From a virus (taxonomy: Duplodnaviria > Caudoviricetes): a DNA stretch of 34,503 bases. Each line of letters starts with the position of its first letter. Within the stretch, counting starts at the first letter, position 1. The position numbers and the translations under genes were made by a program. This document shows positions 1 through 34,503 of this stretch, piece after piece. The notes beneath the pieces are model-generated. The model was not told the origin of the DNA. It searched no databases and saw nothing but the letters and a program-made list of their open reading frames with translations. The stretch lies in the IMG/VR virus record IMGVR_UViG_3300045941_000095, positions 1 through 34,503 of that record; one strand, 5' to 3'.

Positions 1-74
1 ATGACGCCCGTTTGTGCCCATAATGGGCTGGAGATCGAGGCCACGAGCCCGAGAATGAGGACAAATCGCTTCAT
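1..74 (-). CDS. Partial CDS (runs off window start); secreted protein with signal peptide
   Basis: Hand translation MKRFVLILGLVASISSPLWA|QTGV...; ATGA overlap with the upstream ORF. Confidence 0.75.
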   Translation of the reverse strand, partial: MKRFVLILGLVASISSPLWAQTGV

Positions 75-220
75 TTAAAGTCGTCCGGCCAAACTGCCTT
101 AGCTTGATCGAAGAGAGCCTTCAATGTTGCCTTCAAAAGCAACGCATTCTTACTGTTCGGATTCTTGATCGTGCTTGCCGCCGCCATCAGCGCGGATTGC
201 AGCAAAAAGATAGGCCACAT
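71..220 (-). CDS. Small hypothetical protein, 49 aa
   Basis: Hand translation MWPIFLLQSALMAAASTIKNPNSK...WPDDFK; AAGGAG upstream; fills the gap in the operon. Confidence 0.65.
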   Translation of the reverse strand: MWPIFLLQSALMAAASTIKNPNSKNALLLKATLKALFDQAKAVWPDDFK

Positions 221-225
221 AACAT

Positions 226-432
226 TTACTCCTTTGGTTTTCCGTTACCGTTTGGCTTCAGCGAAGAAACCATCTTTTGCATGTTGCCGCAAAGCGCGTG
301 GGCCGCTGCGTATGCCCACTTGTGCATATAGCTGGCATCGTGTGGAAGTTCCGGCATCGTGCCGAGAGTCGAAATCAGCACGTAATAGCCAATCAGACAG
401 AGAATCCCGTTAGAGTTGATCCATTCAATCAT
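226..432 (-). CDS. Small membrane protein, possible holin or lysis accessory
   Basis: N-terminal hydrophobic segment GILCLIGYYVLISTL, charged C-terminus, directly downstream of the endolysin. Confidence 0.55.
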   Translation of the reverse strand: MIEWINSNGILCLIGYYVLISTLGTMPELPHDASYMHKWAYAAAHALCGNMQKMVSSLKPNGNGKPKE

Positions 433-439
433 TCAGTCC

Positions 440-922
440 TCACTTCTCTCTCAGTGCCATCTGGTGACATTCCGCTAAGCGGTTAAACCATCCTTGCCCG
501 TAGCGAATCACCGAAGGGTGAAGCGCATATTGGAAAGCGCGGCGTGCTACAAACTGCGCCGTGATGTACTCGACATCCGCACGCTGCGCCGCCTGCAAGG
601 TCTCGGTGCCGATAATGCCGTCCTGCTGAACCTTCAGAGCCTCTTGCAGCATCCGGATGGCTTTCCGTGGCCCCTGGTTTACCGCCGAATCAAACAGCAC
701 GAAGCCAATCGGCTGCGGGAAAGAACCGCACTGGCATTGCTGCCAGTAGTCCCGGAAGTAGATGCCCTTCGCGTCCTCGACCGTGAGTTTCGGAATATCC
801 ACATCGGGATATGCCTTCTTCGAGATCCCGAACTTGGTCTCGCCGCCCGAGTCATGGGCATCATTGGAATACCCGCCCTCATGGGCCAGAACAAAGCCGA
901 CTGCACGATCAAATGGGTTCAT
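440..922 (-). CDS. Endolysin, glycoside hydrolase family 108 with C-terminal peptidoglycan-binding region
   Basis: HEGGYSND..DSGGETKFGIS, FDSAVNQG, DGIIG..TL and YGQGWFNR motifs typical of GH108. Confidence 0.93.
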   Translation of the reverse strand: MNPFDRAVGFVLAHEGGYSNDAHDSGGETKFGISKKAYPDVDIPKLTVEDAKGIYFRDYWQQCQCGSFPQPIGFVLFDSAVNQGPRKAIRMLQEALKVQQDGIIGTETLQAAQRADVEYITAQFVARRAFQYALHPSVIRYGQGWFNRLAECHQMALREK

Positions 923-1104
923 CGCCTAAACTCCCAAAGACGTTTCCAAATCTCTCCATGTTCCTCGCGGTTCTCTTCCAGTTCGCGGGTATGCGCCTCC
1001 AATGTCTCCAAAATTCGCCCGACCCTCACGGAGCCGATGACGAGAGCCGCCACACCTACGGCATTAATCGCGAGGTTCAGCCATTGAAGCGCAGTCGCCT
1101 CCAT
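919..1104 (-). CDS. Putative holin (single TM plus charged coiled tail)
   Basis: Hydrophobic LAINAVGVAALVIG, then a highly charged tail; stop overlaps the endolysin start. Confidence 0.55.
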   Translation of the reverse strand: MEATALQWLNLAINAVGVAALVIGSVRVGRILETLEAHTRELEENREEHGEIWKRLWEFRR

Positions 1105-1589
1105 TACTTCACCGTCACCGTTTTTTCAGCGGTCGCCGTCAAGCCTTCGGCGTCCCGCGTTACCGCTCGCCATGTCACGGCGCCCTTTTTCTTGTAGGGC
1201 TGCGTGTTCCAAGTGTAGGTTTTCTGTGTCGTCTCGTCGCCCTCCCAAACCTTCTGCGCGTTGCGGTAGAGTTCGGTCCACACCACGCCCGCATCGTCGG
1301 TCATCTTCAGGAGAATCTTCTGGTTCTTCACCGCAATGACGTTGCCTGGAGGTAGTGCCGGATCGAACGTCATCGTCAGCGTTGGCGGCTTATTCACCGG
1401 GGGCTGCGGTGTCGGGTCCGGAGGAATCGGCGGCAAATTCACGCCCTTCGGCGCGTAGTATGGCGTCCATACGTTCGGCGCCGAGCAGCGATAGAGCACC
1501 TTCACCTGCGTGTCCCAAAAGGCCACGCCGGGAGTGCAGGTTGCGGGCCGCTGCTGAACAATAAGAAGAGCCAGAAGAGCGACTTTCAT
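1104..1589 (-). CDS. Protein with Cys-pair module, Pro-rich linker and C-terminal Ig-like domain
   Basis: Hydrophobic N-terminus; PPIPPDPTPQPP linker; NKPPTLT...AVTRDAEGLTATAEKTVTVK resembles bacterial Ig-like/PKD strands. Confidence 0.65.
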   Translation of the reverse strand: MKVALLALLIVQQRPATCTPGVAFWDTQVKVLYRCSAPNVWTPYYAPKGVNLPPIPPDPTPQPPVNKPPTLTMTFDPALPPGNVIAVKNQKILLKMTDDAGVVWTELYRNAQKVWEGDETTQKTYTWNTQPYKKKGAVTWRAVTRDAEGLTATAEKTVTVK

Positions 1590-1592
1590 GGC

Positions 1593-2192
1593 TTAAACAC
1601 TTATCACCGTGAAATTCACGCGCACGGTCATGGTGTTTGCGGCGGCTCCAGCCGTAAAATCCGCATCATTCGCCGCTTTTACACGAAACGGCGCATTCAT
1701 CATGGCGCTCGCAAGCCCATTGGCATACATACCAGAAGACGAAGAGTGTGCCGCATCGGCAATAGACTGGATTCCTCCGATGCCGAATGCAGCGGTTTCG
1801 CCGTAATTGGCGGTCGGGGCCAAAAGACCACTCACAGAGCCGTCAGCATCGTTATAGGCCGAAGAAATTGGGGTATTCGTTCCTACAAGAAAATCAATTC
1901 GAGCATCCGCATCAATGCCCGTGTAATCCGTGGCTATGCTGGTCGATATGAAGACATTTACCGGAACGATAATTTTACGCGGGCCAGGTGCGGGAGCAAT
2001 TTCCACGGCAGTAGTACGCAGCGGCACAATTTGGGCATGAGTCAGGGTGCGAATAGCGCAAAATAGCCCACCACCAACTCGGTAGAGGCTCCAATTCGTT
2101 CCAAGTTCAGCAAGTAGCTCTAGTTCCTGCGTGAAAATGTCCGCCAACTGGATCGCAAGGTTTTGAGGGTTGAGGTAGCTTTTAACTGACAT
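1593..2192 (-). CDS. Putative virion structural protein (start MSVKSY)
   Basis: Follows the adaptor gene; GGAG upstream of ATG 2192; Ala/Gly/Thr-rich beta-like C-terminus. Confidence 0.6.
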   Translation of the reverse strand: MSVKSYLNPQNLAIQLADIFTQELELLAELGTNWSLYRVGGGLFCAIRTLTHAQIVPLRTTAVEIAPAPGPRKIIVPVNVFISTSIATDYTGIDADARIDFLVGTNTPISSAYNDADGSVSGLLAPTANYGETAAFGIGGIQSIADAAHSSSSGMYANGLASAMMNAPFRVKAANDADFTAGAAANTMTVRVNFTVISV

Positions 2193-2194
2193 TT

Positions 2195-2956
2195 TTATCT
2201 CCCGTCGTAAGTCGTCACATAGTTCGGGCCGCATTCAAGGCCATAAAGTGCCGTACCGATGAACGCGGGGTCCGCATCATTCAACTGGCTGTAAACCTGC
2301 CGTGCGCCATGCGCCTGAATCTTCAATTCCTGAGTCACGGCCTTGCCGAAAGGCGTACACAGGCGCTCGGCCAGCGTAAACGTCAGCGCATCTTCAAGAG
2401 CGGGGGGCATGTCGATGTTGACCGCAATCGTCGGCGTGTCACCGCCCATCGTGATGGTTTCCAACTGCGAGCCGAAGTACAACTTCAGTTCGTCCGTCAG
2501 CGATACTGGATACGGCAGCGGGTAGATCGTGCCGACCGGGAAGCCGGGGTTGTAGTAGATCCGCAACGGCTGACCGCTTTCCGTTGACGGCAGCGACCAT
2601 GTTTGAAACTCGCGCTTAAAGATGATTGGCAGGTCGATCTCATAGCCGCCCGAGAGTACGAGCTTGGCGCGATTGATGGTTGGAGGCCGCACCGCCGTAC
2701 CCGTGCCCGTAATGATGAAGTCCGCGCCGCTGCCGGTCGGCCCGAGCGTGTAGCCTGTCGCCTTGCTGACAGTCCATGGGAACGACTGCGAGAACTCGAA
2801 ATAACTCATGCGCCCGAGAGCCCGCCAGCGATCAACGATGCGGTTGTAGTGGCTCAAGGCCAGCGCGTTATCTTCCGCGTTCGGCGCAGACTCGCCCGCT
2901 CCCATCCGGTTGATGTCGAGCAGCGCGTTAATGATGATGTCTTGCGGCGAGGGCAA
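2195..2956 (-). CDS. Head-to-tail adaptor, P22 gp4-like
   Basis: QDIIINALLDI...GAGE..P.AED..LAL...N...D.W N-terminus and ALTFTLAERLC.PFG C-terminus; TTG start with GGAGG; position in head module. Confidence 0.75.
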   Translation of the reverse strand: MPSPQDIIINALLDINRMGAGESAPNAEDNALALSHYNRIVDRWRALGRMSYFEFSQSFPWTVSKATGYTLGPTGSGADFIITGTGTAVRPPTINRAKLVLSGGYEIDLPIIFKREFQTWSLPSTESGQPLRIYYNPGFPVGTIYPLPYPVSLTDELKLYFGSQLETITMGGDTPTIAVNIDMPPALEDALTFTLAERLCTPFGKAVTQELKIQAHGARQVYSQLNDADPAFIGTALYGLECGPNYVTTYDGR

Positions 2957-2959
2957 TGC

Positions 2960-3136
2960 CTACCTCCGGCACTTCTTGATTTCGGCTTCGAGTTTCGCAA
3001 TCCGCGAAATCGCATCTAGTAACTGCGATTCAAGGGCCGCAACGGATTCAGCGGTCGCGAAGTTCGGCCCCGACGTCGAGTTCTTGTATTCCTCCACAGC
3101 GCGGGCAGTTTCTTCAGCCGTTTGCTTTTTCCCCAT
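2960..3136 (-). CDS. Small coiled-coil protein, 58 aa
   Basis: Hand translation MGKKQTAEE...ALESQLLDAISRIAKLEAEIKKCRR; TAATG coupling to the upstream gene; AAGGAG RBS. Confidence 0.7.
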   Translation of the reverse strand: MGKKQTAEETARAVEEYKNSTSGPNFATAESVAALESQLLDAISRIAKLEAEIKKCRR

Positions 3137-4806
3137 TAGTTCTCCTTTGCGAGTTCTTTGGAAATCTTTGAATGCTTCTCCGCGAAGTCTTTGTATCCCG
3201 CCATACGGTACGCCATCGACAGCGTTGTGTGCGCCATGCGGTCCTTTGGATGCTCCGCGACAAGGGTTTCAAGTGCGGTCAGTTCTTCAGCATCGCGCCC
3301 CATTTCCTTCAACAGACTCAGGCGGACCCCTCGGGCATAGATCATTTCGGGGTCTAACTTGATGGTCATGTCCACATTCGCCAATGCCCCTTCAAAATTG
3401 CCGCGCTGCGTCTCGCAGAGCGCAATGTATGTGTAAGCCAGCGGTACGGGTACGCCCCGGCGCGCGTGGAACTCCCCGGCTTCACACTTCTGGTTTTCCA
3501 GATAGACCGCTGCGAGGTTCACATGGGCCGCACGGAACGCCGGATAGCGGTCGAGCGTCTTCTGGAGCAGTAATTCCGCATCAGCATGGCGCCTCGCCTT
3601 TATCAAAGCCGCCGAGAGGTTCAACACGGCGCGTTTCTTGGCCGGGTCCTTATCGTGCGCGTCTTGCCAGAGGTCGATCACCGTGGCCCACGCCTGGTTT
3701 CGCTGGACAGTGCCCGCCGCAAGTGCCGCGATAGTCAGGGCCGCGAGCACAGGCGCTAGTCGTAGCCGTTGGAGGCGTCGGCATAGAGCCCCACCCATGA
3801 GCGCGACCCCGAGACCGAGAACATAGGCGCGGTATTCAAAGAGCGGTTCGGCAACAAGGATGACCAAAGCGCCGAGAATCGGGCAGCAGAGCAGGGCCCA
3901 TAGCGCCATTCGGATATCTACGGGTATCTTTTTGGATAGAGCCAGCGCCGCCATCGCGAGAATAATTGCCACCGCCGCGATCCATTGCCGCCCGAAAACC
4001 ATCGCCGGATCAGGAGATAAATGCAGTGGCACCAAAAGATTTCCGAGAGTATGAAAAGCGTATCCATTCAGAACGCCCCGCAAGTGCTCACTGACGGTCG
4101 GCCACGCGCCGTAATTCATGATGAGATCCGGCACGGGCATGATTTCGTTGGATAGCGGCGTATTGAAAATCGTTTGAACGTAAGGGGCCGTGAACATGAT
4201 CCCGACGAGACCGAGAGCGGCAGCACACAGGAGTATTTTCGCCGCCGTCTTATGCCCGTTGATGATGGCATAGCCGAGAAAGAGCGCAGGCGCAATCAGC
4301 GCCTCTTCCTTGCAGAGGACGCCGAGAGCGAGAAAGGCCGGAGTCGCGACCCATTTCCAGATTCCGGGCAACTTCAGCGCCGCGAGCGCCGCAGCGAAGA
4401 CAAACATCGCGGCCATCATGGAACCACGCGCGTAAATGTAGGCCACCGAGGACGAGAAGAACGGATGAACCGCGAACAGGAGAGCCCCGAAGGCCGCAGA
4501 GATTGGATCACCCCCTAACAAGTGGTCAACCAGGAAGAACACCAGCGCCACTGAAACAAGGTGAACGTAGAGATTGACGAGGTGAAACCCGAACGGATTC
4601 GCCCCGCCAATCACGTAATTAATCCAGTAGGTGAAGTACGGCAAAGGCCGATGCGCGATCCCCATTTCGTTCGCGACGAAATCGGTCATGGTTCCTTCAA
4701 GCCAGCCTTGAACCGCCACGTCATCGAACTGAAACGCTCCCGTCAGCGAGTTGGCATAGACCGCCGCCGTAATGACGAGAACAATAGCCAGCAGGGTTGA
4801 CTTCAT
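3136..4806 (-). CDS. TMTC-like GT-C protein glycosyltransferase (multi-TM plus C-terminal TPRs), 556 aa
   Basis: YANSL.G.FQFDD, HRPL, FHLVN...H, LLFAVHP, KE and T.QRN..W.....LW motifs in TMTC order; many hydrophobic segments; TPR-like repeats (AHVNLAAVY, AYTYIAL, AHTTLSMAY); AGGAG RBS and ATGA overlap at 4806. Confidence 0.88.
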   Translation of the reverse strand: MKSTLLAIVLVITAAVYANSLTGAFQFDDVAVQGWLEGTMTDFVANEMGIAHRPLPYFTYWINYVIGGANPFGFHLVNLYVHLVSVALVFFLVDHLLGGDPISAAFGALLFAVHPFFSSSVAYIYARGSMMAAMFVFAAALAALKLPGIWKWVATPAFLALGVLCKEEALIAPALFLGYAIINGHKTAAKILLCAAALGLVGIMFTAPYVQTIFNTPLSNEIMPVPDLIMNYGAWPTVSEHLRGVLNGYAFHTLGNLLVPLHLSPDPAMVFGRQWIAAVAIILAMAALALSKKIPVDIRMALWALLCCPILGALVILVAEPLFEYRAYVLGLGVALMGGALCRRLQRLRLAPVLAALTIAALAAGTVQRNQAWATVIDLWQDAHDKDPAKKRAVLNLSAALIKARRHADAELLLQKTLDRYPAFRAAHVNLAAVYLENQKCEAGEFHARRGVPVPLAYTYIALCETQRGNFEGALANVDMTIKLDPEMIYARGVRLSLLKEMGRDAEELTALETLVAEHPKDRMAHTTLSMAYRMAGYKDFAEKHSKISKELAKEN

Positions 4807-5243
4807 TGACTCCTGCCATAGATCAGGAATCCCGTTACCGCCCCCGTGGCCGTAGTGATACAGAAATCCGGCGTGACGTTCGGTGTGGCGTAATTCGGCG
4901 TCACCTGCCAAATCGGAAGGTAGTGGACGAACGAGATATTACACTCGTCGCACAACCGCATCGCCCCGCCAAGGTTTACCCCGCCGGTGCCGCAGGCCGT
5001 GCCCGTGCCACGACTAAACTGCACGGTCGTTGCCAGCGTGTCCGCTGAGACGACAAAGCCGCAAACGAAGGTTGAGCCGCCAGCAGATCCAGAGACGAGT
5101 ACAGCAGCACTGCCGCTCGCCAACGAAATGGTTGCCGACTGACTACAAACACCCGCCTGCGCTTCGACTACGGGAGTCGGCGCGATGAAGAGAAGACTGA
5201 CGCCGAATGCGAGAATGAGAACTACAGAAAAAAGACGTTTCAC
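4803..5243 (-). CDS. Secreted Ser/Thr/Gly-rich protein with 6 Cys
   Basis: Signal peptide MKRLFSVVLILAFGVSLLFI...VEA|Q; GGAGG RBS. Confidence 0.8.
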   Translation of the reverse strand: MKRLFSVVLILAFGVSLLFIAPTPVVEAQAGVCSQSATISLASGSAAVLVSGSAGGSTFVCGFVVSADTLATTVQFSRGTGTACGTGGVNLGGAMRLCDECNISFVHYLPIWQVTPNYATPNVTPDFCITTATGAVTGFLIYGRSQ

Positions 5244-5253
5244 GAGACCTCCG

Positions 5254-5286
5254 AAAAACTCCGGCCCATCCGAAGACAGGCCGGAA
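5254..5286 (-). terminator. Rho-independent terminator with C(UUCG)G tetraloop
   Basis: Minus strand TCCGGCCTGTC-TTCG-GATGGGCCGGA-GTTTTT, just after the 318-aa gene. Confidence 0.85.
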
Positions 5287-5292
5287 GGATTG

Positions 5293-6249
5293 TTAGAAGG
5301 TGCACATCACCGGCGTTTGGACCGATGTGAACGTGGACGGAACGGTAATCGCCGGAAGAGTTCCGAAGGTTCCCGCTCTCGCGTTCCCTACAATGTCGCC
5401 GTAGGACATCAGCGAACCCGCAAGGCCGAACGTCGCCGTAGCGCCCGTGTTCTGGACGCCGACGAAGTACCTAGCAGGCCCCGTGATAAACCTCGCTGAA
5501 GTGAAGGAAATGTCCCACATCGTTGAGGCTGTGCCGCCGGAGATTCCCGCCGTCGATGCATTCGCCAGCAGGCTTCCCGCGTTGTCGTACAGCGTCACCA
5601 ACGTCAGCGAAGTGCCGACCGTCGCTCCGTTCAGGACCGAGAGACCTGTCACCCAACGGCTGTAGGGAATCTCGATTGAGGACACGTAGACGGTTCCCGC
5701 GCCACCTGTGGTCGAAACCACTGTGGGCGTGAAGTGAAAGTTGCACTCGCGTGGTTCCTGGTGAACCGCATCCGGCAACGTACCTGCCACCCACTTACCG
5801 CCGAGACAGTCCGCCATCGCCACGGCCTGACCGCCGCTAATGACGAAGTTCGGCTGATAGCCCTGAGTGGCACGGGTGCAGGTTCCGGTCGGCTGGCTCT
5901 GAAGGAATACGCCCGAGGAACGTCCGGTGCCTGCATCCCAATTACCGCCAGGACCGAAAACCACAGTTGCGCCCGAAGGATGAGCCACGAGTGGCCCGCC
6001 CCCTTGCGCCTGAAGGGTAATCGTGGTGCCCGAAACGGCGGTCACGCGCCGATAGTCCTTCTCAATCAGGACATAAGCGTTGGTGCCGTTGACGGTAGCC
6101 GCAAAACCCGTGGCACTGGCAACGGTGATTGTAGTTGCGCCCGCTGCCATCGCTCCCGAAAGCGTGGTTCGCACGGGAGCCGATTGCGCGTGGGCCGTTA
6201 CGGTCGCGGCCAGAACGAAGAAAAGCGTGTAGAGTGTTTTCATTTTCAT
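5293..6249 (-). CDS. Thr/Ser/Gly-rich protein with signal peptide, in the capsid-decoration gene position
   Basis: MKMKTLYTLFFVLAATVTAHA|QS; TTLSGAM.AGATTITVASATGF resembles phage beta-strand structural modules; directly follows the coat gene. Confidence 0.8.
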   Translation of the reverse strand: MKMKTLYTLFFVLAATVTAHAQSAPVRTTLSGAMAAGATTITVASATGFAATVNGTNAYVLIEKDYRRVTAVSGTTITLQAQGGGPLVAHPSGATVVFGPGGNWDAGTGRSSGVFLQSQPTGTCTRATQGYQPNFVISGGQAVAMADCLGGKWVAGTLPDAVHQEPRECNFHFTPTVVSTTGGAGTVYVSSIEIPYSRWVTGLSVLNGATVGTSLTLVTLYDNAGSLLANASTAGISGGTASTMWDISFTSARFITGPARYFVGVQNTGATATFGLAGSLMSYGDIVGNARAGTFGTLPAITVPSTFTSVQTPVMCTF

Positions 6250-6260
6250 GGTTTTTCTCC

Positions 6261-7535
6261 TTACGCCCCGATTGCGGTAACAGCCGAAGAGGTGTCACCG
6301 AGCAGTTTGCCGAAGCCAATGCAGCAGTCGGCTCTCCACCGCCATTCGAGTGTTTCCGGCACGTACCAGCCGAGGATGGCGATATTGATTCCGGTGTCGG
6401 GATCAATGTAGCTGGACACCGTTTCAAAGCTGCCTTTCTTCGGGCTCGGGACTTTCGCGCCGACGATGGCAAACGCATCGTTGGTGAACGTGACGCCCAT
6501 CTTTCCGCTCTTCGCCGTCGCGTCGGTCATCGTGTACCCGTCATTGAAGGTCACCGCGTCCAGAGCAACAGGAAGCCGGGAAATGTTCTGATAGGGGTTG
6601 CCGGGGCCAAACAACGGCTCAACCAGGGGCACCGTCACGACGTTCGCCGCAGCGGTATAGGTCTGACCGGGATCGCCCGCAACTGTCAGGTGACGCCTGC
6701 GGAAGAGCGAGGCCCGCGTGAAGGGGTTCACGTCTTCGCAGTTTGCGACCGTGATGTAGTCGCCAGCCTTGATCGTGTCGCCCGTGGCGCAGCCGAGAAC
6801 GATGCTGGTATCGCCGTCCACCGAGGACACGCTGACCGTGATGGAAGCAACGGTGGCAATGACGCCCGTGGTGTGGGAGTAGAGCGACATGGTTGTGCCG
6901 ATGTCGTAACCGGAATAGCGCCCGATGACGCCTTCCGTAAAAATCCGCTCGCCATTCGCCGCGTTGAACAGGTTGATGGCGTTCGGCGTACCGGACACCA
7001 TGGAACGATGCGATTCGGGCGAAATGTACATTCCGGCTCGCAGTTTCCCGTTCTTTCCGTCCTTCTCGTCGATGCGGGTTGTGGCCGAACCGAACGTGTC
7101 GAACGAAGTTGGCGTGGTGCCGAGAACGCCGACGTGCATGGTCGTGTTCAGGGCGATGAAGCGAGCCGCCCGCAGGTCGATTTCCTGCGCGAGCTGCGCG
7201 GCAAGAGGCGCGAAGAGGTTCTTTTCCCGCGCTTCGTCCGTGCGCTCCATTTCAAACATTTGCTCACCAACGCCGGCTTGCAGCGGAATGTGGAAATGCT
7301 GGAAGGGGCCAACAGTCGCCCACTTGCGTTCGATGTTCGCGCCAGTCCACAGGGAACCGTCAACGACGGCGCCGCGAAGCGGCTTCTTGACGCGAAGTGT
7401 TTGCCCGATGGGTTCGGCTTTGTCCTCGAACTCCATCTCAAACTTTTTGGTCATTTTGTCGGCAATCATCAGGTTGTTTTTCACAAGCCTGACGATCTTG
7501 GCCGACACTTTGTCGGTATAAACATGAGTAGCCAT
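6261..7535 (-). CDS. Major capsid protein, P22 coat (gp5)-like
   Basis: 424 aa; IGQTLRVKKP, LAAQLAQEID, G.IGRYSGYD, DAFAIV and WRADCCIGF motifs; follows the scaffold. Confidence 0.9.
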   Translation of the reverse strand: MATHVYTDKVSAKIVRLVKNNLMIADKMTKKFEMEFEDKAEPIGQTLRVKKPLRGAVVDGSLWTGANIERKWATVGPFQHFHIPLQAGVGEQMFEMERTDEAREKNLFAPLAAQLAQEIDLRAARFIALNTTMHVGVLGTTPTSFDTFGSATTRIDEKDGKNGKLRAGMYISPESHRSMVSGTPNAINLFNAANGERIFTEGVIGRYSGYDIGTTMSLYSHTTGVIATVASITVSVSSVDGDTSIVLGCATGDTIKAGDYITVANCEDVNPFTRASLFRRRHLTVAGDPGQTYTAAANVVTVPLVEPLFGPGNPYQNISRLPVALDAVTFNDGYTMTDATAKSGKMGVTFTNDAFAIVGAKVPSPKKGSFETVSSYIDPDTGINIAILGWYVPETLEWRWRADCCIGFGKLLGDTSSAVTAIGA

Positions 7536-7552
7536 GGCAATCTCCGAGGCTC

Positions 7553-8635
7553 CTAACGCCTCAAAGCGGCAAGCTCGCGCTCATTTTCCAGACGCATCGC
7601 TTCAGTCAAGTACCTGTGGTCCCCTGTGCGGTCGTAAGCCGCGTAGGCTTCCTTCAAGGGGTCGCCGGAGGCAGAGGTATTCGCGCTGATGCGAGTTCCA
7701 GGCGCGGGAGCAGCCGTAACGGTTATCGGTTTAGGATTCGGAGCCGGAGCGGCAGGAGGCTTGATGAGTTTTTGCATCTCAAACTTGGCAGTCGCCCGCT
7801 TTTCTCCTAAGAGGTAAAGCGCACGGTCGCGGTTCTCGACCAAAAGTTTGTCGAAATTCGGAATGTCGGTCAGGGCCTTAATCCGCTCGCCGGCCTCTTT
7901 TGTGAGGTTCGGCACGTAATCGAGCCCATCCGGGTCATACCGGATAACGTGGTTCATCGCCAGGGATGCGGGAAAGTCCTCCGAGAAGTACGGCGCGGAT
8001 TTGATGTTCCGCGCTTCAACGCGGGCCTCAAATTTTGCCGTTTCGCGGTCAGCCTCGGATGTGGCGCGGAAGGCTTGAAGTTTCGACTCGGCTACCTGCT
8101 CGAAATAATCGGCAAGCGCCTCGGAATAGGCTTCATTCTTCGCGTCCCACTCTTCAGCGGTCTCATGGCCGGTCATTTTGGGCGGCTTGGGCCGCTGCAA
8201 TGCCGTTGTCGGTGCCTTAACTTCTGCTTTGGGCGCGGGAGCGGTCTCCGCAGGTTTACTCGCATATTGCTCGCGCAGGAGTTTCAGTTCGGCCTTGAGT
8301 TCAGCGTTTTGGCGTGTCTTTCGGGCAAACGCCTGACGCTGTTTCCGTTGCTGCTCGGGGGTTCCGTAATACTCCGGTTCGTGGTCCTCTTCCTCGCCGG
8401 GGCCTTGTTCCGGCTTAACTTCTGCCTGTTGGGGCAAAGGCTCTTGTGGCGTATCGGGCTCCGGTGGGGGAGTTGCCGTGACTTCTTTCGGTTTCGGTTC
8501 TTCGCCGGTCTTGTCCCAATGTGACCTCTCTTCGGGAGTCCATGAATTCATGACCTCCGCGAAAGACGAGGGCTCAACGGGTGCGATAGGCTCAGGTGCG
8601 GCGACGTTTTCCGCAGTGATAACGTCTTCGGGCAT
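7553..8635 (-). CDS. Capsid scaffolding protein
   Basis: Acidic, Pro-rich N-terminus with coiled-coil segments; lies between portal and coat; AAGGAG RBS. Confidence 0.8.
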   Translation of the reverse strand: MPEDVITAENVAAPEPIAPVEPSSFAEVMNSWTPEERSHWDKTGEEPKPKEVTATPPPEPDTPQEPLPQQAEVKPEQGPGEEEDHEPEYYGTPEQQRKQRQAFARKTRQNAELKAELKLLREQYASKPAETAPAPKAEVKAPTTALQRPKPPKMTGHETAEEWDAKNEAYSEALADYFEQVAESKLQAFRATSEADRETAKFEARVEARNIKSAPYFSEDFPASLAMNHVIRYDPDGLDYVPNLTKEAGERIKALTDIPNFDKLLVENRDRALYLLGEKRATAKFEMQKLIKPPAAPAPNPKPITVTAAPAPGTRISANTSASGDPLKEAYAAYDRTGDHRYLTEAMRLENERELAALRR

Positions 8636-8664
8636 TCGTTCTCCTTATCGGACTTCGATGCGCC

Positions 8665-8711
8665 AAAGAAAAAGGGTCCGGCCCTCCGCTGTGCACAGAG
8701 AGCGGACCCTT
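8665..8711 (-). terminator. Terminator-like hairpin between portal and scaffold
   Basis: AAGGGTCCG...CGGACCCTT inverted repeat (8672-8680/8703-8711) followed by TTTCTTT on the minus strand. Confidence 0.6.
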
Positions 8712-8765
8712 GTCTTTCTTTGGCTGTTGCAGCGGGAGCAACCCCGGCAACGAAAGTTTTAAACT

Positions 8766-10961
8766 CTACTCGCCAGTCCCGTTCTGGCTTGCGGCGGCGG
8801 CTTCTCGATCCGCTGCGCTTTCCTGCGAAGCATGCTGGCGGTCGGCGCTAGCCTGCTCCCCTTTATGCGATAAATCCCTCGACTGCATCAATAACTTTTC
8901 TTGAATTTCGAGTTTCTTTAACTCCATTTGCTTGCCGATCATCGCCATTTCAAACGCCTGTTGATCGTCCTGAAGCATCTTCTTCAGTTGGTACTCGCGC
9001 TCCAAGAGCGCCATTTTCCCTTGGTTATCAACAACTTTCCCCTGCTTCTCGTCTTCGAGTTCGATGACCTTCTGTTGCAGTTCTTCGCCGTGAGCATTCA
9101 ACGCCTGCGCCATGCCCTTCAACTGCTCAATTGCCGCAACCGCGTGCGGAGGAGTCGGCTCCTGCTGGCCTTCGGGATCGGCATATGCGGCCTGTACCGG
9201 AGGCGGCTGAAGCGCCGTCGCCACCTTAATCATTTTGTCGCCAACGGGGCCCAGGTTCTTCAATTGAATGATGAGTGGCGAAAGCGGATTGGTCAGGAGT
9301 TCCGGATTCTTCGTCAGTAACTCCGCAAACTTCTGAGCATCGACCATCTGACTGACGGAATCCGGCCCCGTGGAGATCGTCACGCTGTGACCTTCCGGTG
9401 GGCCGTAAGGATGCGGCTGATCCGGATACGGCGTAATCTTCTCGCTCTTGTACTTCCCGTCTTTCGTCTGAAATCCGACCGTGCGCTCGGAATCTTCGAT
9501 GTACGCGAGCAACTCATTCTCAATGCGGCCCTCGAACTCAATCGCGGAGAGGTAGGAGTCGATGAAATGGAAATTGTTGGTATCCGCCGCTGCGTCAATC
9601 TTATCCTGCGCCACGCCGGACTCGCTCTGCCGCTGCTTTTGGTCCACACCCGTCATTCCCGCCGCGTTTTGAGCATCGCGAATGAAACTGTTCCGGGCGA
9701 CCTCGTAACCTTCAATTTGCGCCTGAAAGAGAATCTCTTTCGGCTGCTGGACCTGGTTCCCCTGCTCATCGCGCTCGTGGTACTTCAGGTAGGCTTGCGG
9801 GTTCCGGTGCGCCAGCTTCCATTGCGTTTCGTAGCCTTCGATGGCCTTATCGGAAACCATGATCTTGGATTTCGTGGACATGCCGAACTGTTCAAGTTCG
9901 CCCGCAACGGAAACGTCGAAATTCAGGTTCGGCTCGCGAAGTTTGCGCGTCAGGGACTCAATGACGAGTTCGTCACCTTCGTATTTCTCGCGCCCAACAC
10001 AGGTCGGAAACGGAATCGTTGATCCGGGCCAAGGCTTTTTCTCGAAAATCTGAAACCCGTTGGTGAAATACTGGCAAACCTTCTTAGATGTGCCTTCGCG
10101 CTCGTCTTCAAGCGGGAATTGCTGGCCCTGAGAGTCGGTAATGGTGTCGCCGTCTAATTTGAGTCCCTTTGACTCAAGTTCGGACTCAAAGCAGCCTTCA
10201 GAATTCCCGCCAAAGAACAGGACGCGCTCCTTTTGCTCCTCCACCTTCCAGTATTCGGCAAACATGATGGAATCAGGCCGGAGCCATGCCGTGACGGAGA
10301 CGGACTCAGCGGCGGAAAACCCCTGAATCTCGACATCCGGGTCTTTCATGTTCTTCCAGCGGCGTTTTGCCTCGGATTTCGTAATCCACTGCGTTGCGAG
10401 TAACTGCTTCCGGTCGCTGCGATCCGCTTCCTGACAATCGGGGTCATCTAAGATGGAATTCGGATTCGGGATGCGCTTAACGACGATTTTCAGGTTACGC
10501 GAACGCGGCGAGGCATACTCCGTATCCACGCGCCAGTAGCCGATACCACGATCCACAGAGTTCTGGAGCGCCGTCAACCGGGCCTGAGACGCATGAGACT
10601 CGTAGGAGATCCCGCGAATGCGATCTTCGCGCCGTTCCGCTGTTTTCTTGTCCGCGCCTTCGCCGTTAGGGATGACATCTACGCCGCGAGGGTTCATCCG
10701 CGCCTGGTTCACGACGCGATTGTTGTACGGGGAAATAATGTCGGTGTGGCCGCAGGGGCGCGGGTTCTCAACCTTCGAGTACTTGCCACGCGCTTCAAGT
10801 TCCTCTTTCGGCCATGGGCCATCAACGGAAAGCGCAATCATGTCAAGATCCGCTTCACGGCGGTTCTTCTCAGAACGCTTCCAGGCGTAATCTCGGAACT
10901 CGCGAATTTCCTTCAGGATCTCGTCTTCGTTCGAGATCGAATTGGTTTCACCCTTCGGCAA
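8766..10961 (-). CDS. Portal protein, P22 gp1-like
   Basis: 731 aa; RPC, VVNQAR.N, GIGYWRV.T.Y, DPD....DRSD and ESG.A motifs; long C-terminal coiled coil (barrel). Confidence 0.92.
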   Translation of the reverse strand: MPKGETNSISNEDEILKEIREFRDYAWKRSEKNRREADLDMIALSVDGPWPKEELEARGKYSKVENPRPCGHTDIISPYNNRVVNQARMNPRGVDVIPNGEGADKKTAERREDRIRGISYESHASQARLTALQNSVDRGIGYWRVDTEYASPRSRNLKIVVKRIPNPNSILDDPDCQEADRSDRKQLLATQWITKSEAKRRWKNMKDPDVEIQGFSAAESVSVTAWLRPDSIMFAEYWKVEEQKERVLFFGGNSEGCFESELESKGLKLDGDTITDSQGQQFPLEDEREGTSKKVCQYFTNGFQIFEKKPWPGSTIPFPTCVGREKYEGDELVIESLTRKLREPNLNFDVSVAGELEQFGMSTKSKIMVSDKAIEGYETQWKLAHRNPQAYLKYHERDEQGNQVQQPKEILFQAQIEGYEVARNSFIRDAQNAAGMTGVDQKQRQSESGVAQDKIDAAADTNNFHFIDSYLSAIEFEGRIENELLAYIEDSERTVGFQTKDGKYKSEKITPYPDQPHPYGPPEGHSVTISTGPDSVSQMVDAQKFAELLTKNPELLTNPLSPLIIQLKNLGPVGDKMIKVATALQPPPVQAAYADPEGQQEPTPPHAVAAIEQLKGMAQALNAHGEELQQKVIELEDEKQGKVVDNQGKMALLEREYQLKKMLQDDQQAFEMAMIGKQMELKKLEIQEKLLMQSRDLSHKGEQASADRQHASQESAADREAAAASQNGTGE

Positions 10962-11169
10962 TTAGCAGCCCTTCTTTTTGCCCTTTTTCTTCATGGGCCT
11001 CCTTAAGCTGAATTTCAGGGAATTCAAAACGCTTGCCGTAATGCTTGCAGGCTTCATTCCGGCAAATAACCACAAAATCGGAATCAAAATTTTCAGAGTC
11101 GCGCCGCTCAATATCGACAGGCCACCAGCAGTCAAGGCAAAACCCGGAAATGTTGGGACGAAACCTCAA
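10948..11169 (-). CDS. Small Cys-containing hypothetical protein
   Basis: CLDC and C.N..C motifs; overlaps neighbouring genes. Confidence 0.6.
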   Translation of the reverse strand: MRFRPNISGFCLDCWWPVDIERRDSENFDSDFVVICRNEACKHYGKRFEFPEIQLKEAHEEKGQKEGLLIAEG

Positions 11170-11378
11170 GGTTTTCGTCCTTTCCCGGAGTAGTGAGTAT
11201 TGGACCCGTAACGGCGGATGTGAAAAGGCCAGATTACGGACGAGAATTTTTCGCGGTGCGCTTCAATGACCTCTTCGCCAAGTTCCTGGTTCGCCGCCCG
11301 ATACGCTTCAAGGATTTTTTCATCGTCCAGGCTTGCGGCAATGGGGTCCTCCCCTTTGGCGGGCAGAGTGCTTTTCAC
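11166..11378 (-). CDS. Hypothetical protein
   Basis: ORF in operon orientation with 4-nt overlap to the next gene. Confidence 0.55.
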   Translation of the reverse strand: MKSTLPAKGEDPIAASLDDEKILEAYRAANQELGEEVIEAHREKFSSVIWPFHIRRYGSNTHYSGKGRKP

Positions 11379-11382
11379 GCCG

Positions 11383-11427
11383 ATAGATATAACCTATGCA
11401 AAGCAGTTTTTGATAGTTAATTTCTAT
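11383..11427. promoter_or_regulatory. Paired ATAG-N7-CTAT palindromes (OxyR/LysR-type operator-like)
   Basis: ATAGatataacCTAT (11383-11397) and ATAGttaatttCTAT (11413-11427) in an AT-rich intergenic patch. Confidence 0.5.
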
Positions 11428-11568
11428 GAAGTGGGGTAGAAAGGGGGGAATCAGTCGAAAACTCCATTACCTCCTTGGGGGCCGGTGTCGCATCCGGCCC
11501 TTTTAAATTGGTGCTGAGAATGTGCTGTCGTCGAGGTAGGTTTAACGGCCCGAACTGGATGCGATGGA

Positions 11569-13137
11569 TCAGGAATAGGCCGAAGCGGGTGTGTATCCGG
11601 GCTCCTGCTGCATAGTAAGCCTTCTGGCGGCAACTTCGGGCAGGACCACCTCCATGTAGGTGCTCATAATCAGGGAATCCAGTTCGTCAGTGGACCGCCC
11701 GAGCCGCTTCTTCATTTCCGCCTTCTCTTCAAACTGGAGCGGGATGTACCGCTTCGGCATGATATGCCGCATATCCATCGCGAGCTTCTTCGACTCATCG
11801 ATCGAGCCGCCATTCTGAAGCAACTGAAGGAATCGCTCCATCATCATGGCCTTGACGTTCTTCCACTTCGCGGGATTCATGGAATGCCCGTTCCAGTTGA
11901 CCTCAATGATGTTCTTGATGCCTAAATACCGCAACCGGGTACACACGGGCGCCGAGATTCCCGAAGAATCCGTGAACAGCATTTGAACCTTAACAGGCTT
12001 ATTCGCTCCCGCCGGCTTGTAATCCTTCGTCATGATCTCGCCCAACTTCGCAATCATGAACTCGGGTTCCCGTGTCTGCTCTCCCGGTATGATAATCGGC
12101 GGGATCGACCACATATCCAGTCCATGCCGGAAGCGCACCACGTTTGAGTCATCGCCGCCCCAGGCCGCATCCCACGTGGCGATTAAGGCATCGTCGGGAA
12201 GGCCCTTATTTTTTGCCGTCTGAGACTTCCGGATTAAATCCTCATCGAAGTACTGCGCCGCGTTCGATTTCGGGGGCAGGCCGAGAATCCACACGCGCAC
12301 GTAGTCGGAGTCAATCCCGTATTCCTTGATCGCCTCGCTGAGTTCCTCTTTATTGGGAAATCGGCAGGTCCGGGAGTCAATGGATTTTGCTTTCCAGTGA
12401 CCAAAGGCATACTTCCCCGACAGGGCATCCGCGAAAAACCCGGTCGCCATCGTCGCATTGCCGCGTGCCAGCGCAACCGGGAGGCCGGTCGTCAATCCCG
12501 AGAGCGCCACCTCCGCAATCTTGTCGGGGATCTCCGAGGACTCATCGAAAATAATCATGTTCACGGAGCCGATGTTCTGCTGACCGGCGGATGCCTGCGG
12601 ATTCTCCAGGTTCCATGTAATCGGCACCGCAAACCACGAGTCGCGGGCGCCAAGACGGTAGATGATGCTCGAATTCGCTTCAAACCAGTGCGCGACGACC
12701 GATCGGCGCATCCACTTGCGGATCTCCGGCCACGTTTTCGTCGCCAACTGATCCCCGGAGTTCGCCATGACGGTAATTTTTGCGTCAGGCCATGCCGCGA
12801 GCATGATTGTGACCGTCATCCCCACGTCGGCGCTCTTGCCGATCCCGCGCCCTGATCCCACAACGCGCAGGATCTTTTTCACCGAATCGACGCCATTGAA
12901 GTTCGAGGCCCGCATGTCTTCGCCCAATTCGCGAAGTTCGGTCAATTGCCATTCGTCAGGCTGCTCCACGCCAGATAGTTCGCCCTCGCCCCATTCCCAA
13001 AGAATCATGACAAGGCGCTCGGGATACCACTTATTTTCGGCAATTGCTTGAAGGAGTCGCTCGTCGTCAGGGCCCGATGAAGCAGGAAGTTTCTCAGGTC
13101 CAGAGAAGGCGTCAGGCGGTATAGAGCGTTCTATCAT
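11569..13137 (-). CDS. terL: Terminase large subunit
   Basis: Walker A GSGRGIGKS, Walker B IIFDES, coupling motif GNA, nuclease D.A.GGDD and RSTDELD. Confidence 0.95.
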   Translation of the reverse strand: MIERSIPPDAFSGPEKLPASSGPDDERLLQAIAENKWYPERLVMILWEWGEGELSGVEQPDEWQLTELRELGEDMRASNFNGVDSVKKILRVVGSGRGIGKSADVGMTVTIMLAAWPDAKITVMANSGDQLATKTWPEIRKWMRRSVVAHWFEANSSIIYRLGARDSWFAVPITWNLENPQASAGQQNIGSVNMIIFDESSEIPDKIAEVALSGLTTGLPVALARGNATMATGFFADALSGKYAFGHWKAKSIDSRTCRFPNKEELSEAIKEYGIDSDYVRVWILGLPPKSNAAQYFDEDLIRKSQTAKNKGLPDDALIATWDAAWGGDDSNVVRFRHGLDMWSIPPIIIPGEQTREPEFMIAKLGEIMTKDYKPAGANKPVKVQMLFTDSSGISAPVCTRLRYLGIKNIIEVNWNGHSMNPAKWKNVKAMMMERFLQLLQNGGSIDESKKLAMDMRHIMPKRYIPLQFEEKAEMKKRLGRSTDELDSLIMSTYMEVVLPEVAARRLTMQQEPGYTPASAYS

Positions 13138-13260
13138 TCAGCGAGATTTTATGGCCACGCCGATTAATAGGATAAAAAGCATAAACGCCAAATAGAGAAT
13201 AATGGGAGTCCACCAATCCGGGCGATGCTTGCTCTTTGCGTCAAACGGATCGCCGCTCAC
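13138..13260 (-). CDS. Small single-TM protein, 40 aa
   Basis: Hand translation MSGDPFDAKSKHRPDWWTPIILYLAFMLFILLIGVAIKSR; abuts the terL start. Confidence 0.6.
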   Translation of the reverse strand: MSGDPFDAKSKHRPDWWTPIILYLAFMLFILLIGVAIKSR

Positions 13261-13526
13261 CCGTCCACCTTAATGTTGCAAGATCGGAGAAAGGCCGCGT
13301 CGTCGGGCTGATCGGATTCCCAATTAAACGGCACCTCGCCAGCCTGAAGTTGCTTCAACTTCCAGCAATGATTGAAGTGCTCATGCATAGCCAGACCGAG
13401 AACGCTATCAGCCTCAAGTCTGGCTCCGCATGGACACTTAGCCATCACCGCAGGAAAGGCCGTTTTCCACTCCATCTTGCGCCGATATTCCTCGTCAGGC
13501 TCAAACGGGTTATCGTGTGAGGTCAT
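13257..13526 (-). CDS. Hypothetical protein, possible Zn-binding (CPC...H...C)
   Basis: Overlapping start and stop with neighbours. Confidence 0.6.
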   Translation of the reverse strand: MTSHDNPFEPDEEYRRKMEWKTAFPAVMAKCPCGARLEADSVLGLAMHEHFNHCWKLKQLQAGEVPFNWESDQPDDAAFLRSCNIKVDG

Positions 13527-13684
13527 GCTTTTTCGCTTCCTGAAACAATTTCGATGATGCGGGCACCCTTATAAAGCAATCCCTCGGCCTCCGCGTCTTT
13601 CTTTTCCGTGAAAGGACCTATAAGGTGGCCCAAACCCTCATACGGCGGGATGTCCACAACGTAGCCCTCAACCTTGTAACTCAC
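13523..13684 (-). CDS. Hypothetical protein, 53 aa
   Basis: Hand translation MSYKVEGYVVDIPPYEG...GSEKA; 4-nt overlaps on both sides. Confidence 0.6.
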   Translation of the reverse strand: MSYKVEGYVVDIPPYEGLGHLIGPFTEKKDAEAEGLLYKGARIIEIVSGSEKA

Positions 13685-13872
13685 GGCTCCACCGCTCCCA
13701 GGTGGGAGTCGGGCTCTATTTCCATCCGCCGTGGCTGCTTAATTCTGAAAATCTCTCCAGATGGCATCACGTAGTCCACGACATCTTGTGGAATCACGCG
13801 CTCCAGTGGCATGGCGATCTCCCACGGCTCTTCCGGGCAAATCTCGTCCGGAGGTAATGCGGATTCACTCAT
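13681..13872 (-). CDS. Hypothetical protein
   Basis: AGGAGG RBS; coupled to neighbours. Confidence 0.6.
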   Translation of the reverse strand: MSESALPPDEICPEEPWEIAMPLERVIPQDVVDYVMPSGEIFRIKQPRRMEIEPDSHLGAVEP

Positions 13873-14092
13873 GAGTCACCTCCTGCAACTTTCGCTCTTT
13901 CTCCCGCTCCCGCTGCTCCCTCGCCGCAGCCTCCGCCTTCTCCCGAAACTCTTTCGCTAATTCCGCCCACTCCTTGTCCGTCACAGAGGGACCACCACCG
14001 GGTTCCCGCCATCCCGCGCCTTTAACTTCTCCACACACCGCCGCGCCGCTGCCTCCGTCATCTTTGCCGCCTTCTCCCGCCCCAACACCCAC
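13865..14092 (-). CDS. Hypothetical protein with charged C-terminus; start uncertain
   Basis: Charged helical second half; overlaps the next gene. Confidence 0.4.
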   Translation of the reverse strand: MGVGAGEGGKDDGGSGAAVCGEVKGAGWREPGGGPSVTDKEWAELAKEFREKAEAAAREQREREKERKLQEVTHE

Positions 14093-14177
14093 TTCTTATG
14101 CGCGAGAAATTCAGCAACCTCCGCCGACTTCTGTACCAAAAATTGAGCCACCTTTTTCTACCAAAATTCCAAAAATT

Positions 14178-14393
14178 TTATAGCAGAGCCAGCGTTTCCG
14201 CTCTCGCCTCACGAATCTTCCCGAAAAGATCCTCCATGAGCAGGCTTGCATCCACAACAACTCGCGCAAGTTTCTCGCGAGTCACACCCTCTTCAAACTT
14301 AATCTCATCACCATTGATACTGAACAGCGTTTCACCACGATATTCGTAAACCATCTTTCCTCCAGAAATTCCAAATTTTATAGGGAAAATCAC
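14178..14393 (-). CDS. Hypothetical protein (likely start MVYEYR)
   Basis: GGAGG precedes the internal ATG. Confidence 0.55.
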   Translation of the reverse strand: MIFPIKFGISGGKMVYEYRGETLFSINGDEIKFEEGVTREKLARVVVDASLLMEDLFGKIREARAETLALL

Positions 14394-14519
14394 ACTTCAG
14401 GATCTGACTGACATATATGAAGGGGATGGGACCCATTGCCGGTACCAGGCCGGCCAATTTCCCCGTTACCTCCTGATTTCAGGATCAAACCCCCGGAAGT
14501 AAGCATGCTTTTCTCTTCA

Positions 14520-14547
14520 ATGTCGCATAACTTGTCTTATGTTATAG
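14520..14547 (+). other. dif-like XerC/XerD recombination site
   Basis: ATGTCGCATAA-CTTGTC-TTATGTTATAG versus E. coli dif GGTGCGCATAA-TGTATA-TTATGTTAAAT; 11-6-11 layout; intergenic. Confidence 0.78.
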
Positions 14548-14549
14548 AC

Positions 14550-15242
14550 TTACGAACCACTACAGGATGTTGGATCGTCGCCCGTTTGTGGTGCACTTTC
14601 CTTCTCGCTCGCGCTCTCTTCAGGTATGCCCGACCCCAACATCTTGTGGTCCACTACAGGTTGTGCTTGGGCCGGAATGACGCGCTGCATTCTCTTCAAT
14701 GCCGCATCCACCTTGCGTGCTCGTTCGGCTGTCACGACTGTGATGTTGACGTCCCCATGCTTTTGCTGCTCTTTGAAGGCATCGACTGCCTTAAGCTTAC
14801 CTAACATCTCCCACGCTTTCTCGCGAGGCAGCGTCTTGATGATCTTCTTCCTTCCGACCTGATCCCACGATGCGCTATCGCCATCCTTAGATGGCACCAT
14901 GTTGGGTGCGTCCGTAATCTCAACGCCACCTTGGCGAGCCCATAGCGGCCACTCGTGAATTGGTTTCAGTTCGCCGGATTCGTCATACAGGTCCGCAACA
15001 TCGCCGCGTAATCGTTCGGTTGCTGCTTCGTGGAGCTCGATAGCGTCTGCGAGGCCGACAGAGAGCGCGTGATTCACGGCTCGCGCTTGCAGTTCCTCAA
15101 GAACGCGCTTAACTTCGCCGTGTTCGATAGCCTCACCTGCGTGAGTTTCCATCCATTTCGGTAGTCCCGCTTTGCGAATCGCGGTTGCCATACCGGAACC
15201 CTTGAGGCGTTCGGCAATGTAGCGAGCTTCGCGGTAGGTCAC
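14550..15242 (-). CDS. terS: Terminase small subunit
   Basis: N-terminal A.RKAG HTH-like region, DVADLYDESGELKPIHEWP and KAWEMLGK typical of TerS; upstream of terL. Confidence 0.8.
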   Translation of the reverse strand: MTYREARYIAERLKGSGMATAIRKAGLPKWMETHAGEAIEHGEVKRVLEELQARAVNHALSVGLADAIELHEAATERLRGDVADLYDESGELKPIHEWPLWARQGGVEITDAPNMVPSKDGDSASWDQVGRKKIIKTLPREKAWEMLGKLKAVDAFKEQQKHGDVNITVVTAERARKVDAALKRMQRVIPAQAQPVVDHKMLGSGIPEESASEKESAPQTGDDPTSCSGS

Positions 15243-15247
15243 GCTTC

Positions 15248-15276
15248 ATTATTGAAACGTAGCCGTGAATTGTCAA
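15248..15276 (-). promoter_or_regulatory. Sigma70-type promoter for terS (leaderless transcript)
   Basis: TTGACA-17-AATAAT, ending 5 nt before the GTG; no RBS. Confidence 0.65.
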
Positions 15277-15386
15277 ATGATTGAAGAATTGGCCTGCGGC
15301 AGCAAGGAAGCTTGGAAAGAAAAAACGCATTCCTCGGGGTTCCGCGTCCTTGCGGGATGGAGGGTAGCACGGCATGGAAGTATTTG

Positions 15387-15776
15387 CTAGGGTTTGGTTT
15401 TTTGGTGCCGTTCAATGATCTTGCGAATGAGAGACAGGTTTACGTCGCGGGAGACGCGTCTGGTTGCGCGGATAGACACGGTTTTCTTGACGACGGTCCG
15501 ATTGTATTTAGGCTTTAACTCATAGATAAGTCTACGCTCCAGTGTGTTAGCGTCGGCCTCAGAACTGCAGCAAATGAATTCAATCTCATGGCAGGACTCA
15601 CGGACATCACTACGATGGTGTACGCGCCCAAGTGGCCGATCAATTCCGTGATAACTACTGCCGATGTATAGCGGCTTTCCCTGCCGATCCCGAAAGATGT
15701 AAACCAATGGCGAGGTAGCGCGATTCAATTGGTCCCGAGTCCACGTGAAACACTTGCGGCTTTCCATGTAGTCCAT
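15387..15776 (-). CDS. GIY-YIG nuclease family protein
   Basis: LVYIF.....PLYIGSS, R..HH and LERRLI.ELKPKYN (UvrC N-terminal-like); TATAAT 6 nt upstream of ATG 15776. Confidence 0.85.
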   Translation of the reverse strand: MDYMESRKCFTWTRDQLNRATSPLVYIFRDRQGKPLYIGSSYHGIDRPLGRVHHRSDVRESCHEIEFICCSSEADANTLERRLIYELKPKYNRTVVKKTVSIRATRRVSRDVNLSLIRKIIERHQKTKP

Positions 15777-15802
15777 AGACCAATTATACCGCACGCGCCT
15801 AA

Positions 15803-15908
15803 TGTCGGCTTTCCTTACAAGTGTCGGCCTGGCTTACAGGTCGCTTACGTAGCGGTAAGTATTAGACTTAGGCGAGGTTTTCGCCGGCGAGTGTCGGATT
15901 TCCTTACA
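15803..15908 (+). repeat. Three direct copies of TGTCGG-N5-CTTACA in a divergent intergenic region
   Basis: Copies at 15803-15819, 15822-15838 and 15892-15908. Confidence 0.8.
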
Positions 15909-15998
15909 AAGTCAGGTTTCGCGTGTTCCGTATGTGCTTCATTCCACCCGGAAATAGTTTGGCATGCTTAGTGCTACGTCTGTTACCGGAGGCACCCT

Positions 15999-16184
15999 AT
16001 GGTTCCACACTACCTTTACGACTGGACTGAAGATGTAGCGCGTTACAGAAACATTCTCGGCGGGCCAGCGTTAACCCTTGAAGAATTGATTCTTGACGCC
16101 ATAGACCGCCATGCCGCGTGGGTCATCATTGGCAACCAGCAGATTGCAGTGGAATCGCTAATCAAAAATTGGACAACCCGATAA
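15999..16184 (+). CDS. Hypothetical protein
   Basis: GGAGG RBS; first gene of the plus-strand cluster. Confidence 0.65.
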   Translation: MVPHYLYDWTEDVARYRNILGGPALTLEELILDAIDRHAAWVIIGNQQIAVESLIKNWTTR

Positions 16185-16198
16185 CAGGAGGAAAGCAA

Positions 16199-16480
16199 AT
16201 GACACGTCAAGGCAAGCTTGGAATCAATGACCTCGGCTGCTATGCCGATGGCGCAAACGGCAGTGACCACGCATCACGCAAACTAGCGGACCTTATCCAT
16301 GAATTCGACGGGTCGGAAGAATTGCGGAAGGCACTTCTTCAGGATGATGACGAATTCCAGCCCGAAGTGCAGGATGAGGCCATCGAATGGCTTAATGACA
16401 ACGTGTGCGACTATCCCGCACAGTTCATCTTTTCCGGTGGCGATCTCCTTCTTGTCAACATCGAAACTTGGGAGGAATAA
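16199..16480 (+). CDS. Acidic hypothetical protein
   Basis: AGGAGG before ATG 16199; D/E-rich. Confidence 0.7.
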   Translation: MTRQGKLGINDLGCYADGANGSDHASRKLADLIHEFDGSEELRKALLQDDDEFQPEVQDEAIEWLNDNVCDYPAQFIFSGGDLLLVNIETWEE

Positions 16481-16484
16481 CAAC

Positions 16485-16874
16485 GTGAAAACCGAAAAAC
16501 ATATCGCCCGCCGTACTTGGCCTGAGTCCGCATGGTCAACGGACTACCATTTCCCCGAATCCGCCGTAGCTGCCGGTGAACTGCGCGGAAAACTCAAAAC
16601 CTACGGACCATGGCAACTTCCCGTCTCCTACACTGCTTTGGCTGTCGAGTACACCGAGGTAGATGAAACCCACTTCTCGCCATACTATCCGACTGCGATT
16701 CTTCACGGACTCCGCACAATGTCGCGTCCAAGGGAATCGGGATATGTCCTTGAAGGCCAGGTTTCGATTGACGGGAAAAAACGACGCGCCTTTACCTCGT
16801 CTGCACTTTTCCTTGTCGGCGGAAAACTCGTCGATGTCGCAATCCTTTACGTCTGCTCAAATGGAGGCAAATAA
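16485..16874 (+). CDS. Hypothetical protein
   Basis: GGAGG before GTG 16485. Confidence 0.7.
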   Translation: MKTEKHIARRTWPESAWSTDYHFPESAVAAGELRGKLKTYGPWQLPVSYTALAVEYTEVDETHFSPYYPTAILHGLRTMSRPRESGYVLEGQVSIDGKKRRAFTSSALFLVGGKLVDVAILYVCSNGGK

Positions 16875-16875
16875 C

Positions 16876-17079
16876 GTGAAAACCCTAACAATTGACGACC
16901 TTAAGCAGATTTCCCTTGGTCGCGTCGATGAACTCCTGCGCCAAGGTCGGATCTCTCGCGAGATCGCAGCCGAATACATCCACCTATGGAACACGTCGGC
17001 CTTTCGCTTTACCGAAGCGTACCTCAGTCTCGATGGAACGCGGATCTATCAACGCAATTTAGGGGAATTATATACATGA
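16876..17079 (+). CDS. Hypothetical protein
   Basis: GGAGG before GTG 16876. Confidence 0.7.
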   Translation: MKTLTIDDLKQISLGRVDELLRQGRISREIAAEYIHLWNTSAFRFTEAYLSLDGTRIYQRNLGELYT

Positions 17080-17098
17080 CTCCCTGTGAAGGCCGACG

Positions 17099-17413
17099 AT
17101 GAAGGTTTCCGTTTCGCAGACGATTAACTGCGCCCATCAGTTGCCGAGAACAGAACTGCATGGGCATACGTATCGCGTGATAGTCATTGCCGAGTCTTTC
17201 TTGGGCGTTGACGGGCGAGCCATTCCGTTCGAGGACCTAAGACGTGAATTGGAGCGTATTGCATACAAAGTCGATCACCGCCAACTTGAAACAGTGATCG
17301 GAGAACCGGCCACTGCCGAGCGTTTGGCCTTATGGTTCCGCGACCAGTTCTCACGGCGACCCTTAACCGTTCGAGTTGAAGTCGGCGATGGCGGCTGGGT
17401 GGAGACGGAATGA
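17099..17413 (+). CDS. queD: QueD/PTPS-like T-fold protein (divergent)
   Basis: AH.LP, LHGHTY.V, VDH..L and ATAERLA.W motifs. Confidence 0.82.
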   Translation: MKVSVSQTINCAHQLPRTELHGHTYRVIVIAESFLGVDGRAIPFEDLRRELERIAYKVDHRQLETVIGEPATAERLALWFRDQFSRRPLTVRVEVGDGGWVETE

Positions 17414-17574
17414 AAGAGCCACCGATTTGCTCGCGATGTAAGTGGCGCGGTTGCCCTCCTGATAGGAAAACCTGCGATCACTGCCGCCGACAAATCGCGG
17501 AGTACAACGCTAAATTTCGGGAAGGTTTGCTGGAAGACAAGCGGCTAAATCGGAAACTCGGGATATGGAAATGA
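17410..17574 (+). CDS. Small zinc-finger protein, 54 aa
   Basis: Hand translation MKEPPICSRCKWRGCPPDRKTCDHCRRQ...; ATGA overlaps at both ends. Confidence 0.65.
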   Translation: MKEPPICSRCKWRGCPPDRKTCDHCRRQIAEYNAKFREGLLEDKRLNRKLGIWK

Positions 17575-18212
17575 AAATCAGAGTTCTCGTAGGCGAACGT
17601 CCTGCCCGATCTGTGAGAAGAATCTGCGACTTGCACGGTTGGGGTGAGATGTATGTCTACTCGAAGCCACGCGAGAACTTTCATCGTAGCGGCTTTGACA
17701 ATGGGGCATATCTGGATTGGGTGAACGGCAGACCATTTGACGAAAAGAGGTATCGAGATGCGCTCGACATTGCAATGGATCAGCCGTATCCGCCGTACAT
17801 GGCCGTTGTGCCTGATTTGGTCGGCCGTGGGCGCGAGTCATTGGAATTTTCAATGCGATGGCTGGACAAGTTGCCGACTGGTTGGCCCTGGTATTTGGCG
17901 CTTCAAGACGGGATGCAGGTATGGGAAGTTGAGGAAGTTATTCACCACTTCGACGGTCTATTTCTTGGAGGAACGGACGCCTTCAAACGTGACGCTCAGG
18001 ACTGGCGAAATGTGGCTGCAATTCACTGTAAGCGGTTCCATTTCGCCAGAGCTGGCACGGAGACGAAAATCAAACAGGCGATTAACATTCAGGCGGATTC
18101 ACTTGACTCCAGTTTTCCACTGTGGACGGTCGAGAGAATTCGCCGAATGGAGTATCTAGTCAATGACTGGCAAACCCATGAACCGAAACTCATTAGGGAG
18201 TTATGTATATAA
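17571..18212 (+). CDS. TGT/DpdA-like deazapurine transglycosylase family protein
   Basis: FDNGAY, VVPD.VG, ALQDG, LFLGG, FHF and ADSLDSS follow the TGT barrel motif order; next to the queD-like gene. Confidence 0.72.
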   Translation: MKIRVLVGERPARSVRRICDLHGWGEMYVYSKPRENFHRSGFDNGAYLDWVNGRPFDEKRYRDALDIAMDQPYPPYMAVVPDLVGRGRESLEFSMRWLDKLPTGWPWYLALQDGMQVWEVEEVIHHFDGLFLGGTDAFKRDAQDWRNVAAIHCKRFHFARAGTETKIKQAINIQADSLDSSFPLWTVERIRRMEYLVNDWQTHEPKLIRELCI

Positions 18213-18242
18213 ATCCCCAATTTAGACTAACCGGAGGCATCC

Positions 18243-18503
18243 ATGACAGACATAATGACCGCAGTTCATATCAAACTCGCTCACGCCGTAACGGAGTACG
18301 ACCGTAAGCAATTCGGCAAGCGTGGGTATAACCCCTACGCACTCGGGCAATACCTTCAGGCCGTGGCAAATGTCGACGAAGACTTAGCCGCCGGTATGGA
18401 TCTCCGCAAGGCTATCGTGAGCAATTTTAACGGTCGCCTACTTGACCGCTGTCTTAAGGCGGTCGGGCTCGAAACCAGCACGATTGAGGAACAGCGATTC
18501 TAA
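18243..18503 (+). CDS. Hypothetical protein
   Basis: GGAGG RBS. Confidence 0.7.
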   Translation: MTDIMTAVHIKLAHAVTEYDRKQFGKRGYNPYALGQYLQAVANVDEDLAAGMDLRKAIVSNFNGRLLDRCLKAVGLETSTIEEQRF

Positions 18504-18514
18504 CTAACGGAGGC

Positions 18515-18814
18515 ATGAACATGAAGGCTATCAGCACGAAGTATCACGGACCAACAAACACTCGCGGTTCACGTATCAGCGCGACAGACGGCGACACAAC
18601 AATTTTCGTTTCATACCACGATGACGCCAGGGAGCCGCACGACGTGGCTGCACTCGCGCTCTGCAAGAAGCTTGGCTGGAGCGGTACGCTCATCCGTGGC
18701 GGTACCAAGACAGGCAATGTCTATGTGTGGGCACAATTTGGCACGTACAACGTGCTGGAAGACAGCCTTGATGTTGTACACACGCCAAGGCTTGACGCGG
18801 TGCGCCATGCCTAA
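18515..18814 (+). CDS. Hypothetical phage protein
   Basis: AISTKYHGPTNTRGSRISA resembles a recurrent phage early-gene N-terminus; GGAGG RBS. Confidence 0.7.
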   Translation: MNMKAISTKYHGPTNTRGSRISATDGDTTIFVSYHDDAREPHDVAALALCKKLGWSGTLIRGGTKTGNVYVWAQFGTYNVLEDSLDVVHTPRLDAVRHA

Positions 18815-19004
18815 AAACCCCAACGCCGTGAACCTGGGCCGCATGGGAGGCAAAGCCAAAGCCTCCCGTATGACCGCAACCGAACGCTCTCAGGCGATGT
18901 CCGATGCCGTCTCCGCCTATTGGGCTGGCATGACGCCCGAAGAGCGTACCGCTGAATTGAAACGAAGAGCACAGGTCCGCAAGGACAGAAAGGAAGCAAA
19001 ATGA
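18807..19004 (+). CDS. Small basic protein (KNP.AV.LGR.GG family)
   Basis: MPKNPNAVNLGRMGGKAKASRMT..ER with a repeated MT.xER unit. Confidence 0.7.
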   Translation: MPKNPNAVNLGRMGGKAKASRMTATERSQAMSDAVSAYWAGMTPEERTAELKRRAQVRKDRKEAK

Positions 19005-19225
19005 CTTGCCGTAAATGCAAAGACATGATCGAACCGCAGGATAATTACGTCCGCTATGCCTCACGGCATACGGCACACTGGAATTGTTTCTTCGGTGAGG
19101 ATACGCCCACCGAAGCAGCTATGCGGCTTTCTCGGTTACCGGATCACATGCAAAAGAAGGTGCCGTGGAAGATCGCGGAACGCCTCGGGCTGGATCACAT
19201 CATTTCCGCCGCATACAGGCGCTAA
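19001..19225 (+). CDS. Small Zn-binding hypothetical protein
   Basis: CRKC...HWNC; ATGA overlap. Confidence 0.65.
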   Translation: MTCRKCKDMIEPQDNYVRYASRHTAHWNCFFGEDTPTEAAMRLSRLPDHMQKKVPWKIAERLGLDHIISAAYRR

Positions 19226-19230
19226 CCCCC

Positions 19231-19713
19231 TCAAACCCCCGACTCACCCTCGGGGGTTTTCCTTCTCTCGCTTCGCATACACTCCGCGCATTCATTCCGG
19301 TATCCCCACTTTCGCGCCACGTTCCTGTAAAAGTGAACCGCGTTCAATGGCTTATCCTTAAGGCAAACACAGCATCGCCTGGTCTCCGGCGCCGGTTGCC
19401 CCCATCGGCATGTTACGCACTTCTGCGCCTGCTTCGACATCGGCCGGCCGCACGCGCAAACATGCTGCTTACGCTGTCCGCCTTCGCCTACCTTCCAGCC
19501 CTTCGGCTTGCCCGTCTTCAGTTTATTCCAACACGATCGGCACCTGGTCGATTGCGAGGACTTGATACCGCCACACTCACATTTATTCTGTTGATGTTGG
19601 GACTTCACCTGAACATGCCGTGCGCCTCTGTGGAGGCTTAACAATTCCGCATCACAGAAGCCGAAACCGCAGGCGGGGCAAGTGGCTTCAATCCTCATAG
19701 AAGTTGCCTCCAA
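19231..19713 (-). CDS. Basic multi-CxxC zinc-finger protein
   Basis: CPAC, CEC..CRSC, CAC..CVTC and CCVC..CAEC. Confidence 0.6.
   Translation of the reverse strand: MEATSMRIEATCPACGFGFCDAELLSLHRGARHVQVKSQHQQNKCECGGIKSSQSTRCRSCWNKLKTGKPKGWKVGEGGQRKQHVCACGRPMSKQAQKCVTCRWGQPAPETRRCCVCLKDKPLNAVHFYRNVARKWGYRNECAECMRSERRKTPEGESGV
19233..19262 (+). terminator. Rho-independent terminator at the convergence of two operons
   Basis: AAACCCCCGA-ctcaccc-TCGGGGGTTTT. Confidence 0.7.
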
Positions 19714-19963
19714 TCCGGCCTGATCCTGTCTAGGATCGCTTCAAGCCGGCGTATTTCAGCCCGTAGTTCACGTATCAGTAGCCAGTCTAAAAGACTGAAG
19801 CGGTCGGAGTTCACTTTTGGCGCTCCATATACAGGAACTCAACGACAAACAGGAGAACCACAAACATAAAGACAGTGGCACCTATGGAGCCTTGCCAAAC
19901 GCCGAACGCGATAGCCCCGAGGACGCATAAAAATAGCAACATTTGAACCCGTCTCGTCACTAC

Positions 19964-20275
19964 TCATACCTCAGAGATCCTTAGATTCGGGTAAAGCACA
20001 TGGAAAAGCTTGTTCTTCAGCCGATACACGGGCGTTTTCATCCCCTTGGAATCCTCCACAATTGCCCGCCCCTGCATATCCAGGTAGCAGAAGTCCGCAA
20101 TATACGTGCAAACCTTCACGCCATTGACGACTAGCGGAAACTTCTGCTGTAAGGTCAGTTCCGTGATGTATCCACTACGCTCCAGGATGCGGAGTTCCTG
20201 GTAGCGGAATGCTTCGCGCTTTGAAGCAAAAACGTGCCCCTCGACCTCGGTACGTACCGCCCGATACTTACTCAA
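19964..20275 (-). CDS. DUF1064 family PD-(D/E)xK endonuclease
   Basis: SKYRA..TEVEG..FASKREA.RY..L, YIADF.Y and VEDSKG..T.VYRLK.KLF; GGAGG before TTG 20275. Confidence 0.88.
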   Translation of the reverse strand: MSKYRAVRTEVEGHVFASKREAFRYQELRILERSGYITELTLQQKFPLVVNGVKVCTYIADFCYLDMQGRAIVEDSKGMKTPVYRLKNKLFHVLYPNLRISEV

Positions 20276-20426
20276 TCCCCCTCCACCATACCCTTTCCGC
20301 GCTCGCGATCCGCCGTATACACTTCGGGCAAAACGGCCCCTTCGCACGCTCGCCACACTTCAGGCATAGCCCGACGCGAGTCTTAAGCCGCCGCTTCATG
20401 TCCGCCTGACGGTTACGAAGTTTCAC
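20268..20426 (-). CDS. Small zinc-finger protein
   Basis: Hand translation ...GLCLKCGERAKGPFCPKC...; fills the gap with overlaps. Confidence 0.55.
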   Translation of the reverse strand: MKLRNRQADMKRRLKTRVGLCLKCGERAKGPFCPKCIRRIASAERVWWRGIE

Positions 20427-20749
20427 TTCAGGGCCGCTTTCAGTTGCTCCGTGAGGATGTGACTATATAGATGAAACTGACACGCAGGGTCCTCAAGCCG
20501 CCGACTTGTGAAAGCCTCATGGCAACGGCATGACCCGATCTCCACGATAAGATGGCTCAACACATCCCGGAGCGCGGCGTTCTGCTGCTCTAGCCGCGCA
20601 ATCTCCTCGTCCTTCGTGTTGATGTGGGCGACGAGGGCGGCTTTGGCTTCTCTTGCGGGCTTCCGAGACGCATCGTCATAATGCCCGCACTCAAACTCGG
20701 CCTGTCCGTAACGGTCTAGCAGCGTTTCAAAAGTGGGTTGGTCGGTCAT
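20423..20749 (-). CDS. Hypothetical protein with coiled coil
   Basis: AGGAG RBS. Confidence 0.65.
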   Translation of the reverse strand: MTDQPTFETLLDRYGQAEFECGHYDDASRKPAREAKAALVAHINTKDEEIARLEQQNAALRDVLSHLIVEIGSCRCHEAFTSRRLEDPACQFHLYSHILTEQLKAALK

Positions 20750-20878
20750 GGCTTTACTCCTAATAATGGCCGTGTTTGTAGCAGCGATTTGTTTATCCGG
20801 TTTCTTCCGGTGGCCCCTTGGGGCGTCACGGCCAACGCCATCGCAGGACTGCTACAATTTACCGACTATTTGACATAA

Positions 20879-21247
20879 CTAAATCTTTTCAATCTCCGCC
20901 CATTTCGTGAACGCCAACCGAATTGCGATCTTGCGGTCAAGATGTTCGGCCTTCAATGAATCGTCCTTGCCACCATCCGGCCGAACGCGCCACAACTTCC
21001 CTGTCGAGCGATACATAGATGGCTCGGGCATAGCCTCCAACAACATCGCATTCGCCGCCTCGTCGGTGTCCCAACCGACGGCAATGTGTTGGACGCACGA
21101 ATCAGACTCTCCGGTCGCAGTTATACAGCGTTCAGGACAAAGCCAAGCACCACCAATAGAAAGAATCAATTCGATGCCGCCACTACACGTCTTAATCCAC
21201 GTCGGCTTCGGCTCAAACCAGTTGCTAATTTTCTCGTTCAGCGTCAT
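20879..21247 (-). CDS. Hypothetical protein (start MTLNEK)
   Basis: ATGA overlap with the upstream ORF. Confidence 0.6.
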   Translation of the reverse strand: MTLNEKISNWFEPKPTWIKTCSGGIELILSIGGAWLCPERCITATGESDSCVQHIAVGWDTDEAANAMLLEAMPEPSMYRSTGKLWRVRPDGGKDDSLKAEHLDRKIAIRLAFTKWAEIEKI

Positions 21248-21561
21248 CGCCGCGCCTTTCCGCGCTTCCTGGCCACCGGGCGAATCTCGACGCGGACGAT
21301 ATTCCAATACACCGGGTCGTATTGGTTACGGAGGTCCCTGAAGTTCTCGTCCAGTGCCACGCGGTAAACTTTCTTGCTCAATACCCATTGAATCGCCCAC
21401 GCCTTAACCGTCTTCACTTCTTCCCCCTCTTCTGCCCTTCCCTTCATGGCTCTCCCCTGTGCCAACTTACATGCCGTCGAACAAAACCGCTTCCCGTGCC
21501 CCGTCTCAAAGCGCACAATACAGCGATCCGCCGCGCAGTAGTCCCAACGCTTAAGCGCCAT
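21244..21561 (-). CDS. Hypothetical protein with Cys cluster (FCS..C)
   Basis: Overlaps the RNase H stop; GGAG RBS. Confidence 0.5.
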   Translation of the reverse strand: MALKRWDYCAADRCIVRFETGHGKRFCSTACKLAQGRAMKGRAEEGEEVKTVKAWAIQWVLSKKVYRVALDENFRDLRNQYDPVYWNIVRVEIRPVARKRGKARR

Positions 21562-22009
21562 ACTCCCTCACCATGCGATCCTGGTATTCCTTATCGACGC
21601 CGAATTTTTCGCCCTCGCAATTCATGCCGAGATTGGACAATTCATCAGCGACGGAGTTCAGTTCCCGAGGTATCCACGTATACCGATGATTGGATCTCCG
21701 GAAACGCCACGCATCACGAGCGTATTTTTCATAGAGCCCCCGTTTTATTTTCCATTGACCGGACATCTGGCGAATGACAAGCATGGAATCGCCGCGAAAC
21801 TCGACAGGTTCATCGAAGGACTTGGCCCAAATTAGAGCGGCTAATATTGCGGAATATTCGGCCACATTGTTGGACATTTCCGGCCCTTCGCCCACGTATC
21901 CGTATTCCTGACTAACAACCTTCCCATCCCGGTAGGCAATCCATCCCCATCCCGCTTTCCCTCCAGGGTTTACCGGACCACAGGCACCGTCGAAGTAGAT
22001 TTGAAGCAC
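21551..22009 (-). CDS. rnhA: Ribonuclease HI family protein
   Basis: YFDGA, SNNVAEY, GDS.LVI.Q and WIPRE.N..ADELS give the complete D-E-D-D catalytic set. Confidence 0.92.
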   Translation of the reverse strand: MLQIYFDGACGPVNPGGKAGWGWIAYRDGKVVSQEYGYVGEGPEMSNNVAEYSAILAALIWAKSFDEPVEFRGDSMLVIRQMSGQWKIKRGLYEKYARDAWRFRRSNHRYTWIPRELNSVADELSNLGMNCEGEKFGVDKEYQDRMVREYGA

Positions 22010-22014
22010 CCTCT

Positions 22015-22495
22015 AACCCCCTACTGTTTGGGTGGTGAAGTGGACACACGGAGACCTACCCTTCGGTCTCCAGAAAATACTGCCCGGTATGGAGCCAGAA
22101 TTGTTTCTGGGTCAGCTTCTCGAACGGTTACAACGTTTCCAAATAAACGCGGGTCAACAACTTTTAACGTCCTGCCCGTCGAAGGTTCGGCAAAAGGTCG
22201 AGCGCGACTAAAAACTCCGTGGCTCTCACTCGACGGGCTTGGCTGTTGATCCCCTCGGTGGCTGTTCCGGTTTGCTGGATTATCGCTGTCTCTTTCACCC
22301 TGACAACCTCTACCCACATAGACGCCGATTACTCGGTTGGTGAAACGTGTTTGGAAATTCAGCAGGAAGGATGCAGTCGCAGTCTTCCAGTCAGAATCCA
22401 CGCCCCAGCCCTGAGTTAGCGTGCGGCTGGCACCCGACTGGAAGGCTGTCCTCGACTCAGGCTTACGCGCAAAATCAAGTGAGCCAACCGCATTT
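22015..22495 (-). ncRNA. Candidate structured non-coding transcript or long leader
   Basis: Promoter at its 5' end; many long complementary segments; the overlapping ORF has no recognisable features. Confidence 0.4.
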
Positions 22496-22497
22496 CG

Positions 22498-22527
22498 TTT
22501 ATAGCACAAACTACCGCGTCGATTCAA
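22498..22527 (-). promoter_or_regulatory. Sigma70-type promoter with extended -10
   Basis: TTGAAT-18-TATAAA with TG at the extended position. Confidence 0.6.
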
Positions 22528-22531
22528 AGAA

Positions 22532-22966
22532 CTATTCACTGAAAAGCCCGCCTGCTTTCGCCTGCCGCGTTTCGGCCTTAATTGCCCTCCGCATGGCCTC
22601 GCGTTGCTCCGGACAGGTAAAGTAAGTTTCTCCTAAACAGGCGAGATCGCAGTTGCCTACGTGCTTCCAGAAATGCTGCGGGGCGCAAACACGGCAAATA
22701 TGCTCACCGGGCCCCAGTGCGTGCTCACCATTCCCAGTGCCAGAGGCCACGGGAATGTACTCCTCCCATCGCCCGAGGAAGGTCGAAGCGTACAGGTAGC
22801 CGCGCCAGGGATTCGCCCTACAGTCGGCAATATAGGCATCGTAGGCGAGCGTCAGTAGTTTGCCCTCGCCGCGCTTCTGGATCGCGTCGTAGCGGGTCCT
22901 AGCGCGGGCCTTGTCGCCACGCCGCATGGCTTGAGGAAGTTGAGCCCACCATTCCGCAAACGTCAT
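22532..22966 (-). CDS. Phage replication initiator C-terminal-like domain protein
   Basis: FAEWW...P......K..A...Y and YLYASTFL.RWEEY resemble the F..FW..YP.K..K..A / P.TWLN..RW.D pattern; Cys cluster at C-terminus. Confidence 0.6.
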   Translation of the reverse strand: MTFAEWWAQLPQAMRRGDKARARTRYDAIQKRGEGKLLTLAYDAYIADCRANPWRGYLYASTFLGRWEEYIPVASGTGNGEHALGPGEHICRVCAPQHFWKHVGNCDLACLGETYFTCPEQREAMRRAIKAETRQAKAGGLFSE

Positions 22967-22969
22967 AAC

Positions 22970-23356
22970 TCAGAACCCCTTCACCACCTCAACACGGTCG
23001 TGCTGCGCGGCCTTGGTGCGGCGCCGGATCTCGGCTAAGACGAGGGGGAGCGTGAAGTTGCGCCGTCGAAGTTCTTGGGCACTTTCCCCGCCATCAGCCA
23101 TGAATCCGACTCGCATTAAGCCGAGTTCCGCCGGACATACTTCATTGCCTGCGTACCCGTGCTGACGCTTCCAGTCCGAATAGAATCCGTAGTGCGGTTT
23201 GTCCGGTAAAAGGCCGACAATGCAATGGCAGCTATCGATAAACCCAAACGTGCCCGCCCTGCACTCGTCGATGACGCGGGTCAGGTAGGCGCTGTCCTGT
23301 GATGCGAACCATTTGCGGAGTTCGGCCTTGGCGTTGCGTAAAGTCTCGTTTCTCAT
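22970..23356 (-). CDS. Hypothetical protein (start MRNETL)
   Basis: AAGGAG RBS; ATGA overlap. Confidence 0.65.
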   Translation of the reverse strand: MRNETLRNAKAELRKWFASQDSAYLTRVIDECRAGTFGFIDSCHCIVGLLPDKPHYGFYSDWKRQHGYAGNEVCPAELGLMRVGFMADGGESAQELRRRNFTLPLVLAEIRRRTKAAQHDRVEVVKGF

Positions 23357-24075
23357 AAACTCCTTTCGTATTGTTCCCTGTAAACCGACGCAATGTGCCT
23401 GGCGAGCGGGAATGGAATCTTCGCGATTTCTGCGGATGCTTGCTTGCGGGCGGGTGAATGCGATGACGTGCTCGGGATCTTCCAACCCAGGGCGTTCGGA
23501 TGCCTCCGCTCAGACCCTACGGACCCCTTAATTCCAACTAACTCCACCGAAGCCGTCTGAAAACTGCCTCCCGAACCGTCGAACCGGAAGCCGGGGACCT
23601 TTAAGCCTTTAAACGTCGTCGGCATCAATGCTGGCACGTCCCCCCACAAATAGAATGATCCGTAATTCCACTTCGCTGGCCCGACCCACGGTTGAGCCCC
23701 GCGCACATTCTCGAGAACCAACGGAATGTGATGCCCCGCCGCCTCCGAGGCTTCGCGCTGAATCCGGAAGCACGCTTTGAAGAGTTCGAGCTCCTTGGCA
23801 ATCCGCAAGGGACACAGCCGCGTAACGGCGCCCAACAGCTTCGCCCTGGTCCACGGCATCGCGATGTAGCTGAAGAACTGGCACGGCGGACTCGCCACAA
23901 TCAGCGCCGCGTCTTTGAACTGCGAGCCGTGCAGCGTTAAAACATCCTGGAGCACTAACTGCGCCGGATACGGACGCCGCTCAATATCGAAGCCAACCAC
24001 GTCATAACCCTCTGCAAGTAATCCTTCAGTCCAGCCGCCAAGGCCACAGAAGAGATCAATGGCGAGCGGCCTCAC
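23353..24075 (-). CDS. DNA cytosine-C5 methyltransferase-like protein
   Basis: Motif I DLFCGLGG, motif IV SPPCQ, motif VI LENV; later motifs divergent. Confidence 0.85.
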   Translation of the reverse strand: MRPLAIDLFCGLGGWTEGLLAEGYDVVGFDIERRPYPAQLVLQDVLTLHGSQFKDAALIVASPPCQFFSYIAMPWTRAKLLGAVTRLCPLRIAKELELFKACFRIQREASEAAGHHIPLVLENVRGAQPWVGPAKWNYGSFYLWGDVPALMPTTFKGLKVPGFRFDGSGGSFQTASVELVGIKGSVGSERRHPNALGWKIPSTSSHSPARKQASAEIAKIPFPLARHIASVYREQYERSL

Positions 24076-24148
24076 AGTAACTCCCGGAACCCCCAAGCAA
24101 TGCCGTACAGCGCAAGTAAGCCGTTGACGAGGCGCAGAATGCGCGAGG

Positions 24149-24397
24149 TCATGCCGACCTCTTTCGCTTTTTCCGGCATTGGTCACACAGAAACGGATGA
24201 ACCCACCCTGACCGCGAATAGAGCGCGATACTGTCGCTTCCATCGCTGCGATTCCGCCCGGAGACGACTCGCCGCAGGCTTTTCGTTAGGGCTTCAGAAC
24301 ATTCATCGCAGCCATAGACATCCCCGCAGACTTCGCACGCGTGCCAGCGATCCGCCGCCCGACGCTGCTGGTTTCGCCAGTGGTTTGTTCGCTTCAT
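24149..24397 (-). CDS. Small zinc-finger protein
   Basis: CEVC, CDEC and CDQC; ATGA overlap. Confidence 0.6.
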   Translation of the reverse strand: MKRTNHWRNQQRRAADRWHACEVCGDVYGCDECSEALTKSLRRVVSGRNRSDGSDSIALYSRSGWVHPFLCDQCRKKRKRSA

Positions 24398-24717
24398 GAC
24401 ACGCCCTCGACATTGCAGCAATTTAAGGTGGAGTCCTTCAGTGAAAGCCCTATGTTCTGCTCGATTTCATAATCCAAGTGGCCCCGGAGTCGCACGCGCT
24501 TCCCGGTCGGCCTCCAGCCCATCACTTTCAAGTCGGTCGAGGTGTAAACCGTGTAACAGCGGGTAGTCCACGAACAGTGCTTGATCGTGAAACAGAAATA
24601 GCTTCGCTGTGGTCCATGATTGGCACTACGGACAATCCGGAGTAAACCGCTAGGAGTTCTCACCACGTCGCCAACTTTCAGCGCCTTAATCCATGGCAGG
24701 CGGGGATCGGGAATCAC
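24394..24717 (-). CDS. Hypothetical protein
   Basis: LKVGDVV N-terminal motif; overlaps neighbours. Confidence 0.6.
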   Translation of the reverse strand: MIPDPRLPWIKALKVGDVVRTPSGLLRIVRSANHGPQRSYFCFTIKHCSWTTRCYTVYTSTDLKVMGWRPTGKRVRLRGHLDYEIEQNIGLSLKDSTLNCCNVEGVS

Positions 24718-25349
24718 TGGTACTCCCCCGACTCCAGCCCAGGCTCCATCGCGGTATTCACCCCAAACGCAAGGCGGTCAATTTGAGAGCGTTGGAGTTC
24801 GGCAAGACCATGCTTCTGGCGGAATCGCTCAACCCACACGCGGCTGCATTCGAGGCAATTGCGGCCTTTCCCGGTTTTCAGGTGGCCGCGCCGACAGTAA
24901 GGACTACGTGTGCGTCGAAGGTTCTCTTCGTGGGTAACTGCGTCCAAATGCCGTGGATTACAGCAAAGCTTGGAGGTGCAACCCTTCGCCTTGGAATGGT
25001 CGATAGTCATTCCCGCCGGGATGCTGCCGTGTTTTAATGCGTAGGCAACGCGATGGGGATAAACGGTCTGCTTGCCGATCTTAAAACTGCCGTACCGATA
25101 TTTGATCTCCTTACCATTGGTGCCGCCCCTCCACAGCCAGCACTCATCAGGCTCGCGGACATCGACATAGAACAAGAACCTGTCAATGTCGGACTCCGAC
25201 ATGGGAGGGATCTGTTTCGGCGCATTTGGTTTTATGTTGCAGTGCTTATTCGTGTCGAAGGTCGTCAAAGATGCATTATGCTCACTCTGTCCGCCATCCA
25301 AGCCGTTAATTCTGCTATTCGTATCAGTTAGTTCAGTCTGCAGTCCCAT
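24714..25349 (-). CDS. HNH endonuclease (putative homing); start uncertain
   Basis: ECWLWRG, YGSF, HRVAY, IDH....C....CCNPRHL..VT..EN and C.RGH motifs. Confidence 0.88.
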   Translation of the reverse strand: MGLQTELTDTNSRINGLDGGQSEHNASLTTFDTNKHCNIKPNAPKQIPPMSESDIDRFLFYVDVREPDECWLWRGGTNGKEIKYRYGSFKIGKQTVYPHRVAYALKHGSIPAGMTIDHSKAKGCTSKLCCNPRHLDAVTHEENLRRTRSPYCRRGHLKTGKGRNCLECSRVWVERFRQKHGLAELQRSQIDRLAFGVNTAMEPGLESGEYQ

Positions 25350-25391
25350 ACCGCCTCCGAGTGTAGGAATGTCGCATAACGCATTACACGG

Positions 25392-25673
25392 TTACACGAT
25401 GTAGAATTTGAGTTTCTTCGCCCGTTCGTCGTCGGCCCGTCGCTTGAACCACTGAAGCACCCAGGGCCGATCCATCCAGTCCTTGCTGGCTTCCTCGAAC
25501 GCTTCAAGGTCGGACAGCTTCCACATGACGCGCCCGCCGATTTTGATGCGGAGTTTCTGCATGGAAGCGTCGTGATAAGGCCACTGTCGGCTGACCCCGT
25601 AGCGTTCCGCAACCTGCTTGGCGTTCAGGAAGACTGGCTTCCCTTCCCCGCTCCCCTGCCCTGAATCGCTCAC
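25392..25673 (-). CDS. Excisionase/AlpA-like helix-turn-helix protein
   Basis: FLNAKQVAERYGVSRQW.Y and IKIGGRVMWKLSDLEAF; GTG start overlapping the upstream stop. Confidence 0.78.
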   Translation of the reverse strand: MSDSGQGSGEGKPVFLNAKQVAERYGVSRQWPYHDASMQKLRIKIGGRVMWKLSDLEAFEEASKDWMDRPWVLQWFKRRADDERAKKLKFYIV

Positions 25674-25900
25674 CGCGCCCTCAGTAGCCGTACCAGGCTC
25701 ATTGCCTCGCGCAGCAGGTAGCGCCCGCCCATGGCGCACGACAGCGCCCCGAGCACGAAGAAGAACTCGACAAGCAGGTCGGGCGTGGTTAGCGCCCAAT
25801 AGGAGAAGATGAGGAATCCGGCACCGAAGACCGACGCGCCGACAAAGGAACAAAAACACTCGACGCGGGCTTGAGCGCGGTCAAAGAAGTGTTCAGACAT
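25670..25900 (-). CDS. Small two-TM membrane protein
   Basis: Two hydrophobic segments; GGAGG RBS. Confidence 0.7.
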   Translation of the reverse strand: MSEHFFDRAQARVECFCSFVGASVFGAGFLIFSYWALTTPDLLVEFFFVLGALSCAMGGRYLLREAMSLVRLLRAR

Positions 25901-25914
25901 TTCAGCCTCCAGTC

Positions 25915-26118
25915 TCAGGCGATTTTGGATTCGGCGGCTCTGCTCAGTCCTTCCTTCAGGCGGTCAATCGTGCGGAGGGTAGGAGAGTGCAGGCCAGCGA
26001 ACATGTCATAGATAGAAGTCTTGTGAACTCCGGAAAACCTCGCCAGTTGCGGAACGCTCAATTTCTGGCGCTCCATCTTACGGCGAAGGCTGTCAATTTC
26101 TTGGCTCGGCGTCTTCAT
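25915..26118 (-). CDS. Cro-like XRE HTH regulator
   Basis: LSVPQLARFSGVHKTSIY....G..SPTLRTIDRL. Confidence 0.85.
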   Translation of the reverse strand: MKTPSQEIDSLRRKMERQKLSVPQLARFSGVHKTSIYDMFAGLHSPTLRTIDRLKEGLSRAAESKIA

Positions 26119-26122
26119 GTCA

Positions 26123-26157
26123 GGTAGCATCCTACCGAAGTAGGAACTATTCGTCCA
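26123..26157 (-). promoter_or_regulatory. Promoter with overlapping palindromic operator
   Basis: TGGACG-17-TAGGAT; palindrome TCCTAC-N4-GTAGGA at 26130-26145. Confidence 0.6.
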
Positions 26158-26278
26158 TAAGAAAATTCCCGAGTCGGTTTTAGGGGGCACCTTCGGACAA
26201 TGACCTTTTGTACGCTAACGTACGGTGACGGGGGTCCTATATCGGTGTATGATGCGCCACATTAAATCGTTTTAAGAT

Positions 26279-26494
26279 TTGAGGGGCAGGATGCGGAAAC
26301 TGGCGATGATGGTGTTGGCTGACCTGAAGGTAATTCAGGCGCAGGGATCTCCTGAAGATTTACAGCGGGTCCATGCTTATATGGAATTCGTGCGCGAAAC
26401 TATTGAGCTTCGAGGAGCGCGAGGAATTCGGAAACACTCTCAGCGGAATTCTGAACGATCCGCCGAGTCTTCGGATTCGACAATCCACGAATAA
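26279..26494 (+). CDS. Hypothetical protein convergent with and overlapping the repressor 3' end
   Basis: GTGACG-17-TATGAT at 26225-26253; GAGGGG before MRKLAM. Confidence 0.45.
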   Translation: MRGRMRKLAMMVLADLKVIQAQGSPEDLQRVHAYMEFVRETIELRGARGIRKHSQRNSERSAESSDSTIHE

Positions 26495-26849
26495 GGGACT
26501 CGATCCAGCGTGTTTCGTCCTTGTCAGTTAGTTTGATCGACGCTAATTCGGTGCGCGTAATGACATTAGAGAAAAATTCAGCCAAATTAGAATCACAGGC
26601 TGTCACGATCTGGTTCAGCGTATCGACGCCGGGAACCTGCTCGCCCTTTTCAATGTTACTAATGGTCTTCCAGGCGATTCCTACCTTATCCGCAAATTTC
26701 TCCTGACTCAAGCCGCCATGCGTCTCCGAGTAGATGATCCGCATGTGCTTGACCTCACGAGCAACGAACTGCCGTAACTTCTCGTCTACCATGGCCGCGA
26801 GATTCTCGTACAATTCGATAAATTTTGTCCTTGTCATAGACTTCAGCAT
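26400..26849 (-). CDS. CI-like XRE HTH repressor without S24 peptidase; start uncertain
   Basis: GLSQEKFADKVGIAWKTISNIEKG...PGVDTL. Confidence 0.88.
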   Translation of the reverse strand: MLKSMTRTKFIELYENLAAMVDEKLRQFVAREVKHMRIIYSETHGGLSQEKFADKVGIAWKTISNIEKGEQVPGVDTLNQIVTACDSNLAEFFSNVITRTELASIKLTDKDETRWIESLIRGLSNPKTRRIVQNSAESVSEFLALLEAQ

Positions 26850-26868
26850 CCGGTAGAATCCTTCCTAC
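26831..26868 (+). promoter_or_regulatory. Rightward early promoter with operator-like palindrome
   Basis: TTGTCA-17-TAGAAT (26831-26859); GTAGAA-N4-TCCTAC at 26853-26868. Confidence 0.6.
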
Positions 26869-27023
26869 ATTCTGACTAGTTTCCCACGGAAACAGGCAAA
26901 ATGGAATAAAGAAAGTGGTGGTTGGGTTCTGGCCTCGAAGTAGCCGCAACGCTCGCAGCGGCGAAAGTCGGCGGTCGAAAGACGTTAGTCCGAAGGCAGA
27001 AAACCTGACCATGGAGGAAAGCA

Positions 27024-27230
27024 ATGCGCCCCCTTGTAGACCGCGAAAGCGTGCTCTCGTGCCTGTGCCGTTTCGGCGGGCGCGGGCGATGCCCCGAAGA
27101 CTACCTGACCTGTGAGTACTGCGGGGACCGCTGCGATTCGCTGACCACAGTTGAGGATGCTGACGCGACGGTCGGGTATCGCGGCGAAATCGACGTGTGC
27201 CCGACGTGCTTAGAAAGGATAAGAGCATGA
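27024..27230 (+). CDS. Small zinc-finger protein
   Basis: GGAGG RBS; CEYC...CPTC. Confidence 0.7.
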   Translation: MRPLVDRESVLSCLCRFGGRGRCPEDYLTCEYCGDRCDSLTTVEDADATVGYRGEIDVCPTCLERIRA

Positions 27231-27538
27231 GTTACACGAAAGGTCCGTGGAAGGTGTGGCCATACAGCGGAGCCGATAAGTGGATTGAAATTGATGGCCC
27301 GGCCGTTCAGGTGGATTACGACGACGTAAATCATAAAGAACAAGCCGCCAACGCCCGCCTGATCGCCGCCGCTCCGGAACTGCTGGAGGCATGCGAGGTT
27401 GCCCTAGAGTCACTAAGGGCGTGGAACTCAATCGGACTCCCGCATGAGCATCAAAAAGCAGCGCGTGAGGCTTACGAAACATCGCCTGAGATTCAGCGGT
27501 TATTGAAGGCAATCGCCAAAGCGACGGGTGCCGCATGA
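27227..27538 (+). CDS. Conserved phage hypothetical protein
   Basis: TKGPW...ANARLIAAAPELLEA, a widespread phage motif. Confidence 0.8.
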   Translation: MSYTKGPWKVWPYSGADKWIEIDGPAVQVDYDDVNHKEQAANARLIAAAPELLEACEVALESLRAWNSIGLPHEHQKAAREAYETSPEIQRLLKAIAKATGAA

Positions 27539-27702
27539 TCTTCCACAACCAGGACATCGACCACGCCGGGCACCCCGTCATCCTTGAAGTGTGGTGCTGC
27601 GAATGCCGCGCCGAGACAGAGTGCGAAATTGTCGAGACGCCGCATTCTCGCGTTTTGATGTGCAAGCGATGCACGGAATATTTGAATCGGGAGGCCCTGT
27701 GA
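27535..27702 (+). CDS. Small zinc-ribbon protein, 55 aa
   Basis: Hand translation MIFHNQ...WCCEC...MCKRC...; ATGA overlap. Confidence 0.6.
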   Translation: MIFHNQDIDHAGHPVILEVWCCECRAETECEIVETPHSRVLMCKRCTEYLNREAL

Positions 27703-27710
27703 GACGACGG

Positions 27711-27971
27711 ATGACGTTTGGCGAGTTTTTGAAGTTGCTGCCGAAGACAAAGTGGACGCTCACAGACAGAGGGGAGATTGTCTGCAAAGGCGAAGACTGT
27801 CCGTTTCTTTTCGTGAGCGGACTAATTGGAGTCAGGCGGCACGATTTAGTAACTCTCGAAATGCTGCACCATCGAAGAAAGCTCTTCGCCGCTGCTGACA
27901 ATGACGAGGGCCATGATCCCGCCATCCGCCGCCGCCTGCTTGAGGCTTGCGGGCTGAAGGAGAAATCATGA
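27711..27971 (+). CDS. Hypothetical protein
   Basis: Start MTFGEF; ends IRRRLLEACGL. Confidence 0.6.
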   Translation: MTFGEFLKLLPKTKWTLTDRGEIVCKGEDCPFLFVSGLIGVRRHDLVTLEMLHHRRKLFAAADNDEGHDPAIRRRLLEACGLKEKS

Positions 27972-28150
27972 CCCCGCTGCGTGAAGTCGAGAACCGAGAC
28001 CTGCCAAACTTCACCGACTACCAGCAGGACCGCATCGAAGCTTTGAAGCGCAGGATCGCCGAGCAGGACTTGGACATCGCGTACCTGAATGCCGAGATCC
28101 TGAAATGGCAGCAAATTGCCGCCGACTTGAGAGAGGAGTATTGGAAATGA
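27968..28150 (+). CDS. Small coiled-coil protein
   Basis: AAGGAG RBS; ATGA overlaps. Confidence 0.65.
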   Translation: MTPLREVENRDLPNFTDYQQDRIEALKRRIAEQDLDIAYLNAEILKWQQIAADLREEYWK

Positions 28151-29088
28151 GTACCGCATTAACGGTTAATCCAAAGGCTGAAGCTATCGAGCGCGTTGTC
28201 ATTCAGGGGGATCTCGCCCGTCTCAATCCTGAAGAGCGCGTCAATTATTACCGGCTCGTCTGTGAGTCCGTAGGGCTCAACCCCCTGACGAAGCCTTTTG
28301 AATACATCACACTAAACGGCAAACTCACGCTGTACGCTCGCAAGGATGCAACCGATCAACTGCGAAACATCCACCAAGTCAGCGTCCGGATTGTTGGCCG
28401 CGAAGTCGTGGAGGGCTGCTATGTCGTCACGGCTCAGGCATCATTCCCGAGCGGTCGCGTGGACGAGAGCATTGGCGCCGTGCCTATCGAGAACCTGAAG
28501 GGCGAAAACCGCGCCAACGCGATGATGAAGTGCGAGACCAAGGCCAAGCGGCGCGTCACGCTGTCAGCCTGCGGCCTCGGGATGCTCGACGAAATGGAAA
28601 TTGAAACGATTCCATCGGCGCGTCAGGACATCCAGCGTACAACCGCGCCAATTCCGATATCTCGCAACCCCGCCATGGTGGCGGCTCCGGAAGGCGGCAC
28701 TAGTAAAGGGCAGGCTAACCCGGAGAAGGTTGCGGATAAACCGCAGGAGGGGGGCGTCTCTGCCGGGGCTCCGACCCCTCCAATGCGGGAGCGTCAGCCA
28801 GGGGAAGACGATGAACCGCCGGACGCGCTGATTGATGCCCTAGAGAAGAGCATCACACTAAAGACCATCGCGGATGATCCGGGCATGATTGCAAATTTCG
28901 CCAAGTCGTTCAGGGAGGCGCTGCCAAAGCATTTACAGAAACAGCCAATTCAGGACGAATTAAGGCACAAGTGGCTGGCTGAACAATTTTTCATGGACAA
29001 GAATGGGAACCCATCATCGGAGTCGATTCCAAAACAGGAATTCAATAAGTGGAAAGCGCAGGCGTGTAAATGGGCGGCATCGCAGTAA
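28147..29088 (+). CDS. Single-strand annealing recombinase, RecT/Bet-like
   Basis: C...GLNPL.K, MMKCETKAKRR.TL..CGLG.LDE.E; flexible Pro-rich linker; upstream of the exonuclease. Confidence 0.75.
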   Translation: MSTALTVNPKAEAIERVVIQGDLARLNPEERVNYYRLVCESVGLNPLTKPFEYITLNGKLTLYARKDATDQLRNIHQVSVRIVGREVVEGCYVVTAQASFPSGRVDESIGAVPIENLKGENRANAMMKCETKAKRRVTLSACGLGMLDEMEIETIPSARQDIQRTTAPIPISRNPAMVAAPEGGTSKGQANPEKVADKPQEGGVSAGAPTPPMRERQPGEDDEPPDALIDALEKSITLKTIADDPGMIANFAKSFREALPKHLQKQPIQDELRHKWLAEQFFMDKNGNPSSESIPKQEFNKWKAQACKWAASQ

Positions 29089-29582
29089 CCTGCGGGTACT
29101 GTCGAAGTGAATTTAGGTCGCGGGAATTGACCAAACCTAAACGCTTCTGTTCCCATGAGTGCTATTGGTCATGGCATCGCGGCCTGAACCATAAGCGATG
29201 GAAGGGCTATCCGAAATATTTGCACTCTTCAAGGATGCTGTCTGCTCTCCATAAGGCTCCACCGGAGCATAGATTCATTGCTGAAAAGGCCCTAGGTAGG
29301 CCACTACCTTCCGGAGCCGTAGTCCACCATGTAAATGGAATCAAATCCGACAATCGAAATTGCAATTTAGTGATTTGCGAGAATGAAAAATACCATCGCC
29401 TACTACATGCGAGGCAGCGTGTTATTGACGCCGGGGGCGATCCTGGCAATCAAAAAATATGCTGTAAGTGTGGGGTCCTTAAGCCGCTAATTGCATTCGA
29501 CCGGAATCGCCAAGACTGGAGTGGGCATCATCCATCCTGCAAGACGTGCAGAAAGGCTGAAAATTATGGCCGACCAAGATAG
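29070..29582 (+). CDS. HNH endonuclease (putative homing)
   Basis: EHR.IAEK.LGRPL....VVHHVNG.K.DNR..NL and H..LH; flanking zinc fingers. Confidence 0.9.
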   Translation: MGGIAVTCGYCRSEFRSRELTKPKRFCSHECYWSWHRGLNHKRWKGYPKYLHSSRMLSALHKAPPEHRFIAEKALGRPLPSGAVVHHVNGIKSDNRNCNLVICENEKYHRLLHARQRVIDAGGDPGNQKICCKCGVLKPLIAFDRNRQDWSGHHPSCKTCRKAENYGRPR

Positions 29583-30180
29583 CTGCACCTGCGATGTCGT
29601 CTCCGAGACGATTCACCTCTGTAGCGAACATCACCGTTATTGGATCGGCGGCACCGAGCGCACATCCGTCAGTCGCGTCATGCGCGATGTCCTGCCGCCG
29701 ACGTATCCGCCCGGTATTGAAGATCGCGTGGAGAATGCTAGAGAGCGCGGTACAGCGGTCGATGCGCTTGTCTCGGCATACGTCACGGGCCAGCCGCTTG
29801 TTATTCCTGCGGGAATTCCCGTGAGCATGGAAGACGAGATTAAGTCACTCTTTGAGAAGTTTGCGGACTGGTGGGATAAGCAGGGGTTTAAGGATGTCTC
29901 ATCACAAAGAATTGTCCACGACGGAGAGATTGCAGGTGCCGTGGATCTCCATATTGATGGCGCGATCTTTGATGTCAAATGCACCTATGATTTGCTGCCG
30001 TCACATCGCCTTCAGGTCGCCGCCTATCTGGATCTCGATAAGAAGGCAGAGGGCGGAATGCTCATTCACCTGACAAAAAGATTCAAAGCTCCGAAGTTTG
30101 AGGCAATAACCATGACGGACGAGGCGGAATGGACCATAGTCCGCGATTTCTGGAGCCTGAAGAAAAGACTGTCTGCCTGA
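29566..30180 (+). CDS. PD-(D/E)xK exonuclease
   Basis: SVS.V, RGTAV, AG.VDL, IFDVK and LQVAAY motifs. Confidence 0.82.
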   Translation: MADQDSCTCDVVSETIHLCSEHHRYWIGGTERTSVSRVMRDVLPPTYPPGIEDRVENARERGTAVDALVSAYVTGQPLVIPAGIPVSMEDEIKSLFEKFADWWDKQGFKDVSSQRIVHDGEIAGAVDLHIDGAIFDVKCTYDLLPSHRLQVAAYLDLDKKAEGGMLIHLTKRFKAPKFEAITMTDEAEWTIVRDFWSLKKRLSA

Positions 30181-30297
30181 AGCGGCCCGGTCGGTGCGAC
30201 TAACACCAACCGGACCTGTTGCATAACCCGCGATTGCCCGCGAGTCAGCCGTGACCGAATTGTGGGCTTTCGCTTAACCAGAAAGCAAATGTTCACA

Positions 30298-30732
30298 ATG
30301 AAGAAACTATTGTTTGCTCTGTCTCTGCTGTTCGTTGTGGTTTTGAATGTTGCCGCCGCAGAAATTTATGAATGCCGCGCCAATGGAAGCATCGGAGAAG
30401 ATGACCCATACGGATGTATTGCCGCAAATTGGGTTGAAGTTGGAACAGGTAGTGCCTCAGCGTCAATAACATTTGATCCAGGACCAGGTTACGCAGCGCT
30501 TAATTTGTTTCATTCGCTAAACAACTGCACATGTTGTACGCGAACAACTTTTAGTCAAGCCGAAGGATCTTACGCGGGCGCGACACTACAAGTAAAAATT
30601 TACAATGATTATGGATTAGTTGCCCAGGCAACTAAAACGGCTAGTAATGCTTGGGGGACCTTCGGTGGAAGTAGTAGTTACAATCCTACTCTCCTAAATA
30701 TGATGGGGTGTGATCTTCCTGAAGTTGAGTAG
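30298..30732 (+). CDS. Secreted Cys-rich protein (moron-like)
   Basis: Signal peptide MKKLLFALSLLFVVVLNVAAA; 6 Cys; visibly more AT-rich than flanks. Confidence 0.75.
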   Translation: MKKLLFALSLLFVVVLNVAAAEIYECRANGSIGEDDPYGCIAANWVEVGTGSASASITFDPGPGYAALNLFHSLNNCTCCTRTTFSQAEGSYAGATLQVKIYNDYGLVAQATKTASNAWGTFGGSSSYNPTLLNMMGCDLPEVE

Positions 30733-30972
30733 TTAAGGGCGCGGCTTTTCTCCCTTCGGAAAGACCCATACTCCGACAACAATGCCGTTTCGTTTATGCG
30801 TAGAGCGCCGATAACATTTGCCTTGCCAGTCCCGAAAGGGAACGGACTCGTGAGAAAATGTTCCAGAAGTTTCGATATACGGCTGGCCGCAATCGAAGCG
30901 GTAATAATATAGATAGGCGACCCCGAAAACTGCTGGCGCGAGCAGCAGAGTAAGTTTGGCACGCTGCGACAT
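30733..30972 (-). CDS. Small membrane-anchored protein
   Basis: N-terminal TM, two Cys. Confidence 0.5.
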   Translation of the reverse strand: MSQRAKLTLLLAPAVFGVAYLYYYRFDCGQPYIETSGTFSHESVPFRDWQGKCYRRSTHKRNGIVVGVWVFPKGEKPRP

Positions 30973-31000
30973 TCGGGGAGCCTATCACAATAGGTGGCCT

Positions 31001-31276
31001 TCAGTGCTTCAGGTGGATGGCTTGGACGTTTCTGGCGATAAACCTGACCATGGCGCGGGCGATGGCAAGGTTCGCCCCTGTCGTTCGTTCAATTTCTTCA
31101 AGATAGTTGGCAGCGTCAAGCATTTCCTGGTGGAGTTCGCGGCACGGCTCCCCCTTGAATGACGCTGACGCATTACCGTTTCGGTGCTCCGTGATGCCGC
31201 GCTGCCACTTCAACCGGCGAGCGTCCTCGAAGTCCATGCTGATGTAATCGGGTTCGCTCGTCGGTTTCTTCGTCAT
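31001..31276 (-). CDS. MazG-like all-alpha nucleotide pyrophosphohydrolase-like protein
   Basis: K...G..EH and ELHQEMLDAANYL pattern; start uncertain. Confidence 0.55.
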   Translation of the reverse strand: MTKKPTSEPDYISMDFEDARRLKWQRGITEHRNGNASASFKGEPCRELHQEMLDAANYLEEIERTTGANLAIARAMVRFIARNVQAIHLKH

Positions 31277-31396
31277 CGCTATCCACGCCCAAAATTTCAT
31301 TGAGTAGAATAAAAAGGCCGGTTGAGATCCACATAGGCGCATCCCTCACGGCTCTGGTTGACCGCATCCCGCAGGAGTCGTCAGCGGGAATTCAGG

Positions 31397-31585
31397 CTAA
31401 AAGTAATCTTCGATCTTCTTTTTAAACTCTGGCGTTGCTACAACCTCATCCAGTAAATCGCCCGCCGCGCCAGTGATAGAAACGCCTCTCACTGTGGCGA
31501 GCACCGCCAGCATTGCCCGAGTCTTCGGGTTAATCAGCATGTTGACTGACAGAAGAACCTTATCCTTGGGTTGTTTTTCCTTCAT
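31397..31585 (-). CDS. Small ribbon-helix-helix-like DNA-binding protein
   Basis: Beta-like SVNMLI then helix...GVSI...helix; ATGA overlap. Confidence 0.5.
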   Translation of the reverse strand: MKEKQPKDKVLLSVNMLINPKTRAMLAVLATVRGVSITGAAGDLLDEVVATPEFKKKIEDYF

Positions 31586-32406
31586 ACAGACACCCTGATC
31601 CGAAAGGGATGGTCTTGCTCCAGCCCGAGATTGATTTGCACCACAGCCGAATTGCAGGCGGACGGAGGCAAGCTGGCCTGCTCCGCATAGTTGCCCCTAG
31701 TAATTCCGGCAACGCGATGCCCGACCACAGCGGACTTCGAGAAGCCCGCACAGTTCACTAAAAACACGTCCCGGTGTTCAAGTTTCATGCGCTTATAGAC
31801 GGGATACGGGCGCGACAGTCGAGCGCCAGCGTTCTTACAGTTATGTCCCATCATGTAAACCTCGGAGCCGGGGAAGCCTGCCGACAGGTGGTAAAGCTTG
31901 TTCAGTCCGGCGCCGGGAAGCACGCCGCCGCCATTCCCGTGCAGGTGGAAGAAGCTCGCCGCCGCCTGCGGAACGTGCGCGAGTCCGGTCGTCCCGATGA
32001 ACAGGTCTTCACTGCCGAGCAGCTTGCAGAGTTCCTGATCGGAGGTCCTTCCGCCGTATTCGTTGTAATGGTGGCCTTCGCCAAGGGCTATCCAGCGGCC
32101 CTTCGTATGCTTTAAATGCTTCTCGAAGAGTTCGGCATTAAGTTCGAGGCACTTATTCCAAAGTACCTCCATGGCCGTGTCATAGATACCGGAGGCTGCG
32201 ATTTTCCGGCGATTGGAAGGTGAGAGCGGGTCGATGTAATCACCGAGACCGATGTAGTAGGCCCCCATAGAGCCCGAGTAGTCAATGAAGCGCGAGAGTT
32301 GATCGTTGGCTGTGATTCCATTCTTGCCGGTCCATTGGATGTCTCCAATACCGGCAACGGTGAAGACTTTCTGGTTCTTGGGGATGCGGAAGGTTCTTAA
32401 TTCCAC
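31582..32406 (-). CDS. Calcineurin-like metallophosphoesterase (divergent)
   Basis: GD.Q, GLGDYID, EGHH, HG and MGH.C in the order of the five metallophosphoesterase motifs. Confidence 0.72.
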   Translation of the reverse strand: MELRTFRIPKNQKVFTVAGIGDIQWTGKNGITANDQLSRFIDYSGSMGAYYIGLGDYIDPLSPSNRRKIAASGIYDTAMEVLWNKCLELNAELFEKHLKHTKGRWIALGEGHHYNEYGGRTSDQELCKLLGSEDLFIGTTGLAHVPQAAASFFHLHGNGGGVLPGAGLNKLYHLSAGFPGSEVYMMGHNCKNAGARLSRPYPVYKRMKLEHRDVFLVNCAGFSKSAVVGHRVAGITRGNYAEQASLPPSACNSAVVQINLGLEQDHPFRIRVSV

Positions 32407-32446
32407 AGTGGTAACAGTTCCATTCAGGCCGCCTCCTTGGGTTTAG

Positions 32447-33802
32447 TTACTGTGCGAGATCACTCATCGCCTTGACGCCGAGAGTGCCAGCCGCGCCTAT
32501 CGCGGCCCCTTTCGCCAATGTTTTTCCGGCTTTTCTTAGCCGCGTTGGAATATTTTTACCCGTACCGATTCCAGCCGCATCCTTGACAACGCCACGCGTG
32601 AGCGCACGCTGCGCTTGGTACAAATTACCCCATCGAAGTTGATCTGCTGCCGCACCAGGAACCTTGCTCTTAATGGCCTGATTCAAGCCGCCATACATGT
32701 CGAGCATGACCCTGTTGAGATCCGCTTCGTATGGGTTCCCCTTCCATGCCGTACTGTCACCAATGCGCCTCTTGAGTGCATGCGCTTGTTCCGGCGTCAG
32801 GTTCTTCAGGTTTGGATATTCGGCCAAGATGTCATCGAGAATATTGGTCAACGATTCTTGGAAGGCCCGATCCGTGCGCTTCCCAATCCGCTTCGTGGCA
32901 TTATTCAGGGCATCCATGACTGTCGGCTCTGCGTCCACGATGACGCCCGCCTCACCCGCCTTCTGTAGTTTGGCTTCGAGTGATTTGCCCGCTTGCTCCA
33001 GCGCAGGCTTGACCTTGGCGATAGTCGCTTCCTTTGATGCGCCAGTCAGTCCCTCTTTGATGAGTTGCGCTCCAGGGTCGGCCCCATGCATCATGTCGTC
33101 TGCGGAAACGCCCATCCATTTATTGAGATTCGGAGCCGTGATATTGGCCGGAAGTTTGGCTTTTATTTTCTCGAAGACACCCGCACCCTTCGGCAGTGCT
33201 TCACCTTCATGGCTACGGAGAACGGTCTTCGGCCCGCCTGCAGCCAACTTACTCATACCGAGACCTGCCGCATTGACCGTGGCGTTTTGCGCCGCCTGAG
33301 CCCATTCCGGAGATTCCGGCAATACTTCCGGCCCCTGAGTGTTCGGCGCAATAAATTCACCGAGGCCGCGCCCGACTTGCCTTGCTGGCTGCGCTACCGA
33401 ATGGACTGCGCCTTGAACAAGACTCGATGCTAGCGGTCGCAGTGGGCCACCTGTCGCGATAGTCTTCAGCGCCTGCTCAGGAGTGCTGACCGATTCGACC
33501 GCGCTGGACATCGCGCCTGGAACTGCGCCAACCAATCCCTTGAACATATCAACAGGAGTCCGGAGAATCGCGCCCGTCTGCTTCAGTGCAACGTCGGAGG
33601 CCGGATCATCGCGATGCGCCGGTGCGAACATACGCGAATACCACGGCTGTGCTTCTGGAGTGGCATCGACTGGCATGCCATCCGACAATCCAAAACGCAG
33701 CGCAAGTTCGTCAACGATTTGTGCCTTTTCAGGCGGCAACGTATCCCGACGAGACAGCAACTCTTGAACGATGGCCTTTTTCTCGGGGTCTATTGCGCTC
33801 AC
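32447..33802 (-). CDS. Putative DNA ejection/internal virion protein
   Basis: Ala/Gly-rich helical protein at the end of the late operon, as for podovirus ejection proteins. Confidence 0.6.
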   Translation of the reverse strand: MSAIDPEKKAIVQELLSRRDTLPPEKAQIVDELALRFGLSDGMPVDATPEAQPWYSRMFAPAHRDDPASDVALKQTGAILRTPVDMFKGLVGAVPGAMSSAVESVSTPEQALKTIATGGPLRPLASSLVQGAVHSVAQPARQVGRGLGEFIAPNTQGPEVLPESPEWAQAAQNATVNAAGLGMSKLAAGGPKTVLRSHEGEALPKGAGVFEKIKAKLPANITAPNLNKWMGVSADDMMHGADPGAQLIKEGLTGASKEATIAKVKPALEQAGKSLEAKLQKAGEAGVIVDAEPTVMDALNNATKRIGKRTDRAFQESLTNILDDILAEYPNLKNLTPEQAHALKRRIGDSTAWKGNPYEADLNRVMLDMYGGLNQAIKSKVPGAAADQLRWGNLYQAQRALTRGVVKDAAGIGTGKNIPTRLRKAGKTLAKGAAIGAAGTLGVKAMSDLAQ

Positions 33803-34503
33803 TTCATCAACCTCTTTAGAAGTTCGTCGGTGGAAACATCCTTGAGGGCAGGATTTCCTCCTGAGCCGAATTCAGGCAGGCCAGCATTTTGTCGGATCAT
33901 TCTCCATTTCATTTCGGCGCTCTCGCTGGTATCTCGGTAGGCGTCGGGCACCAATGGGAGCCAGATTTGCAAAATGTCAGCGTCTGACGGTCGCGACCCC
34001 TGAGTAGCCACAGCCAATGCTCCGGCAATCGACTTACGCGCATCCTGATAGGTGCGGAATTCCGGATCTGTGCCGAAAACTGCCTCTGCTCCGCGCTTGA
34101 TGGCTTCGGCGCGTTGGGCTGGCCCAATACGTCGGACAATCTTGCGAGACAGTTCTTGGGCAGCGTCAATGGCGCGTGCCGTCGTGTTTCTGTTGGCGTC
34201 CTTATTCTTCATGTCCGCCGTACGGCCAGAGGCGAATTCGGAGCCGGGAATCTTCGGCACGATCTTGGTGACATCTTCACCCTTATCGTTGACAGTTTGA
34301 ATCACCACACTAGGCGGCACAACACGTTTACGGTTCGCGTCCTGCGTTTGCCATGCATCGAAAGAGAGCGGATTGCGACCGGCCTTTGTCTCCTGATCGA
34401 CATAGAAGTTGTATTCCTGAATCTGCGATGTTGGCGAACTGGATGACGCAGGCTTGGCAACCCAATCCTCAAAACGTTTAGGAGTTCTGCCCGCTTTTGT
34501 CTC
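33799..34503 (-). CDS. Partial CDS (runs off window end); putative DNA ejection protein
   Basis: Frame is open to 34503; G.RPSDAD motif; internal repeat ETKAGRTPKRFEDW / ETKAGRNPLSFDAW. Confidence 0.65.
   Translation of the reverse strand, partial: ETKAGRTPKRFEDWVAKPASSSSPTSQIQEYNFYVDQETKAGRNPLSFDAWQTQDANRKRVVPPSVVIQTVNDKGEDVTKIVPKIPGSEFASGRTADMKNKDANRNTTARAIDAAQELSRKIVRRIGPAQRAEAIKRGAEAVFGTDPEFRTYQDARKSIAGALAVATQGSRPSDADILQIWLPLVPDAYRDTSESAEMKWRMIRQNAGLPEFGSGGNPALKDVSTDELLKRLMK

Follow-up and report, generated by a model that had tools for sequence, protein, structure and literature searches.

A leader-bearing gene lies directly behind the coat gene

The window, that is, the whole stretch of 34,503 nt that was analysed, is part of a podophage. 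A gene for a 318-aa protein with a leader occupies the place directly after its P22-like coat gene. The features of this region are as follows.

440..922, minus strand, GH108 endolysin without an N-terminal hydrophobic segment (PF05838, E 2.2e-24)
1104..1589, minus strand, 161-aa gene with a short N-terminal hydrophobic stretch and a domain 2-like, Cys-bracketed motif
2195..2956, minus strand, probable head-tail adaptor, no leader (phrog_12985)
3136..4806, minus strand, TMTC-like GT-C glycosyltransferase, 556 aa (PMT_2, E 1.9e-6, above cut-off)
4803..5243, minus strand, second leader-bearing gene, 146 aa, six Cys in the mature part, between terminator and glycosyltransferase
5254..5286, minus strand, terminator-like hairpin with a C(UUCG)G loop and a T5 tail, directly 3' of the 5293-6249 gene
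5293..6249, minus strand, leader-bearing post-coat gene, 318 aa, ATG start, mature part 297 aa
5296..5766, minus strand, domain 3 (residues 162-318), predicted CBM-like beta-sandwich with a C169/C316 pair
5782..5898, minus strand, domain 2 (residues ~118-156), predicted three-strand linker with C124 and C148 flanking
5899..6186, minus strand, domain 1 (residues ~22-117), predicted small beta-barrel of the tail-tip protein, tail tube or coat insertion domain kind
6187..6249, minus strand, Sec/SPI-type signal peptide (residues 1-21), predicted cut between AHA and Q; Q22 invariant in 24/24
6257..6262, minus strand, AAGGAG ribosome-binding site of the 5293-6249 gene, overlapping the coat TAA
6261..7535, minus strand, P22-like coat, no leader (PF11651, E 2.3e-7, above cut-off; phrog_283, E 2e-27)
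7553..8635, minus strand, probable scaffolding protein (position and composition; no family match)
8766..10961, minus strand, P22-like portal (PF16510, E 1.4e-77)
11569..13137, minus strand, terminase large subunit (phrog_2, E 3.6e-19)

The same phage is represented by a longer record (L001, G001; 46.6 kb), whose additional ~12 kb, absent from the window, encode the nozzle (phrog_578), an ejection protein (phrog_598) and two further genes with leaders. Three full-length relatives come from contigs assigned to MAGs of Terriglobales and Bryobacteraceae; these contigs may be phage DNA that was binned with them. The hosts of the family are probably Acidobacteriota; L084 (unpublished genome G005) was treated as one locus in all counts, and the host assignment draws on L085 and L086 as well. 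Elsewhere in the window, the ORF at 17099-17413 (plus strand), next to phrog_15826, carries what we take to be a QueD-like motif and may be part of a 7-deazaguanine DNA modification set. The ORF at 31582-32406 (minus strand), located after the ejection genes, presumably has metallophosphoesterase-like motifs and gave no family match above the cut-off.

The 318-aa gene starts 11 nt after the coat stop with its own AAGGAG, as the preliminary description of this DNA had noted. Its N-terminus reads MKMK, then TLYTLFFVLAATV, then TAHA, followed after the predicted cut by QSAPV. The signal-peptide N-terminus claimed earlier was borne out as a three-part leader composed of a basic n-region, an h-region with a best 9-residue hydropathy of 2.7, and A-x-A before Q22. 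Sequence inspection found neither a lipobox Cys at +1 nor a twin-arginine motif, the first Cys being residue 124. Ser and Thr make up 23% of the mature part, which has Cys at 124, 148, 169 and 316.

Slot, leader and cysteine pairs are conserved in the family

The 318-aa protein has 28 close matches and, at E 1e-30 or below, 327 cluster representatives; IMG/VR holds 177 matches, of which the best 80 of 177 were fetched for locus comparison. Among 62 distinct loci with the coat in view, the family gene starts 20 nt or less from the coat stop in 20, 21-110 nt from it in 40 and more than 110 nt from it in 2, which places it in a fixed post-coat slot (110 nt or less) in 60/62 loci. In L061 (9923-10895) the family gene is split over two frames, which may be an assembly error. 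In L060 (8605) and L008 (8718), the coat reading frame continues upstream of its usual start with a hydrophobic stretch that is similar in the two loci and probably not translated.

Leaders were called with our own pattern rule, not SignalP, and the same rule, anchored at the expected start, was applied to all genes. A leader is present in all 61 distinct family loci by this rule and in 3 of 178 core virion genes (coat 2/53, portal 0/33, terminase 1/17, adaptor 0/75), counts to be read with the visible false positives of the rule (the P0025 group and internal starts). A looser count of 63/63 was dropped for the anchored rule since it picked up internal starts. The cleavage site, small-x-small before Gln, is near-invariant across the family, and an internal start near Q22 backed by a Shine-Dalgarno (SD) sequence was found in none of the 62 loci checked.

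The cysteines behave as pairs. C124 and C148 are both present in 113 of 114 aligned proteins, and a second pair occurs at alternative positions, 169/316 in 57 of them, 189/264 in 36 and 204/246 in 9. No pair is ever half-filled among these 114 proteins, and 120 of 122 full-length proteins with a leader have an even Cys count. In four homologues that have domains 1 and 3 but no leader, the 124/148 pair is missing as well. The presence of the leader in every locus, the strict pairing of cysteines and the joint loss of leader and Cys pair give good support to export to an oxidising compartment, and on these sequence grounds the 318-aa protein is very probably exported.

A predicted three-domain fold with a mobile C-terminal module

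Searches of Pfam and NCBIfam found no family for the 318-aa protein, and PHROGs returned weak domain-1 matches only. In the ESM Atlas the nearest clusters are viral and unnamed (top score 0.89), which we take as a lead only. The predicted structure (pLDDT 85.5) consists of a barrel at residues 22-117, a three-strand linker and a sandwich at 162-318. Domain 1 has sequence-level matches to tail-tip proteins (8vjh_A, E 1.9e-8; 8rk3_o, E 1.1e-4) and fold matches to tail tubes and coat insertion domains (9n71, Z 9.6; 9in6_M, Z 9.6; 2m5s, Z 7.0). The Cys-bracketed motif of domain 2 type is common to the 161-aa gene at 1104-1589 and to a spike-like gene of the same phage (L089:1169-5725); as a pattern, it matched 13 leader-bearing ORFs and one other.

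The best structural match of domain 3 is a capsid chain of cyanophage A4, chain Z (Foldseek E 1e-5; Z 15.8, rmsd 3.1, 150 aligned residues, 13% identity). Chain Z (PDB 9jwb) appears to be gp25, judging from its length and fold together with section 6 of PMC12002296; the available part of that paper describes gp25 as a trimeric CBM-bearing cement at the three-fold axes. Domain 3 also matches the Bxb1 tail tip (Z 12.8) and forms the end of many tailspikes, leaderless ones included. It is therefore a mobile virion-surface module that marks 'virion surface' and not 'capsid'.

In L106, L107, L087 and L088, a leaderless gene with this domain fills the same slot, directly after a P22-like coat; there the domain is fused to a short N-terminal segment resembling the one in the post-coat gene of phage P26218. 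A tree built from 47 chosen C-domains shows rows with and without a leader intermingled, and well-supported branches force at least four leader changes. Five unrelated phages also have a leader gene that ends in domain 3 directly after a presumed head gene. Their coats match phrog_10 in two loci and phrog_7231 in one, and have no match in two. These genes, which encode proteins of 434-577 aa, are the following.

L115:7056-8453, leader gene ending in domain 3
L117:2125-3462, leader gene ending in domain 3
L119:7098-8402, leader gene ending in domain 3
L121:2469-3776, leader gene ending in domain 3
L122:6708-8441, leader gene ending in domain 3

In addition, the phage of L078 has, besides its family gene, another leader-bearing gene that contains both the linker and the C-terminal domain (14762-15535).

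A terminator-like hairpin follows the leader gene in many relatives

The hairpin behind the 318-aa gene (5286-5259) has 12 pairs, and the 65-nt fold reaches -25.2 kcal/mol with a z of -2.9. A single site of this kind is not above chance alone (15 found vs 14.9 expected in 12 kb). Among relatives, 31 of 64 loci have a terminator-like site no more than 90 nt behind the family gene, compared to 4/64 in a control stretch inside the gene and 0/42 in coat-gene gaps longer than 25 nt. Slot spacing and these counts indicate that the order coat, leader gene, terminator is a family trait. The preliminary description had placed a UUCG terminator after this gene and not after the coat, and the recurrence of the layout among relatives agrees with it. 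Its account of the stretch from the terminator to the glycosyltransferase stood for the terminator and overlooked the leader-bearing 146-aa gene in between.

From this layout, we infer that the 318-aa gene is expressed at capsid level; readthrough past the hairpin may give a lower level of the glycosyltransferase, as the preliminary description had proposed. Four soil metatranscriptome runs contain pieces of the phage as short contigs, one of which spans the hairpin; such contigs cannot rank genes. A hairpin without a U-tract is frequent in coat-gene gaps of 51-99 nt (for example L030:9933-10001 and L069:9862-9914) and could tune the ratio of coat to decoration.

A second leader-bearing gene and a glycosyltransferase

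The domain of the 146-aa protein (model pLDDT 43) recurs in leader-bearing genes of other family loci. The glycosyltransferase at 3136-4806 most likely starts at 4806, overlapping the stop of the preceding gene, and consists of an N-terminal GT-C domain with ~7 TM segments and an FDD motif, whose acidic DD we take to be a GT-C glycosyltransferase signature, followed by C-terminal TPRs. Five close relatives of the enzyme share 43-62% with it. The order of the post-coat gene, the 146-aa gene and the glycosyltransferase is kept in L124 and partly in L123. None of the 64 other distinct family loci from IMG/VR and MAGs has the enzyme, and 51 of these loci have at least 2.5 kb downstream. We rejected the glycosyltransferase as a core part of the system since it is confined to a small subclade; it is accessory and subclade-specific.

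TMTC-like GT-C enzymes work outside the cytoplasm, so only exported proteins could be their substrates. Both leader-bearing neighbours of the enzyme have 23% Ser+Thr. It is tempting to speculate that in this subclade the periplasm-facing enzyme O-glycosylates exported Ser/Thr-rich parts, although we regard this as doubtful.

Leaders on other virion-type genes

The 318-aa protein is not the only virion-type protein with a leader. The genes and blocks concerned, all outside the window, are as follows.

L001:16176-16949, tail fibre with leader, 257 aa, same phage
L089:1169-5725, spike-like protein with leader, 1518 aa, 26 Cys, same phage
L096:10371-23028, leader-gene block of Tunturi 1 (PP887698)
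L126:4803-17745, leader-gene block of Tunturi 2 (PP885685)

In the tail fibre of the same phage, the leader is followed by a tailspike head-binding domain of the cyanophage Pam1 type and then by a fibre tip. The domain also occurs in relatives; its profile matches 9vyg (E 1e-11) and 7eeq, annotated as 'Tailspike head-binding domain' (E 8.8e-10). It was placed via PDB searches, as PF09008 (P22 head-binding) gave no match in the 5 records searched. Where such a particle-binding domain is N-terminal in family loci, a leader precedes it in 12/12 cases; in four outside phages, which also seeded the profile, it begins at residue 1 and a leader is found in 0/4. The 1518-aa tailspike has an internal copy of this domain and a leader as well.

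The same phage also encodes a leaderless 385-aa fibre-like gene, so leaderless host-recognition parts may exist beside the exported ones, and this counts against the decoration reading considered below. Its nozzle (phrog_578; L089:5729-8659) is unusually long (976 aa) and has 16 Cys and no leader, so Cys richness alone is not diagnostic.

Tunturi 1 and 2, two cultured Acidobacteriota phages, have leaders on gp12, 13, 14, 16 and 17 in the tail block, and four of these five genes have 10-34 Cys. Neither phage has a leader on the coat, the post-coat gene, the adaptor or the nozzle, and the leaderless post-coat gene was counted against the decoration reading. A host-wide leader artefact was rejected, since none of the structural-region genes read in Tunturi 3 (29 genes) and Tunturi 4 (22 genes) has a leader. 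The main text of the describing paper, as far as available, does not contain the term 'signal peptide' (PMC11924767).

In Cellulophaga phage phi18:3 (NC_021794), gp085-gp087 carry clear Sec-type leaders with Gln at +1, and the record notes them as 'structural' from MS/MS; they are 3 of the 12 MS/MS-annotated proteins in the stretch examined. This is a data-level precedent for leader-bearing proteins in tailed-phage preparations. The three proteins differ from the 318-aa protein in having a Bacteroidota host, few cysteines and a place outside the post-coat slot. They are also non-homologous to the family and could have co-purified, which again weighs against the decoration reading.

A proposed late addition of an exported decoration protein

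With moderate confidence, we read the 318-aa protein as an exported, disulfide-bonded capsid decoration that is added at lysis. The preliminary description had proposed an abundant component that matures in the periplasm and is attached after lysis. The export half of that proposal is now well supported, and a decoration role is supported by the slot, the fold and the leaderless slot-mates. The gene would be co-transcribed with the coat up to the hairpin, and its product would be exported through Sec and cleaved to an N-terminal Gln22. Two disulfides, 124-148 and 169-316, would form in the periplasm, and the protein would probably be a trimer by analogy with A4 gp25. The mature protein would wait in the periplasm, meet the finished heads of the cytoplasm via holin lesions in the inner membrane and bind to their outside as a decoration at lysis, where it might serve in sugar binding or head stability.

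In holin-endolysin lysis, an endolysin without an export signal needs large holin holes. The GH108 endolysin of this phage has no such signal, which implies large inner-membrane lesions. Late addition would be physically ordinary, given that phage L Dec binds mature P22 capsids in vitro (PMC7602432, available part), and attachment to capsids after lysis is plausible.

The most serious alternative, though an unlikely one, is that the protein is exported and disulfide-bonded but never enters the particle, being instead a lectin, periplasmic or released, that is made late and in abundance and might act as a receptor decoy, block superinfection or aid spread through soil biofilm. The leader and the cysteines fit this equally well. 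Leader-bearing non-virion genes are known in structural operons, such as lambda Lom among tail genes (PMC12309495, as far as available). The protein also has a leader and a beta-barrel where an N-terminal coat anchor would be, and the anchor-like segment of its slot-mates does not align with it, which speaks against decoration. Furthermore, searches of phage isolates with the 318-aa protein found no family member and gave weak domain-1 matches in cyanophages only, and a relative used as query gave no match, which also counts against the decoration reading.

On the other side, the gene does not look like a moron. The gap of 20 nt or less in 20/62 loci lacks room for a promoter, and no sigma-70-like site was found at the 318-aa gene itself. 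Its composition is not atypical (GC3 0.69, coat 0.75), its presence is not patchy and its slot is fixed. The leaderless occurrence of domain 3 in this very slot, and the export of proteins with a recognised particle-binding domain, also argue against a protein that stays outside the particle.

Next, the protein might be exported and part of the virion, but as a short fibre of the tail or neck and not on the capsid shell. Domain 1 resembles tail-tip and tail-tube domains in sequence and fold, and domain 3 ends tailspikes and matches the Bxb1 tail tip. However, the place before a putative step-down hairpin suggests a high copy number, the top fold match is a capsid chain and domain 1 resembles coat insertion domains too, so we consider this placement improbable. 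It is just as hard to believe that the leader is unused for export, being a membrane anchor, cleaved off in the cytoplasm or skipped through an internal start, and that the protein is an ordinary cytoplasmic decoration: 14/62 loci have an in-frame ATG or GTG between -4 and +7 codons from the Gln and the 318-aa gene has GTG26 and ATG34, but an SD match was found at 0/14 such internal starts vs 35/62 leader starts, and the near-invariant cleavage site and perfect cysteine pairing speak for use of the leader.

Comparison with known systems and a possible two-compartment assembly

Filamentous phage coat proteins have leaders, and their particles are built at the membrane without lysis. Filamentous coats and Lom share the use of host export with the 318-aa protein; Lom is a host outer-membrane protein and not part of the particle, unlike the decoration proposed here.

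Among decoration proteins, the auxiliary cement gp25 of A4 (A-4L; probably 9jwb chain Z; PMC12002296) shares the CBM-like beta-sandwich, the podophage setting and, as proposed here, the outer capsid position. In the available part of that paper gp25 has an N-anchor on the capsid, whereas the 318-aa protein combines a leader with a beta-barrel, a Cys-bracketed linker and paired cysteines. The protein is cement- or decoration-like but does not have the cytoplasmic, anchor-bearing build, and it is therefore outside the gp25 family. Phage L Dec shares the setting of a P22-like coat; it attaches to heads only once these are expanded or mature, and addition in vitro is possible, according to the accessible portions of PMC6449081 and PMC7602432. 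Dec is composed of an OB-fold and a beta-helix spike and is not among the listed fold matches of the 318-aa protein. In the text available of the decoration review PMC7602432, the word 'signal' has no match and no leader of Dec is mentioned. The literature listings searched, which lie outside most subscription papers and the phi18:3 proteomics, show no report of exported structural parts of tailed phages.

Tailed-phage particles are generally taken as finished in the cytoplasm before lysis. Our observations suggest a wider reading, on which we are evenly divided as a whole, of assembly in two compartments. The core, the nozzle and the ejection proteins would be built in the reducing cytoplasm. 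An outer kit of capsid decoration, fibres and tailspikes would pass through host Sec, become disulfide-bonded, be glycosylated in some lineages by a phage membrane enzyme, and be fitted on finished particles between holing of the inner membrane and rupture of the cell. This route would exist in at least two head lineages, with several gains or losses.

If true, the exported head decoration and tailspikes of a large soil phage family would represent a final assembly step at lysis, and disulfide-bonded, possibly glycosylated virion surfaces would become possible. The annotation of leader-bearing phage genes, usually read as host-envelope accessories, would change accordingly. The export route is directly testable in Tunturi 1 and 2, plaque-forming isolates that each have five genes of this kind. 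A further leader, with AQA before the Gln, was observed in a proteobacterial podophage, on gene 24 of Rhodoferax phage P26218 (L097:13715-14224), just after a leaderless tailspike.
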